Assembly: GCA_017447445.1 (NCBI GenBank)
Contig: JAFSNK010000030.1
Coordinates: forward strand, 14,260 to 78,259
Reading direction: 5' to 3'
Length of the DNA: 64,000 bases
Source: Clostridia bacterium
GTDB lineage: Bacteria; Bacillota; Clostridia; Oscillospirales; CAG-382
In this document: piece after piece, positions 1 to 64,000 of the stretch
Numbering within the stretch: the first letter of the stretch is position 1
Layout: every line of letters begins with the position of its first letter
Notes under the pieces: model-generated
Database searches by the model: none
Told to the model about the DNA's origin: nothing
The model's input: the letters and a program-made list of their open reading frames with translations, nothing else
Made by a program: the position numbers and the translations under genes

Positions 1-591
1 CATAAGATAGTCGTATTCCGCCTTTACGTTGACGAGCCGGCCGAGCTTATCCTCCTCCGCCGCCTTCTGCATATCCTCGTAGCGCTTTTCGGTATTGTGG
101 AAATCCGGGATGGTTATGTTGAGCGATTCGGCGTCGAAATCCGAAAGATACATCTGGAATTCGCCGAAAGCGTCGCCCACGGAGCGAAGCAGCATGGGCG
201 TGCTGGCGCTGTCATGAGTTTCGGAATTCACGACGTAAGACATAACGCGCCAGTAATCGCCGTCGTCGGTGATATAGTAATAGTCTCCCTCCGGGCGGAC
301 GTAGAGCTTTATCACCTTGCGGCGTATATCGCGCACGCGATTGTGAAACAGTTTATCCTCGATATGCTTCGTCACCGCGAGTATGTTTTCCGCGACCTCG
401 TTGGGATTGCGGAAAACGTTGTGGTTCAGCCGCTGCACAAGGTACTGGCGCGGGGAGCCGCAGTAGTCGGTAACGATCGAATAGGTGTCGTTGATATTGC
501 CGGATTTGAGCGCGTCGTAATACACGAGCCGCCCTTTGAGCAGGAACGCATCGATTATCTCGTTGATGATTTTAGTGGTTACGCTGTCCAT
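1..591 (-). CDS. N-acetylhexosamine 1-kinase-like kinase (APH/phosphotransferase superfamily). N-terminal part only; the C-terminus runs off the left edge.
   Basis: Hand translation of the minus strand from the ATG at 591, with AGGAGG upstream, gives MDSVTTKIINEIIDAFLLKGRL...GDAFGEFQMYLSDFDAESLNITIPDFHNTEKRYEDMQKAAEEDKLGR. This parallels the NahK/LnpB block as I remember it. The ORF is missing from the track because it is open at the window edge. The listed + ORF 97..639 is its antisense shadow. Confidence 0.7.
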   Translation of the reverse strand, partial: MDSVTTKIINEIIDAFLLKGRLVYYDALKSGNINDTYSIVTDYCGSPRQYLVQRLNHNVFRNPNEVAENILAVTKHIEDKLFHNRVRDIRRKVIKLYVRPEGDYYYITDDGDYWRVMSYVVNSETHDSASTPMLLRSVGDAFGEFQMYLSDFDAESLNITIPDFHNTEKRYEDMQKAAEEDKLGRLVNVKAEYDYLM

Positions 592-628
592 GATAGGCGC
601 GTCCTCCTGAAACGTGATTATTCTTGTG

Positions 629-1381
629 TCAGTCCGTGAAATCTATGAAATAGTGCTGATCCCGGCGGTACGCCGCCTCCGCCTTGCGCCACATCGGCCG
701 CGTTTCGACAAGCCAGCATTCCGCTTTTGAAATAAAGCCGCACCGCAGTTCGTCGCCTTCCAGAAGCGTGGCGAGGCGGTAATAGCACTGCGCGACGCCT
801 TTGAAGTTGTGTGCGCGGCAGCGCAGGGTATGCTTTTTGCCCTCCGCGTCCGTGGCGGCGTATTCCACCGTATCGCCGAAAAGATAATCCGGCACGACAA
901 GCTCTTCCACCGCGTGCATCGAGGTGTTCGGGTTCATTCCGCAGCCGAGGAAGAGTATTTTGCCGCCGAGCAGCATAAGACGGCGGAACGGCGAGTTTTC
1001 GCCGCAGGGAGTTTCGTCGAGTATATGGCCGGAGGTGAGGTATTCCGCGTGCTTTCCGAGCGCGCAGCAGGAATGCGTGGGGTTTACGCTGCGTACAACG
1101 CCTTTTACCGAGGTGCGGAAGTATTCCGGTATCGCGCCGACGCAGGACTTTGTTTCGTAGTAATCAAAAGCCGGGTGCGCGGCGTTGCAGGTGATATAGC
1201 TGAGCGCCGGGAGCATAAGCGTGCCTTCGCTTCCGAGCGCGTCGGCAAGCCCTTCGATAACGTCCGCCGGGGTGAACCCCCCGCCCAGAGATTTAAGCGA
1301 GGAATGCACCAAAAGCGTGTCTCCGGGCGCTATTCCGAGCCGGAGCGCCCCTTCGGAAACGGTTTTCGCTTTTTCGTTCAT
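629..1381 (-). CDS. Aminoglycoside N3-acetyltransferase family protein (AAC(3)/YokD-like)
   Basis: MNEKAKTVSEGALRLGIAPGDTLLVHSSLKSLGGGF...GTLMLPALSY is typical of the AAC(3) family. I trimmed the track ORF 629..1843 to the ATG at 1381. The 154 upstream codons are R/P/S-rich junk overlapping the GH13 gene. This start lies 1 nt after the GH13 stop. Confidence 0.8.
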   Translation of the reverse strand: MNEKAKTVSEGALRLGIAPGDTLLVHSSLKSLGGGFTPADVIEGLADALGSEGTLMLPALSYITCNAAHPAFDYYETKSCVGAIPEYFRTSVKGVVRSVNPTHSCCALGKHAEYLTSGHILDETPCGENSPFRRLMLLGGKILFLGCGMNPNTSMHAVEELVVPDYLFGDTVEYAATDAEGKKHTLRCRAHNFKGVAQCYYRLATLLEGDELRCGFISKAECWLVETRPMWRKAEAAYRRDQHYFIDFTD

Positions 1382-1382
1382 A

Positions 1383-3233
1383 TTATTCCCCTTCCGTAAG
1401 TATAAGAGTGCTTTCGCCGGGAACCGACACGGTGTTTTCGTATACCGTTCCGGTGATCGCGTCCGCCGCCGGGGCGGACAGCTTGTATTCGACCGGGGCT
1501 TCGCCCGCGTTCGAAACGGCGGTGAGCTTTTTGCTGCCGTCGCCGCGAACGATCTCCACACAGCCCGCGCATATCTCCCGCGCGGAAACGAACGGCAGCG
1601 TGAAGTGACCGCGGTGTTCTTTACGCGCGTTGTTGACCTTTGCGAAGTTCCGCGAGAACGGGTCGGAAAAACCGCTTGGCGGGAAGGGGCGGCGGTTGAA
1701 CGGATCGTGCGCGCCCTCCATGGCGATCTCGTCGCCGTAGTATATGCAGGGCATACCCGGCATGGCGGCAAGCAGAGTATAGGCGCAGACGAGCAGTTTT
1801 TTCGCCCTCTCGCGCGCAGACGGAGAAAGCCGTTTTGACGCAAGCACGGGATTGGGCGAGCAATCGCCCCCGTCTCCCCCGAGCACGGTGGTTATGCGCT
1901 CGGTATCGTGCGAGCCGAGGAAATTAAGAAGAAGCTGCTGGTTTGCGAACGGATAATGGCGCGCCAGAGTGCGCACTGTGCGAATAAGAAGTCCGGTTTC
2001 TCCGGTGGTGACGAAATCGATGATCGCGTTGCGGAGCGGGTAGTTCGTGACAGAATCGAGCTGGAAACCGCGGAAATACTTTTTCCGTTCGCCGTATGCC
2101 GATTTGTTCGAAGCGTCCTCCCAGACCTCGCCGATGACGATGGCTTCCGGGTCGCATTCCTTCACCGCGGCGGTGATCTCGCTTAAAAAATCGGATTCGA
2201 GCTCGTCGACCACGTCGAGCCGCCAGCCGTCGATCCCCATTTCCATATAATGCGGGATCACGCGCTTGGTTATGAAATCGCGGTATTCGCGGCAGCGCAC
2301 GGTCCGCGGCAGGTTCTTTATCCCCCACCAGCAGGCGTATTCGTTTGGATAATCGGTAAAATCGAACCACTTGTAATAGGGCGAATCCTCGGAATCGCAG
2401 GCGCCGTTTCCGTAACGGCCGAGGCGGTCGAAATAAACGCTGTCGTCGCCGACGTGGTTGAACACGCCGTCGAGAATAACGGATATGCCGTTTTCGTGCG
2501 CGGTTTTAACAAACGCGCGCAGCGCCTCGTCGCCGCCGAAGCTGCCGTCGACTTTAAGATAATCCGCCGTGTCGTATTTGTGGTTGGAATACGCTTCGCA
2601 GATCGGGTTGAAATAGACGCAGGTCACGCCGAGCGAGCTTAAATAAGGTATTTTTCCGGCGGCACCCCAAAGCGTCCCGCCGAAGTGAGTGTTGTTTTTG
2701 AACGCGTCGCCCGCGCGGGCGGGATATTCCGGTATGCCGTGCTCCCAGTCGCCGTCGTAAACGGCTTCGGGCTTTTTTTCGCTTTTGCCGCCGGGGGCGA
2801 ACCGGTCCGGGAATATCTGGTACACGGCGCCGCCGAAAAACTTTTGCGGCGCTTTGTAGTTCCCCGCGTAGACGAGGAACTGCGTTTCGTTTACGAATTT
2901 ATCGGATATATAGCAATCCCCGTTGCCGTCGAACGCGGTGCAGCGGCGCTCCCCCGCCCCGTTTATGAATTCGAAGTGGCAGAAGAACAGCCCGGTATGT
3001 CCGGTGAGCGACGCGGTGTCGAGCGACGCTTTCGCCGAAAAGCCCTCCTCCGCGTAGACCACCTTCGCTTCGGTCTGAACGAGCACGCGTTCGTCGTCGC
3101 CGATATACAGCCACGCTTCGGAACACGTCTCGCCGAGTACCGAAAGGACGAACTCCGCCTGCCTGTGCTTGCGGAAGGCGAAGCAGCCCTTCGGCGTGCC
3201 TTCGGCGCGTATGTCGAAAACGGCGCGGCTCAT
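1383..3233 (-). CDS. GH13 alpha-glucan hydrolase (neopullulanase/cyclomaltodextrinase-like)
   Basis: GH13 conserved regions are present: VILDGVFNHVG, GWRLDVVDEL, IVIGEVWEDA and FLGSHDTERI. It is the last carbohydrate gene of the glg operon. Confidence 0.85.
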   Translation of the reverse strand: MSRAVFDIRAEGTPKGCFAFRKHRQAEFVLSVLGETCSEAWLYIGDDERVLVQTEAKVVYAEEGFSAKASLDTASLTGHTGLFFCHFEFINGAGERRCTAFDGNGDCYISDKFVNETQFLVYAGNYKAPQKFFGGAVYQIFPDRFAPGGKSEKKPEAVYDGDWEHGIPEYPARAGDAFKNNTHFGGTLWGAAGKIPYLSSLGVTCVYFNPICEAYSNHKYDTADYLKVDGSFGGDEALRAFVKTAHENGISVILDGVFNHVGDDSVYFDRLGRYGNGACDSEDSPYYKWFDFTDYPNEYACWWGIKNLPRTVRCREYRDFITKRVIPHYMEMGIDGWRLDVVDELESDFLSEITAAVKECDPEAIVIGEVWEDASNKSAYGERKKYFRGFQLDSVTNYPLRNAIIDFVTTGETGLLIRTVRTLARHYPFANQQLLLNFLGSHDTERITTVLGGDGGDCSPNPVLASKRLSPSARERAKKLLVCAYTLLAAMPGMPCIYYGDEIAMEGAHDPFNRRPFPPSGFSDPFSRNFAKVNNARKEHRGHFTLPFVSAREICAGCVEIVRGDGSKKLTAVSNAGEAPVEYKLSAPAADAITGTVYENTVSVPGESTLILTEGE

Positions 3234-5665
3234 TATTCGGTAACTACCGGTTCGGCGTGCCAGATCCTGTCGGCGTATTCCTTAACGCTTCTGTCGGCGG
3301 CAAAGAACCCGGCGGACGCGATATTCATAAGCGACATCCTGTTCCATTCGTGCCTGTCGGCGTAGGCGGCGAACATCTTGCGGCGCGCCTCGGTGTAGAA
3401 ATCGAAGTCCGCGAGGCACATGAACGGGTCGGAAACGCCGTGCGAATAAAGCAGATAATCGGCAATATCGCCGAACCTGCGGCCGTTGAAGCCGATCTGC
3501 AGATAATCGACCGCGCGCTTGAGCGATTCGTTGCGGTTATAATAATAGGAAGAAGCGTAGCCCTTGTGCCAGAGCTCCTCCACCTCCGTGGCGGTATGCC
3601 CGAAGATGAAGATGTTGTCCGTGCCGAGCCGTTCCGCCATTTCGACGTTCGCGCCGTCGAGCGTACCGATAGTGACCGCGCCGTTGATCATAAATTTCAT
3701 ATTGCCGGTGCCGCTGGCTTCCTTTCCGGCAAGCGAGATCTGCTCGCTTATCTCCGCGGCGGGCATAAGGTTTTCCGCAAGCGTCACGTTGTAGTTTTCG
3801 AGGAACACGACGCGCAGCTTTTCGCGGACGGCAGGATCTTTTTCGATCTCCGCGCCGAGATAGCAGATAAGGCGGATTATATCCTTCGCGGTGTAATACC
3901 CCGGCGCCGCCTTTGCGGCGAATATGAACGTGGTGGGGGTTATATCCGCGTTCGGATCGTCCTTGAGTTTAAGATAAAGCGTTATGATATTGAGCGCGTT
4001 GAGGAGCTGGCGTTTGTATTCGTGCATACGCTTTGCCTGGACGTCGAACACCGAAGCCGGGTCGATGACCGCGTTGTGGTTCCTGCGCACGTATTCCGCG
4101 AAGTCCTCCTTGTTGCTCTTTTTAATGCTTTCGAGCTGCGCGAGCACGGAGGCGTCGGTAGCGAAAGCGGCAAAATCGGAAAGCTTTTCAGGTTCGTTCC
4201 TGTAGGCGGGCCCTATGGTCGAATCGAGCAGCGAGGCGAGGCGCGGGTTGGAATAGCAAAGCCATTTGCGGTGCGCGATGCCGTTGGTTACGTTGGTGAA
4301 CCTTTCGGGATAAATGTCCGCGAAATCCTTAAATATATTCTTTTTAAGGATATCCGAATGCAGGCGGGAAACGCCGTTTACGGTATGCGAGCCGATAACC
4401 GAAAGGTTTGCCATCTTCACGCTGCCGGAATTGAGTATCGCCATACGGCTGATCTTGTCCCAGTCGCCGGTGAAGGCGTTCCACGCGTCGGCGCAGAAGC
4501 GGCGGTTGATCTCGCGGATTATCATATAAATACGCGGGAGCTTGAACTGGAACAGCTTTTCGTCCCAGCATTCGAGCGCTTCGGGAAGCACGGTGTGGTT
4601 GGTGTAGGATATCGTGCGGAGCGTGATATCCCACGCCTGCTCCCAAGAGGTGTGGTGATCGTCGATGAGTATACGCATAAGCTCCGGTATGCAGAGCGCG
4701 GGATGCGTATCGTTTATATGGATCGCGATCTTATCGGGTATCGAATCGATGCTCTTATAGCGGTGCAGGTGCTTTTTGATTATGTTCTGCAGCGAGGCGG
4801 AGCAGAGGAAATACTGCTGGGTGAGCCGCAGAAGCTTGCCTTCGTGGTGATTGTCGGCGGGATAGAGCACCTTCGAGATCGTCTCCGCCATGGTGTTCTC
4901 CTCGACGGCTTTCATATACTGCCCCTGCGAGAACGCCTCCATATTGAAATCGTGCACGTCGCGCGCGCGCCAGAGTCGAAGAACGTTTACCGCCTCGGTG
5001 CCGCTGCCGCCGGAAATGAACATATCGAAGGGGACCGCCTCGACCTCGCTGCAGTTCTCATAGATTATATCGCAGTGGCCGTCGCGCCATTCCTCGCGCA
5101 CGGTGCCGCCGAAGCGCACGGTGAAAGCCCTGTCCTGCCGGGGCACGAGCCAGCAATCGGCCTCCGGGAGCCAGACGTCCGGGAGCTCGAGCTGTTCGCC
5201 GTCGACAAGACGCTGCTTGAACAGACCGTATTCATAAAGTATGCAGTAGCCGCGCGCGGGATAGTTCTGCGAGGTGAGCGCGTCCATATAGCAGGCGGCG
5301 AGTCTGCCCAGACCGCCGTTGCCGAGCCCCGGATCGGGCTCGTGGGTATAGAGCTCGTCAAGCGAAAAGCCCATTTCCGCAAGCACCTCGCGGTAGAGCG
5401 ATTCGATTCCGAGATTGCAGAGATGCAGTTTTAACGACCTGCCGACGAGGAACTCCATACACATATAATAGACCTGCTTGGCTTCCTTCCTGCCGGCGGC
5501 TTCGGAGAAGCGTTTGTTCTTTTCGGCGAGCAGATCGCGCACCGAAAGCACGGCCGCGCGGAACATCTGCACCTGGTCCGCTTCGGATTCGCTGATTCCG
5601 AAATAGCGGCTGAGTTTGCCGCGGATGGATTCGCGGATGAATCCGGGATTCTTGTAGTCTGTCAT
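3233..5665 (-). CDS. glgP: Glycogen/maltodextrin phosphorylase
   Basis: The 810-aa product carries the PLP-site block EASGTGNMKFMINGA and GLGNGGLGRLAAC. Confidence 0.95.
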   Translation of the reverse strand: MTDYKNPGFIRESIRGKLSRYFGISESEADQVQMFRAAVLSVRDLLAEKNKRFSEAAGRKEAKQVYYMCMEFLVGRSLKLHLCNLGIESLYREVLAEMGFSLDELYTHEPDPGLGNGGLGRLAACYMDALTSQNYPARGYCILYEYGLFKQRLVDGEQLELPDVWLPEADCWLVPRQDRAFTVRFGGTVREEWRDGHCDIIYENCSEVEAVPFDMFISGGSGTEAVNVLRLWRARDVHDFNMEAFSQGQYMKAVEENTMAETISKVLYPADNHHEGKLLRLTQQYFLCSASLQNIIKKHLHRYKSIDSIPDKIAIHINDTHPALCIPELMRILIDDHHTSWEQAWDITLRTISYTNHTVLPEALECWDEKLFQFKLPRIYMIIREINRRFCADAWNAFTGDWDKISRMAILNSGSVKMANLSVIGSHTVNGVSRLHSDILKKNIFKDFADIYPERFTNVTNGIAHRKWLCYSNPRLASLLDSTIGPAYRNEPEKLSDFAAFATDASVLAQLESIKKSNKEDFAEYVRRNHNAVIDPASVFDVQAKRMHEYKRQLLNALNIITLYLKLKDDPNADITPTTFIFAAKAAPGYYTAKDIIRLICYLGAEIEKDPAVREKLRVVFLENYNVTLAENLMPAAEISEQISLAGKEASGTGNMKFMINGAVTIGTLDGANVEMAERLGTDNIFIFGHTATEVEELWHKGYASSYYYNRNESLKRAVDYLQIGFNGRRFGDIADYLLYSHGVSDPFMCLADFDFYTEARRKMFAAYADRHEWNRMSLMNIASAGFFAADRSVKEYADRIWHAEPVVTE

Positions 5666-5695
5666 AAAAACTTTTCCTTATAAAATATAGTTTAT

Positions 5696-7123
5696 TTACA
5701 AAAGCGTGGCGTAAAGCGCGGTATATTCCGCCGCGCTCTTCTTCCAACTGAAGTCGGTGCGCATTACCTTTTTGCGTAGCTTTTCGAAGAATTCGCGGTC
5801 GTCGTAATACATTTTAAGCGCTCGGTCGACCGAATGCATAAGTTCGTAGGAGCTGTACGCGGCGAAGGTGAAGCCGTTGCCGCCCCCGGGCGAGCCGACG
5901 TCCTTTATGCTGTCGTAGAGCCCGCCGGTCTCGTGGATCACCGGCACGGCGCCGTAGCGTGAAGCGATCATCTGCGCGAGACCGCAGGGTTCGCTGCGCG
6001 AAGGCATAAGGAACAGGTCGCTTGCCGCGTAGATGCGTTTGGAAAGCGCGCGGTCGTAGGTTATGAGCGCGCGGCATTTATCGCCGAAGCGGTAGGCGAG
6101 CGAGCCGAAGTAATTTTCGTATCCCTGTTCGCCTTTTCCGAGTACGACGAACTGTATTTCGCGCTTCATAAGCTCTTCTCCGGCGAGCATTACCAGATCG
6201 AGCCCCTTGTGCCCGACGAGGCGGGATATGACCGCGACTATCGGAACGTCCTTTTCCGGCAAGCCGAGTTCGCGCCGGAGCGCGGCTTTGCATTCCGCCT
6301 TGCCCTCCGGCTTGCGCCAGGAGTAGTGCGCCGCGATCTCTTTATCCTTCGCGGGGTTGTAATAGGACGTGTCGATGCCGTTTAGAATGCCGGAAAGCTT
6401 GAAATAGAACCTGTCCAGCACCCCGTCGAGCCCGTGCGAGAAGCGGGGGCTGCGAATCTCCAGCGCGTAGGTGGGAGAAACGGTGGTGACGCGGTCGGCG
6501 CAGACGATGCCGCCCTTGAGCAGATTTATATCGCCGTCGTATTCGACTATCTCGTAGTCCGAGGGCATAAGCCCGAACACGTCGCCGAGTATAGCAAAGC
6601 CGAAAATGCCCTGATACTGTATATTGTGTATCGTCATGACCGCCTTTATCCCGGCGTAGCGGGCGTCCGCGCGCGAATAGTACTGTTTTAGGTAGATCAC
6701 GCTTAAAGCGGCGTGCCAGTCGTGGGCGTGGAGTATATCCGGGAAGAATCCGATCTCCGGCAGTATCTCCAGCGCGGCACGGCAGAAGAAGGCGAACCTT
6801 TCGCCGTCGTCGTATTCGCCGTAGAGCCGCGGACGGGCGAAATAGTATTCGTTATCCAGAAAATAGAAGGTGACGCCGTTGTGAACGAAACTGAATATCC
6901 CGCAATACTGGCTGCGCCAGGCGAGTTTAACGGTCATCGCCTTGATGAATGTGAATTTTTCGCGCCATTCGCGCCCTATCGCGGAATAAAGCGGCATTAC
7001 CACGCGGACGTCGGTCCCGGCGTCCTCTTTCGCGAGCGCGGCGGGCAGAGAACCGATAACGTCGCCCAGACCGCCGGACGAGGCGAACGGGAGCGCTTCT
7101 CCGGCAACGTACAGAATCTTCAT
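5696..7123 (-). CDS. glgA: Glycogen synthase (ADP-glucose type)
   Basis: The N-terminus MKILYVAGEALPFASSGGLGDV and the 475-aa length fit GT5. Confidence 0.95.
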   Translation of the reverse strand: MKILYVAGEALPFASSGGLGDVIGSLPAALAKEDAGTDVRVVMPLYSAIGREWREKFTFIKAMTVKLAWRSQYCGIFSFVHNGVTFYFLDNEYYFARPRLYGEYDDGERFAFFCRAALEILPEIGFFPDILHAHDWHAALSVIYLKQYYSRADARYAGIKAVMTIHNIQYQGIFGFAILGDVFGLMPSDYEIVEYDGDINLLKGGIVCADRVTTVSPTYALEIRSPRFSHGLDGVLDRFYFKLSGILNGIDTSYYNPAKDKEIAAHYSWRKPEGKAECKAALRRELGLPEKDVPIVAVISRLVGHKGLDLVMLAGEELMKREIQFVVLGKGEQGYENYFGSLAYRFGDKCRALITYDRALSKRIYAASDLFLMPSRSEPCGLAQMIASRYGAVPVIHETGGLYDSIKDVGSPGGGNGFTFAAYSSYELMHSVDRALKMYYDDREFFEKLRKKVMRTDFSWKKSAAEYTALYATLL

Positions 7124-7155
7124 AATATCATATACTCCTGATCAAAGTGCCTTTA

Positions 7156-8286
7156 TCATACGCTGCCGTTTTTTCCGATGAAGAACGGAAGCGTTTCGTG
7201 CCCGGAAAGCACGCGCCCGTCGCGGATGACGGCGTTTTTATCCGTTACCACGCAGTTGAGGTAGACGTTGCTTCCGGTGAAGGTGTCCTGCATAAGGATG
7301 CAGTTCTTTACGTGGGTGTTCTTGCCGATCTTTACCCCGCGGAAGATAATGGAGTTTTCGACCGTGCCTTCGATAACGCAGCCGTCGGCGATGAGCGAAT
7401 TGCGAACCACGGAGCCGTTTATATAGGTGGAGGGCGCGGAATTGCGCACCTTTGTGAGCACGGGGCGGTTGCGCACGGCAAACAGCGAGCGCCTTATATC
7501 CGGATCGAGCAGGTCCATACTGCAGCGGTAATATTCGGTAAGATCGCTTACGCGGGCAAAATAGCCGTCGAAGCGGAACACGCGGCAGTCGCCGCCTTCC
7601 GAAGTGCGCAGTTGAATGTATTTTATAAGGTCGCGGTACCCGCGGGAGATGGCGGCGTTGATCGCCTCGGTGATAAAGCGTTTCCCGGTGACGAGCAGTT
7701 TGAGCGAAACGTCGGCGTAGCCGCCGGGCATACCCAAACTGTCGATCATATCGGTGATCCTGCCGTCGGGCGCGGAGGCGACGACCGTGAGATTTCTCGT
7801 GCCGTCGGTTAGATAGGCGGTTTTAACCGCGAGCGTGACTTCCGCGCCGGATTCGACGTGGCTTCTGATCATCGAATCGAGATCGAGGTTGCATACGCTG
7901 TCGCAGTCGGAGAGGACGAAAAGGTCCTCCTTGCATTCATAGATGAAATCGCGCACGCCGACGAGCGCTTCGAGCCAGGTGCTCCATAGCTGTGCGGCGC
8001 CGCTTCCGGTGAAAGCGGTGACGAACGGCGGGAGCAGGTGGAAGCCGCCGCGCCTGCGCGCAAGGTCCCAGTCCTTGCCGGAGCCGATATGGTCCATAAG
8101 CGACTGGTAGTTATAGTGTGTGATAAGCCCGACGTGGGTTATCCCCGCGTTTACAAGATTGGAAAGCGTGAAGTCGATGAGACGGTAACGGCAGCCGAAC
8201 GGCACCGAAGCCATCGTGCGCTCCTTTGTGAGCTCGTGCACCGAATTTTCGTTTATTCCGGAAAACAGAATGCCTACCGCGTTCAT
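7156..8286 (-). CDS. glgD: Glucose-1-phosphate adenylyltransferase regulatory subunit GlgD
   Basis: This is a GlgC paralogue with a degenerate N-terminal nucleotide loop. It sits directly after glgC with a 4-nt overlap, the usual Firmicute glgC-glgD arrangement. Confidence 0.85.
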
Positions 8287-9500
8287 TTATTTTTGCCTCC
8301 CGATAATTCTTTTATCATATCCGCGCCGCAGATCGCGCCGTCGGGCACCGTGACGCCGTCCGGCAGGCAGAGCCCGCCGCCGACGAGCGTTATCCCCTTC
8401 GCCAGCGCCATTTCCGCGCCGACCTTGGCGCCTTTGCCCACGACGGTGTCGGCGTCGATGACCGAATAATCCACCTCGGCGTCGGATTCTACCGTGACGT
8501 TGCCGAAGATGACGCTGTCGCGCACGACCGCGCCGCGTTCCACGCACACGCCCGCCGAAAGCACGGAATTGATCACCGTGCCGTATATCTCGCAGCCCTC
8601 GGTGATTATCGAATTGTTTATCACGGCGCCGGAGCCGACGTAATGAGGCGGCATCGCGTCATTTCGTGAGAACATACGCCAGTTTTTATCGCGCAGGGTG
8701 AGCACCGGGCGTTCGCCGAGCAGGTCCATATTGGCTTCCCACAGACTGTTAATCGTCCCGACGTCCTTCCAGTAGCCCTTGAATTCGTAGGCGAATAGCT
8801 TTTCGCCCGCGTTGAGCATCGCGGGGATGACGTTTTTGCCGAAATCCTTTTCGCTCTTCTCGTCCGCCTCGTCCGCTTCCAGATAAGCGGCGAGCTTTGC
8901 GCGGTCGAAGACGTAGACGCCCATCGAGGCCTTGGTGCTCTTGGGCTGCTTCGGCTTTTCGGTGAATTCCACCACGCGGTTGTTTTCGCCCAGAGTCATT
9001 ATCCCGAACCGCGAAGCTTCCGCAAGCGGCACGTCGAACACGGCGATGGTGCAGTCGGCGCCGGAATGCTTGTGGGCGGAGATCATATCGGCGTAATCCA
9101 TTTTGTATATATGGTCGCCCGAAAGGATGACCACGTAGTCCGGGTCGAATTTATCTATGAACTGCAGGTTCTGATAGATGGCGTTCGCGGTGCCCTTGTA
9201 CCAGTCCGCGCGCTTGTTCATCTGGTAGGGAGGCAGCAGGGTGACGCCGCCGTAGGTCCTGTCGAGGTCCCAGGGCTGGCCGTTGCCTATATACTCGTTG
9301 AGCGCGAGCGGCTGATACTGCGTGAGCACGCCGACGGTGTCGATACCGGAGTTTATGCAGTTGGAAAGCGGAAAATCGATAATGCGGTATTTGCCGCCGA
9401 ACGTGACCGCGGGCTTGGCGGTGCGCTCGGTAAGCAGATGAAGGCGGCTTCCCTGCCCGCCGGCAAGCAGCATCGCCACGGTTTCCTTCTTTTTGATCAT
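8283..9500 (-). CDS. glgC: Glucose-1-phosphate adenylyltransferase
   Basis: [42 protein letters not shown] is present, followed by a left-handed beta-helix C-terminus. Confidence 0.95.
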
Positions 9501-11410
9501 TTTCGGTCTCCTGTATAATGTTTTTTATCGAAAATCGCCGCGCCGAACGCCGGAAGACGGACCACAAGCTCGTTGCCGCCACCGGGAGTGCGCCTCGTTT
9601 TAAGCCGTTTGTCGTTTACGTAACCGAACCCGCCGTAATACGTTTCGTCGCTGTTGAGTATCTCGTAATAATAGCCGCTCTCGCGCACGGGGATGCGGTA
9701 TTCCTCGCGGTCGAGCCCGGAGAAGTTCAGGGCGACCACAGTGCGGTGCCCTTTTAACGATATGCGCTCGTATACGTATATGTTGTCGTCGCGGTTGTCC
9801 GGGAATATCCATTCGAATCCGCCGGGCTCGCAGTCCTGCTCGTAAAGCGAAGGGGTGTGCTTATACAAATGATTCAGGTCGGCGACGAAATCGCGCAGCA
9901 TGGCGTGCTTTTCGTAGTCGAGCAGGAACCATTCCAGCGAATCGGCGAAATTCCATTCGCGGAACTGCCCGAATTCGCAGCCCATAAACAGTAGCTTTTT
10001 GCCCGGATGCGTCATCATAAAGGTAAGGTAGGAACGCACGGTGGCGAACTTGGCGTTGTAGCGCCCGGGGCATTTGTCGATAAGACTTTTCTTGCCGTGG
10101 ACGACTTCGTCGTGCGAGATGGGAAGCATATAGTTTTCGGAATAGGCGTAGGTGATCGCGAAGGTCATTTTGTTGTGTACCGAGGAACGGAACACCGGGT
10201 CGGTGGAGATATAGCTTAAAGTATCGTTCATCCAGCCCATATTCCATTTCATGGTGAATCCGAGCCCGCTCTGCTTCGTGATCTCCGGGAACGCGGTGGA
10301 TTCCTCCGCGATAACGCAGCGGTCCGGGAAATAATCCTTTACCGCCTTGTTAAGCTTTTTGAAGAACGCGACGGATTCATAGGAGATGTTGCTGCCGTCC
10401 GGATTGGGGTTCCATTCGCCGGGCTTTTTGCCGTAGTCGAGATACAGCATCGAAGCGACCGCGTCGACGCGCAGACCGTCCGCGTGGAATTCGCCGAGCC
10501 AGTACATCGCGTTGGAGATAAGGAAGGACTGCACCTGGTTCCGGGCGACATCGAACCGGCGGGTGCCCCAGCCGGGGACCTCCATTCTGTCCGCGCCCTG
10601 ATACTCGTAAAGCGGCGCTCCGTCGAATTCGTAAAGCCCGTGTTCGTCCTTCGGGAAATGGGCGGGGACCCAGTCGAGTATAACGCCGATGCCGTGGGTG
10701 TGCATCGTATCTATAAAATACTTAAGGTCTTCCGGCTTGCCGAAGCGGGAGGTGGGCGCGAAATACCCGCACACCTGGTAACCCCAGCTTCCGTCGAACG
10801 GGTGCTCCGCGACAGGGAGCAGCTCGACGTGGGTGTATCCCATCCGCAGCGCGTATTCCGAAAGCTCGTCGGCGATCTCGCGGTAGTTCAGGAACCCGCC
10901 GCCGTAGCCGCGCTTCCAGGAGCCGAGATGCACCTCGTAGACGTTTATCGGCACGGGCGGCATTTTATCGCGCAGGAAGTATTCCGCGTGCCCTTTTATG
11001 TAGTCCATATGCAGCTTGTCGTGCCAGACGTATTCCGCTTCGGAATACAGACTGGCGCCGCCGGCGGGTATTTCGGAGAACCTGGCGTACGGGTCGCATT
11101 TATACACCCTTTTGCCGCCGCCGTCGACAATGAATTTATAGCGCGAGCATTCGCCGAAATCAATATTTTCGACCACGCGCACCCAAATTCCCGTTTCGTT
11201 CTTTTCCATGGGCAGATCGTCGCGCCAGGAATTGAAATCGCCGCAGACAAAGACGCGGTCCGCGTTGGGAGCCCAAACGCGGAACACGAAAGTCCGCCCG
11301 GAAACGCGATGCGCTCCGAGATATTCATACGCTTTGTAATTGTTGCCCTCGCCGAAAAGGAATTCGGCGTATTCGCTTCTCGCTATGTTGGAATTGCCGT
11401 CCATAACCAC
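9497..11410 (-). CDS. glgB: 1,4-alpha-glucan branching enzyme
   Basis: The 637-aa GH13_9-like product contains [26 protein letters not shown] and ESTAFP. Confidence 0.95.
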
Positions 11411-11423
11411 ACTTCCCGGAAGT

Positions 11424-11612
11424 TTATTCTTCTGACGCCGAGGTATATTCCACGGCGTAAATGTTATCCAGCGCGTCGTTCACCTCGTCGCCGTAGAGCC
11501 CGCCGGAACCCGCCGCGGCGATAAGAGCCGCGGAAAGGGCGCACAGCACCAGCGCCGCCGCGACGCGGGCGATAAGGTCTTTGCGTTTTTTTGTAAGCTC
11601 GGGAAAAAGCAT
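11424..11612 (-). CDS. Small hypothetical membrane protein (62 aa), possibly the first cistron of the glg operon
   Basis: It has one hydrophobic helix (VAAALVLCALSAALIAAAG), a weak GAGGA-type RBS and a promoter-like element upstream. I recognise no homology. Confidence 0.35.
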   Translation of the reverse strand: MLFPELTKKRKDLIARVAAALVLCALSAALIAAAGSGGLYGDEVNDALDNIYAVEYTSASEE

Positions 11613-11650
11613 TTTTCCGTCCTCTCGGTATCACAGTCTTATACAAGTAT

Positions 11651-11679
11651 ATATTACCATTTCAACAGAATAAAATCAA
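11651..11679 (-). promoter_or_regulatory. Putative sigma-A promoter of the glg operon
   Basis: The minus strand reads TTGATT-17 nt-TAATAT, upstream of the small ORF and glgB. Confidence 0.45.
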
Positions 11680-11768
11680 GGGTATTTTTAACAAAAACAC
11701 CATATTATTGCACACAAATATTCTATGGAAATATTTTTGTTCACGGTGAAAAAATATTAAAAAAGGGC

Positions 11769-11797
11769 TTTACAAACGCGAAATTATGTGGTATATT
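11769..11797 (+). promoter_or_regulatory. Putative sigma-A promoter of rpsO
   Basis: TTTACA-17 nt-TATATT, with TG two nt upstream of the -10 (extended -10). Confidence 0.6.
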
Positions 11798-11803
11798 AGG
11801 TGC

Positions 11804-11927
11804 GTATGCGGATTTGTTCCGCCGCATCGGGGTTTGCCGAGTTTGCGGGCACACGGGCTTCTATGCCCGGCTTCACCGGCCGCCGGCTCCGTTTACCGCC
11901 GAAATATTATTATGAAAGGTGAAAAAA
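11804..11927 (+). promoter_or_regulatory. Structured rpsO 5' leader, a candidate S15 autoregulatory element
   Basis: The roughly 120-nt GC-rich leader has local hairpins (TGCGG..CCGCA, CGGGC..GCCCG, CCGGC..GCCGG) ahead of the RBS GAAAGGTG. Confidence 0.35.
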
Positions 11928-12194
11928 ATGATCGCAAAGGAAACAAAGCAGCAGCTCATCAAGGAGTATGCCGTTCACGAAGGCGACACCGGTTCGCCCG
12001 AAGTGCAGATCGCCATACTCTCCAGGCGCATCGCCGAGCTGACCGAGCATCTTAAAAACAACCCCAACGACAATCATTCCCGCAGGGGCATGCAGAAGAT
12101 GATCGGCAAGAGAAGAAAATTCCTTAATTATCTTCTCAACAACGACATCGAGCGTTACCGTTCCGTGATCGAACGTCTCGGTATCAGAAAGTAA
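11928..12194 (+). CDS. rpsO: 30S ribosomal protein S15
   Basis: [43 protein letters not shown] is an S15 sequence. I prefer the ATG at 11928, which has an RBS 6 nt upstream, over the GTG at 11919 used by the track. Confidence 0.95.
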
Positions 12195-12204
12195 GTATTT
12201 CCTG

Positions 12205-12239
12205 CACAAGCAATGCGGTCTTCCGCCGCATTGCTTGTG
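12205..12239 (+). promoter_or_regulatory. Perfect 14-bp hairpin between rpsO and pnp (attenuator or processing site)
   Basis: CACAAGCAATGCGG-loop-CCGCATTGCTTGTG with no strong U-run. Its position matches the rpsO-pnp intergenic hairpin known from other bacteria. Confidence 0.6.
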
Positions 12240-12390
12240 TTGTGAAACCCCCTTGCATCCGTTAAGAATAGAAAGGCGCACGGTGGGTTTAGCAGTTAAC
12301 TTTATACCGGAGCTTATCCGGTGCGAAGTTAAGTGTTAAACTTATCCGCGGACCTTTCTTGAAATATGAATAAAAGAAAGGAAAACAAAA

Positions 12391-14499
12391 ATGTTCGAAC
12401 AATTCAGAACCTTCAAGTACGAGCTTGCCGGAAGACCTCTTGTTATCGAGACCGGCAAAATGGCGCAGTTGGCGGGCGGGTCCTGCCTCGTGCGCTACGG
12501 CGAGACCGCGGTGCTTGCCAACGCCACCATGTCGCCCGCCCCGCGCGACGGCATCGATTTCCTTCCCCTTTCCGTCGATTACGAAGAGCGTCTTTACGCC
12601 GCCGGCAAGATACCGGGAAGCTGGAACCGCCGCGAAGGCAGACCTACCGAGCACGCGATACTCGCTTCGCGCGTGATCGACAGGCCGATACGCCCCCTGT
12701 TCCCCAAGGACCTGCGCAACGACGTGGTCATTTCGCTCACCGTTATGTCCGTCGATCCCGATTGCTCGCCCGAGATATCGGCGATGATCGGCGCTTCGAT
12801 CGCGATCTCTATTTCCAACATTCCGTGGAACGGCCCGATAGCCGGCGTTTTCGTCGGTCTTGTCGACGGCAAGATAGTTATCAACCCCACCGAGGAGCAG
12901 CGCAAGAGGAGCGATCTCGAGCTCACGGTCGCCGGCACCAAGGAAAAGGTCGTTATGATCGAAGCCGGCGCCAATGAAGTCGACGACGACACCATGTTCG
13001 AAGCCATTATGAAGGCGCACGAATATATCAAGCCGCTTACCGATTTCATAAACGACATAAAAGACAAGATCGGCAAACCGAAATTCGAATATCCCGCTTT
13101 CGAGATAGACCACGAGATGTTCGACCGCATCGAGGCGATGGTCGCCGAGGACGTGAAAGCCGCGCTGGATACCGACGACAAGCGTATCCGCGACGCCGCC
13201 CTGCAGCCGATATACGAACGCGTTTACGAAGCGCTTGCCGAGGATTATCCCGAAGGCAAACCGATGATCGACGAATGCCTTTACAAGCTGCAGAAGCAGA
13301 TAGTCCGCCGCTGGCTCCTTGACGAGCAGAAGCGCGTTGACGGCAGAAGGATGGACCAGATCCGTCCGCTCGCCGCCGAAGTCGCGGTACTTCCGAGGAC
13401 GCACGGTTCGGGTATGTTCACCAGAGGACAGACTCAGGTGCTTACCGTCGCAACGCTCGCGCCTGTCAGCGAAGAACAGCTTCTCGACGGCATCGACGGA
13501 GTCGATACCAAAAGATATATGCACCACTACAATATGCCCGGCTATTCCGTGGGCGAGGCGAAAGCCGCCCGCAGCCCCGGCAGGCGTGAGATAGGCCACG
13601 GCGCTCTTGCCGAAAGGTCGCTCGTTCCGGTGCTTCCCTCCGTGGACGAATTCCCCTATGCCATCCGTCTTGTGAGCGAAGTCATTTCCTCCAACGGCTC
13701 CACCTCGCAGGCCTCGGTCTGCGGCTCGACGCTGGCGCTTATGGACGCGGGCGTTCCGATAAAAGCTCCCGTCGCCGGTATCTCCTGCGGTCTTATAACC
13801 GAAGGCGAACGCTGGATGACCATGATCGACATCCAGGGGCTGGAAGACTTCTTCGGCGATATGGACTTCAAGGTCGCCGGCACCAAGAAGGGCATCACCT
13901 CCATTCAGATGGACCTTAAGATAGACGGTCTTACCCCCGCTATTATAAAGAACGCTCTGAAAACCACCCACAAGGGCAGGAATTATATCATAGACGATAT
14001 AATCACCCCGGTCATCGCGAAGCCGAGAGACGACGTTTCGAAGTACGCTCCCAAGATGATCTCCACCAAGATCGATCCGGACAAGATCCGCGAAGTCATC
14101 GGCTCCGGCGGCAAGGTGATCCAGAAGATCTGCGCCGACCACGACTGCAAGATAGATATCGAGGACGACGGCTCCGTATTCATCGCCGCGGTGAACAAGG
14201 ACAACGCCTACAAGGCGCTGAAGGTCATCGAAGCGATAGCGAAGGACCCGGAACCCGGCGAGATATTCTACGGCACCGTTACCCGTATTATGAGCTTCGG
14301 CGCGTTCGTGGAGATCGCCCCCGGCAAGGAAGGGCTCGTCCACATCTCGCAGCTTGACAAAAAGCGCGTGAACAAGGTCGAAGACGTCGTTTCCATCGGC
14401 GATACCATTAAGGTAATAGTTTCCGAGATAGACGATAAGGGCCGTCTGAACCTCTCCCGCAAGGACGCGCTCGACGTAGTCGACGACGAAAATTTCTGA
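12391..14499 (+). CDS. pnp: Polyribonucleotide nucleotidyltransferase (PNPase)
   Basis: The 702-aa product has two RNase PH domains, a KH domain and a C-terminal S1 domain (GTVTRIMSFGAFVEIAPGKEGLVHIS). Confidence 0.97.
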   Translation: MFEQFRTFKYELAGRPLVIETGKMAQLAGGSCLVRYGETAVLANATMSPAPRDGIDFLPLSVDYEERLYAAGKIPGSWNRREGRPTEHAILASRVIDRPIRPLFPKDLRNDVVISLTVMSVDPDCSPEISAMIGASIAISISNIPWNGPIAGVFVGLVDGKIVINPTEEQRKRSDLELTVAGTKEKVVMIEAGANEVDDDTMFEAIMKAHEYIKPLTDFINDIKDKIGKPKFEYPAFEIDHEMFDRIEAMVAEDVKAALDTDDKRIRDAALQPIYERVYEALAEDYPEGKPMIDECLYKLQKQIVRRWLLDEQKRVDGRRMDQIRPLAAEVAVLPRTHGSGMFTRGQTQVLTVATLAPVSEEQLLDGIDGVDTKRYMHHYNMPGYSVGEAKAARSPGRREIGHGALAERSLVPVLPSVDEFPYAIRLVSEVISSNGSTSQASVCGSTLALMDAGVPIKAPVAGISCGLITEGERWMTMIDIQGLEDFFGDMDFKVAGTKKGITSIQMDLKIDGLTPAIIKNALKTTHKGRNYIIDDIITPVIAKPRDDVSKYAPKMISTKIDPDKIREVIGSGGKVIQKICADHDCKIDIEDDGSVFIAAVNKDNAYKALKVIEAIAKDPEPGEIFYGTVTRIMSFGAFVEIAPGKEGLVHISQLDKKRVNKVEDVVSIGDTIKVIVSEIDDKGRLNLSRKDALDVVDDENF

Positions 14500-14531
14500 T
14501 AACACGAAGAATCAAACGTATTAAAAGTTAA

Positions 14532-14560
14532 AAGGGCAACCGCTTTTTGCAGTTGCCCTT
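14532..14560. terminator. Shared hairpin between the convergent pnp and lipoprotein genes
   Basis: AAGGGCAAC-11 nt-GTTGCCCTT. The U-runs are weak on both strands. Confidence 0.5.
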
Positions 14561-14586
14561 TCCCGTTTGCCCGTATTTATCTGTTC

Positions 14587-15072
14587 TTACTCCCCGGCGA
14601 CTATAAGCAGAGTTATACCGTCGCCGCCGATGTAAACCGCCAAATCGCCGCCGCACACCGCCACGCTGACTCCGTCGTCGGTTTGATAGCCGACGAGATA
14701 GAAATACACCTTCCACACGTCGGCTTCTTTGTCGTAGCTGACCGAACAGTCTTCACCGGCGCGCGGCTTGTGCTCGTTCAAGGCGCGGGCGAACGCTTCG
14801 GAGGCGGAGCCGATCGCGTAAACCTCGGTATTGGCAAATCCGCCGCGTATTATGCCCGCGTCTTCGACGCCGTCATAATGCGCCTTTGTTTCCGCCCAGG
14901 AAAATTCGCCGGTAAATAACGCTTCTTTTTTCTCCGGGAACTCCGCCGACACGCCGTTTTCCGGCTTTGCGTCCGCGGAGACCGAAACAGCGGTCTTATT
15001 CTCCGCGCAGGCGGCAAGAAGCATTATCGCGGCAAGCGCGAGTAATACGGAAACGATTTTTGATGTCTTCAT
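14587..15072 (-). CDS. Hypothetical lipoprotein
   Basis: Signal peptide with a lipobox: MKTSKIVSVLLALAAIMLLAAC. Confidence 0.65.
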   Translation of the reverse strand: MKTSKIVSVLLALAAIMLLAACAENKTAVSVSADAKPENGVSAEFPEKKEALFTGEFSWAETKAHYDGVEDAGIIRGGFANTEVYAIGSASEAFARALNEHKPRAGEDCSVSYDKEADVWKVYFYLVGYQTDDGVSVAVCGGDLAVYIGGDGITLLIVAGE

Positions 15073-15162
15073 AAGCGACTCTCCTTCGGCAAAATATTGC
15101 TTTCTTTATATAATACTTTGAAAAACGCAAAAAGCGGACAAAAAATCGAAAAAGTTTTTGTA

Positions 15163-15191
15163 TTGACTTTACGGCGCATAAATGATAGAAT
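15163..15191 (+). promoter_or_regulatory. Putative sigma-A promoter of pdp
   Basis: TTGACT-17 nt-TAGAAT. Confidence 0.55.
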
Positions 15192-15238
15192 AAAGGACAC
15201 AAAAGCAAACACATCGCCGATAACGGAGGTGCGGCAAA

Positions 15239-16558
15239 ATGTTCAGGATGAACGACATTATTCATTTGAAGCAGGAAGGGCGGGAGCTCAACGAGGATCA
15301 GATCGCGTATTTCGTGCGCGGGGTGACCGACGGGAGCATTCCCGATTACCAGATCTCCGCGCTGCTTATGGCGATCTGGTTCAACGGGATGTCGGAGGAC
15401 GAGACCGTTCTGCTTACCGAATATTTCACCGACAGCGGCGAAAAGGCGGAATTCCCGGATATTCCCGGCAAAAAAGCGGATAAGCACAGCACCGGAGGCG
15501 TGGGCGACAAGACCTCGCTTATCGTGCTGCCCATAGTTGCGGCGACGGAGCGCGGCGTTTATATGCCGAAGACCGCCGGACGCGGGCTTGGCTTTACGGG
15601 CGGCACCCTGGACAAGCTGGAATCCGTCCCCGGTGTGAACACCGAGCTGAGCGCCGAAAAGTTCCGCAGGACCGTGAACGAGATAGGATTCTGCATAGCC
15701 GGGCAGAGCAGGCGTTTGGCGCCCGCGGACGCGAAGCTGTGCGCCCTGCGCGACGTTACCGCCACCGCGAACTGCATACCTCTTATAGCCGCCAGCGTTA
15801 TGAGCAAAAAGTTGGTGTGCGGAAGCGACTGCATCGTTCTGGACGTAAAGTGCGGCAGCGGTTCCTTCTGCCGCGATATGCACGAAGCGGAGGAGCTTGC
15901 GCGGCTTATGGTGCGCATCGGCGCGCGCGAGAACCGCAAGACAGTCGCGCTGATAACCGATATGTCGGCGCCGCTGGGGCGCGCCGTGGGCAACAGCGTG
16001 GAGCTGATAGAAGCGATAAACGTGCTTGACGGGCGCGGCGACGAGGACCTTACCGACCTCTGCCTTACCCTTGCGGCGAACATACTTTACGCCGCGAACG
16101 CCGCCGATTACGACGAATGCTACGCCGCCGCGGAAGAGACGGTCTACAACGGGAGCGCCAAAAAGAAACTCGCCGACCTGGTGGAATGCCTGGGCGGCGA
16201 CAAGCGGTATATCTATGACACTTCCCTGTTCGCCGAAAGCAACGTGAGCGCGGTGCTCGCCGCCGACAGAAGCGGATATATCACCGACATCGACGCGATG
16301 GACGTCGGGCGGGCGGCGTGGATCCTGGGCGCAGGAAGAAGCGTGATGGGCGCCGCCATAGACCACACCGCGGGCATAGTTTTCAACAAGCGCGTGGGCG
16401 AATACGTTTCGGCGGGAGAAGCGGTGGCGACTTTGCAGACCCGCGGCATCGACAAGGCGCAGGCGGGGATGGAGCATCTGTTCCGCGCGATAACTATAGG
16501 CGCCGCAGCGCCGCAAAAACGCCCGCTCGTGCTTAAATGCATCGGCGGCAAGTATTAA
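15239..16558 (+). CDS. pdp: Pyrimidine-nucleoside (thymidine) phosphorylase
   Basis: DYQISALLMAIWFNGMSEDE and KHSTGGVGDKTSL motifs; 439 aa. Confidence 0.93.
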   Translation: MFRMNDIIHLKQEGRELNEDQIAYFVRGVTDGSIPDYQISALLMAIWFNGMSEDETVLLTEYFTDSGEKAEFPDIPGKKADKHSTGGVGDKTSLIVLPIVAATERGVYMPKTAGRGLGFTGGTLDKLESVPGVNTELSAEKFRRTVNEIGFCIAGQSRRLAPADAKLCALRDVTATANCIPLIAASVMSKKLVCGSDCIVLDVKCGSGSFCRDMHEAEELARLMVRIGARENRKTVALITDMSAPLGRAVGNSVELIEAINVLDGRGDEDLTDLCLTLAANILYAANAADYDECYAAAEETVYNGSAKKKLADLVECLGGDKRYIYDTSLFAESNVSAVLAADRSGYITDIDAMDVGRAAWILGAGRSVMGAAIDHTAGIVFNKRVGEYVSAGEAVATLQTRGIDKAQAGMEHLFRAITIGAAAPQKRPLVLKCIGGKY

Positions 16559-16622
16559 AGCTAAATCTTTGAAATGCTCTGCAGCATAAATCACACTGAC
16601 TTTTGGGAGGAGGGAGTTTTCA

Positions 16623-17438
16623 ATGAGCAAACTCACATGTGATGTTTGCAACAGCGATAACATAATTAAGCAAGACGGCATTTTTATCTGCCAGAATTGC
16701 GGGGCCAAGTATAGCGTAGCAGATATGCAAAAAAAGTATAAACAAATCAGCGTAAATAGCGAAGATGAAAACATAAATAAAACGAAAAGTCAGGCCCAGC
16801 AAAAGAATAAAAAATCTAAATCCATATGGATTACACTACTCTGGATATTGATTCCAGTTGTAGTATTCATTATTGGAGTTAATCTATTTGATTCCAATAA
16901 GAGTGGTGGTGTCGGTTCAAATAGTACTCCTGTAGTATCGTCGCTTTCAAAGAATAATAATGGTAATACTAGTTCCCAAAGTACAGAAGAAAAAATATGG
17001 GTAAAAAAGGCATATGTTGATGAATTTGGCGATGAAACATCACAAACATACTTAACATGCGATATTCTCATCGGAACTTTTTCAAATAGTGCAACAACTA
17101 ACTCATCATGTTGTTTTAAAATGCTAATTGATAAAAGCAACATAGCCATTATAATTTTAGAATATGGTTATTCTATTGTAAAGAATCCATATTCGCGCGG
17201 TACAGAGTACGGCATTCAAGTTAAATCAGAAGATGGGCGTATATACAAGTTCTATGGCACAATGAACGATGATAGAATAATCATCGACGATAAAGACGAG
17301 AGCTCGTTTTTAAATGTTCTAAAAAACAATTATTCTTTAAAAGTCTATATTGAAGAATATGATACTCCGTCAAGCAGTTACAATTTTACAATAAAACGAG
17401 GCAATTTAAATGAAATGCTGCCATCTGTGAATCGATAA
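16623..17438 (+). CDS. Zinc-ribbon, single-pass membrane protein of unknown function, encoded in an AT-rich island
   Basis: The N-terminus has CDVCNSDN...CQNCGAKY (CxxC-x14-CxxC), followed by a K-rich linker, a TM helix (IWITLLWILIPVVVFIIGVNLF), an S/N-rich linker and a roughly 150-aa C-terminal domain. A GGAGG RBS lies upstream. Composition differs strongly from the neighbouring genes. Confidence 0.7.
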   Translation: MSKLTCDVCNSDNIIKQDGIFICQNCGAKYSVADMQKKYKQISVNSEDENINKTKSQAQQKNKKSKSIWITLLWILIPVVVFIIGVNLFDSNKSGGVGSNSTPVVSSLSKNNNGNTSSQSTEEKIWVKKAYVDEFGDETSQTYLTCDILIGTFSNSATTNSSCCFKMLIDKSNIAIIILEYGYSIVKNPYSRGTEYGIQVKSEDGRIYKFYGTMNDDRIIIDDKDESSFLNVLKNNYSLKVYIEEYDTPSSSYNFTIKRGNLNEMLPSVNR

Positions 17439-17504
17439 TACAATTCATCGATTAACATTCTAATAATCCACCATATTTACACATTAATAAGAGCATTCAT
17501 AAAT

Positions 17505-17924
17505 ATGCAACAGTTTATATCAAAAAGTATAAAAGATACCGAAGAGATAGCCGCGGAAGCGGCGAAAGGGCTGGAAAAAGGCGGTTTTCTGGCGCTTTAC
17601 GGCGAAATGGGCGCCGGCAAAACGGCGTTCGTTCGCGGACTGGTGAAAGCGCTTTGCCCAGAATGTCTGCCGCTCGTCCACTCCCCTACTTTTGCCATCG
17701 TGAACGAGTACGCGGGCGAAAATATCACGGTTTACCATTTCGATCTTTACCGCCTGACCGACGAAGACGACCTGCTTTCGACCGGGTTTTACGATTATAT
17801 CGACGGAAGATCGGTGATCGTTACCGAGTGGAGCGAACTTTTTAAAAACGCGATCCCGCCCGAAGCGGTACGGCTTAAGATAGAAATACTCGGCGAGACC
17901 GAAAGGAGGTTCACGCTATGTTAG
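17505..17924 (+). CDS. tsaE: tRNA t6A37 biosynthesis ATPase TsaE
   Basis: Walker A YGEMGAGKTAFVRG, then SPTFAIVNEY...HFDLYRL. Confidence 0.9.
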   Translation: MQQFISKSIKDTEEIAAEAAKGLEKGGFLALYGEMGAGKTAFVRGLVKALCPECLPLVHSPTFAIVNEYAGENITVYHFDLYRLTDEDDLLSTGFYDYIDGRSVIVTEWSELFKNAIPPEAVRLKIEILGETERRFTLC

Positions 17925-18628
17925 TCGCGGCGTTCGACAGCACGGCGGTAACGGCTTCCGCCGCCGCTGCGGATATAGACGAAAACGGCGAAGTGCGTAC
18001 CTACGCGCTGTTCACCGTGAAAAACAGGCTTACGCACAGCGAAACGCTGCTGCCGATGTTCGAGCAAGCGTTGAAAACTTTCGGCGCTGACGTGAGCGAT
18101 ATAGGGCTTTACGCCGTGAGCGCGGGGCCTGGTTCGTTTACCGGGGTGCGGATAGGCGTGGCGACGGTGAAAGGGCTGGCGACGCCTTACGGCACGCCGT
18201 GCGTCGGCGTTTCGGCGCCGGAAGCAATAGCCGCAAATATTAAAAACGGAACCGTTTGCGCGCTTATGGACGCGCGCCGCGCGCAGTTCTACACCGCGCT
18301 TTTCAAAAACGGCGAAAGGATCGCGCCGGATTCCGCGCTTTCGGCGGAAGAGATCTACACCGCGTTGCCGAAGGGCGAAAGCATAACGCTCTGCGGCGAC
18401 GGGGCGTCGCTTTTCAAATCGTTTTACCCGGACGACGGCTCGCTTTTCGTCGCTCCGGCGGCGGGGATCGACCAGAACGCGTTATCTGTCGCGGTGTGCG
18501 GCCTGAAAAAATACAAAAACGGCGGCGCGACGGACGCGGCGGGGCTTAAACCCGTTTATTTGCGCGTGCCGCAGGCGGAGCGCGAACGGCTTGAACGCGA
18601 ACAAACACAAAAAGGAGATATAAAATGA
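17918..18628 (+). CDS. tsaB: tRNA t6A37 biosynthesis protein TsaB
   Basis: HSETLLPMFEQAL and GPGSFTGVRIGVATVKGLA motifs; overlaps the tsaE stop. Confidence 0.85.
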   Translation: MLVAAFDSTAVTASAAAADIDENGEVRTYALFTVKNRLTHSETLLPMFEQALKTFGADVSDIGLYAVSAGPGSFTGVRIGVATVKGLATPYGTPCVGVSAPEAIAANIKNGTVCALMDARRAQFYTALFKNGERIAPDSALSAEEIYTALPKGESITLCGDGASLFKSFYPDDGSLFVAPAAGIDQNALSVAVCGLKKYKNGGATDAAGLKPVYLRVPQAERERLEREQTQKGDIK

Positions 18629-19050
18629 TAGTTCTGGGATGCGACCACGGCGGGCTTGACATAAAGAACGCCATTATTGGTTATCTTAACGAAAACGGGA
18701 TAGAGTTCACCGACCTCGGCTGCTACACGCACGATTCGGTGGATTATCCGGTCTACGCGAAAGCGGTCTGCGCCGAGATAGTCTCCGGCAGAGCCGAAAA
18801 GGGCATACTCTGCTGCGGGACGGGTATAGGCATGTCCATCGCCGCGAACAAGGTAAAAGGCATTCGCGCCGCGGTGCTTTCGGACGAATTCAGCGCCGAA
18901 ATGACGCGCCGCCACAATAACGCGAACGTGCTTTGCCTCGGCGGCAGAGTGATAGACGGCGAAAAGGCGGTTAAGCTTGCGAAGATATTCCTGGAAACGC
19001 CATACGAGGGCGGGCGGCACGACAGGCGCGTCGCCATGCTGGAGGACTGA
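18625..19050 (+). CDS. rpiB: Ribose-5-phosphate isomerase B
   Basis: MIVLGCDHGG...GILCCGTGIGMSIAANKVKGIRAA...RHNNANVLCLGGRV. Confidence 0.93.
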   Translation: MIVLGCDHGGLDIKNAIIGYLNENGIEFTDLGCYTHDSVDYPVYAKAVCAEIVSGRAEKGILCCGTGIGMSIAANKVKGIRAAVLSDEFSAEMTRRHNNANVLCLGGRVIDGEKAVKLAKIFLETPYEGGRHDRRVAMLED

Positions 19051-19068
19051 AACAACAAAAAAAGAAAA

Positions 19069-19100
19069 AGACCGGGTGTTCAAAACATCCGGTCTTTTTA
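19069..19100. terminator. Bidirectional intrinsic terminator between rpiB and ftsZ
   Basis: GACCGGGTGTT-CAA-AACATCCGGTC, flanked by an A-run upstream and TTTTTATT downstream. Confidence 0.7.
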
Positions 19101-19111
19101 TTCGGCTTGAT

Positions 19112-20197
19112 TTATCTCTTGTTGAGCATCTTGAGGATGTCGTCGATCTCGCTGCCGCCCTCTTCTTTAACGGGCTCTTCGGAAGCGGCCTTCTGTGCCG
19201 CTTCGGCAGCCGCCATCTGACGTCTTACGTCGCCGTTCTTTTTGTCGGCGGAGAAGCCGGTGGCGATAAGGGTGATCTTCATTTCGTCCTCGAGCGAAGG
19301 ATCGAACGCGGCGCCGAAGATGATGGTCGCGTCGGGCTGAGCTTCGCTGGTGATGAGAGCCACGGCGGAATCGATCTCGTCCAGACCGATATCCGGGGAC
19401 GCGGTGATGTTGACGACTATGCCGCGCGCGCCGCTGATGTTGGTTTCGAGCAGCGGGCTGGACATCGCCATCTTGGCGGCCTGTTCGGATTTATCCTTGC
19501 CCTTGGCAAAGCCGACGCCCATATGGCAAAGCCCGGCGTTGCTCATAACGGCGGAAACGTCCGCGAAGTCGAGGTTGATGACGCCGTCGACGGTGATGAG
19601 TTCGACTATGCTCTGAACGCCTTTGCGGAGAACGTCGTCCGCTTCCTGGAAGGCGTTGAGGAAGGTGATCTTTTTATCGGTAAGGAGTTTGAGCCGTTCG
19701 TTCGGGATAACAATGAGCGAATCGACGTTGTCGGCGAGCTTTTCGATGCCGACTTCCGCCTGCTGCATCCTGCGTTTGCCCTCGAAAAGGAAGGGCTTGG
19801 TAACCACGCCGACAGTGAGTATGTCGAGCGATTTCGCGATCTTCGCGATTATGGGAGCCGCGCCCGTGCCGGTGCCGCCGCCCATGCCCGCGGTTATGAA
19901 CACCATATCGGCGCCCTTGATCGCTTCGGTGATCTCCTCGAGAGATTCTTCCGCCGCTTTTTCGCCGATCTCGGGATTGCTGCCCGCGCCGTGACCTTTG
20001 GTGATCCTGTCGCCGATGGCGATCTTGGTGGGAGCGCTGGATTTAACGAGTATCTGTGTATCGGTATTGATGTTTATGAATTCCACGCTCGCGCTGTCCA
20101 AAGTGGAAACCATGCGGTTAACGGCGTTGCCGCCGCCGCCGCCCACACCGATTACTTTGATTACTACCCTGTTGGTATCTTCGACCATATTGACCAT
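19112..20197 (-). CDS. ftsZ: Cell division GTPase FtsZ
   Basis: [15 protein letters not shown] and [15 protein letters not shown] motifs. Confidence 0.97.
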
Positions 20198-20332
20198 GTT
20201 AGACCTCCGAGTTTTTAGTTCTTAATTTTATACACATCTAATATAATATTTTTTTTGGCGAAAAGCAAGTGTTTTTTTCGTTTTTCTTCACTTTTTATTG
20301 ATTTTTTTCTTAAAAACGTCGAAAAAGGGCGT

Positions 20333-21124
20333 TTATTTAAGCAAAACCGACGCCTCCGTATGGTTAGAAACGTCTATCGTGCCCCTGTCGGTGTCGTAAA
20401 GCTCGCCGATTATCCCCACGAGAAAGCGCATTTTTATATCGCAGTTCTGCATATCTCCCAGATATACCTCGAACCGGTTCTGATAATCGAAATAGATATC
20501 GAACCTCGAACGGACGTCCAGCGCGGTTATGTCGTCGTCGATAAAGTTCTTTTTGAACGCCGCGAACAGCTCGATTATCGTATCGTAGGTGCGGCTGTCG
20601 ACGAACTGCACCGTTTCGCCGACCACGCAGCGGCGGACGTTGCTTACCTTCAACACGGTGAGCCCCGTCTGGGCGGCGGTGCGGTCGGTTATTTTTTCCA
20701 GCACTTTCAGGTCGTCGGAGAGCAGGAAGGTCTCCCCCGCGAGATCGGCGGCGTAATACGCCTTTTTCTCGGATATCTCCACCACGACCGTCTTCGGCAG
20801 GTCGCGGCTGATCGCAACGCTGCCGACGTAGGGCAGGGCGCGCTTGATCGCCTCCTCCGCCGCGCCGGCTTTGAAGGAATAGATGTTGTCGCCTATCTCC
20901 ACCGGGATCATCCCGGCGATCTGCTCATAGGTATATTTTTCGTTGCCCTTTACTTCTATGGTTTCGACGTTGAGGAACACGGCGAAGCATACGCCGACGA
21001 AGATCAAAGAGACCGCGACGAAAAGCAGAACGTAAAACACCGTTCTGCGCGTCCTCTTCTTTTCCTGCCGGCGCTGCGCGTCGAACAGCGCCTGGTTTTT
21101 GCGTATGAATCTTTGCTGTTCCAC
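20333..21124 (-). CDS. ftsQ: Cell division protein FtsQ/DivIB
   Basis: Basic N-terminus, one TM helix, then a POTRA-like segment (IETIEVKGNEKYTYEQI). GTG start; located after murG. Confidence 0.8.
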   Translation of the reverse strand: MEQQRFIRKNQALFDAQRRQEKKRTRRTVFYVLLFVAVSLIFVGVCFAVFLNVETIEVKGNEKYTYEQIAGMIPVEIGDNIYSFKAGAAEEAIKRALPYVGSVAISRDLPKTVVVEISEKKAYYAADLAGETFLLSDDLKVLEKITDRTAAQTGLTVLKVSNVRRCVVGETVQFVDSRTYDTIIELFAAFKKNFIDDDITALDVRSRFDIYFDYQNRFEVYLGDMQNCDIKMRFLVGIIGELYDTDRGTIDVSNHTEASVLLK

Positions 21125-21151
21125 GCCTACCCTCTTTTCACAAATATCTTT

Positions 21152-22279
21152 TTATTTTTCCGCGTTCGTAAGCCCCAGCGCGCACCCCGCGATAACGTCC
21201 GCCGAGTCGCGCATCGCAAAGCTCTTTATCGCCGTCTGCATACGCAGGCGCTTGTTCGGATTGGCGACAAGGTCTTTCACCGCCGAAACCAGCGTGTCGC
21301 CGTCAAGCTCCGTCTCGCGGTAGACGAGCGCGGCGCCGGCGTCGGCAAGCAGACGGGCGTTTTTATACTGGTGGTCCTCCGTGACGTGCGGGCTGGGGAT
21401 GAGTATCGCCGCGCAGCCGCGCACGGCGAGCTCGGAAAGCGTCATCGCCCCGGCGCGGCAGATTATCACGTCCGCAGCCGCCTGGCGAAGCGCCATATCG
21501 TAGATATATTCGCTTATTTCGAGATTCTTTCGGTCGTAGAAACCTTTTTCGCGCGCGATGGCGTCGAACTCCGTATATCCCACCCTGCCTATCGCGTGGG
21601 TGTGGCGGATAGATTGCGGCCCGGTGTATTTTTCCATTAACTCGAACACGAGCTCGTTCACGCGGCGGGCGCCCATACTGCCGCCGTAGGAAAGGATATA
21701 CGGTTCGTCGGGAGTCAGTCCGAGCTGTTCGCGGGCTTGCGCGCGTGTGAGATCGTCGACTATTATAGGGTTCCCGGTGAGCACCAGCTTGTTTTCGCGC
21801 ACCGATTCGGGAAAATACTTTTCGCTGCCGTCAAAGGAAATGCAGATCTTATCGACGTAGGGCGCGAGCATTTTCGTGGTGACGCCCGGAAAGGCGTTCT
21901 GCTCGTGTATTAACGTGGGGACGCCGCGCTTGGCGGCGGCTTTCACCGTCGGCCAGCTTACGTATCCGCCGGTGCCGATAACGAGATCGGGGGCGAATTC
22001 TTTTATTATCTTCTTCGCGGCGCGCACCGAGGTCACCGCCTGCACGGCGGCGCGGGCGTTCTTTTTAAGGTTCGCGAAACTCAACTTGCGCGAAAAGCCG
22101 CTTACCTCGACGAATTTTATGGGGTAGCCCGCTTTCGGCACGAGCGTGCTTTCGATACCGTGCTCGGTACCGATAAACAGAAATTCAGCGTCCGGCACGC
22201 GCTTTTTGAGCGCCGCCGCTATATTTAGCGCGGGGTTGACGTGGCCGCTGGTGCCGCCTCCGCAAAGAATAACTTTCAT
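21152..22279 (-). CDS. murG: UDP-GlcNAc:lipid I GlcNAc transferase MurG
   Basis: MKVILCGGGTSGHVNPAL and GGSMGARRVN motifs. Confidence 0.93.
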   Translation of the reverse strand: MKVILCGGGTSGHVNPALNIAAALKKRVPDAEFLFIGTEHGIESTLVPKAGYPIKFVEVSGFSRKLSFANLKKNARAAVQAVTSVRAAKKIIKEFAPDLVIGTGGYVSWPTVKAAAKRGVPTLIHEQNAFPGVTTKMLAPYVDKICISFDGSEKYFPESVRENKLVLTGNPIIVDDLTRAQAREQLGLTPDEPYILSYGGSMGARRVNELVFELMEKYTGPQSIRHTHAIGRVGYTEFDAIAREKGFYDRKNLEISEYIYDMALRQAAADVIICRAGAMTLSELAVRGCAAILIPSPHVTEDHQYKNARLLADAGAALVYRETELDGDTLVSAVKDLVANPNKRLRMQTAIKSFAMRDSADVIAGCALGLTNAEK

Positions 22280-22303
22280 CGTTTACGTTCCCTTCCGGAA
22301 AAA

Positions 22304-23539
22304 TCAGTTTTGTTCTATGAACGAATAGCGCGAAATTGAAAGCAGTATGCCCATTTCGGCAAGCAGTATAAGAAGCGAGGTGCCGCCGTAGCTGAAGAAC
22401 GGCAGACTTATGCCGGTACTCGGTATGGAGTTTGTAACGACGGCGAAGTTGAGCAGCGTCTGGATGACCACCTGCGCGGTGATGCCCATGGAGAGCAGCG
22501 AGCAGAAGCGGTTGGGCGAGTTTTTGGAGATGTGGTATCCGCGGTAGGCGAACACGCCGTAGAGCGCGACCACGCACAGCACGCCGAAATAGCCGAGCTC
22601 TTCGCACAGGATGGCGAAAATGTAGTCGTTCTGCGGTTCCGGCAGGAAGCCGTGCTTTTGGTTGCTCTGCCCGAGCCCGAGCCCCCAGAACCCGCCGGAG
22701 CTTATGGCGTAGAGCGACTGCGCGGGCTGCCAGCCCTTGCCCCCGGTGGTGTAGGTCATATAGGAGAACGGGTCGCGCCAGACCTCCAAACGCCCGAAGA
22801 CCTGCGGAACGAAGCGTTCCAGCAGACTGCGCGCGGGGCCGAGCAGGACCGTCGCGCCTAAAACGCCGGCGCCGGCGACCACGCCGAGATAGAACCCTTT
22901 GGTTCCGGAGAGCCAAAGCATTATCGCCATTAACAGCAATATGATTATCGTCGCCGACATATGGTTTTGTATAAGCGTCGCGAGCGCCGCCGGAGCCGTG
23001 AGCAGCAATATCGGCAGCACCCCTCTGCGAAGACTTCGCATTTCGGAATAATGGTTGCTTATATAGGTGGAAAGCGCGAGCACCAGGAAGAATTTCAGCA
23101 GTTCGGAGGGCTGGAATTCCACGCCGAATATGACGAACCAGCGGGTAGCGCCGTTGACCGTCTTCCCCGCGAAAGGAACGAGGAAGTTAAGCCCGAGCGC
23201 GCCGACGTAGCCGATATAGGCGAATCGCTTCAACACGCGGTAATCGAGCAGCTTTGCGATAAGCCCCATGGCGATCAGCCCCGCGATGACGAAGATGATC
23301 TGCCTGCGGGCGAAATAGTAGGAATCGCCGAAACGCTGTTTGCACACGGCGTAGGAAGCCGAAAAGACCATGACGGAGCCGATACAGACCAGCGCGATGA
23401 TAACAATGAGCATCGGTCTGTCGACTTCGCCTATAAGACGGTATATTCGGTTCTGACCGCCGGAGGCGCGGACTTTTTTTGCCTTTTTGGGCTTTTCTTC
23501 CGCGACCGGCGTCGTTTCGGGATTGGCGTTTTCGTTCAT
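22304..23539 (-). CDS. ftsW: SEDS-family peptidoglycan polymerase FtsW/SpoVE
   Basis: Polytopic membrane protein containing QPSELLKF and PFFSYGGTSLL. Confidence 0.9.
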   Translation of the reverse strand: MNENANPETTPVAEEKPKKAKKVRASGGQNRIYRLIGEVDRPMLIVIIALVCIGSVMVFSASYAVCKQRFGDSYYFARRQIIFVIAGLIAMGLIAKLLDYRVLKRFAYIGYVGALGLNFLVPFAGKTVNGATRWFVIFGVEFQPSELLKFFLVLALSTYISNHYSEMRSLRRGVLPILLLTAPAALATLIQNHMSATIIILLLMAIMLWLSGTKGFYLGVVAGAGVLGATVLLGPARSLLERFVPQVFGRLEVWRDPFSYMTYTTGGKGWQPAQSLYAISSGGFWGLGLGQSNQKHGFLPEPQNDYIFAILCEELGYFGVLCVVALYGVFAYRGYHISKNSPNRFCSLLSMGITAQVVIQTLLNFAVVTNSIPSTGISLPFFSYGGTSLLILLAEMGILLSISRYSFIEQN

Positions 23540-23570
23540 ATTTTCGGCACCCTGTATAGGTTATGTATGT

Positions 23571-24569
23571 TCAGCGCATCAAGGAAATAAGGTAATAGGC
23601 GAGCGCGGCGAACGCCGCGGTAACGGTGGAGAACACGCAGACTATCTTCACTTCGCTCCAGCCGCATTTTTCGAAATGGTGGTGGATGGGGCTCATTTTG
23701 AATATACGCTTGCCGGTGAGCTTGAAGGACGCGACCTGAAGCACCACGGAAAGCCCCTCGATTATCCATATAACGCTTACGGGCAGCAGGATGAACTCGC
23801 TTCCCGTCGCCATAGCAAGACTTACAATGAATCCGCCGAGGAACAGCGAGCCGGTGTCGCCCATGAATATTTTAGCCGGGTGGAAATTGAATATAAGGAA
23901 CGCGACGAGCGCGCCGACGAGCGAGGCGGAATAAAACGTATGCACAGAAACAAAGAACATCACGCACACGATAAGCGCTACGCTGCCCGCCAATCCGTCG
24001 ATGCCGTCGGTGAGGTTCGCGCAGTTTATGATATATACGATTATAAGCAGCATAAGGAAATAATAGAATATTCCCAGATCGAGCGCGCTTCCCCACGGGA
24101 AGGTTATAACCGTATCGATAAGCCCAACGTGCGCCATAAGGAACAGGTAAAGCGCGGCGGCAAGGAACTGCAGGACGAGTTTTTGCGTGGCGGAAAGCCC
24201 TTTATTGCGTTTTTTGAACAGCTTTATGTAGTCGTCGATAAAGCCGATAAGTCCGTTGAGCAGCGGAAGCAGAAAAACCGCGATAAGCAGCTGCGTTACG
24301 CCGATCCGGTCCGCGACCGCGCCGTTTTCGTTCGGGAGCGCATATTCGAGTATGAATCCGGCTGCGGAAGCGACCAGAAAAGCGAAAATGAATATCACGC
24401 CGCCGAGATTCGGGGTGCCCTCCTTGCTCTTGTGCCAGGAAGGACCTATTTCGAGTATTTTTTGCCCCAGCTTTACCTTGCGCAGTACCGGGATAAAGAT
24501 CTTGTAAAGCACTATCCCGATAACGAGCGCCAGCAACGCGCAGATCGCGTCGATCATCAACGGATTCAT
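23571..24569 (-). CDS. mraY: Phospho-N-acetylmuramoyl-pentapeptide transferase
   Basis: GFIDDYIKL, NLTDGIDGLA, IFMGDTGSLFLGG and SPIHHHFE motifs. Confidence 0.95.
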   Translation of the reverse strand: MNPLMIDAICALLALVIGIVLYKIFIPVLRKVKLGQKILEIGPSWHKSKEGTPNLGGVIFIFAFLVASAAGFILEYALPNENGAVADRIGVTQLLIAVFLLPLLNGLIGFIDDYIKLFKKRNKGLSATQKLVLQFLAAALYLFLMAHVGLIDTVITFPWGSALDLGIFYYFLMLLIIVYIINCANLTDGIDGLAGSVALIVCVMFFVSVHTFYSASLVGALVAFLIFNFHPAKIFMGDTGSLFLGGFIVSLAMATGSEFILLPVSVIWIIEGLSVVLQVASFKLTGKRIFKMSPIHHHFEKCGWSEVKIVCVFSTVTAAFAALAYYLISLMR

Positions 24570-24591
24570 ATTATATATCCTCCGTAAGGAA

Positions 24592-25929
24592 TCAGATTAC
24601 ACATTCAAACAGTTTTATGCCGTTGCTCGCCTTGTAAAGCACGGCGTCGCCCGGGCGGATAAAGCTTTTGAGGAACGCTTTTAACGTTTCCGGCTCGCCC
24701 GAGGGGAAGGAATAGGTCTCCTTTGTGAAGTAGGCGGCGTAATTCTTCGCAAGCTCGCCGTAGGTTATAAGCGCGTCGGCGCAGTTTTCTATTTCCTTCG
24801 AGAGCGCGCGGTGCAGGGCGGGCGAGTTTTCACCGAGCTCCAGCATATCGCCCAGCACGGCGACCTTCCTGCCCTTGCGGGAGGCGAGCACCGAAAGCGC
24901 GGCGCGCACCGATTCCGGCGCGGCGTTGTAGCAGTCCGAAATAACGGTGTGCCCGTCCGAATCGTAGATGAACTGCCGTTTGCCGTCGCTTTTATACCCC
25001 GAAAGGGCTTCCGCGGCGGGCGCGAGCGGCAGGCCGAGCAGCTTTGCACAGGCGAGCGCGAACAGCGCGTTGGTCACCAGATGCACGCCCGGCTGAGTAA
25101 GCCGCACGGGGCATTCATCGCCCATTATATGCGCCGTGAAGCGCGTACCCTCCTGCTCGAGCGTTACGCCGGAAGCGAAGCAGGAGGCGGCGGTATCTTT
25201 ATAAGAAACGTAATAAACCTTTTTGTCGCCGGGGGCGGTATCGCGCAGAAGCGGTTCGTCGCCGTTGAGCAGCAGGACGGAGCCGGGCTTGGAAAACGCG
25301 GCTATTTTAAGCTTTTCGTCCCTTATCGCCTCGCGCGTGCCGAGGTTTTCGATGTGCGAGGAGCCGATATTAGTTATAACGCAGATATCCGGGCGGGCGG
25401 CGCGGCTTATGCGCTCCATTTCGCCCTTATAGCTCATTCCCAGCTCGACGACAGCCGCACGCGCGGCGGTTTTATCGCAGTCGAGCACCGTAGTCGGCAG
25501 CCCTATCTGGCTGTTGGCGTTGCCCTGCGTTTTATGCACCGCAAGCGCGCTGCCGAGCGCGCAGGCGATCATATCCTTTGTAGTTGTCTTCCCCACCGAA
25601 CCGGTAACGCCGACGAAGGGTATGGAGGCGAGCTCGGTTTCACGGTAATGCGCCGCGAGCGTTTGCAGCGCCGCGCGAACGTCCGGGACAAGCACGCAGC
25701 GTTCGGAAAAATATTCGCGGTTATCGCACAGCGCGCATGCGCCGGCACGTATCACCTGGCAGATATATCTGTTGCCGTCGGTCTTTTCGCCGCGCAGGGC
25801 GAGGAACAAGCCGTTTTCCACCGCCTTGCGGCTGTCGGAAAACAAACTGTTTACGGCAAGCGCGCCGTCCTCCGGGCGGAACAGAACGCCGCCGCAGATA
25901 TCCGATATCTCTTTAAGCGTGTAATTCAT
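24592..25929 (-). CDS. murF: UDP-MurNAc-tripeptide--D-Ala-D-Ala ligase
   Basis: The N-terminus has SDSRKAVENGLFLALRGEKTDGNRY, followed by the P-loop GVTGSVGKTTTKDM. Confidence 0.9.
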   Translation of the reverse strand: MNYTLKEISDICGGVLFRPEDGALAVNSLFSDSRKAVENGLFLALRGEKTDGNRYICQVIRAGACALCDNREYFSERCVLVPDVRAALQTLAAHYRETELASIPFVGVTGSVGKTTTKDMIACALGSALAVHKTQGNANSQIGLPTTVLDCDKTAARAAVVELGMSYKGEMERISRAARPDICVITNIGSSHIENLGTREAIRDEKLKIAAFSKPGSVLLLNGDEPLLRDTAPGDKKVYYVSYKDTAASCFASGVTLEQEGTRFTAHIMGDECPVRLTQPGVHLVTNALFALACAKLLGLPLAPAAEALSGYKSDGKRQFIYDSDGHTVISDCYNAAPESVRAALSVLASRKGRKVAVLGDMLELGENSPALHRALSKEIENCADALITYGELAKNYAAYFTKETYSFPSGEPETLKAFLKSFIRPGDAVLYKASNGIKLFECVI

Positions 25930-28178
25930 TACTCTATCGCCTCTTCATAGCGGAATACGAGTTCCACCGTGGTGCCGGGAGTTACGTAGGAGCCGGCGGG
26001 CACCGACTGCGAAACGACCTTGCAGTTGCGGTAGTCGCCGTTGAAAATGCCGGTTACGGTAACGTTAAGATTGCTGTTGATAAGACTCTTTATCGCGGCG
26101 TTGGGGGAGCTGTTTATAAGGTTGGGGACCTTTACGTCGGGCTTGACTTCCGAATTGTCGGTGTAAAGCACCACGACGCCTTCGCCGTTTATAACGGTGT
26201 CAAAGCGCGGCATCTGCTCCGTAACGCGCTTGCCGTTGCCCTTTACCACGCATTTCAACCCGAGCGATTCTATGGCGGTTTTGGCGTCCTCCGTCTTGCT
26301 GTTGCGGTAATCCTCCAGCTTTATCGACTGCTTCTCGCTGTCGCCGGAAGGCGTTATTCCCATATGCGGCAGGACTTCGGTAAGGATGTTCGCCACCACG
26401 GGCGCCGCTACGGCGGAGCCGAAATACTGCCCTGCCGTGGGATCGTCCACCGTGACGAGCACCGCGATGCGCGGATCCGCCGCCGGAGCGAACGAAACGC
26501 AGGAGCTTATATAGTCGTCTTCGCGCTTGGTATCGCGCTTTTCGGAGGTACCGGTCTTGGAGATTATATGATAGCCGGAAACGCTTGCGTTTTTGGTGGA
26601 GTCGGTGAGTATTTCGCAGATCGTGTCGGAAGTCTTTTTTGAAATGACCTGGCGGTCCGGTTCGTAATCGAAGGATTTGACCACGTTGCCCTGATCGTCC
26701 ACCAGCGCTTTCACGACATGGGGAACGACGAGATCGCCGCCGTTGGCGACGGCGGATACCGCGCGTATGTGCTGTATCGGAGTCACCTTGAAGGTCTGAC
26801 CGAAGGAATACGCCGCGAGCTCGACCGCGCCGAAGTATATCCCGGTGGTGCCGTAATAGATCGAGGACGCCTCGCCCATTATGTCGCTGCCGCTGGTCTT
26901 GTTGTATCCGAATTCTTCGAAGTATTTGTTGAAGTTCTTGTATCCCACGGCTTCGCCGATCTTTATGAACGCCGGGTTGCAGGAGTTCACGAGCGCCTCC
27001 GGGAAGGTCTGGTCGCCGTGTCCGTAAATATTGTGGCAGTGTATAACGGTGCCGCCTATGGAAACGCTGCCGCGGCAGTTGAAGTGGGTGTCGAGCGTGA
27101 TCGCGCCTTCCTCCAACGCCATCGCGCTGGTGATTATTTTGAACGTGGAGCCGGGCTCGTAGGTCTGGGAAACGGCGGTGTTGTTCCACATCTCGTAAAG
27201 CAGATTGGTTTTGTAAGCCGCGCGCTCCTCCTCCGTGCCGATAAAGGTATCGTATTTTTTCTGATATTCGTCCGAAAGCTTGTTGTAGTTGTTCAGGTCG
27301 AACGAGGGGTATATCCCCATCGCCAGGATCTCGCCGTTGTTCACGTCCATCACTATGGCGGTGACGCGCCCGTTCGGCTTGTTCTCCTCGTACGCCATAC
27401 GGATGCATTTTTCCACGGTGTCCTGTATCTTCCAATCGATGGTCGTTACCACGTTCAGCCCGTTCTGCGCGGGGATATAGGTGGATTTGACGCCGGTCTC
27501 CAGGTCCTTGCCGTAGGCGTCGGTGGCGCGCATATGCCTGCCGGGAGTGCCGCGCAGGTAGCGGTCGTAGGTATATTCTATCCCGGAAAGCCCCTGGTTG
27601 TCAGAACCGGAGAAGCCGATAACGTGGGCGGCGAAGCTGCCGGCGCGGTAGACGCGCTTTGTCGTTTCCTCCAGATGTATTATCTGTTCGTAGTCGTTTT
27701 CCTTGATATATTCCCTTATCGCGGCTTCCTCGGAGTCGGAAAGGTATTTCTTTATCATCTGGTATTTGCTCGTGGTCTTCCCCGCCTTGGAGATTATCTC
27801 GTTGCGGTCGACCGAGAGTATTCCCGAAAGCCCGTCGGCGATCTTGTTTATAAGCGCGTTGATCTCCGCGTTGTCCTCCGAGGAATCGAAGATATCGTAG
27901 GGGGAAATGAAGCAGTTGTATACCGTTGCGCTCACCGCGAGCGCCGTGGTGCCGTCGGAAGCGTAGATCGTGCCGCGGCGGGCGTCGATGGTGACCGAGC
28001 TGGTATACTGGTTTAGCGCCGCAACGCGGTAGTTGCCCGGGTCGTACAACTGCAGATAAGCGAACCTTACGCAAAGCGCGAGCATCGCCGCGAAAATGAA
28101 AACAAGCGCCCACTTGCCGCGAATGACCATCGTGCGCGCCGTTGCCCCGGCAGATCTTGTGTTTTTGGCGGTGTTCAT
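25929..28178 (-). CDS. Class B penicillin-binding protein with two PASTA domains (PBP2B/SpoVD-like)
   Basis: The active-site triad motifs STFK, SCN and KTGT are all present. The C-terminus has two PASTA-like repeats. Confidence 0.9.
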   Translation of the reverse strand: MNTAKNTRSAGATARTMVIRGKWALVFIFAAMLALCVRFAYLQLYDPGNYRVAALNQYTSSVTIDARRGTIYASDGTTALAVSATVYNCFISPYDIFDSSEDNAEINALINKIADGLSGILSVDRNEIISKAGKTTSKYQMIKKYLSDSEEAAIREYIKENDYEQIIHLEETTKRVYRAGSFAAHVIGFSGSDNQGLSGIEYTYDRYLRGTPGRHMRATDAYGKDLETGVKSTYIPAQNGLNVVTTIDWKIQDTVEKCIRMAYEENKPNGRVTAIVMDVNNGEILAMGIYPSFDLNNYNKLSDEYQKKYDTFIGTEEERAAYKTNLLYEMWNNTAVSQTYEPGSTFKIITSAMALEEGAITLDTHFNCRGSVSIGGTVIHCHNIYGHGDQTFPEALVNSCNPAFIKIGEAVGYKNFNKYFEEFGYNKTSGSDIMGEASSIYYGTTGIYFGAVELAAYSFGQTFKVTPIQHIRAVSAVANGGDLVVPHVVKALVDDQGNVVKSFDYEPDRQVISKKTSDTICEILTDSTKNASVSGYHIISKTGTSEKRDTKREDDYISSCVSFAPAADPRIAVLVTVDDPTAGQYFGSAVAAPVVANILTEVLPHMGITPSGDSEKQSIKLEDYRNSKTEDAKTAIESLGLKCVVKGNGKRVTEQMPRFDTVINGEGVVVLYTDNSEVKPDVKVPNLINSSPNAAIKSLINSNLNVTVTGIFNGDYRNCKVVSQSVPAGSYVTPGTTVELVFRYEEAIE

Positions 28179-28310
28179 GGCTCTGCCCTTTCCTGATTTG
28201 TCCCGTATTGATAAGACAAACGGGTAAAGACGTTCTTTTTATCTTTACCCTTTAATTATATGCCTTCCGGCGGCAAGTCTATACCGCCGGAGAATGATCC
28301 GGAGTATTTT

Positions 28311-28871
28311 TTATTTTCCTGCGGAGAAGAAATCGCGTATCACCTCGCCGAAGCCGGTGAGCAGGAAGCCCATACCGCCTTCTTTGCCGTCGTCATAGGA
28401 GCGCATTTCGATTTTGTCGTCCTGCTCGATGGTAATGCGGTGGTGAGTGAGCTTGTCTTTGGTGACCATTCCGAGTTCGTTTTCGGCGTAGTCCTTTATA
28501 TCTGAAAGGTTGTATTTGTTGCTCAACTGCACCTCCAGCGTGTCCTGCACCTTCTGCAGAGTGGCCATCTTGCTGTCGAGCTCGGCGATCTCGCTGCGGT
28601 ATTTATCGACCTCCGCGTAGTTCATCATCATAAAAAGGAAGAGCGCGGTGAGTATGACCGCCACGAAGACGACCGCCCACGGGAAGGGCTTTTTGTCCTT
28701 CTTTTTAACGTTTATTATACGGGGGGCGCGCACCGCATGCATGGAAGAAGCGTTCGCGGGGAGCTTATCCGCCCTTTTAACGACCGCTTTTTCGGTGGGT
28801 TTCGCCGGGACGACGCCCTTTTCTCCGCCGGATACGGCGGGTTTTCCGTTGACCTGCATTTTCTTTTCCAT
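28311..28871 (-). CDS. FtsL-like / septum-formation-initiator-like bitopic protein
   Basis: It sits between rsmH and pbp. It has one TM helix (WAVVFVAVILTALFLFMMM) followed by a coiled-coil segment. At 186 aa it is longer than a typical FtsL. Confidence 0.55.
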   Translation of the reverse strand: MEKKMQVNGKPAVSGGEKGVVPAKPTEKAVVKRADKLPANASSMHAVRAPRIINVKKKDKKPFPWAVVFVAVILTALFLFMMMNYAEVDKYRSEIAELDSKMATLQKVQDTLEVQLSNKYNLSDIKDYAENELGMVTKDKLTHHRITIEQDDKIEMRSYDDGKEGGMGFLLTGFGEVIRDFFSAGK

Positions 28872-28880
28872 TTCTTCTCC

Positions 28881-29810
28881 CTATATCCTTTCGCAAACGC
28901 GCAGCTTCGCGCTGTGCGACCTCGCGTTCGATTCCAGCTCCCCGCTTTCGGGCAGGAGCGGCTTTTTCGTGATTATCTTTACCAAAGGCACCTTGCCGCA
29001 GACGCACACCGGGAAATCCTTCGGGCAGGTGCAGGGGTCCGCCAAGCGGCGGAACTCCTCTTTAACTATACGGTCTTCCAGCGAATGGAAGCTTATCACC
29101 GCTATCCTGCCGCCGACGTTCAAAAGTTCCGCTCCGTCTCGCAGCGCCTTCGGGATGCTTTCGAGTTCGCCGTTGACCTCGATCCTTATCGCCTGGAAGC
29201 TGCGCTTGGCGGGATGCCCGTTTTCGTAACGCAGCTTTGCGGGGATGGCGGAGGAGACCGTTTCCGCCAGCTCCGCGGTGGTTTCGAATGGTTTTTCCGC
29301 CCGTTTTTCGCAAATGGCGCGGGCGATGCGCCCGGCAAACTTTTCCTCGCCGTAGTCGCGCAGGATGCGCGCCAGCTCCCGTTCCGGGTATCCGTTTACC
29401 ACGTCGCGCGCGGAAAGCGGAGCCGACCGGTCCATACGCATATCCAGCGGCGCCTCCCTTGAATAGGAGAATCCGCGCTCCGGGGTGTCGAGCTGATGCG
29501 AGGATACCCCGAGGTCCATAAGTATGCCGTCTATCTTTTCGTATCCGGCGGAGTCGACCGCCGAAGCGATGTTTTCGAAATTGTCGCGGACGGTTATAAG
29601 CCGTTCGTCGCGCACGGCGGCGCGGGCGTTTTCGATGGCGTCGGAGTCGCGGTCGATCCCTATCACCCTGCCCTTTTCGCCGAGCATGCCGAGAATAAGC
29701 TTCGTATGGCCGGCGCCGCCAAGCGTGCAGTCGACGTATATCCCGTCTTTTTTAACGGCGAGCGCGCCGACCGCTTCACGCGGCATGACCGAAATATGGC
29801 TGAATTCCAT
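28881..29810 (-). CDS. rsmH: 16S rRNA m4C1402 methyltransferase
   Basis: HISVMPREAV...YVDCTLGGAGH...DLGVSSHQLD...ISFHSLEDRIVK. Confidence 0.95.
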   Translation of the reverse strand: MEFSHISVMPREAVGALAVKKDGIYVDCTLGGAGHTKLILGMLGEKGRVIGIDRDSDAIENARAAVRDERLITVRDNFENIASAVDSAGYEKIDGILMDLGVSSHQLDTPERGFSYSREAPLDMRMDRSAPLSARDVVNGYPERELARILRDYGEEKFAGRIARAICEKRAEKPFETTAELAETVSSAIPAKLRYENGHPAKRSFQAIRIEVNGELESIPKALRDGAELLNVGGRIAVISFHSLEDRIVKEEFRRLADPCTCPKDFPVCVCGKVPLVKIITKKPLLPESGELESNARSHSAKLRVCERI

Positions 29811-29811
29811 A

Positions 29812-30231
29812 TCAGAACCCCAGATCTATAAGCTCCCGGGTGACTTCTTCGTTGTTTATGGCGCTCTGCTCCTCGTTCCAGGCGTCGAGCGACCAAAGCT
29901 CCAAATGCGTGCGGTTGCCGACGATGACGACTTCCTTTTCCAGCCCCGCGAAATCGCGGTAGAGCTGCGAAACGGTTATCCTTCCCTGCGCGTCGGCGGA
30001 GCCTTCGTAGGCGCCGGCGTAGAAGTAGCGGCGGACGTGCCTTTCCTTTGCGACGGGCAGATCGTCCAGCTTCCGGGTGAAGCTTTCCCATTCGTCCATC
30101 GGATAGATGCAGACGCATTTATCGAACCCGCGTGAAAGCATGAATTCCTCGCCGAGCTTTTCGCGAAGCTTGGACGGAATAAAAAGACGCCCTTTGGCAT
30201 CTATCGTATGCCTGTACTCGCCGTAGAACAT
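29812..30231 (-). CDS. mraZ: Transcriptional regulator MraZ
   Basis: MFYGEYRHTIDAKGRLFIPSKLREKLG, with a second SpoVT/AbrB-like half. Confidence 0.95.
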   Translation of the reverse strand: MFYGEYRHTIDAKGRLFIPSKLREKLGEEFMLSRGFDKCVCIYPMDEWESFTRKLDDLPVAKERHVRRYFYAGAYEGSADAQGRITVSQLYRDFAGLEKEVVIVGNRTHLELWSLDAWNEEQSAINNEEVTRELIDLGF

Positions 30232-30269
30232 CTTTTTTGCCTCCTTTCACGCTGAATTACCGGAAAACC

Positions 30270-30296
30270 GTGGGCGATTGTGGTTTTTTGCTCCAC
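30270..30296 (-). promoter_or_regulatory. GTGG-type repeats in the mraZ 5' UTR, candidate MraZ operator
   Basis: The plus strand reads GTGGG-5 nt-GTGGT-6 nt-CTCCAC. The first two are 10 bp apart, and all lie between the putative -10 and the mraZ ATG. Confidence 0.3.
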
Positions 30297-30316
30297 TTTC
30301 TTCCTCTTGTATGGTA

Positions 30317-30345
30317 ATTATAACCGAACAGCCCGGAAAAAGCAA
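30317..30345 (-). promoter_or_regulatory. Putative sigma-A promoter of the mraZ/dcw operon
   Basis: The minus strand reads TTGCTT-17 nt-TATAAT. Confidence 0.5.
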
Positions 30346-30554
30346 TAGAAAGGGCGTATAAATATATCGGCGGCGCAAGGCGGTTTCGTCATTTTGACAT
30401 ATACGAAATTCGTTTATTTTCAAGGAGTTTCGACCTTTTTTGCAGTTGAAACGCGTCGATTTTCGGCGAAAAATTTTGCTTATATTTACAAACATCCGTT
30501 CGCAAAGCCGGAAAACCCTTGCGGCGCGGGCGTTTCGACACTTTGCGAAAGGAG

Positions 30555-30594
30555 TTTCGCGCGGCGGATTCGTCGCCGCGACGAAATTTTTTTT
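30555..30594 (+). terminator. Strong plus-strand intrinsic terminator with no annotated gene upstream
   Basis: TTTCG-CGCGGCG-7 nt loop-CGCCGCG-(A)-CGAAA, about 12 bp with one bulge, followed directly by T8. Confidence 0.65.
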
Positions 30595-30642
30595 ATTATG
30601 CGCCGTAAAACGCCGCGCCGCGCCATTTACCCGTGTTTTGCA

Positions 30643-30667
30643 GCAAAAAAAACGCGCCGGAGCGCGC
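30643..30667 (-). terminator. Intrinsic terminator of the EEP-family gene
   Basis: The minus strand reads GCGCG-TCCG-CGCGC followed by T8. Confidence 0.55.
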
Positions 30668-30696
30668 TTGACAATTTGCGGATATGATAATATAAT
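30668..30696 (+). promoter_or_regulatory. Exact-consensus sigma-A promoter pointing antisense into the EEP gene
   Basis: TTGACA-17 nt-TATAAT on the plus strand. No RBS or ORF follows it. Confidence 0.5.
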
Positions 30697-30794
30697 GTTC
30701 TTTGCGGAAGCAACTTATCGCATACGGGCGACGTCTGCTGAAAACGCGTTATCAAAACCCGGTTTTGCGGTAATAATCATTATACCGCGGGGGT

Positions 30795-31526
30795 TTATTC
30801 GATCCCGAGCCGGGCGGTTATCGCGAAATGGTCGGAAGCGACCTTTTTCACCACTCCCGCGCCGAGCACGCGCAGACCGCGGACGAAGATATAATCTATC
30901 CTTTCGCGCGGGGAATCCGAAGGGAACGTGAACCCGTCCTCCCCGGCGTAGGCGAGCGTGTCGGTGAATTCGCAGGAGAGCGCGGCGCAGCACGGGTCGT
31001 CGGGCGTCATATTAAAATCGCCCATAAGCACTATCGGCGTTTCGCAGCCGTCCGCGGCGCGTTTCACCTCCGCGAGCGCGTTTTCACGTTCGTCGCGGTT
31101 GAGCCCGAAATGCGAACCGAGCACGGTGACCGGGGTACCCTGCACGTTGACGGTCGTGCGCATTATACAGCGCGATTCGTAATATCTGCCGCCGGGCGCG
31201 GGCTCCGGGTCCGGGATAGGGATCACAGTCGAGCCGAGCACCGGAAGTCTGCTTACCGCCGCGTTGCCGTAATGCTTGCCGGGCGCAAGCGTTATCGCCC
31301 TGCCGAAGATTGCCTTGCCGCCTATGAGCGCGCCGAGTATCTCCGGCTCGTCCGGGAATCCGGGTATGCCTTCGCATTCGCCGCGGCGGACTTCGTTGAA
31401 GCTGTAGAAATCGGCTCCCGTGGACAGAGCCGTTTCCGCCATAAGTCCGAGGTCGATAACGTCTCCGGGCAGGTTGTGGTTCCGCCCGTGCTGGATATTA
31501 AAAGTTGTTACCGTGAACGTTTTCAT
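30795..31526 (-). CDS. Endonuclease/exonuclease/phosphatase (EEP) family protein
   Basis: The N-terminus TFNIQHGRN, then SFNEV, and C-terminal GDFN and SDH motifs. Confidence 0.8.
   Translation of the reverse strand: MKTFTVTTFNIQHGRNHNLPGDVIDLGLMAETALSTGADFYSFNEVRRGECEGIPGFPDEPEILGALIGGKAIFGRAITLAPGKHYGNAAVSRLPVLGSTVIPIPDPEPAPGGRYYESRCIMRTTVNVQGTPVTVLGSHFGLNRDERENALAEVKRAADGCETPIVLMGDFNMTPDDPCCAALSCEFTDTLAYAGEDGFTFPSDSPRERIDYIFVRGLRVLGAGVVKKVASDHFAITARLGIE
30830..30848 (+). terminator. Weak terminator-like hairpin inside the EEP gene 3' end, on the antisense strand
   Basis: GGTCG-GAAG-CGACC followed by T5, about 145 nt downstream of the plus-strand consensus promoter. Confidence 0.3.
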
Positions 31527-31666
31527 ATGCCGGTTCTCCTTTTAAGGCGCGCGGGCACGTTCCGGAGCCGGGGTTTCCGCCCGGACGGCGCGGATCCGCA
31601 CACGTTTTAGATTCAAATATTTTTTATCACACCTCACACGATTTGTCAATACTCGGGGTATACGAA

Positions 31667-32698
31667 ATGAACAAGCTTTTGGGAACAAACGCCGTGATCG
31701 AGGAAAACAGAGCGCTGTTCGGCAAAACCTCCTGGCCGCGTACGCTGCTGTTCTTCATCGCGGTATATATCATCGGCTCGACGATAACGGGGATAGTATC
31801 CGCCGTGCCGCAGCTTATTTATATTTTCTCCAACGAAGCGGTGAAAGCGTATATGTTTTCGGCGGGCGCGACGGCGGACGGAGTGCTGAAGCTGATCGAA
31901 TCGGAGGGCGGTTATCCTCTGTGGACGACGGTATTCTCGCTCGCGGCGAACGTTTTTATCGGGCTTACGGCTCTGTTCTTCTGCCTTAAATCGGAGAAGC
32001 GCTCGCTGTTCGGCGCCGGGCTTTATAAAAAGGGCGCCGCCGCGGAATACGCCGCCGGCTTCGCCATCGGCGCTTTGATGTTCGGCGCCGTGATACTCGC
32101 GGACGTCGCGGCGGGCGAATTCGAGGGGATAAAGCTGAATTCCCCCGTGCCTGTCGCCGCGGTGTGCTTTATGCTTTTCGGGTTCGTACTGCAAAGCGCG
32201 GGCGAGGAGCTGCTTATGCGCTCCTTCTTTATGGTAACGGCTTCGCGCTGCGCGGGAGGAGTCCCGGTCGCGGCGGCGGCGAATTCGCTCATTTTCGCCG
32301 CGCTGCATCTGCGCAACCCCGGCATAACCCCGCTTGCGATAGTTAATCTTACGCTTTACGGGCTGTTCGCCTCGGTGTATTTCCTGCGGCGCGGCAGCGT
32401 ATGGGGGATCTGCGCGGTACACGCGGCGTGGAATTTCGTTCAGGGCAGCGTGTTCGGCGCCGCGGTCAGCGGCAATTCCATAGGGCCCTCGCTTTTCGCC
32501 ACATCGCTTTCGGGCGGGGTATTCTCCGGCGGGGCGTTCGGGCCGGAGGGCGGGCTCTCGACGACTGTGGTTTTCGCGCTCGGCATCGCTCTGGTGCTGC
32601 TGTCCAAGCCGAAAAAGATAATCCCTCCCCCGCTGCGAATCGGCAGAAGGTTCTATACCTCCTTCCCGGAAAGAAAGGATTTTTCGAAGGAAATATGA
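31667..32698 (+). CDS. CPBP (CAAX/Abi) family intramembrane metalloprotease
   Basis: Polytopic protein with the motifs GEELLMRSF, FAALHLRN and HAAWNF. I prefer the ATG at 31667 to the TTG at 31643. Confidence 0.8.
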   Translation: MNKLLGTNAVIEENRALFGKTSWPRTLLFFIAVYIIGSTITGIVSAVPQLIYIFSNEAVKAYMFSAGATADGVLKLIESEGGYPLWTTVFSLAANVFIGLTALFFCLKSEKRSLFGAGLYKKGAAAEYAAGFAIGALMFGAVILADVAAGEFEGIKLNSPVPVAAVCFMLFGFVLQSAGEELLMRSFFMVTASRCAGGVPVAAAANSLIFAALHLRNPGITPLAIVNLTLYGLFASVYFLRRGSVWGICAVHAAWNFVQGSVFGAAVSGNSIGPSLFATSLSGGVFSGGAFGPEGGLSTTVVFALGIALVLLSKPKKIIPPPLRIGRRFYTSFPERKDFSKEI

Positions 32699-32723
32699 CG
32701 CGCAGCCGTCAGTTCATCAAACA

Positions 32724-32751
32724 AGCCGGAAAGTTTCTCCGGCTTGTTTTT
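32724..32751 (+). terminator. Intrinsic terminator after the CPBP gene
   Basis: AGCCGGA-7 nt-TCCGGCT followed by TGTTTTT. Confidence 0.65.
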
Positions 32752-32814
32752 ATCACCCCGCCGGGCGGGAGCATACAACTGTATAATGCAACGAATACGG
32801 CAAAGGGTGATTTT

Positions 32815-35157
32815 ATGGAACACGGCGAGATACGGTTTGTTTTAAGGACCGGGCGGGAGGCGCTGCCCGTGAACGAAGCGGAAATAACGGTTTGCGACGG
32901 CGCGGGGAACGAGACCTTCCATTGCGAGCTGAAGCCGGAAAACGCGGGCGTTTCGGAAAGCTTCGCGGCGGAAGCGCCGCCGAAGCGCGATTCGCTTTCG
33001 CCGGAGAGCGCGGCGCCGCCATACGGAGTATGCGGGGCTTCCGTTCGGGCGAAAGGGTTTTACCGGGTGCGGATAAACGGGATAAAATGCTTTGCAGGGA
33101 CGCGCACCGTCGTCGCCCCGGAAATGATACCGCTGCCCGCGGGGGCGCAGGATCCGGACGGCCTGCCGGAAACGGTGATAGACCTGCCGGAGCACCTTTT
33201 GTTTACCGGGTGCGAGCCGCCGGAAAAAGAAAGCGCCGGAACGCCGGAGCGCGTCTCGCCGGCGGTGCAGATAATAAACGGCGTGTACGTGCCGGAAACG
33301 ATAACCGTGCATCTCGGCGCGCCGGATTCGAACGCGGAGAACATGACCGTGCCGTTCGTGGATTACGTTAAAAACGTAGCGGCGAACGAGATATATCCCA
33401 CCTGGCCGGAGGAAGCGCTGAAAGCGAACGTTATATCGCAGGTGTCGATAGCGCTCAACCGGATATATACCGAATGGTACCGCAGCCGGGGTTATGATTT
33501 CGACATAACCGCGTCCACCGCCTATGATCAGGCGTTCGTGCCGGGGAGCAACACTTATGCCGAGACCGACGCGATAGCCGAAGAATTCTTTAACAACTAC
33601 ATCGTCCGCCCGAATTTCGTGGAGCCGCTGTACGCGAGCTTCTGCGACGGGATAAAGACCACCTGCAACGGGCTTTCGCAATGGGGCACGGTCTCGCTCG
33701 CGGAGGACGGGCGGAGCTTCGAGGAGATACTCGGCTTTTACTTCGGCGACGTGGACGTGACCGCCGCGGAGGACGTGCGCGCCGCCGCGGGCTCCTACCC
33801 CGGGGAGCCGCTTTCGGTGGGGGACGAGGGCGAGGCCGTGCGGACGGTGCAGTACCAGCTCAACCGCATCGCGATAAACTATCCGCGCCTGCCGCTGAAC
33901 AACAATTCCGGCGTGTTCGACGAGCGTATGTCGGAGATAGTGAGCGAGTTCCAGAAGCTTTTCGACCTTCCGGTGAACGGCACCGTCGACAAGGCGACGT
34001 GGTACCGCATTTCCTACCTGTACGCCTCGGTGAAGAAGCTTTCGGAGCTGAGCAGCGAGGGGCAGCGCCCGTCCTATAATCAGCAGCTTTATCCCGGGTC
34101 GCCGCTCGGTCCGAGCGACAAGGGTTCCGAGGTGCAGGAGATGCAGTTTTATCTGCGCAGGATAAGCCGTTTCAACCCGCTGGTGCGCCCGGTGAACGTC
34201 GACGGCATCTACGACGCCGACACCGAGGAATCGGTGCGGAGCTTCCAGCGCGCCTACCGTATGGAGGTGAACGGGATGATCGACGAGCCGACGTGGGACC
34301 GCATTGTCGACGTCTACAACGGCACGGTGGTGAACATCGAAGAACCGATACTTGCGAACGGGCTTACCCCCTACCCCGGCACGCCGATAACCTTCGGCTC
34401 ACGCGGGGAGCAGGTGGAATATATACAGCGCCTGCTCGGCGAGATAAGCGGCACTTTCGCGATAGTGCCCTACGCCGCGGCGGACGGGTTTTTCGGCGGA
34501 GAAACAGAGCGCGCCGTAGATTACTTCGCGGCGATATTCGGGTTCCCGCGGAACGGCAGGGTGGACGAACCGCTTTGGAACGAGATAAACCGCATTTATC
34601 TGGCGGCGGCTTCGAACTGCATATTCGCCTCCGTGGAAAACGAGGGCTGGCGCGGTTCGCCGGGGACGACGCTAAAGGAAGGCGATTCCGGCGACGACGT
34701 TTTATATATACAGCGCCGTATAAACGTTATCTACACGGTGCTGCCCTACGTCGGACAGCTTGCGGAGACCGGAGTTTACGACTCCCGCACGAAAAACGCG
34801 GTGGCGGCGCTGCAGCGGGTATTCGGGTTCACGGTGAACGGCGAAGCCAACCCGCCGACCTGGGACCTTGTGAACTATATCACCGCAGCGGCGGAATCCG
34901 GTTGCCTGCCGACGGACGTTCTCGCGGTGGCGGCGCCGTTCGCAAGCCGCAGGAAAAGCGCGCGGGGCGCGAAAGCGCTTATGCGTGAGAACGGGATAAA
35001 AACGGGGGCGGGCCCGGTTTTCGGTCTGCGCAGCCGGATCGCGCTTATGCGGTGGCAGGCGGCGCACGGTCTGGAGCCGACCGGGCGGGCGGACGCGGCG
35101 ACGCGCGGCAAGCTTGCCGAAACGGCGCGGACACTTGACATAAAGGAAGATAAGTGA
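32815..35157 (+). CDS. SpoIID/LytB-like domain protein with four full and one partial PG_binding_1 repeats
   Basis: DYVKNVAANEIYPTWPEEALKANVISQVSIALNR...AYDQAFVPG...ASFCDG resembles the SpoIID fold signature. Repeated units of the form G-x-x-G-x-x-V-x-x-x-Q...NG-x-x-D-x-x-T/LW follow. I moved the start to the ATG at 32815, downstream of the terminator at 32724-32751. The track start 32401 overlaps the CPBP gene. Confidence 0.75.
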   Translation: MEHGEIRFVLRTGREALPVNEAEITVCDGAGNETFHCELKPENAGVSESFAAEAPPKRDSLSPESAAPPYGVCGASVRAKGFYRVRINGIKCFAGTRTVVAPEMIPLPAGAQDPDGLPETVIDLPEHLLFTGCEPPEKESAGTPERVSPAVQIINGVYVPETITVHLGAPDSNAENMTVPFVDYVKNVAANEIYPTWPEEALKANVISQVSIALNRIYTEWYRSRGYDFDITASTAYDQAFVPGSNTYAETDAIAEEFFNNYIVRPNFVEPLYASFCDGIKTTCNGLSQWGTVSLAEDGRSFEEILGFYFGDVDVTAAEDVRAAAGSYPGEPLSVGDEGEAVRTVQYQLNRIAINYPRLPLNNNSGVFDERMSEIVSEFQKLFDLPVNGTVDKATWYRISYLYASVKKLSELSSEGQRPSYNQQLYPGSPLGPSDKGSEVQEMQFYLRRISRFNPLVRPVNVDGIYDADTEESVRSFQRAYRMEVNGMIDEPTWDRIVDVYNGTVVNIEEPILANGLTPYPGTPITFGSRGEQVEYIQRLLGEISGTFAIVPYAAADGFFGGETERAVDYFAAIFGFPRNGRVDEPLWNEINRIYLAAASNCIFASVENEGWRGSPGTTLKEGDSGDDVLYIQRRINVIYTVLPYVGQLAETGVYDSRTKNAVAALQRVFGFTVNGEANPPTWDLVNYITAAAESGCLPTDVLAVAAPFASRRKSARGAKALMRENGIKTGAGPVFGLRSRIALMRWQAAHGLEPTGRADAATRGKLAETARTLDIKEDK

Positions 35158-35245
35158 TAAAATAATAAGGTTAAGACGCGTCGGACCGGGCGGAGACGAT
35201 CCCGGCCCGGCGCGGGGAAAATACCGGTTCGAAAGGCATGAAAAA

Positions 35246-36928
35246 GTGCAGAATAATTATAACGAAAAAAGATATGAGAATTTCCGCGAAATGATATGCG
35301 ACGCCGCGCGGAAATACCGCGGCAAGACGGCTTTCATTCGCCGCGCGGACGACGGCTCGAAAGAAAACGTATCGTATATACAGCTTAAGGAATACTACTA
35401 CCGTCTGTCCACCTTCCTGCTCGACAACGGGTTCGCCGGAGCGCGCATCGCCGTAACGGGAAAGAACTGCTGCGAATGGGTGATATCCTATCTCGCCGCT
35501 GCGACTGTCGGCGTGGCGGTACCGATAGACAAGGAGCTTAAAAAGAACGACATAGAGGAATTTCTGAAAGCCGCGAAGTGCAGAATGCTTATCTCCGACG
35601 GAAAGACCGAGGTCCCGGAATGCGAAGGCGTGGTATGCGCCGACTTCGCGCAGATATATTCGCTGGCAAGCGGCGGAAAATACGGATTCGCGGGGTACGG
35701 CGGCGAAAATGCCCGCACGGACGGCGCCGCGGTCGACGCGATAAAGCTGCCGAAGGACCGGATGCAGGTGCTTATATTCACCTCCGGCACCACCGGAAGC
35801 TCGAAAGGCGTCTGCCTTTCGCAGTATAACGTCTGCTCCAACATCCATTCCACCGTAAGCGTCGTCCGCGTTACCCCGCGCGACGTTACGCTTTCGATCC
35901 TTCCGCTGCACCACACCTACGAATGCACTCTAAACTGTCTGCTTCTGCTGTCGCGAGGGGCGTGCATAACCTACGTTTCCGGCCTGCGGCGCATCGCTTC
36001 TGACATACGCGAATACAGGCCGACGATACTCGTGGTGGTGCCCGCGGTGCTCAAACTGCTCGACAGCCGCATAAAAGCGGGGATAATTAAGGACTGCCCG
36101 GAAAAATACCGCGAGCATTTTGAAAATCTGCCGCTTTGCGAGGCGCTCGGCAAGCTGCCGCTGCTGGTGCGCGGGGTGATAAAATCCAAGGTACGCGCCA
36201 CTCTGGGCGGGCGGATGCGGCTGTTCATAGTCGGCGCCGCCGACCTGGACACCGTGTTGGTGCGCGATTTTTCGGCGCTCGGGATACGCACCCTGCAGGG
36301 CTACGGGCTTACCGAATGCTCGCCGCTGGTGGCGGGCAACAGCGATTTTTACTTCAACGCCGCCTCCACCGGGATCGCCATCCCCGGCGTGCGGATAAAG
36401 ATCGAAAACCCGAACGAGGAGGGCGTGGGCGAGATACTCGCCAAGGGCGACAACGTAATGCTGGGTTATTACAACGACGAAGCGGCGACGGAGCGCGTGC
36501 TTCGCGGCGGCTGGTTCCACACCGGCGACCTGGGATATATGGACCCGTCCGACGGCGCGCTTTACATACGCGGCAGGATAAAGAACGTTATCGTTACGCC
36601 CAACGGCAAGAACGTTTACCCGGAGGAGCTCGAAACGCGGCTCGGCGACCGGCCGGAGATAAAGGAATCGCTGGTGCTCGCCGCGAAGGGCGACGACAAC
36701 GCCAAGGTAAAGGCGAAGATACTGCCCGACCTTGAATACCTTAAAGAAAAATTCGGGCGGGAGGTCACCGCCGGCGAAATAAAGGAAGCCGTGAAAGCCG
36801 CCGTGGCGGAGGTGAACGCGCAGATGCCGCAGTACAAGCACATAGACGCGGTGGAGATACTCTCCCGTCCGCTGGAGCGCACGACCACGCAGAAGATACT
36901 TCGCTTCGGCGCGAACGTGGAACAGTAG
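35246..36928 (+). CDS. AMP-dependent (long-chain) acyl-CoA synthetase
   Basis: AMP-binding core FTSGTTGSSKGV, then GYGLTE, TGDLGYMD and GRIKNVI. GTG start. Confidence 0.85.
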   Translation: MQNNYNEKRYENFREMICDAARKYRGKTAFIRRADDGSKENVSYIQLKEYYYRLSTFLLDNGFAGARIAVTGKNCCEWVISYLAAATVGVAVPIDKELKKNDIEEFLKAAKCRMLISDGKTEVPECEGVVCADFAQIYSLASGGKYGFAGYGGENARTDGAAVDAIKLPKDRMQVLIFTSGTTGSSKGVCLSQYNVCSNIHSTVSVVRVTPRDVTLSILPLHHTYECTLNCLLLLSRGACITYVSGLRRIASDIREYRPTILVVVPAVLKLLDSRIKAGIIKDCPEKYREHFENLPLCEALGKLPLLVRGVIKSKVRATLGGRMRLFIVGAADLDTVLVRDFSALGIRTLQGYGLTECSPLVAGNSDFYFNAASTGIAIPGVRIKIENPNEEGVGEILAKGDNVMLGYYNDEAATERVLRGGWFHTGDLGYMDPSDGALYIRGRIKNVIVTPNGKNVYPEELETRLGDRPEIKESLVLAAKGDDNAKVKAKILPDLEYLKEKFGREVTAGEIKEAVKAAVAEVNAQMPQYKHIDAVEILSRPLERTTTQKILRFGANVEQ

Positions 36929-36957
36929 AAAATATTCGGGATTCCGGCGAAAACATA

Positions 36958-36986
36958 TTGACATCGGCGGATAATCATTGTATAAT
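36958..36986 (+). promoter_or_regulatory. Exact-consensus sigma-A promoter of the TVP38-asnA unit
   Basis: TTGACA-17 nt-TATAAT. Confidence 0.6.
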
Positions 36987-37017
36987 TACGCATTCAAAGC
37001 GAGTATAAAAGGTCGAA

Positions 37018-37956
37018 ATGAAGAGAAAAGAAAGAAACAAAGCCGAAAATACCGCGGCGCTTACGGAAGAAGATCTTGCGGCGAAGAAACTGCTTAAACG
37101 CAAACGCGTGATCGCGATAGCGTCGCTGCTGATCTGCGTGGGGCTTATCGTCTGGCTGGCGATAGTCGTTACGAAATCGTTCCTTTCCATAGGGGAAGGC
37201 GAAACGATCGGCGACGCGGCGGGGCATTTCCGCGATATGATACGCGGCTACGGCGCGTGGGGCGTGGCGATCGCTTTCGGCATACAGGTGCTTCAGGTGG
37301 TGGTTTCCCCGATCCCCGGCGAGGTGATAGAGACCGGGATGGGGCTTACCTACGGCTGGTTCTGGGGCGCCGTGATAATACTTGCCGGCGCGGCGTTTTC
37401 GGCGTGGCTTATAATGCTGTTCGTGCGGAAATTCGGCACGAAGTTCGTCGAACTGTTCATCTCGCTGGACAAGATAAACGATCTTAAATTCATAAACAGC
37501 GAGGAAAAGCTGCACCGCTGGGTGCTGATACTATATATGCTCCCCGGCACGCCGAAGGATCCGCTTATATTCTTCTTCGGGCTTACCAGAATAAAGATCT
37601 CGTCGTTCGTGGTGCTTTCCACCATTGCGCGGATACCCTCCGTTATAACCTCCACCATAGGCGGGCAATGGATACAGGAAAAGAAATACTGGGCGGCGGC
37701 GGCGCTTTACATCGCCGTGGGCGCGGTGAGTCTGGCGTGCATACTGATTTATAAAAAGATAATGGATAAAATGCGCGGCAAAGGCAAAAAGCCGGAGGAC
37801 GCGCCGGAAGAAGGCAAACCGGACGAAACGCCGGGATCGCCGGAGGAAAACGCGGCGGCAGCCGCAAAGGAGGAAGAGAATGGCAGTAACGATACCCGAG
37901 GGATACAGATCGGCGCTGACTCTGCGCCAGACGCAGGTGGCGATAAAGAAGGTTAA
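37018..37956 (+). CDS. TVP38/TMEM64 (DedA-related) family membrane protein with a charged low-complexity tail
   Basis: [23 protein letters not shown] and [16 protein letters not shown] motifs. The C-terminal tail is E/P/A-rich and overlaps the asnA start. Confidence 0.8.
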
Positions 37957-38884
37957 GGACTTTTTCGAACGCGACCTTGCCATACAGCTTAACCTTACGC
38001 GCGTTTCGGCGCCGCTGTTCGTGCAGAAGGCGAGCGGCCTGAACGACGACCTGAACGGCGTGGAACGCCCCGTCGGATTCGACATTAAGGACTGCGAGGG
38101 CGATTTCGAAATAGTGCAGTCGCTTGCGAAATGGAAGCGGCTTGCGCTGAAACAATACGGATTCGCGCCCGGAGAAGGGCTTTACACCGATATGAACGCC
38201 ATCCGGCGCGACGAGGATACCGACAATCTGCATTCGGTGTTCGTGGACCAGTGGGACTGGGAAAAGGTCATTACCGCCGAAAACCGCAGCGAGCAGACGC
38301 TTCGCCGCGCGGTGAAGCAGATCTATACCGCCCTGCGGCATACCGAGACGTATATCGCGGAGGATTACGATTTCGTGGGAAAATTCCTGCCGGAGCAGAT
38401 AACCTTTATCTCGTCGCAGGAGCTGGAGGACAAATATCCCTCTCTTACCCCGAAGGAGCGCGAATACCGCGCTGTGAAGGAATACGGCGCGATCTTCCTT
38501 TCGCAGATCGGCGGCAGATTAAAAAGCGGGATAAAGCACGACGGGCGCGCCCCGGACTACGACGACTGGTCCCTTAACGGCGACATAATCGTTTATTACC
38601 CGGTGCTGGATATCGCCTTCGAGCTTTCGTCGATGGGCATCCGCGTGGACGCCGAAGCGCTGAAACGCCAGCTTGCGGAGGCGGGCTGCCCCGAAAGGGC
38701 GGAGCTTCCGTTCCACAAAGCGCTGCTCGGCGGCGAGCTTCCGCTTACCATGGGCGGCGGTATAGGACAATCGAGGATGTGTATGTTCTTCCTGCGCAAA
38801 GCGCACATAGGCGAGGTGCAATCGTCTTACTGGCTGCCGGAAGACTCGCGCTTCTGCGCCGGGCACGGCGTGGAGCTGCTTTGA
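37880..38884 (+). CDS. asnA: Aspartate--ammonia ligase
   Basis: [36 protein letters not shown], with a class II aaRS-like core. The RBS is AAGGAGGAAGAGA. Confidence 0.93.
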
Positions 38885-38901
38885 TAAGAAAGGCGTTAAA
38901 T

Positions 38902-39741
38902 ATGAACAGAGATTACAAAAGAGTTCTTACGGTGCAGGATATTTCCTGCTTCGGGCAATGCTCGCTCACCGTGGCGCTGCCCGTTATTTCCGCCTGCGGA
39001 GTAGAAACTGTTATACTTCCCTCCGCCGTGCTTTCCACGCACACCGGCGGCTTTTCCGGGTTCACCTTCCGCGATCTTACCGACGATATCCCCGCGATAA
39101 CCGCGCACTGGTGCAAAGAAAACATTAAGTTCGACGCGATCTATACCGGCTATCTCGGCAGCAAGCGGCAGATAGATATGGTAAAGGATATGTTCGCGTC
39201 GCTCGGAAAAGAGGGATTCGTTAAGGTAGTAGATCCCGCCATGGCGGACAACGGAAAACTTTACACCGGGTTCGATAACGAATACGCGCGCGAGATGGCG
39301 ACTCTTTGCGCGCAGGCGGATATAGTGCTTCCGAACATCACGGAGGCGTGCTTTATGACCGGGTTCGAATACGCGGAGGAGTACGGCGAGGAATATATCG
39401 AAACGCTGCTTCAGGCGCTCGCCGCGTACGGTATGAACAACGTGGTCCTTACCGGCGTGAGCTATGAAAAGGATTTCACCGGCGTGGTGGTGAAGTACGA
39501 CGGCAGAGTAAAATACTACAAGCACCGCCGCGTCCCCACGAGCAGCCACGGCACCGGCGACGTGTTTGCCAGCGCGTTTGTAGGCGCGCTTATGAACGGC
39601 TTCGACGAATACGATTCCGCGCGCATCGCCGCCGATTTCACTCTGGAATGCATCGAACTCACGGTAGGAGACGAAAACCACAAATACGGCGTTAAATTCG
39701 AGCTGGCAATCCCTGAGCTTATTAAAATGCTGGGTAAATGA
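38902..39741 (+). CDS. pdxK: Pyridoxal/pyridoxamine kinase
   Basis: VLTVQDISCFGQCSLTVALPVISACG...DAIYTGYLGS...DPAMADNGKLY...HGTGDVFASAF. I trimmed the track ORF to the ATG at 38902. Confidence 0.85.
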   Translation: MNRDYKRVLTVQDISCFGQCSLTVALPVISACGVETVILPSAVLSTHTGGFSGFTFRDLTDDIPAITAHWCKENIKFDAIYTGYLGSKRQIDMVKDMFASLGKEGFVKVVDPAMADNGKLYTGFDNEYAREMATLCAQADIVLPNITEACFMTGFEYAEEYGEEYIETLLQALAAYGMNNVVLTGVSYEKDFTGVVVKYDGRVKYYKHRRVPTSSHGTGDVFASAFVGALMNGFDEYDSARIAADFTLECIELTVGDENHKYGVKFELAIPELIKMLGK

Positions 39742-39775
39742 CCGAAAAAAACACGGTTTGAATACTTACATAAAA

Positions 39776-39816
39776 ACGCCCGGAGCTAAAAGCTTCGGGC
39801 GTATTCTGTTTTTTCG
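39776..39816. terminator. Bidirectional intrinsic terminator between pdxK and fba
   Basis: An 11-bp stem ACGCCCGGAGC-5 nt-GCTTCGGGCGT, with an A-run upstream and a T-run downstream. Confidence 0.7.
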
Positions 39817-39899
39817 CAGCTTCTCCGCGAAAAAACTCCTTGGCGACAGAATGCGCGCTGTCCGGCAGAAAACAAGCGTTTTCGGCCGAAATCAAAGCG

Positions 39900-40868
39900 T
39901 CAGGCCTTGCCGCTGCAGCCGAGAACGTCGACGAGCTTGTGGCGAACGAGCTCTTTGATGTTGGCGCGAGCGGGTTTGAGATATTCGCGCGGGTCGAACT
40001 TATCCGGATGTTCGTTGAAGAACTTGCGGATGCTGCCGGTCATGGCGAGACGGAGGTCGGAATCGATGTTGATCTTGCAGACCGAGCTGCGCGCAGCTTC
40101 GCGGAGCTGGGATTCGGGAATGCCGACCGCGTCGGGCATCGCGCCGCCGTTTTCGTTTATCATCTTTACGTATTCCTGCGGAACGGAGGAGGAGCCGTGA
40201 AGCACTATCGGGAACCCGGGCAGGCGTTTTTCGACTTCTTTAAGCACGTCGAAGCGGAGAGGAGGCGGAACGAGCACGCCTTCTTCGTTGCGGGTGCACT
40301 GAGCCGCGGTGAATTTATAGGCGCCGTGAGAGGTGCCGATGGCTATCGCAAGCGAATCGCAGCCGGTGCTGCCGACGAATTCTTCGACTTCCTCGGGGCG
40401 GGTGTAGGATTCCGCGCCGTGGGCGACTTTAACTTCGTCCTCGATGCCGGCGAGGGTGCCGAGCTCGGCTTCCACGACGACGCCGTGAGCGTGAGCGTAT
40501 TCAACGACCTTCTTGGTGATCTCGATGTTTTCCTTGAAGGGTTTGGAGGAAGCGTCGATCATAACGGAGGTGAAGCCGCCGTCGATGCAGGCCTTGCAGG
40601 TCTCGAAATCGGGGCCGTGGTCGAGGTGAAGGACTATCGGGATCTCGGGGCATTCGATGACCGCCGCTTCGACGAGCTTCACCAGATAGGTGTGGTTCGC
40701 ATAGGCGCGGGCGCCCTTGGAGACCTGGAGGATAACGGGAGCGTGTTCCTCTTTGCAGGCTTCGGTGATCGCCTGGACGATCTCCATATTGTTGACGTTG
40801 AAAGCGCCGATGGCGTAGCCGCCGTTATACGCTTTTTTGAACATCTCGGTACTTGTTACGAGTGGCAT
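39900..40868 (-). CDS. fba: Class II fructose-1,6-bisphosphate aldolase
   Basis: YAIGAFNVNNMEIVQAI, LHLDHG and IAIGTSHGAYKF motifs. Confidence 0.95.
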   Translation of the reverse strand: MPLVTSTEMFKKAYNGGYAIGAFNVNNMEIVQAITEACKEEHAPVILQVSKGARAYANHTYLVKLVEAAVIECPEIPIVLHLDHGPDFETCKACIDGGFTSVMIDASSKPFKENIEITKKVVEYAHAHGVVVEAELGTLAGIEDEVKVAHGAESYTRPEEVEEFVGSTGCDSLAIAIGTSHGAYKFTAAQCTRNEEGVLVPPPLRFDVLKEVEKRLPGFPIVLHGSSSVPQEYVKMINENGGAMPDAVGIPESQLREAARSSVCKINIDSDLRLAMTGSIRKFFNEHPDKFDPREYLKPARANIKELVRHKLVDVLGCSGKA

Positions 40869-41023
40869 GGTATAAACTCCTTTTTGTTATTATTTTCCTT
40901 TGTTTCAGTTTACCGCAAACGCGCGGAAAAGTCAAGGGGTGCGATAAAGAAAAGTTTATGCCTTTTGCAACGACTTTAAGGTATATTTTCCGCCATTTTC
41001 GGCGTTTTTGCGCTTGATTTCGC

Positions 41024-41052
41024 ACGCGTATTATGATATATTATAAAATAAC
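41024..41052 (+). promoter_or_regulatory. Putative sigma-A promoter of the phosphofructokinase gene
   Basis: TTGATT-17 nt-TATATT with a TGn extended -10. Confidence 0.55.
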
Positions 41053-41078
41053 GAAATATGTAAAGAAAAGGTGGAACT

Positions 41079-42329
41079 ATGAGTACATTAAAAGGTGCAT
41101 GCATCATCGGTCAGTCGGGAGGACCGACTTCGGTTATCAACGCAAGCGCGTACGGCGCAATAAAGACCGCGCTCGAAAACGAAAACATCACCGCCGTCTA
41201 CGGCGCCTGCAACGGGATAAAGGGCGTGCTGGAAGACCGGCTTATCGACATGAGCAAAGAGGACAAGGAAGAGCTCGCGCTTATGCGCACCACCCCCTCC
41301 TCCGCGCTCGGCTCCTGCCGCTATAAGCTCAAGGACCCCGACGTCGACGACACCGATTACAAGCGCATACTTGAAATATTCAAAAAATACGACGTGCGTT
41401 ATTTCTTCTATAACGGCGGCAACGATTCGATGGACACCTGCAACAAAATAAGCAAATTTATGCTTAAAAACGGCTATGAATGCCGTGTGATGGGCATTCC
41501 GAAGACCATCGACAACGACCTTGCCGGGACCGACCACTGCCCCGGCTACGCCTCCGCCGCGAAGTACATCGCCACCTCGCTTATGGAGATATACCACGAC
41601 GCCCGCGTTTACGACACCGGGATGATAACCGTTGTGGAGATAATGGGACGCAACGCCGGCTGGCTCACCGCCGCCGCCGCGCTCGCCGTCGCCAAGGGCA
41701 ACGGGCCCGACCTTATCTACTGCCCCGAAAACGATTTCGACCTTGAAGCCGAAATGGAAAAGATCGAAAAGATATACAAAGCGAACGGCAAGTGCATAAT
41801 CGCCGTTTCGGAAGGCATTAAGGACAAGAACGGCAAATATATTTCGGAATACGGCAACGACCTTACCAACGCGAAGGACGGGTTCGGCCACGCGCAGCTC
41901 GGCGGGCTCGCCTCCTACCTCGCGGGAGTTATAAAAGAGCGCACCGGCGCGAAAGTCCGCGGCGTGGAGCTTTCCCTGCTCCAGCGCTGCGCCGCCCACT
42001 GCGCTTCGCTCACCGATATAAACGAATCGTTCCTCGCCGGGAAGAGCGCCGTCGAATACGCGACCAGCGGCGTGACCGACAAAATGGTCGGGTTCGAGCG
42101 CAGCTATGACGCGAACGGCAAATACGTCTGCAACATAAAGCTGTTCGACCTCACCCTTGTCGCCAACACCGAAAAGAAGATACCCGCCGACTGGTTCAAC
42201 GCCACGAAGGACGGTCTGAACGAAAAGTTCATTCAGTACGCGCTCCCGCTTATCCAGGGCGAGACCGATATGGTGAAGGAAGACGGACTTCCCAGGTTCG
42301 TGCATCTTAAAAAGATACTCGCGAAATAA
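41079..42329 (+). CDS. pfp: Phosphofructokinase, probably PPi-dependent
   Basis: IGQSGGPTSVINAS, GGNDSMDT and IPKTIDNDL motifs. The Asp in GGxDS and the Lys in PKTIDND match the PPi-versus-ATP specificity signature as I recall it. Confidence 0.8.
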   Translation: MSTLKGACIIGQSGGPTSVINASAYGAIKTALENENITAVYGACNGIKGVLEDRLIDMSKEDKEELALMRTTPSSALGSCRYKLKDPDVDDTDYKRILEIFKKYDVRYFFYNGGNDSMDTCNKISKFMLKNGYECRVMGIPKTIDNDLAGTDHCPGYASAAKYIATSLMEIYHDARVYDTGMITVVEIMGRNAGWLTAAAALAVAKGNGPDLIYCPENDFDLEAEMEKIEKIYKANGKCIIAVSEGIKDKNGKYISEYGNDLTNAKDGFGHAQLGGLASYLAGVIKERTGAKVRGVELSLLQRCAAHCASLTDINESFLAGKSAVEYATSGVTDKMVGFERSYDANGKYVCNIKLFDLTLVANTEKKIPADWFNATKDGLNEKFIQYALPLIQGETDMVKEDGLPRFVHLKKILAK

Positions 42330-42343
42330 CCCGAGAAAAGCAG

Positions 42344-42382
42344 AAGGGGACAAGAGACGCGTTCTTGTCCCCTTGAACTTTT
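42344..42382 (+). terminator. Intrinsic terminator after pfp
   Basis: A 12-bp stem AAGGGGACAAGA-7 nt-TCTTGTCCCCTT followed by GAACTTTTA. Confidence 0.6.
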
Positions 42383-42458
42383 ATAAAGCGCTTGAAAAAC
42401 CCGCGCGCGCGTGGTATACTGGACCGGGGAGCACCGCGCCCCTTAAAGGAGACGTTTT

Positions 42459-43319
42459 ATGACACACGCAGAAAAAACAGACCTGCATATGCACACCGTC
42501 GTATCGGACGGGACCGACACGCCGGAAGAACTGCTTGAAAAGGTAAAAGAAGCGGGGATAACGGTGTTCGCGGTGACCGACCACGACGCGGTAAAGGCGG
42601 GAAAAGCGATACGCGCGCGGCTGAAAGCGGGGGCCCCGGCGTTCATTCAGGGCGCGGAGTTTTCCTGCCGGGACGAAAACGGAAAATATCACATACTCGG
42701 TTACGGGTTCGATCCGGATCACGCGGCGATGCGCGGACTTATAGAGCACGGGCACGCTCTGCGGGTGAAAAAAGTCGCCGCGCGGATAGATTTTCTCGCG
42801 TCGGAATTCGGGTTCGCCTTTACCGAGCGCGAGCTGAAAGAGCTTTTTGCTTTGGACAACCCCGGCAAGCCGCACATAGGGAACCTTATGGTGAAGCACG
42901 GCTACGCCCGGACGAAAAAGCAGGCGATAGACGAATATATAAACCGTATGCGGTTCCGGAGCGAATACGTCCGCCCGGAGGAAGCGATAGAGGGGATAAT
43001 TTCCGCCGGAGGGATCCCGGTGCTGGCGCATCCGTTCTACGGCAGCGGCGACGAGCTCATACTCGGCGCGGAGATGGACGAACGGATAAAACGGCTTGCG
43101 GCGATGGGGCTCGAAGGGCTGGAAGCTTATTATTCCGGGTTCACCGCGAAGCTTCGCGGCGAGGCGCTGGAGCTTGCGGAACGGCACGGATTATACGTCA
43201 CGGCGGGCAGCGATTACCACGGCGCGAACAAAATGGTGGAGCTGGGCGACACCGGGCTCGGCGCCGGGGAGGAATACCCGGGACCACTTAAAAGATTTTT
43301 GGAGATCTTCGGATCATGA
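42459..43319 (+). CDS. PHP-domain metal-dependent phosphoesterase (TrpH/YciV-like)
   Basis: DLHMHTVVSDGTDTPEELL...AVTDHD...AHP. Confidence 0.8.
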   Translation: MTHAEKTDLHMHTVVSDGTDTPEELLEKVKEAGITVFAVTDHDAVKAGKAIRARLKAGAPAFIQGAEFSCRDENGKYHILGYGFDPDHAAMRGLIEHGHALRVKKVAARIDFLASEFGFAFTERELKELFALDNPGKPHIGNLMVKHGYARTKKQAIDEYINRMRFRSEYVRPEEAIEGIISAGGIPVLAHPFYGSGDELILGAEMDERIKRLAAMGLEGLEAYYSGFTAKLRGEALELAERHGLYVTAGSDYHGANKMVELGDTGLGAGEEYPGPLKRFLEIFGS

Positions 43320-44536
43320 AGTTTATTGAATTCGACACCCGCGATAAAAAACCGAAGCTGTATTCGCTGCTCGCGGTAACGCTTGCCGCCGCCGCGGCGA
43401 TAGCGGCGATCGCATTGATAAACCCGCCGGAAGCCGCGGGGCTGATCTGCCTTACCATAGCTTTGTATTGCCTTGCGGCGGTAGCCGACCTGCTTTACAC
43501 CTTCCGCGAGCAGATACGCTATAACCCCTATTCCTACAACACGATCTTTTATTTCGGATTCGCGGTGTTCGCGTTCTTCGCGTTCGTTTCGCAGACGTTC
43601 ACCACGGTGCGGATCTTCGGGAACTCCGGCTACGCGACGGCGAGCACGGTGATAAACGCGGTGCTGTTTTCCGCAAGGAATTACATTATTATTTCCGCGC
43701 CGTTCCTGTTTGTGTTCTGCGCCGGGCTGTGCGTTTCGAATTTCTCGCTGCTCCGGCACGAGGGGAAAAAGCCGGTGAACCTGCTGGGCATAGTGCTTTC
43801 GCTGCTGATAATCGCCGGAGAGGTGTTTATTTTGACCTACGATTTCGCGGCGTCCGGCAGCCAGACGGAGGTAATGCTGCACGATATAAAGGTGAACGTG
43901 TTCTGCGCGGTATTCCTTTATTTCGAATGTATGCTTATCGGCACGATAGCGGCGGACGCGATAGTTGCGAAGCACGAGCCGGAAAAGAACAAGGATTACG
44001 TTATCGTGCTCGGCTGCGGGCTTAAAAAGGACGGCTCCCCCACCCCGATACTCAAAGGCCGCGTCGACCGCGCGCTGGCTTTTGTTAAAGAGCAGGAGGA
44101 GCAGACCGGTAAGAAAGCGATTTTTATAACCTCCGGCGGCAAGGGCACGGACGAAAGAAATTCCGAAAGCCGCGCGATGAAGAATTATCTGCTGGAACAG
44201 GGAGTGCCGGAGGACCGGATAATCGAGGAGGACCGCTCACGCACGACCTACGAGAACATGAAGTATTCCAAAGAGATAATTTTACGCGAGGATCCGCAAG
44301 CCAAGATCGCGTTTGCCACCACGAACTTCCACGTTTTCCGCAGCGGTCTTTTCGCACGGAGGTTCAAAATGCGCGCCGTGGGTATGGGCGCCGAAACGAA
44401 GTGGTATTTCTGGCCGAACGCCGCGGTGCGCGAGTTCGCGGGGCTTATTATCAACCACGTCGGCAAACAGCTTATCATACTCGGCTCGATGATCGCGTTT
44501 TACACGGCGCTGACCGTTATCGCTTACAACTTATAA
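43316..44536 (+). CDS. Membrane protein with a C-terminal DUF218 (YdcF/ElyC-like) domain
   Basis: Multiple N-terminal TM helices, then YVIVLGCGL...GRVDRAL...ITSGGKG...SESRAMKNYL...TTYEN. It overlaps the PHP gene by 4 nt. Confidence 0.75.
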   Translation: MKFIEFDTRDKKPKLYSLLAVTLAAAAAIAAIALINPPEAAGLICLTIALYCLAAVADLLYTFREQIRYNPYSYNTIFYFGFAVFAFFAFVSQTFTTVRIFGNSGYATASTVINAVLFSARNYIIISAPFLFVFCAGLCVSNFSLLRHEGKKPVNLLGIVLSLLIIAGEVFILTYDFAASGSQTEVMLHDIKVNVFCAVFLYFECMLIGTIAADAIVAKHEPEKNKDYVIVLGCGLKKDGSPTPILKGRVDRALAFVKEQEEQTGKKAIFITSGGKGTDERNSESRAMKNYLLEQGVPEDRIIEEDRSRTTYENMKYSKEIILREDPQAKIAFATTNFHVFRSGLFARRFKMRAVGMGAETKWYFWPNAAVREFAGLIINHVGKQLIILGSMIAFYTALTVIAYNL

Positions 44537-44553
44537 CCGCCTTATAACAAGTA

Positions 44554-44587
44554 CGGCCGGCGCGAAACGCGCCGGCCGCTTTTTTTG
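44554..44587. terminator. Strong GC hairpin terminator between convergent genes
   Basis: CGGCCGGCGCG-AAA-CGCGCCGGCCG followed by CTTTTTTT. Confidence 0.75.
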
Positions 44588-44589
44588 TT

Positions 44590-45930
44590 TTAATACTCTT
44601 TGATCGCTACGCATTCAAGACTGTTGAACGTCCCCTTTAATTCTTCCCTCAATTCGCGGATCATTTCCGCGGGAATGCGGGAATTCTGTATATAGAGTTT
44701 GAGTCCTTCAACACCCTCGGGTATAAGTCTGCCGACGTTGATCTGACCGTCGCCGGCGTCGCCTGCGCGCTGGATCTCGGCGGCGATAATGTTAACTTTG
44801 CAGCCGTCGCCGACGCGTGCAAGCAGGTTTGCAAACGTTACCTGCGAAATAAACGTGTTTGCAAATTCGATTATGCATCCGTCAAAACCGGATTCCGGCT
44901 CCGACGCCGCCGAACCGTCGTAGGTTTCTTTACAGTTTGCAAACGTGAGTCTGCATCCGTCGCCGAGTTTATCGAGCGCCAGCTTAACAGCGCCGGTGCA
45001 GAGCAGCGCGTTGGCGACTTCGATCCTGCAGCCGTCCGTCCTGTCGCCGGGATCGACGCTCTTAACCGGATCCGAACGCTCGATCATCACGTTGGCGAAT
45101 ATGGCGTTCTGACCGTCGTCAAGCAGCCCGAGCTGCTCCGCGAACTGTTGTTCGTCCATCCGGCGGTTTCCGATCTCGAGGTCGTATTCGATTTCCTCGT
45201 CCTCTTCATCCTCGTCCTCGTCAAGATGATCGATGATATCCTCGAGGTCTTCGGGATCCAGACGCACCCTTTGCTTTTTCAGGACAGAAGAAACGATATT
45301 CTTCACAGTTGCGCCGACATCTCCGAGCTTGTCAAGCTGATCAAGCCCGTGGATTTCGAACCCTTCCTTTTTTCCGGGGGATGACGCGCCCGCGCAGGCG
45401 TGCCGCCATTCCTCGTAAGTGCAGTCCGGCAAGGCGGCGTATACCTCGGGATCCGCCGGGGCGTCGAGCGTAACACGGCAGTCATACGCGAAAATATTGA
45501 TCTGATATACCGCGCCGTCGCCGGTGGAATACGGCAGCTCGAACACGCGTACCAGCCCGCCGTCCGCCGTCTTTTTATTGACCGACGGCGCAAACCGGCT
45601 CTGGGCGAGCGGATAAACGGTTTTGTCATCCGGATCGAGCACGTCGAAGATCGCGGCTCGCAATTCAGATCCGTCGCAAAGTGTGCCGTCGCTGACGACC
45701 TCTATGCGAAAAACGCAATCGGTGTGCGGTTCGAGATCTTTCTTTGCGAATATCCACGTGCCGAAATGGTCGCGGCTGCCCGGCGCTCCCTGCCTCTTCC
45801 AGTCGTCAACGGTACCGAGCTCAAACACCTCGCGGTACGAACCGTTTTTGGTGACGAACATACGTCCGCCATACTTATTCTGCGAACCGAATCTGAAATC
45901 TCTTGCTTTGAATTCTATAATGTTTTCCAT
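44590..45930 (-). CDS. Hypothetical cytoplasmic protein (446 aa) with an acidic linker and C-terminal DGC-x-FAN repeats
   Basis: Long ORF with host-like codon usage and an AGGAG RBS. It has no signal peptide. I recognise no family. Confidence 0.7.
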   Translation of the reverse strand: MENIIEFKARDFRFGSQNKYGGRMFVTKNGSYREVFELGTVDDWKRQGAPGSRDHFGTWIFAKKDLEPHTDCVFRIEVVSDGTLCDGSELRAAIFDVLDPDDKTVYPLAQSRFAPSVNKKTADGGLVRVFELPYSTGDGAVYQINIFAYDCRVTLDAPADPEVYAALPDCTYEEWRHACAGASSPGKKEGFEIHGLDQLDKLGDVGATVKNIVSSVLKKQRVRLDPEDLEDIIDHLDEDEDEEDEEIEYDLEIGNRRMDEQQFAEQLGLLDDGQNAIFANVMIERSDPVKSVDPGDRTDGCRIEVANALLCTGAVKLALDKLGDGCRLTFANCKETYDGSAASEPESGFDGCIIEFANTFISQVTFANLLARVGDGCKVNIIAAEIQRAGDAGDGQINVGRLIPEGVEGLKLYIQNSRIPAEMIRELREELKGTFNSLECVAIKEY

Positions 45931-46112
45931 AAAAAAATACTCCTGTTATCAATTGTGTTGACAACGGACGGAGCACGAGTATGCAAAAGCCGGATAATGC
46001 GGTCGCCGGCATACTCTGCCCGACCGTGTTTCACCAGCCCCGCCGCCCTTTTCGGGTAGGTCGTGCCGATGATCTTTCCTTCTGCATCCGTTACAATAAA
46101 GTTTTTTGCTAT
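45915..46112 (-). CDS. Candidate unannotated small protein (65 codons counted from AUA) with an RRXRR-like N-terminal motif and no canonical start codon
   Basis: The hand-translated minus-strand frame reads (I)AKNFIVTDAEGKIIGTTYPKRAAGLVKHGRAEYAGDRIIRLLHTRAPSVVNTIDNRSIFLWKTL*. AAAGGGGGAG lies 6 nt upstream of the AUA at 46112. The first canonical in-frame start is a GTG at 46034, which would cut through the motif. The stop lies 14 nt inside the 446-aa gene. Confidence 0.3.
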   Translation of the reverse strand: MAKNFIVTDAEGKIIGTTYPKRAAGLVKHGRAEYAGDRIIRLLHTRAPSVVNTIDNRSIFLWKTL

Positions 46113-46126
46113 GGGTTTCTCCCCCT
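46101..46126 (-). repeat. Leader direct repeat, copy 3 in transcript order
   Basis: The minus strand reads AGGGGGAGAAACCCATAGCAAAAAAC. Confidence 0.8.
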
Positions 46127-46161
46127 TTGTAACCGATTATTCAATTTTCTTTACGGCTTGC

Positions 46162-46187
46162 GTTTTTTGTTATGGGTTTCTTCCCCT
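46162..46187 (-). repeat. Leader direct repeat, copy 2
   Basis: The minus strand reads AGGGGAAGAAACCCATAACAAAAAAC. Confidence 0.8.
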
Positions 46188-46210
46188 GCCGTTCGCATTT
46201 GCGGTCAACG

Positions 46211-46236
46211 TCTTTTTGTTATGGGTGCCTCCCCCT
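46211..46236 (-). repeat. Leader direct repeat, copy 1
   Basis: The minus strand reads AGGGGGAGGCACCCATAACAAAAAGA. It begins a few nt after the predicted TSS. Confidence 0.8.
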
Positions 46237-46246
46237 CCGCGGTTTT

Positions 46247-46275
46247 ATTATAACACGGTCAAAACGGTTTGTCAA
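46247..46275 (-). promoter_or_regulatory. Exact-consensus sigma-A promoter of the repeat leader and 446-aa gene
   Basis: The minus strand reads TTGACA-17 nt-TATAAT, immediately after the upstream terminator. Confidence 0.65.
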
Positions 46276-46278
46276 CAG

Positions 46279-46305
46279 AAAAACGCCCTTTTACCGGGCG
46301 TTTTT
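46279..46305 (-). terminator. Intrinsic terminator of the GH73-dockerin gene
   Basis: The minus strand reads AAAAACGCCC-GGTAAAA-GGGCGTTTTT. Confidence 0.7.
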
Positions 46306-46320
46306 GAAATCGTTTTGTTT

Positions 46321-48942
46321 TTACAGCGTATACGTCCCGAGCACGGCGCGTTTTATCATCGCGTAGTCGGTAACGGTGATATAGCTCCTGCCGCTTACGA
46401 GCGCGGCGGCGTACTGAAATTCGTCCGGAGTGAAGCTGCCCAGGAACGCGCGCTTGATCATGGCGTAGTCGGTCGCGTCGATCCTTCCGTTGCCGGAAAC
46501 GTCGCCCCGCACTATAACCGTTACCGAAGAGACGGTTTCCCCGCCGCTTTGCAGCAGGAGCCGGCATCCGGTCACCGCGAGATCGTCCGCGGAAAGCGCT
46601 TCGCCGGAGGCGCTTACCAGCGCGACTTCGCCGGTGAACGCCGCGAGCAGACTGCCCGCCTTGGTTTCCGCCTTAACGCCGAGCAGCATATTCGAAGTGA
46701 GCGTGAGCGAGCCGTCCGTCAACCCGTATTCGCCGGAGCCGCCGGAGATATTGGCAAGATATTTGCCCAGCACGCGAATGAACTCCGCGGAGCAATAACC
46801 GCTTACGTTTCCGCTTTCGCGCACCCATTCGACGCGGTACCAGCCGTTTTCCGGTTCGCCGAAGAGCAAAAGCTCTTCTCCTTCGGGGAGCTGCGCGAGC
46901 GAACCGTAGTTCGTGCCCGGTCCGGCGCGCAGGTTAAGAAGCGTTGTAGGAGTGCCGCGGTAAATGGGAACGATATATTCCGCGGAAGCGTAGCCGCTTA
47001 TGCGTTTGCCGTCCGGATCCGTCCCGGTGACGCGGTACCAGCCGTTATCCGGCTCGCCGATAAGGATTATTCGCGCGTTTTCGGGAAGCGTGCCGACCGA
47101 TTCGTAATCCGAGCCCGGGCCGGTGCGGACGTGCAGGACCGAAGTCGTTTCGGCGTACTGCCGTTCACCGCCGGGAAGCGGTTCGGTCCCGGAGCCGCCG
47201 GAAAGCCGGGCGTAGCCGTAGGTCGCCTGGATATTGCCGGGCGTGCGTGTGCCCACAACAAAGCTCCAGCCGTCCTCCGGTTCGCCTATCACCGCGCAAT
47301 CGGAGCCGTTTATAAGTATCCCGTAGAAATAGGAACTGACCGATCTGTCTTCGTATACGTAAATATTTTCGCCCGCGGGGACGCGGTTTACAGCGACTTT
47401 GGGCGCGACGTACAGCAGATAAGCGCCGTTGACGTATCCGGTGACCGACCTGCCCGCGGTGTTGAGCCCGGTGACCTTGCACCAGTGCCCTATCGGTTCG
47501 CCGCTGACTCGCACCTCGGTGAGGAACGGTATTATTCCGACGATGGAGCTTTCGCCGTCCGGCTCCTTGCGGACGTAAAGCGTTTCGTAGGCGGTGACGA
47601 GCGCGCGGTATTCCGCGTGGGTATCCGCCACGGTCACGCGGAGCGTCCGCGAGATACCGTTTGCCGAAGTCGCGGTTATATCCGCCGTGCCGTTGTCGGC
47701 GGCGCAGACTCGCCCCAGCTCGTCGACGGTGGCGACAAGCGGGTCGGACGAAGTCCAGATAAGCAAGGTGTCGTCCGCCAGCGCGGGGACGACCGCCGTT
47801 TCGACTGTGTATATATCGCCCGGGACGAGCGTTACCGAATCCTTTACGAAGGCGATTTCGGAAACGTCGCATCTGTGCGGCACGACGTTGTCCGCGGAAA
47901 CGTATCCCGTCATAACGTCGCCGTTGATGTTATATCCGTAGACGCGGCGGAACGCGCTTCCGTCCGGGCCGTAATAGAGCGCGTCGGAAAGCGTTTTCAC
48001 CGGAGTGCCGTTATACATATAAACGTAGCCGGAGCCGACGTCCGGGGAGGAATGCACCTTCGCCCAGGCGTCCACTATGGTGGCGTTGCAGTCGACGTAT
48101 ACGATACAGCACGCCTCGCGCCCGTTGGCGAGCGTGGCGGTGATCAAAGTCGTTCCGTGGGCGAGCGCGCGCACGTTGCCCTCCTCGTCCACCGAGGCGA
48201 CCGATTCGTTGTCGCTCTTCCAGGTGAGAACGGACGGCTCCGCTTCCGGGAACGCGGAAACGGTCAATTGCTCGCTTTCGCCGATATCGAGCCACATACG
48301 GTCTTTATTGAATATTATCCCGACGATGCCGTCCTCGTCCGGAGTCTGGTCGTCGTATTCGGTCAGGCCGTATTTTTCTATGCATCTTATAACGCTTTCG
48401 GCATAGCCCGCGTCGCCGCAGTAGCCCGTGGTCATAAGCAGGCGGGCGACGTCTTTATAATCGTGATTGCCGACGATGGCGTTGAAGCGCGATTCATAAA
48501 AGAACAGCCAACTGTGCGTATCGACGCTGTCGCGCCAGGACCGGTCCGCCCGCCAGGCGGAAACGGTGTTCGCGTAGGACGCGCCCTTCGCCGTGAGCAG
48601 GTCGGAATACGAAGCGTAGGTGGTTCCGCCCGTCGGGTCGAATATCATACCCGGCGAATTGAAATAAGCGCGGATGCCGAAAAGGTTGTTCGCCGCGGCG
48701 GGAAGCGTGTAGGCGGCGAATCCGCTTTCGACTATCGCCTGAGAAACGGTTATCGACGCGAGCACGTCATTTTCGTAGTAATCCGCGCGGGCGAGCGAGC
48801 CGAGCGTGCGGATGAAATAGACCTGCAGCCGGTGCAGCCCGGGGTAATCGGCAGCCGCAAAGGCGGAAAACGGCAGGGCGAAAACGGCGGGCAGCAAAAG
48901 CGCCAGCGCCAGTATGAAAGCTATGTATCTGCGTGTTTTCAT
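46321..48942 (-). CDS. Secreted multidomain peptidoglycan hydrolase: GH73-like glucosaminidase, two Big_2 domains, several SH3_3 domains and a C-terminal dockerin-like module
   Basis: Signal peptide MKTRRYIAFILALALLLPAVFA. Glucosaminidase-like block SQAIVESGF...NNLFGI. Big_2-like LTVSAFPE...WKSDNESVASVD. SH3-like LHVRTGPGSDYESVGTLPE...GWYRV repeated. Dockerin loop GDVSGNGRIDATDYAMIKRAFLG, followed by a second, degenerate segment. Confidence 0.85.
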   Translation of the reverse strand: MKTRRYIAFILALALLLPAVFALPFSAFAAADYPGLHRLQVYFIRTLGSLARADYYENDVLASITVSQAIVESGFAAYTLPAAANNLFGIRAYFNSPGMIFDPTGGTTYASYSDLLTAKGASYANTVSAWRADRSWRDSVDTHSWLFFYESRFNAIVGNHDYKDVARLLMTTGYCGDAGYAESVIRCIEKYGLTEYDDQTPDEDGIVGIIFNKDRMWLDIGESEQLTVSAFPEAEPSVLTWKSDNESVASVDEEGNVRALAHGTTLITATLANGREACCIVYVDCNATIVDAWAKVHSSPDVGSGYVYMYNGTPVKTLSDALYYGPDGSAFRRVYGYNINGDVMTGYVSADNVVPHRCDVSEIAFVKDSVTLVPGDIYTVETAVVPALADDTLLIWTSSDPLVATVDELGRVCAADNGTADITATSANGISRTLRVTVADTHAEYRALVTAYETLYVRKEPDGESSIVGIIPFLTEVRVSGEPIGHWCKVTGLNTAGRSVTGYVNGAYLLYVAPKVAVNRVPAGENIYVYEDRSVSSYFYGILINGSDCAVIGEPEDGWSFVVGTRTPGNIQATYGYARLSGGSGTEPLPGGERQYAETTSVLHVRTGPGSDYESVGTLPENARIILIGEPDNGWYRVTGTDPDGKRISGYASAEYIVPIYRGTPTTLLNLRAGPGTNYGSLAQLPEGEELLLFGEPENGWYRVEWVRESGNVSGYCSAEFIRVLGKYLANISGGSGEYGLTDGSLTLTSNMLLGVKAETKAGSLLAAFTGEVALVSASGEALSADDLAVTGCRLLLQSGGETVSSVTVIVRGDVSGNGRIDATDYAMIKRAFLGSFTPDEFQYAAALVSGRSYITVTDYAMIKRAVLGTYTL

Positions 48943-49000
48943 CGCCGTTCTCCCCGTTTATTTGCGGATATATCTCCATTTTAGATAACTATACATTTTG

Positions 49001-49029
49001 ATAATAACACAAAAACCGACTTTTGTCAA
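49001..49029 (-). promoter_or_regulatory. Putative sigma-A promoter of the GH73-dockerin gene
   Basis: The minus strand reads TTGACA-17 nt-TATTAT. Confidence 0.55.
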
Positions 49030-49032
49030 CAC

Positions 49033-49080
49033 AAAACCCCCGCAAGCGTTTTTCTTTCGCGCCCGCGGGGGTGTGTTTTT
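49033..49080. terminator. Hairpin terminator downstream of prfA
   Basis: CCCCCGC-21 nt-GCGGGGG with U-runs on both strands. Confidence 0.6.
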
Positions 49081-49098
49081 ATTCGTATTTGCGTCCGG

Positions 49099-50163
49099 TC
49101 AACTGTTCGCAAGCTTTTCCGCCCTGTCGGCGGCGGTGAGCGCGTCGATCATCTCGTCGAGCCGCCCGTTCAGAAAGCTTTCCAGCGAATAGAGCGTTAA
49201 ACCGATGCGGTGATCGGTCACCCTGCCCTGCGGATAGTTATAGGTGCGGATACGCTCGCTCCTGTCCCCGGTGCCGACCTGACTGCGGCGCTCGGAGGCG
49301 ACCTCCTGCTCTTTTTTGCTGTTGTAAAGGTCGGCAAGCCGGCTTTTCATTATTCTAAGCGCCTTGTCCTTGTTTTTTATCTGCGAGCGCTCGTCCTGGC
49401 AATCCACGGTTATCCCCGTGGGGATATGGATTATCCTTATCGCCGATTCGGTCTTGTTCACGTGCTGTCCGCCCGCGCCCGCGGAACGGTGGCGGGTGAT
49501 CTCCAGCTCGTTCATATCCAGCTCGAAATCCACGTCCTCCAGCTCCGGCAGTACGGCGACCGTGGCGGTGGAGGTCTGTATCCTGCCCTGCGCCTCGGTT
49601 TCCGGGACGCGCTGCACGCGGTGGACGCCGCTTTCGTATTTGAAGCGCGAATAGGCGTTTTCGCCCTCGACGGTGAAGGATATCTCCTTGAACCCGCCCA
49701 GCTCCGTCTCGTTGCAGCCCAGAAGCTCCACCTTGAAGCCCGCAGATTCGGCGTACATCGTATACATCCGGTAAAGCACCGCCGCGAAAAGCGAAGCCTC
49801 CTCGCCCCCGGCGCCGGCGCGGATCTCGATTATAACGTTCTTATCGTCGTTCGGGTCCCTGGGGAGCATAAGCACCTTGAGCTCCTGCAGAGTGCTTTCC
49901 GCCGTTTCCTTCGCCTGAACGAGCATTTCTTCCGCAAGCTCGCGCATATCCCTGTCGTCCTCGTCCTTTAAAAGCGCTTCCGCTTCGGAAATATCCGACA
50001 GCGCCTTTTTATACTCGCGGTATTTTTCGACTATCGGCGAAAGGTTTTTGTATTCTTTCATATAATTTTTATAGCTTTCCATATCCGCGACTACCTCCGG
50101 CGCGGAAAGCTTTTCTTCTATTTCCTCGAACCTTTTTTCAAGGCGCGACAGTTTTTCTGTCAT
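49099..50163 (-). CDS. prfA: Peptide chain release factor 1
   Basis: [17 protein letters not shown] and [14 protein letters not shown] (GGQ) motifs. I moved the start to the ATG at 50163, which has a GGAGGTG RBS 6 nt upstream. Confidence 0.95.
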
Positions 50164-50222
50164 AGAGACACCTCCGGACGACATATAGATTGAACGGAAC
50201 AAAATAAAGGAGCAGGATTATT

Positions 50223-52774
<2,552 letters not shown>

Positions 52775-52798
52775 GATAGAAAACTCCTTTCGAAAAAA

Positions 52799-53113
52799 TC
52801 AATGTGCGGTGACGCGGATATTTTTCGGATATTCGCGCGCCAGCGCGGTAAGTTCATCCTTGAGCCCCTTTGCGAGCAGCTCCGCGCGTTCGTCGCCCGG
52901 GTCGAAAGAAAACGCTATTTCCGCGGTTTCTTCGTTCACCTTCGCTTCCGATCCGGCGCGGAAACGCCCGGATATCGTGTTTACGGTGAGCCGGACCATT
53001 GCGGAGACCGCCGCGCAGACTATATCGCCGCCGGATTCCGCGTAGCCGGAATGGCCGCTTATGCGAAAGCCGCACAGTCTGCCCGATTCCGAAACAAAAT
53101 CTGCGGTGATCAT
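52799..53113 (-). CDS. prp: Ribosomal-processing cysteine protease Prp
   Basis: It lies between rplU and rpm[19 protein letters not shown] contains the His and Cys dyad. Confidence 0.85.
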
Positions 53114-53421
53114 TTCTTTGCGACAGAAACTATCTGAAGCTTGGTGTAGGGCTGTCTGTGGCCGATGTGCTTTTTGGAATCCTTTTTCGGCTTGTAGCGG
53201 ATGATATGGATCTTTTTGCCTTTGCCGTTCTTAACGACGTTGGCGGTAACAGTCGCTTCCACCGTGGGGGTGCCCGCAACGAAATCTTCGCCGTCGCCTA
53301 TGGCAAGAACCTTTTCAAAGGTGTAGGTGGATCCTTCTTCCAGATCGAGCTTTTCGACGAATATGATGTCGCCTTCGCTGACTCTGTACTGTTTTCCGCC
53401 CGTTTCCACTATTGCAAACAT
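53110..53421 (-). CDS. rplU: 50S ribosomal protein L21
   Basis: [26 protein letters not shown] trimmed the track ORF 53110..53769 to the ATG at 53421. Confidence 0.95.
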
Positions 53422-53497
53422 TGAATGACCTATCCTTTCCGTAGTCTCGCTGACCGGGGTGCGCGGATGCGACTTGAAAGACCCCATACATGCGGCA
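53422..53497 (-). promoter_or_regulatory. rplU 5' leader, a possible L21-leader-type element
   Basis: A roughly 75-nt GC-rich leader between the promoter-like element and the RBS. I did not verify the structure. Confidence 0.3.
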
Positions 53498-53503
53498 GAT
53501 GCT

Positions 53504-53532
53504 AGTGTAACACAAAAAACCCGGGATGTCAA
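53504..53532 (-). promoter_or_regulatory. Putative sigma-A promoter of rplU-prp-rpmA
   Basis: The minus strand reads TTGACA-17 nt-TACACT. Confidence 0.5.
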
Positions 53533-53570
53533 GAGTTTTTTTATCCGCGGCGGATATTTTTTACATAAAT

Positions 53571-53597
53571 AAAAACGCCGCGCGGAAATGCGCGGCG
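53571..53597 (-). terminator. Intrinsic terminator of spo0A
   Basis: The minus strand reads CGCCGCGC-ATTTCC-GCGCGGCG followed by TTTTTATTT. Confidence 0.7.
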
Positions 53598-53624
53598 CGG
53601 GAGGGGAAAATATGGGAAAAGGCG

Positions 53625-54401
53625 TTATACGGTCGCCATGGCGCGGTTTTTGAGCCGCAGATTGTCGGAGATCATGGCGATGAACTCCGAATTGGTGGGC
53701 TTCCCGCGGGAATTCTGCACGGTGTACCCGAAGAACGAGGTGAGCACGTCGACGTCTCCCCTGTCCCACGCGACTTCTATCGCGTGGCGGATGGCGCGCT
53801 CCACGCGGGAGCTGGTGGTGTTATACATCTTCGCGACGGAGGGATAGAGCACCTTTGTTACGGAGTTTATAACGTCCGGCGTGTTTATAGTCATCATTAT
53901 CGCGGTGCGGAGGTATTGATAGCCCTTGATGTGCGCCGGAACGCCGATCTGGTGGATTATTTTGGTGACCTGCGCTTCCAGATCGCTTTCGTCCCTGCCG
54001 GGGACGGCGGCGCTTCCGCGCTTGCGGCCTTTTTCGGCAAGGCGCTTTACCCTGTCCGCCAGCGCGTTGAAGTCAAGCGGCTTCAGCATACAGTAGGCGG
54101 CGCCTGCCTCGCAGCATTCCTCGAAGAGGTTCTGGCTGTGGAAGGAAGCCAGCATTATGAACGCGGGGAAATCCGCCGCAAGCTGTTTTTTGGCGGTGCG
54201 GATAAGACCGACGCCGTCGATCTTGCCTAAGTACAGGTCGGAGATCACTATGTTCGGCTTCAATCTCACAAGCTTGTTGCAGGCGTCCTGGCCGTCCGCC
54301 GCCTCCGCGACGACGTCTATGTCCAGCCGTCTCAGATTCATAACGCACTGCTTTCTGAAATCGGCGTTGCTGTCGGCTACTAAAACTCTCGGTTTTTCCA
54401 T
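53625..54401 (-). CDS. spo0A: Sporulation master response regulator Spo0A
   Basis: The Spo0A-specific C-terminal domain is present: [20 protein letters not shown]...[31 protein letters not shown]...KPTNSEFIA. The N-terminus is a receiver domain. Confidence 0.93.
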
Positions 54402-54472
54402 TTTCGTTGCTCCTTTGATTTGATTTTCGTACCGGCGATATCATTTCGTCGGTTCTTAATGTTTACGGGAAT

Positions 54473-54501
54473 ATTTTACCAAACCGGAAGCGCGTTTTCA
54501 A
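54473..54501 (-). promoter_or_regulatory. Putative sigma-A-type promoter of spo0A
   Basis: The minus strand reads TTGAAA-17 nt-TAAAAT. Confidence 0.4.
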
Positions 54502-54616
54502 TAGGTCTGCGCCATTTTTGTGCCTTTCGGGGACAACTTTCGTACAACATTTTTCGCCGTTTGTAGCGTAAAACGGCACGCTTTCGCCGCAAAATCACAA
54601 AAATCGTGTAATATTT

Positions 54617-54633
54617 TGTCGTATAATGTCGAA
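54617..54633 (+). promoter_or_regulatory. Tandem 0A-box-like motifs upstream of spo0A
   Basis: TGTCGTA and a perfect TGTCGAA lie 10 bp apart, about 120 bp upstream of the putative promoter. Confidence 0.35.
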
Positions 54634-54759
54634 AAATATCGCAAAAAGCGGGAAAAAGCCGGGGCGTGCGGAAGCGGGCGGCATAGCGTCGACAAGGCGC
54701 GAAAAGCGGCGTCTCCGATGCCGGAAACGCCGTTTCTGCCGTGATCCTCTTTCCTTCTT

Positions 54760-55815
54760 TTACGCCGCCAGACCGTCTGCCGCGCAGCAGGGCTCCGCCG
54801 CGGAAAGCATATTTTCGATACAGATGCCGTAGCCGCGAAGCGGGTCGTTCACCAGCACGTGAGTGACCGCGCCGACGAGCTTGCCGTTCTGTATAACGGG
54901 GCTGCCCGACATTCCCTGCACGATACCGCCCGCCGAATCTTTAAGCCGTTCGTCGGTGATCTTTATAAGGAAATTCTTGGTCTTCCCCGAACCGTTGTAG
55001 ACCTGCTCGATCTCGGCTTCGTATTCGCGCGGGCCCCCGCCCGAAAGCGTAGTCAGTATGCTTGCCTTCCCTTCCGAAAGCTCGCCGCGCTCCGCCACCG
55101 GGATCGGCTTGCCCGCGCCTTCCGGCAGCGCGAAAAATCTGCCGAAAACGCCCTGATCGGTATTAGCGGTCAGTTCGCCGCAGGGCTTGCCGGAAAACTC
55201 GCCGCGAAGCTCGCCGGGTTCGTTCCTTTCGCTCTTCACCACCGAGGTGATATCCACGTTCACCACGCTGCCGCGCCGCAGCGGCAGCAGCATCGAAGTC
55301 CCGGCGTCGTAAATGCCGTGCCCCAGGCCGCCGAACTCCAGCGTGTCCGGCACGATATACGTCACCGTGCCGATGCCCGCCGCGGAATCCCGCACGAGCG
55401 CGCCGATGCGGTATTTTCCGCTTTCAAGCTCGCGCACGGGGGTGACTTCCGCGCGGTATTCCTTCTCGCCCCGGAGGTAAGTCAGCACTATCGGCTTGCC
55501 TCCGGCGCCGGATACCGTTTCTATCAGTTCCTCCGCCGATTCAAACTCGACTCCGCCCGCGCGGATTATCACGTCGCCCGCGCGCAATCCGCATTCCTTT
55601 GCCGGAGAAGCCAGCCCCGAAACGGTTTCGACTCCGGTCGTTCCCAGCACAAGCGCGCCTTTGGTGTAAAGCTTCACGCCGAACGGCATGCCGCCGGGAA
55701 TAAGCTCGACCGCGGCGTTTGCTCCGGCGGCACGCGCAGCCGGCGCCGCAGCGGGCAGCGAAATCACAAGCGCGGCAAGGATCGCCGAAAGCCATTTTGC
55801 TCTTTTGCTCTTCAT
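54760..55815 (-). CDS. spoIVB: SpoIVB signalling serine peptidase (S55)
   Basis: Signal/TM segment, a PDZ-like segment (GLRAGDVIIRAGG) and the protease core GIGTVTYI...GGLGHGI...QGMSGSPVIQNGKLVGAVTHVL. Confidence 0.88.
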   Translation of the reverse strand: MKSKRAKWLSAILAALVISLPAAAPAARAAGANAAVELIPGGMPFGVKLYTKGALVLGTTGVETVSGLASPAKECGLRAGDVIIRAGGVEFESAEELIETVSGAGGKPIVLTYLRGEKEYRAEVTPVRELESGKYRIGALVRDSAAGIGTVTYIVPDTLEFGGLGHGIYDAGTSMLLPLRRGSVVNVDITSVVKSERNEPGELRGEFSGKPCGELTANTDQGVFGRFFALPEGAGKPIPVAERGELSEGKASILTTLSGGGPREYEAEIEQVYNGSGKTKNFLIKITDERLKDSAGGIVQGMSGSPVIQNGKLVGAVTHVLVNDPLRGYGICIENMLSAAEPCCAADGLAA

Positions 55816-55940
55816 AGTCCGCTCCCTGTTTTTTTGACAATGTTACGTTGCCCATCGTTTAATTTCTGCAAATGCGGGAGCGATTATTCAGCCAAAAAAT
55901 TCAATGCGGCGACGGCGCTTTCATTATTATTTATTATATG

Positions 55941-55977
55941 AAAATTAAAACGGCGGAAAACCGGTTCAGCGCCGTTT
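55941..55977 (-). terminator. Hairpin at the 3' end of the 147-aa membrane-protein gene
   Basis: The minus strand reads AAACGGCG-14 nt-CGCCGTTT followed by TAATTTT. Confidence 0.5.
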
Positions 55978-56409
55978 CATAACGCGCTTCACGCCTCTTT
56001 TGCGGCGGTATTTAAGCGCGTGCGCGGAATACGCGCCCAAAGCGGCGGATACGGCAAGCGCGCCGAGGTTGAGCAGGGCGGAGAGCCACGCCCCGCCGCG
56101 CGGGGAGATAAGCGTGGCGCACAGCATCGCCAGCGCAAGCGGCAGCGCGGATACCGCCGCCGCCGCCAAAGTACCGAGCGACCCGCTTGCGACCGCGGCG
56201 AACGCCCCGGCAAACCCTCCGAGCGCGATGCAGACCGCCGCGAGCGGGACGGCGAGCGAATCCGGGTCCGGCGACCTTTGGGCGGCGAGCGCAAGCAGCA
56301 GCGCCGCAAGCAGAGCCACGGCGAGCCCGGCGGCTCCGCACAGCAGAGCGAGCGGAAACCCGCTTATCGCGCGGCGTTTGGTTTTGCGGCGCAGAGTATC
56401 GTTATCCAT
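55966..56409 (-). CDS. Hypothetical Ala/Leu-rich membrane protein (147 aa)
   Basis: This is the only frame of the six open here whose product looks like TM helices flanked by basic termini. I chose the frame for that reason only. Confidence 0.5.
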   Translation of the reverse strand: MDNDTLRRKTKRRAISGFPLALLCGAAGLAVALLAALLLALAAQRSPDPDSLAVPLAAVCIALGGFAGAFAAVASGSLGTLAAAAVSALPLALAMLCATLISPRGGAWLSALLNLGALAVSAALGAYSAHALKYRRKRGVKRVMKRR

Positions 56410-56467
56410 ATGAATCTTTCCTTTCGCGGTTCTTTCATATGAAAAATATATGCGCCTTTTCCCGCCG

Positions 56468-57505
56468 TTATTCGCCGAGTATCCGTTTTACCTCTTTCCC
56501 GGTGAATTCCCGCAGCGCGTCGGTACAAAGCGCGGAAACGTATATTTCCTCCGCTTTTCCGTGCAGTGCGCGCGCCGCCGCAAGTTCCTTTTGCGCGGCG
56601 GCTTCTATGCCCGCGGCGAGCGAATCGAGCTCCCTCACGCGCTTTTTCGTTTCCTTCGAAGCCGTGCAGAAGCGCGCCGGGGTTTGCGGCTTCGAATACG
56701 AATACTCCGCGCAGGGCGGCGCGGGCAGCAGCGTGAACAGTACGCCGTCCCGCGGGAAATAAAGCGAATCGTATTCCTCCGCGTTTGTCGCGCAGAGCGA
56801 AACGATATGCTCTTTTTTGCTTCCGCGCGCGTATTCCGCGGCGAATTTAAGAAAAAGCTTCGCCGCGCGGATATCGTTCCCGAGCGGGATAAGGGCTTCC
56901 GCCCGCCCGAAGCAGGGCAGGATCTTCAACCCCTCCGCGGTGAACGCCGACGCGAACACTGCCTGCCCGTCTCCCTCTCCCCCGGAGGGGGCGTATTTGT
57001 CCACCGCGCGCCGCGCCGCGCGCTTTATCGCCGCTTCGTCGTATGAAGCAAGCGCGCCCGCCGTTTTGCACACCGCGCCCGCCGCGCCGAGCAGGCGGTA
57101 GGCGGCGCCGTAGTGAAAAGCTTTTTGCGCGGTGATCGCCGCAAGTTCGTCCCCGTGCGGCAACAGCGGTTTTTCGTCGATGAACGCGCCGAGGTCGATA
57201 AGTCTTTCGCGCAGGACCGGGTTTTTCGGCTCCAGCACGTGCGGAGCCGTTCCGTCCGCCGCCGCGATGCGCAGCTCCGGCACTATCACCGCGTCCAGCG
57301 AATCCGGATCGCCGGAGCAGTATACCCGGTGCGCCGCAAGCCCCCTTTCCTCCGCTTCCGACGCGATGGTTTTCATAAACGTCGATTTTCCGCATCCGCT
57401 GGTCCCCTTGATGATATACAGCCGGTCGGCTCCGGCAAGCACCCGGTCAAATATCGAAACGAACCCTTTTTCGGTGTTCGCGCCCGCAAAAAATTCCATA
57501 TGCAT
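56468..57505 (-). CDS. P-loop NTPase of unknown function
   Basis: Walker A IIKGTSGCGKSTFM. A GGAGG RBS precedes ATGCATATG, so the start is 57505 or 57499. The track start 57616 is not supported by an RBS. Confidence 0.7.
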   Translation of the reverse strand: MHMEFFAGANTEKGFVSIFDRVLAGADRLYIIKGTSGCGKSTFMKTIASEAEERGLAAHRVYCSGDPDSLDAVIVPELRIAAADGTAPHVLEPKNPVLRERLIDLGAFIDEKPLLPHGDELAAITAQKAFHYGAAYRLLGAAGAVCKTAGALASYDEAAIKRAARRAVDKYAPSGGEGDGQAVFASAFTAEGLKILPCFGRAEALIPLGNDIRAAKLFLKFAAEYARGSKKEHIVSLCATNAEEYDSLYFPRDGVLFTLLPAPPCAEYSYSKPQTPARFCTASKETKKRVRELDSLAAGIEAAAQKELAAARALHGKAEEIYVSALCTDALREFTGKEVKRILGE

Positions 57506-57551
57506 ACCTCCGTTATATATAAAGTATATGCGGATACGCGGGATTTTCCGC

Positions 57552-57580
57552 AAAAAAAGAAGCCCCGGCGGGACTTCTTT
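57552..57580 (-). terminator. Intrinsic terminator after the oxidoreductase gene
   Basis: The minus strand reads AAAGAAGTCCCGCCGGGGCTTCTTTTTTT. Confidence 0.65.
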
Positions 57581-57623
57581 GCGGAATACCGTTTTGTTCG
57601 ATTTGCTTGCAGGCAATATAATA

Positions 57624-58679
57624 TCAGAAATTCTGCCTGTGCGCTTCGCGGATGACCGCGAGCTGCTGGCGTACCTGCGGAAGTTTTATATCGTGCTCGC
57701 GCCCTTCGGTGAACAGAAGATATATCTGGTCGTAATAGGTCTGCACCGCGGCGATGAACGGCGCCTGCGGGTCGCCTTCCCAGGAATCCTCGTGCCAGAT
57801 AAGCTTCTCGGAGCAGTAGGCGGGCAGCTTTTCCTCCCCCATTGTCAACGGTTCGCGGATAAGGTGCTGTTCCGGCGCTTCCTCTTCCTTGAAATACTTC
57901 CAGTCGATGTGCGCCATAGTGCCTTTCAACGTGCCGCGCGTGCCCTCCACCTTATAGGTATAGCAGGGGTATGCGTCGCAGGAGGAAATGTCGAGGTCGA
58001 TTATCGGTCTTTCGGGCGCTTTAAGCACCAGCTTTACGTAATCCTCCGCGTCGCCGAAGGTGTTGCAGCGGTCCATATGGCAGAAGACCTGGGGCATACC
58101 TTCGTAATAATCGAGCAGATTGAGCGCCTGGTCGAGCGGGTGGGGACCGGTGTTGGCAAGATTGCCGCCGTTGTATTCAAGGCAGCACTGCCAGTCCCAG
58201 CGCCTTGCGAAGCCGTTGAACTGGATGCCGATATGCACGATCCTGCCCAGCACGCCGGAGGCGATGACTTCCTTTACCTTTAAGAAATAGTTTGCGAAAC
58301 GGCTTTGCTGGAACACCAGCAGTTTCAGCCCGCGCGATTCGGCGAGAGCAACGAGTATGTCGTATTCCTCCACGGTGGGGACGAACGGCTTTTCGCACAG
58401 GACGTTGAAGCCGTGCTCCAGAAGGTCTTTCGTGACCGGATAGTGAAGATGGCTCGGAAGCGAGTTTACGACGAGGTCGATATCCTTCCTGCCGAGTATT
58501 TCGCGGTAGTCGGAATAAACGTCGCAGCCGTATTCGGCGCGCGCGCGCTCGCGGCGGATATCCATTTTATCCACCACGGCGACGACCTTGAAGCGTTCGG
58601 TATCCTTTTTAAGATGCAGGCCGTGTATATCGCGCCCGCTGCGTCCCTGACCGAGTATGGCTATTCTTATCTGCTGCAT
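57624..58679 (-). CDS. Gfo/Idh/MocA family oxidoreductase
   Basis: The N-terminal Rossmann motif IAILGQGRSGRDIH, then EKP. Confidence 0.85.
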   Translation of the reverse strand: MQQIRIAILGQGRSGRDIHGLHLKKDTERFKVVAVVDKMDIRRERARAEYGCDVYSDYREILGRKDIDLVVNSLPSHLHYPVTKDLLEHGFNVLCEKPFVPTVEEYDILVALAESRGLKLLVFQQSRFANYFLKVKEVIASGVLGRIVHIGIQFNGFARRWDWQCCLEYNGGNLANTGPHPLDQALNLLDYYEGMPQVFCHMDRCNTFGDAEDYVKLVLKAPERPIIDLDISSCDAYPCYTYKVEGTRGTLKGTMAHIDWKYFKEEEAPEQHLIREPLTMGEEKLPAYCSEKLIWHEDSWEGDPQAPFIAAVQTYYDQIYLLFTEGREHDIKLPQVRQQLAVIREAHRQNF

Positions 58680-58795
58680 TTTTTACTCCTTCGGCATAAT
58701 GCCAAGCGTATGGTTTGCGTTTTTCGTCTTTACGCCTACATTATATCAAAACGCGGAGAAAAGTAAAGGTCTTTTGAAAAATAACGCCGATTTTT

Positions 58796-59413
58796 TTATA
58801 TTTCTTCGGTACGCAGCAGTCCTTCGGCTTTTATCTGCGCGAAAGCGACGCGGAAAGAGGAATAGCCGCCCTCCTCGCGGCGGAAAAATTCGGCGGCGCC
58901 GGGACGCAGCACGAAAAGCTCGCGGTCGGTGCGGCGCATCCCCGAAACGCCGTTTATCAGGCGCGATATGTATATGTCGGCACCGGGCAGGAAGAAATCG
59001 TAGAACACCCTGCGCTGTCCGGTCCGGCGGTCCCAGATCTGGGTGCGGCGGGTCTTTTCGGCGCGAGTCCCGTCCGAAAACGAGGTCTCGGTGTAAAACG
59101 ATAAGTGGTATTGCGAGGAATAGGTCAGCTCCCAGCTCATACACGCCCCGAACGGCGCGAAATCGCCGGGCGAAGCGGCGCGGGCGGCTTTTGCCGCCGA
59201 GAGCAGGTCGGTCTCGGCGTATCGTGTGAGCGTCGGGAGCAGCACGCCATAGAAAGGCGCGGCGTGCCGGAGCAGCGGGTCGCGGCGGTCGGCGCTTTTT
59301 ATTACCGGGGCGCGAAGGTTCATCTTCACCAGCGTTTCGCCGTCTTCGCCGCGAAGCTCCTTTTTTACGCAGGATTCGGTAACGGTATATTTGTCTTTTT
59401 TATTGAACAGCAT
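58796..59413 (-). CDS. Hypothetical protein, DUF3298/DUF4163-like by pattern
   Basis: ELTYSSQYHLSFYTETSFSDGTRAEKTRRTQIWDRRTGQRRVFYDFF resembles the RsiV/PdaC-type domain pattern. It has no signal peptide. Confidence 0.5.
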   Translation of the reverse strand: MLFNKKDKYTVTESCVKKELRGEDGETLVKMNLRAPVIKSADRRDPLLRHAAPFYGVLLPTLTRYAETDLLSAAKAARAASPGDFAPFGACMSWELTYSSQYHLSFYTETSFSDGTRAEKTRRTQIWDRRTGQRRVFYDFFLPGADIYISRLINGVSGMRRTDRELFVLRPGAAEFFRREEGGYSSFRVAFAQIKAEGLLRTEEI

Positions 59414-59454
59414 TATTCATCACCCGCTGTATTCTATTCCGCGCGCGTGGCTTT

Positions 59455-60102
59455 TTATTCCCGGAAGGACGGCAAAACGACCGCCCGAAGCTCCAGCGCG
59501 AGCTGAGCCGCGCAGACCGGGACGCATATGAACCCGAAAACCGAGCGCGTCGACGGGAAAAGCAGCGCCGCGGCGAAAACCGCCGCGCCGGGCGCAAGTC
59601 CTTTTACGCCATCCCGCCGGGTGCAGGCGGCGTTCTGCGAAAGCGCGAGCCCCGCCGATACCGGGCAGAACGCCGCGGTGAGCCAGGCGGCGGCGTCCGG
59701 GCAGGAGAGCGCGGCGCGAGCGGAGCCGCCCCAAGGCGAGACTATCGCCGCAGCGGGGAGCAGGACGAGCGCGGCGAACACTGCGGGCGCGGGGGCGTAG
59801 AGCGCGCTTTTATCGCTTAACGCCAGCCGAAGCGAGACCGCGGCGCAGAGCAGGATGACCGCGGCGGCGGAAATCCCGCCGTGGACCGAGCTGACGAACA
59901 CGGCGAGCGCCGCCAGCCGAAGCGCCGAGCCGAACAGGATGACCGTGCGCGCCGCGAACCCCGCGAACCCGCGCGCGCAAAACCCGCAGAGCAGCGGGAC
60001 AGCCAGCGCGGAGCAGACGAAAGCGGGCAAAAGGCCGCCGTTACCGAGGCAGTACGCCGCGGCGACGGAGGAAACGAAGGCGAGCGCGGACAGCGCCATC
60101 AC
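59455..60102 (-). CDS. Hypothetical Ala/Cys-rich polytopic membrane protein in the gerAB position
   Basis: It overlaps the gerAA stop by 4 nt, and its 215-aa product is very hydrophobic. The region is open in several frames, so the call is tentative. Confidence 0.45.
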   Translation of the reverse strand: MMALSALAFVSSVAAAYCLGNGGLLPAFVCSALAVPLLCGFCARGFAGFAARTVILFGSALRLAALAVFVSSVHGGISAAAVILLCAAVSLRLALSDKSALYAPAPAVFAALVLLPAAAIVSPWGGSARAALSCPDAAAWLTAAFCPVSAGLALSQNAACTRRDGVKGLAPGAAVFAAALLFPSTRSVFGFICVPVCAAQLALELRAVVLPSFRE

Positions 60103-61520
60103 TCCCCTCCTCCCAGGTCTTCCCGCCTGCCGAGCGTCTTTTTGGGCCAGGCGAAGACGAAATCCTGCATCCCCTCCGCGTCGTGCGGGGAGAACGGGAA
60201 CAGATACGGCACGCCGAAGCTTTTGCGGGTGCAGAGCAGCATTACGAGCAGAGCAAACGAAAGCCCGAGCCCGAATATGCCGAACAGCCGCGCCAGCACC
60301 AGCACCGCTATGCGGAACAGCACGATAACGTACATATATGCCGGGGTTATGAACGCGCAGACGGCGGCGAAGGCGACGGTTATCACCCCGACGGAGCTTA
60401 CTATCCCGGCGTCGACGGCGGTGTTGCCGAGAATGATGGAGCCGACTATGCCGACGGCGTCGCCCACCGGGCGGGGCATACGCACGCCGACTTCCCGTAA
60501 AAGCTCGAACAGCAGCAGAACTATTAATATTTCGGCGAAAAACGGCTCCGGAACGTTCTCGCGCGATTTGTCGATAATGCCGTAAAGCTCGCTCGGGAGC
60601 GAATCGCGCTCGTAGGTCACGAGAGCGCAGAGTATCCCCGGCGCGAAGACCGAGGCGAGGAACGCGGTAAGGCGCAGCAGGCGGATGAAGGTGGCGTAAT
60701 AGGGCGTATGCAGGTAATCGTCGGAGGACTGCAGACTTTCGGCGAACACGAAGGGCAGCGTGAGCACGAAGGGGCTGCCGTCGACTATCAGCGCGATCCT
60801 GCCCGCCATAAGCTTGGCGGCGGCTTTGTTCACCTTTTCGGTAACGCCGCAGGCGGGCAGCAGGCGGTCGCGCCGGCCGTTGAGCAGCAGCGCGAGGTCG
60901 GCGCTGTCGGTTATTACGGAGGCGTTAAGACTTTCGATACGCGCGGCAAGGTCGTTCACCGCGCGCCCGGAGGCGCGCCCCTCGACGTGGCACATGATTA
61001 TTTTCGTGTGGGACACGCTCCCCAGCGTGAACTCCCGCGTTTTGAACCGCGGCGTGCGGATATAGCGGCGGAGCTGCGCGAGGTTCGTTTCGCCGTCCTC
61101 GGTGAATCCCGCCTTGGGGCCGCGGACCGTTACGTCGCTCGACGGTTCGGAGATCCCGCGCGCCGGCGACTCCTGCGCGTTTATGATGAATTCGCGGTAT
61201 GCGTTCTCGGTCTCGCAAAGCAGAACAAGGTTCCCCGAGGCGAGCGCGAACGCCGCTTCCTTTGCGCTTTCGGGGACCGAAAACGAAGCCGCGCCGAGCA
61301 CGCCCGCCGGGTTTTCGCAAAGCGCGTCCAAGCCGGACGCGTTCACCGGCTTTATCACCGCGAAGGATATATAATCGCGCGAGACGATGCCTTTTATATA
61401 TACCGCCGCGTATCTGCCGTTCCGCGCCGTTCCCGCCCTGACCGCGAGATCGGAGCAGCCGGAAAAAGCGTTTGTAAGCCCGCGCAGGCGGGTATCGAAC
61501 AGGTCGTCCAAAGTGCTCAC
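60099..61520 (-). CDS. Spore germination receptor A subunit (GerA/GerKA family)
   Basis: Typical GerAA blocks are present: SDVTVRGPKAGFTED, GRIALIVDGSPFVLTLP and RMPRPVGDAVGIVGSIILG. Confidence 0.88.
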   Translation of the reverse strand: MSTLDDLFDTRLRGLTNAFSGCSDLAVRAGTARNGRYAAVYIKGIVSRDYISFAVIKPVNASGLDALCENPAGVLGAASFSVPESAKEAAFALASGNLVLLCETENAYREFIINAQESPARGISEPSSDVTVRGPKAGFTEDGETNLAQLRRYIRTPRFKTREFTLGSVSHTKIIMCHVEGRASGRAVNDLAARIESLNASVITDSADLALLLNGRRDRLLPACGVTEKVNKAAAKLMAGRIALIVDGSPFVLTLPFVFAESLQSSDDYLHTPYYATFIRLLRLTAFLASVFAPGILCALVTYERDSLPSELYGIIDKSRENVPEPFFAEILIVLLLFELLREVGVRMPRPVGDAVGIVGSIILGNTAVDAGIVSSVGVITVAFAAVCAFITPAYMYVIVLFRIAVLVLARLFGIFGLGLSFALLVMLLCTRKSFGVPYLFPFSPHDAEGMQDFVFAWPKKTLGRREDLGGGE

Positions 61521-61660
61521 TCCTTTTGTTGTTATTATTTACCTCCCCGCCGCGAAAATATCCGCGAAACATACGAAAAAACCTATTGACATAGCGCTTT
61601 TTGTGATATAAAATAATTGTGTATACGACAAAAATCTAGGTATTTCGCGGAGGACGGCAA

Positions 61661-63304
61661 ATGGCTTCTGGAAGCGGCGCAAAAAAAGGAAAAAGTCTGC
61701 TTGCGGTGATACTCTGCATCCCGCTGGCGTTTATAGTATATTATCTTATTTCGTATTCCTCGCAGTCGGTCTCGATCGGCAACGTAAAGGAAGTTACCGT
61801 GCAGATCCCCGGCGGGAGCGAAACGGTTTTCGACAAACGCGCGGACGTCGACTTTTTCGTGGACCTTCTGAACGGCGCGAAGACGATAAGCTCGCCGATG
61901 CGCGACGTTTCGGACGAGACTCCGGTTAACATAATCTGCACGAGAAGCGACAAATCCATTACCTACCGGCTTTATCCCACGCTTAATCTTACCGGATGCC
62001 TGCTTGTCGGTCCCGCGCCGGACAACAAGCTTTACGTGCTTGAATCCGAAACGGCGGGCAAGCTTTTGCTGCGCGACGAATTCGACTATATGTATGCACA
62101 GCGGTTCCTGCCCCGGCTTTACGTCGCGCGGGGAGAAAGCAAAGAAGAAGTTATGCCGCTGGAATGCGACTGGAAATACAAAAAGACCGACGGCAACGAA
62201 TATCCCTACGCCCCGCAGACCTACGCCAAGGGCGACGAGACCTACCGCATCTACAAGGGCAACGACAACCGTCTGGTTTTCGAACCGGGGATAGAAACGC
62301 GGCAGTACGAGCTTGCGGATATCTCCTACATAGCCGATAACGGCAGCCAGTATTCGATAAGGGATATTTCCGAGCTCGACCTTTCGGTCGACACGCTCGT
62401 AACGGTGAGCTTCACCGCGAAGTGGAGCAGTCTTAACGGTGCGGACTGCCACGGCGAGGCGAAATACAAATTCAACGTGCTGTACGATATCCCCGCCGAG
62501 ATAAGCATAGAAGAAAAGACCTACCGCCCGGGCGACCTTATCGCGATAAACGCGGTGCATCTTAACGAGGGCGAGGAATTCGCGCTGCAGACCGGGCTGA
62601 ACACCGCACCGATAAGGTTTTCGATGACCGGGGAGGACAAGGGCGTAGCGCTACTGCCGGTCGCCTTTGACAACGAGCCCGGCAGCTACGAGCTTAAAAT
62701 AATCACCGGAAGCGGCGAACGGGTATTCGAAATAAACGTCGAAGCGCGCGAGAACGCCGGGAACTGGAAGCCGGTGCAGGTCTCCGCAGAGGATTACCGC
62801 GCGTATCTTGCGCCGGAGATCCTGCGCGATTGCGCCGACACGCTTGCTGCCGCCGCGCAGATACGCCCCTCTTCGGATTACTTCATTTGGGGGACGGAGC
62901 AGATGCGCGCCCCCGTTATCAGCGGCGAGACGTTGTTCGACTACGGCGACGTGGTGAACCTGGCAAACGCCGAGATCACCGGAGACGCGGGCAACCTTAC
63001 CCTCGCGGGGCGGCTTTACAAGGTCGCGGAGGGCACTCAGGTACGCTCCGCGCAGGTCGGCGAGGTGGTGTTCGCGGGGACGACGAAGCCCACCGGGAAC
63101 ACTGTGATAATCTACCACGGCTGCGGGATATACACCTATTACTATCATCTGGACAGCGTAAACGTCCAGGTCGGATACACGCTCACCTCGGGCGAGATAA
63201 TCGGCGTCGCGGGGAGCAGCGGATACACCGGCGGGCAAACTCTGCTTCACTTCGCCGTAAGCATCGACGGAGTGTTCATCGACCCGGCTTCGGTAATAAA
63301 GTAA
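61661..63304 (+). CDS. Membrane-anchored M23 family metallopeptidase
   Basis: N-terminal TM helix. The C-terminal LytM core is GNTVIIYHGCGIYTYYYHL...GVAGSSGYTGGQTLLHFAVSIDGVFIDP. Confidence 0.8.
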   Translation: MASGSGAKKGKSLLAVILCIPLAFIVYYLISYSSQSVSIGNVKEVTVQIPGGSETVFDKRADVDFFVDLLNGAKTISSPMRDVSDETPVNIICTRSDKSITYRLYPTLNLTGCLLVGPAPDNKLYVLESETAGKLLLRDEFDYMYAQRFLPRLYVARGESKEEVMPLECDWKYKKTDGNEYPYAPQTYAKGDETYRIYKGNDNRLVFEPGIETRQYELADISYIADNGSQYSIRDISELDLSVDTLVTVSFTAKWSSLNGADCHGEAKYKFNVLYDIPAEISIEEKTYRPGDLIAINAVHLNEGEEFALQTGLNTAPIRFSMTGEDKGVALLPVAFDNEPGSYELKIITGSGERVFEINVEARENAGNWKPVQVSAEDYRAYLAPEILRDCADTLAAAAQIRPSSDYFIWGTEQMRAPVISGETLFDYGDVVNLANAEITGDAGNLTLAGRLYKVAEGTQVRSAQVGEVVFAGTTKPTGNTVIIYHGCGIYTYYYHLDSVNVQVGYTLTSGEIIGVAGSSGYTGGQTLLHFAVSIDGVFIDPASVIK

Positions 63305-63841
63305 ATGGACGCGGCGGAGATAACCGGCCAGATATTCGGCGGGATCGCCGTCGTACTGGGCTTTATCGCGTTCCAGATGCGCGACGCGAAGAGGGTGCTT
63401 CTGGTGCAGATGGCGGCGATAATCGTTTTCTGCGTCCACTATTATCTGCTGCGGGCTTATTCCGGGCTGGCGTTAAACGCGGTGGGTCTGTTCCGCAACG
63501 TCGCCTATTATTACAGAAGCAGGATGCCGAAAAAGCTCGCTGCCGCGACAACGGTTTTCTTCGTTATCGCGATGGTAACCGCGGGCATATTCTCCTGGCA
63601 GGATATACGCTCGCTGCTTGTAATACTCGGCATCGCGATAAACACGGTGGGGATGTCCTTTTCGAGCGCGCAGAACATACGCAAAAGCATACTCATTTCC
63701 TCCCCTCTCGTGCTGATCTACGATATACTCGTGCGCTCCGTCGGCGGCGCGATATTCGAAACGACCGCCATAGTTTCCTCGGTATTGGGCATTATCCGCG
63801 CGAACCGCGCGGCAAAAGAGACCGAACCGGCGGAACGATAA
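63305..63841 (+). CDS. YgjV-like inner membrane protein
   Basis: IFGGIAVVLGFIAFQMRD...FCVHYYLL...NAVGLFRNVAYY. The ATG directly follows the M23 stop codon. Confidence 0.65.
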   Translation: MDAAEITGQIFGGIAVVLGFIAFQMRDAKRVLLVQMAAIIVFCVHYYLLRAYSGLALNAVGLFRNVAYYYRSRMPKKLAAATTVFFVIAMVTAGIFSWQDIRSLLVILGIAINTVGMSFSSAQNIRKSILISSPLVLIYDILVRSVGGAIFETTAIVSSVLGIIRANRAAKETEPAER

Positions 63842-64000
63842 AGAGTCCGTTTCCGCGGTTCCGAGAAGCGGATTTTTTATTGGTTATTTCAATTGTACTG
63901 CCCTGATCGTATATTTTTTCATTTATTCCCACATTGAAAAGACGCGCCGCGGAGTGGTATAATAAACCGTAAATAAATAATTATAAACATATAATAAAAG

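Follow-up and report, generated by a model that had tools for sequence, protein, structure and literature searches.

The window, by which is meant the whole 64,000-nt stretch of DNA analysed, carries on its minus strand a GH73 gene with Pfam matches to Glucosaminidase, SH3_3, Big_2 and Dockerin_1 and a stop codon at 46321. Its intrinsic terminator, which was read directly off the sequence and is absent from the list of the terminator scan, is followed at once by a promoter of the same strand in which the two hexamers, separated by a 17-nt spacer, match the consensus at every position (Table 1). Transcription is predicted to start at about 46241-46239, and downstream lie three copies of a 26-nt unit, 81-92% identical and spaced first 49 and then 61 nt apart, each comprising a Shine-Dalgarno (SD) tract, a spacer, an ATA and an A-tract. 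Read from the ATA, the frames of copies 1, 2 and 3 are open for 5, 10 and 65 codons. An earlier note, made from the letters of the sequence alone, had described the promoter, units and frames in this way, and these descriptions agree with the present results; its untranslated leader of about 310 nt does not, as the leader is about 130 nt long and copy 3 holds the start of a conserved coding sequence.

Table 1. Features of the unit-bearing leader and its gene, in order of transcription on the minus strand
Feature	Coordinates	Strand	Details
Intrinsic terminator of the GH73/dockerin gene	46277..46302	-	Stem AACGCCC/GGGCGTT, 7-nt loop, T-run
Sigma-70-type promoter	46247..46275	-	TTGACA (46275-46270), TATAAT (46252-46247); 12/12 match plus TG extension
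Unit 1, mRNA 5'-end hairpin	46201..46240	-	26-nt unit 46236-46211; core GGGGGAGGCACCC-ATA-ACAAAAAGAC, ATA at 46222-46220; closing stem GCGG (46240-46237)/CCGC (46204-46201); flank duplex -7.6 kcal/mol; covariance-model score 28.5 bits
Unit 2, hairpin	46153..46192	-	26-nt unit 46187-46162; core GGGGAAGAAACCC-ATA-ACAAAAAAC, ATA at 46173-46171; closing stem ACGGC (46192-46188)/GCCGT (46157-46153); flank duplex -9.2 kcal/mol; in centroid fold; covariance-model score 48.4 bits, E 1e-9
Unit 3, real translation-initiation region	46088..46135	-	26-nt unit 46126-46101; SD AAAGGGGGAG (46128-46119); start codon ATA 46112-46110; core runs to AAAAAAC; closing stem GGTTACAA (46134-46127)/TTGTAAC (46096-46090, codons 6-8), -9.1 kcal/mol; homologues have ATG or ATA exactly at the start position
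CDS of the 42-residue PLMP-like N-terminal domain	45987..46112	-	(M/I)AKNFIVTDAEGKIIGTTYPKRAAGLVKHGRAEYAGDRIIRL
Small-ORF linker and out-of-frame tail	45915..45986	-	Codons 43-65 and TAG stop; overlaps start of body ORF
Internal translation-initiation region of the body	45928..45944	-	AGGAG (45944-45940), spacer containing T7, ATG (45930-45928)
Body ORF, 446 aa	44590..45930	-	Model: low-confidence beta-sandwich, acidic disordered linker, C-terminal LRR-like repeats

The units are confined to this one site in the window: a degenerate 23-mer of the unit has three matches in the whole 64 kb, all of them these copies (0.00 expected from shuffles), and a covariance model of the unit gives meaningful scores at just the same three sites (48, 28.5 and 25 bits). 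The unit is therefore locus-specific and not a dispersed repeat. All three copies also read ATA in L002 and L003, related assemblies of which one is an NCBI MAG from 2021 and the other comes from ENA, and in the assembly of a near-identical strain (L210), so that ATA is not a sequencing error, as the earlier note had also argued.

Copy 3 does not belong to the leader: translation of a conserved domain of 42 residues starts there. The homologue P0001 has ATG exactly where the window has the ATA of copy 3, and more distant homologues are single ORFs, reading MAKN... from that ATG and preceded by the two upstream units as well, which identifies copy 3 as the true start. The earlier note's reading of the repeats as a translation-initiation region in three copies is sustained. 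In relatives the 42 residues form the N-terminus of the downstream protein, to which they are joined by an in-frame linker where the window has the out-of-frame end of the small ORF. Compared with L002 the window lacks 1 nt, as does L210, and this deletion makes the domain a separate 65-residue peptide in the window. The body also has a canonical start of its own, GGAGG-N7-ATG, which recurs at about codon 57-62 in 186 of 192 family genes, and the upstream start therefore governs only the long, domain-bearing form.

The small ORF, the body and their homologues match no Pfam or NCBIfam family, the structure model of the body (beta-sandwich and LRR-like repeats) gives no functional lead, and the C-terminal partners of the domain across the family are varied non-nuclease domains, with no nuclease domain in the bodies examined. 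A scan of genome contigs with the 446-aa body returned no match, and the family was found through the profile of the N-terminal domain. A word-indexed protein search with the small ORF found a single homologue, because gene callers skip ATA starts, and a full HMMER search was needed. Miscalled N-termini in the family include 'MIPIEKN' and 'KGETPIEKN', and the domain of the window itself is uncalled.

The repeats are copies of an RNA hairpin that marks the mRNA leaders of an unnamed gene family of gut and rumen Clostridia. The N-terminal domain defines 660 clusters at 50% identity and occurs at no fewer than 599 places in species-representative genomes, among them Ruminococcus, Oscillospiraceae and Lachnospiraceae. 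An association with phages was rejected, as 2.9 million viral contigs gave just 7 matches. A 25-nt core of the form GGGGnnGRnACCC-AUR-RnAAAAAAC stands at the start of every family gene examined, and nearly all family leaders keep one or two extra copies of the unit at the mRNA 5' end. The units are conserved at related loci as well as locus-specific, and the checks that the earlier note had set for its own refutation come out in its favour. The first copy lies 6-7 or 12-13 nt past a -10-like box, at the predicted 5' end, in 134 of 159 leaders.

About 47% of the family genes start at ATA, about 45% at ATG and about 8% at ATC. At 80 protein-anchored loci it is ATA in 38 (+3), ATG in 38 and ATC in 1, with no GTG or TTG; 195 distinct terminal units, collected with a regular expression that detects ATN only and to which GTG and TTG are invisible, have ATA in 88, ATG in 85, ATC in 19 and ATT in 3. 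Close relatives interchange ATA and ATG freely, 40 of 110 non-ATG genes are without any canonical in-frame start upstream, and ATA-start and ATG-start genes are under equal purifying selection (domain dN/dS of 0.19 and 0.22, respectively). Among cultured carriers, Ruminococcus albus AR67 and KH2T6 are of the ATG type and Huintestinicola butyrica is of the ATA type, its gene beginning ATA GGA AAA AAC. Compensation in the ATA-type genes by a stronger SD or a weaker stem was considered and rejected, as neither differs. In the upstream units of protein-anchored loci the corresponding codon is ATA in 71, ATT in 7 and ATG in 4 (n=82), and never ATC. The core of these upstream units is strongly conserved well beyond the SD, and no conserved peptide was found in them beyond the RNA core.

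Each unit consists of a short closing stem of free sequence enclosing the invariant 25-nt core, within which GGG and CCC can pair into a 3-bp mini-hairpin, with an A-rich strand after it. The closing stems vary in sequence while their complementarity is kept: the flanks of a unit are far more complementary to one another than to non-cognate flanks (p = 5e-19 and 1e-49) or than composition-preserving shuffles (p = 5e-23 and 1e-31), and the column covariation score of 0.203, against 0.105 for shuffles, was reached by none of 500 shuffles. In a fixed register (ungapped alignment) the closing stem is weak, with 41% paired, because its register varies, and the register-free tests are decisive. RNAalifold found the invariant GGG/CCC pairs only; a possible GGG/CCC stem is also among the points on which the earlier note was right. 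The loop differs systematically between upstream units (GACGGCA) and terminal units (GGAGAAA), that is, ACGGCA versus GAGAAA at the six variable positions.

The unit is also exclusive to the family. A genome-wide search with the upstream-unit pattern gave 123 matches, and a strict motif test placed the domain downstream of 99 of them; of the other 24, four ran off the end of the locus, and among the 19 printed the domain is visible by eye in 14, with 5 giving no clear call. Over 260 kb, all 124 covariance-model matches lie within such family leaders and on the gene strand. An Rfam scan of positions 45700-46500 of the window with E up to 10 gave eight chance-level matches, none on the units, and at gathering score 20 related loci gave only RNase P, tRNA and TwoAYGGAY, none of them in the leaders; HEARO/omega RNA, preQ1-I and ribosomal-protein leaders had no match at the units in either set. 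No description of the unit or the family was found in the literature, which, with the Rfam, Pfam and NCBIfam results, bears out the statement that no element of this architecture had been described. CsrA-type GGA sites and sporulation-sigma promoters were dropped on inspection by eye, the conserved positions misfitting each consensus.

The AF2 model of the domain has pLDDT above 90 over residues 1-42 and a beta-beta-alpha-beta-beta fold (strands 5-8, 14-18, 32-36 and 39-42; helix 20-28), predicting a four-stranded antiparallel sheet with one helix that is superimposable on solved PLMP domains. In a Foldseek search of the PDB the best nine matches are all IscB or IsrB, with probabilities of 0.97-1.0 over 44-49 columns and rmsd mostly of 1.7-2.2 A (5.1 A for the top match, 9k2z), at E-values of 0.07-0.3 that are not significant on their own. 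Entries for the N-terminal domain (NTD) of IF3 stand lower in the same list, and a resemblance of PLMP to the IF3 NTD has been reported (Hirano et al., PMC9581776). The domain thus folds like the PLMP domain of IscB/IsrB and matches it weakly in sequence. The sequence homology appears marginal: the family profile matches the PLMP stretch of TbaIscB at E = 0.031, hhalign of the family against DtIsrB PLMP gives E = 1.9e-4 at a probability of 48%, Pfam RRXRR (PF14239) gives sub-threshold matches in 12 of 20 members (best E 0.0012), these Pfam and profile matches being below curated cut-offs, and the P-L-M-P motif of strand 2 is replaced by I-G-x-T-Y-P in the family. Membership of a gene family and the likeness of the product to an RNA-binding domain had both escaped the reading from sequence, and the latter is the best clue to mechanism. 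The anatomy of the unit, its conservation, its exclusivity to the family, the closing stems, the use of AUA and the similarity in fold of the domain can together be held with high confidence.

The hairpins may act as operators for the domain encoded on the same mRNA, the best of the readings considered but a tentative one, which falls somewhat short of probable and in which both the binding of domain to RNA and the effect on translation are argued from analogy. Binding is suggested because the domain is PLMP-like and there is a precedent in IsrB, where the PLMP domain contacts the tandem hairpins SL7/SL8 (PMC9581776); in IsrB and IscB these are the 3'-terminal hairpins of the omega RNA encoded before its own gene, and a role of the arrangement in regulating expression has been suggested (Hirano et al. 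2022, PMC9581776). By analogy with the SD-containing tandem hairpins bound by IsrB PLMP, the encoded PLMP-related domain would bind the unit hairpins, its presence at the last hairpin would exert feedback on initiation at the AUA or AUG start, and the 5'-terminal copies would provide extra sites for binding and would probably shield the 5' end as well. The link between domain and hairpin draws on this analogy and on co-occurrence, which could stem from common descent of gene and leader.

The likeness to IsrB/IscB extends to a small N-terminal domain of the same fold, made of a sheet and a helix, and to tandem hairpins directly 5' of the gene, the gene-proximal one of which holds the SD. The family differs in lacking RuvC, HNH, bridge-helix and TAM-interaction domains, a guide, the omega RNA scaffold of 200-300 nt and a transposon context; the PLMP residues are not conserved, the C-terminal partners are the non-nuclease domains described above, and the hairpins are near-identical repeats that also hold a start-like AUA. 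Besides the marginal sequence homology to PLMP, other observations stand against the operator model: the PLMP domain of IsrB acts inside a large RNP with RuvC, a context absent here; a single binder must tolerate the difference in loop between upstream and terminal units; and the unit is a complete ribosome-binding site, whose first copy at the 5' end suits a ribosome-based stabiliser.

Translational operators bound by a product of the same mRNA are exemplified by the MS2 coat protein/replicase hairpin and by ribosomal-protein leaders. As in those systems, a hairpin containing SD and/or start codon stands on the same transcript as a small putative RNA-binding protein and negative feedback would be expected, but the candidate operator of the family is repeated two or three times and the putative binder forms the N-terminus of a larger protein with a separate internal start of its own. 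A further parallel is infC, the gene of IF3, which autoregulates through an AUU start codon: both have a conserved non-canonical AUN start and a product whose fold resembles the IF3 N-terminal domain, whereas the family alternates ATA and ATG freely between relatives. A further difference is that IF3 discriminates between start codons chiefly through its C-terminal domain.

The main rival to the operator model is a ribosome-binding 5' stabiliser or standby site, which we consider unlikely, though with an appreciable chance of being right. The upstream units would hold the 30S subunit by their SD-like tract and near-cognate AUA with no productive translation, keeping RNase J1 off the 5' end and/or passing ribosomes to the true start, and the domain would be uninvolved. 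The units are indeed near-copies of a start region that works even with AUA, they are predicted to pair with the 3' end of 16S rRNA at a mean of -7.8 kcal/mol (-10.5 at true starts), the spacing from the -10-like box given above puts the first copy at the extreme 5' end of the mRNA, and ATG is rare in them (4/82). The comparison is with STAB-SD, the 5' mRNA stabiliser of Bacillus thuringiensis cry3A, an SD-like element to which 30S binds and which blocks RNase J1 (Agaisse & Lereclus 1996; reviewed in PMC4113751). Like the units, STAB-SD lies close to the 5' end of an mRNA from a Firmicute and far ahead of the real start, plays no part in making the protein and can pair with the 16S 3' end, a pairing that is predicted for the units. 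It is a bare SD-like tract, whereas the unit is a hairpin that holds an invariant core of 25 nt with a start-like AUA and an A-tract, is a duplicate of the true start region and is confined to one gene family. Positions of the unit that do not pair with 16S rRNA are also conserved (G-4, A-1, CCC, AUA, the +4 purine and AAAAAAC), the SD is occluded by the closing stems and the GGG/CCC hairpin, and elements like STAB-SD are not known to be tied to one protein domain, as the unit is. The third codon position strongly prefers A to U and C (71:7:0), which near-cognate pairing alone should not produce, because a survey of the 64 possible start codons in E. coli reportedly found AUA, AUU and AUC to be similarly weak. 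Of the alternatives offered by the earlier note, decoy or standby ribosome sites and binding sites for a regulator both stay live.

Translation of the upstream units is improbable as an explanation. Ribosomes initiating at AUA in units 1 and 2 would make short peptides, and translation of these would govern entry to the main start, for instance if it melted the closing stem of the unit that follows; the terminal unit supports AUA initiation in the same context, the short frames are present, and at some loci the upstream frame ends on a UAG or UAA overlapping the main AUA, with the stop at +1 in 16 cases. The upstream frames, however, vary in length between 2 and over 90 codons, unit spacings are spread about evenly over the three residues mod 3 (60/57/43), stop positions are scattered relative to the main start and no peptide is conserved past the RNA core. 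Neither peptide, length nor stop position is therefore conserved in the way expected of leader-peptide or uORF attenuation, and termination-reinitiation through a stop overlapping the start (AUAG/AUAA) was rejected on phase and length. The general shape of the unit recalls the preQ1-I aptamer, and a tandem of small-molecule riboswitch aptamers, in which a small hairpin and an A-rich tail sequester the SD in preQ1-I style, would fit the invariant core, the co-varying closing stem and the A-rich 3' strand adjoining an SD-containing G-C helix. We regard it as highly improbable, since the Rfam scans above found no such match, the 7-nt loop is too small for the preQ1-I pseudoknot, the upstream copies are without an expression platform, and the unit is tied to one protein domain with varying C-terminal partners and not to a metabolic pathway. 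The direct repeats lie just 3' of the promoter, as would suit DNA-level operators of a transcription factor or functionless remnants of a tandem duplication of the gene start, but the chance of either is close to negligible. Flank complementarity that survives sequence change points to RNA, as does the gene-strand placement of all covariance-model matches, and neutral remnants are ruled out by the conservation of core position and sequence across Clostridia families with unalignable downstream proteins. That ATA and ATG swap freely while neither SD nor stem strength compensates is explained by none of these models, the operator model included.

At least 600 species-level genes of gut and rumen Clostridia, about half of them with an AUA start, belong to the family, and gene callers truncate, mis-extend or miss the domain. 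The alternation of AUA and AUG under equal purifying selection, together with a portable 25-nt context, makes non-AUG initiation in Firmicutes testable. The unit is a putative cis-regulatory RNA motif absent from Rfam, with a plausible protein partner on the same mRNA, and no earlier case of a PLMP-like domain outside the OMEGA nucleases IscB and IsrB was found. Here again the domain has beside it tandem hairpins of the same gene with the SD in them, and this has a bearing on its original role.

It is conceivable, though rather improbable, that the PLMP/IF3-N-like domain and the hairpins form a self-contained module for the control of initiation, in which the hairpin would let ribosomes start at AUA about as well as at AUG and the domain, nascent or free, would tune this. 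Such a module, if real, would account for the interchange of ATA and ATG across hundreds of species, and would suggest an origin in translational feedback for the contact between PLMP and SD hairpin in IscB/IsrB, from which Cas9 descends. The unit hairpin, with three G-C pairs and a 7-nt loop beside AUA, recalls the anticodon arm of the initiator tRNA.

The window carries a GH73/SH3/dockerin gene with its terminator-like hairpin, followed by a sigma-70 promoter and three ATA-bearing copies of a 26-nt unit, an arrangement described in an earlier note and found here at the predicted places. The frames opened by the ATA of copies 1, 2 and 3 extend for 5, 10 and 65 codons, agreeing with the lengths given there, and the locus-specificity that it had put in question holds within the 64-kb window, in which a degenerate 23-mer for the unit has three sites only, these being copies 1-3, with a chance expectation of none. 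A covariance-model match at 30389-30441 on the minus strand is weak (14 bits, E 0.5), has no core and is regarded as chance.

Features of the leader and of the gene junction in the window
Feature	Position	Strand	Basis
GH73/SH3/dockerin gene	ends 46321	minus	Pfam
Terminator-like hairpin and T-run of that gene	46302-46277	minus	read directly from sequence
Sigma-70 promoter, 12/12 match, TG extension	46275-46247	minus	promoter scan
Unit copy 1, 26 nt	46236-46211	minus	repeat analysis
Unit copy 2, 26 nt	46187-46162	minus	repeat analysis
Unit copy 3, 26 nt	46126-46101	minus	repeat analysis
GGG / 7-nt loop / CCC mini-hairpins	46235-46223, 46186-46174, 46125-46113	minus	
Predicted closing stems, units 1-3: GCGG/CCGC; ACGGC/GCCGU; GGUUACAA/UUGUAAC		minus	fold and duplex prediction
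Linker DNA, TTGCATACTCGTGCTCCGTCCGTTGTCAAC...GATAACAAGGAG.ATTTTTTTATG	45931-45986	minus	
Internal start, AGGAG-N9-ATG	45944-45928	minus	
Junction in small-ORF frame, ATT TTT TTA TGG	45930-45950	minus	
Heptamer T TTT TTA, X XXY YYZ phase	45936-45930	minus	

Copy 3, which the earlier note had assigned to the leader, is, judged by its homologues, the real translation start. Its 65-codon frame encodes IAKNFIVTDAEGKIIGTTYPKRAAGLVKHGRAEYAGDRIIRL followed by a 23-residue tail, and P0001 (42 aa), the sole homologue of this small frame from a word-indexed protein search, has ATG exactly at the position of the window's ATA, with an upstream unit bearing ATA also present on its contig. In distant homologues of the 446-aa body (35-58% identity), the small frame is the N-terminus of a single long ORF, which in the contigs read begins MAKN.../MEKN... 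at the last unit, with one or two further units, bearing ATA or ATT, upstream of this start. Compared with L002, the window has a 1-nt deletion, AACAGGAG in place of AACAAGGAG, which leaves domain and body in different frames. L210, the assembly of a near-identical strain, shares this deletion and the three ATAs, and the closest relatives, L002 and L003 (85% protein identity), also have ATA in 3/3 copies, bearing out the argument that the triple ATA is no sequencing error.

Searched with full HMMER, the 42-residue domain returned 660 clusters at 50% identity, in which the domain is almost always N-terminal and the C-terminal regions vary, and a genome scan with the domain profile located at least 599 places in species-representative genomes, cultured strains included, with Ruminococcus, Oscillospiraceae and Lachnospiraceae among the carriers in the matches listed. 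The upstream neighbour in the window is the GH73/Big_2/SH3_3/dockerin gene (46321-48942, minus) and that of the related locus L007 (1-896) likewise encodes an SH3_3 and dockerin protein; other relatives are flanked by GDPD and Ldh_2 genes or follow yabP-yabQ-divIC-S1, so gene and leader move together through different surroundings.

The DNA around the start is nearly invariant in the protein-anchored loci (AAGGGGGAGAYACCC-ATR-GAAAAAAAC), and in the 80 kept the start-position codon is ATA in 38 (plus 3 with an insertion), ATG in 38 and ATC in 1, with GTG or TTG in none. The 195 distinct terminal units (the last copy before the gene), detected by a regular expression that admits ATN alone and thus has no bearing on GTG or TTG, have ATA in 88, ATG in 85, ATC in 19 and ATT in 3. 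Purifying selection on the domain is the same whether a gene starts with ATA (median dN/dS 0.19) or with ATG (0.22), and 40 of the 110 non-ATG genes are without any canonical in-frame start upstream, the sole such start abutting the G-run in another 36. AUA, sometimes AUC, therefore starts about half of the family's genes. The ATA/ATG state differs in 138/303 pairs of at least 85% nucleotide identity, and no change in Shine-Dalgarno (SD) or closing-stem strength accompanies the swap between close relatives. Many called proteins are overextended upstream, reading ...KGETP-I-EKN..., in which the SD unit is translated and isoleucine stands where Met1 belongs. These false N-termini in public protein sets (P0019, P0020, P0025, P0034, P0038 and P0094 among the examples) are caused by extension through the SD unit or by a GTG/ATG start inside it, and some called proteins even hold a translated upstream unit.

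Nearly all leaders have one upstream unit and a minority, the window included, have two, with the consensus GGGGAYGRCACCC-ATA-RNAAAAAAC and, at protein-anchored loci, ATA in 71, ATT in 7 and ATG in 4; the covariance model finds units overlooked by the regular expression. The first unit starts 6-7 or 12-13 nt past a -10-like box in 134/159 leaders and therefore lies at the extreme 5' end of the predicted transcript; in the window this distance is 11 nt, with room for a closing stem. The motif is exclusive to the family. The upstream-unit pattern has 123 matches genome-wide, and a strict motif test finds a domain ORF within some 60-200 nt of 99 of them. Among the remaining 24, the locus end cuts off 4, and by eye the domain is visible in 14 of the 19 inspected, leaving 5 undecided. 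All 124 covariance-model matches in 260 kb of related loci are in family leaders, on the gene strand. Two other RNAs, unrelated to the leader motif, are a TwoAYGGAY RNA (107 bits) about 1 kb upstream of the family gene in locus L048 (257-420) and an RNase P RNA adjoining that of L037 (355-707).

The flanks of each core are mutually complementary though their sequence varies by locus (CGAUG/CAUCG, CGGCA/UGCCG, GCAGAC/GUUUGC, and AUCA/UGAU versus AUCG/CGAU). Duplex energies of cognate and non-cognate flanks are -5.4 versus -2.9 kcal/mol for upstream units (p = 5e-19) and -6.4 versus -3.2 kcal/mol for terminal units (p = 1e-49), and cognate flanks also differ from the unit's own shuffled 3' flank (p = 5e-23 and p = 1e-31, respectively). 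Column-wise covariation in the model-fitted alignment, a check called for by the earlier note, exceeds 500/500 shuffles and the slid controls; a fixed-register pairing count on the ungapped alignment is weak because the stem register varies. In terminal units the 3' stem strand is codons 6-8 (I-V-T), co-varying with the 5' flank. Complementarity kept while sequence is free argues for function at the RNA rather than the DNA level. Inside the core the invariant GGG/CCC is the sole predicted pairing, and a rare variant, GGAGC-ACC-GCUC, retains pairing of this type. The initiator tRNA anticodon arm has three G-C pairs and a 7-nt loop, so that a likeness in gross shape to the mini-hairpin may be drawn, speculatively.

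The AlphaFold2 model of residues 1-42, built from a 40-sequence alignment, is a confident beta-beta-alpha-beta-beta fold (pLDDT >90). A Foldseek search of the PDB places IscB or IsrB in each of the top nine positions, with rmsd mostly 1.7-2.2 A over 44-49 columns (5.1 A for the top match, 9k2z), 22-27% identity and probability 0.97-1.0, but E-values of 0.07-0.3; IF3 N-terminal domains stand further down the list. The family profile matches a 29-residue stretch of TbaIscB (E = 0.03), hhalign against the DtIsrB PLMP sequence given in PMC9581776 reaches a probability of 48% (E = 1.9e-4), and Pfam RRXRR (PF14239) has sub-threshold matches in 12/20 members. From sequence and model together, we conclude that the domain is probably a distant PLMP relative, sharing the IscB/IsrB PLMP fold but with IGxTYP replacing the PLMP residues. 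The IsrB PLMP domain is a four-stranded sheet with a helix, like the IF3 N-terminal domain, and touches the tandem hairpins SL7/SL8 at the omega RNA 3' end; the hairpin closest to the gene includes its SD sequence, and a part in controlling expression was suggested (Hirano et al., PMC9581776).

The best reading, though short of even odds, is that the hairpins are putative binding sites for the PLMP-like domain translated from their own mRNA. Its binding to the final hairpin would feed back on AUA/AUG initiation, while the 5'-terminal copies would supply extra sites and probably shield the 5' end. The main rival, which we consider less likely, is that the upstream units act via the ribosome as in STAB-SD (PMC4113751), with no part for the domain; the upstream units have high information content at positions not explicable by 16S rRNA pairing. 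The domain-operator and ribosome-stabiliser readings are not mutually exclusive. Translated uORFs fit the data worse, the upstream-ATA frames in family leaders having no conserved length, phase or stop position, as do a riboswitch and DNA operators, against the last of which the stem complementarity kept with free sequence speaks. No model accounts for why upstream units favour A rather than U or C as the third base of the codon, or for the free A/G alternation at the true start.

Searches of Rfam, Pfam and NCBIfam found no family for the motif or the gene family, and neither of the latter two covers the domain; the earlier note, too, knew of no such element. The literature search found no paper on the motif, on the genes of this family or on their AUA starts. 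Each component is of a known kind, be it the RNA element in the 5' leader, the possible autoregulatory operator or the PLMP-hairpin contact; their combination here, and an AUA start across a whole family, are not known.

In 186/192 family genes (L011-L210) domain, linker and body share one frame, and the body (MSKVINFNAREF...) begins at an internal in-frame GGAGG-N7-ATG around codon 57-62. With this canonical start the body can be made without the domain, so that one ORF would yield two protein forms; the unusual upstream start would control the domain-bearing form alone, whose counterpart in the window is a free peptide of 65 residues. The conserved linker residues TEE/TED are the translated internal SD. 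The body model is a weak beta-sandwich, an acidic disordered linker and LRR-like repeats, and gave no functional lead. At the window junction a -1 slip on the heptamer would reach the body ATG exactly; this slippery-type sequence may be coincidence, because the T7 run serves as the SD-ATG spacer in all close relatives. The linker DNA is nearly identical in the relatives L001-L010 despite bodies of just 35-58% protein identity, suggesting that the RNA near the internal start is under constraint.
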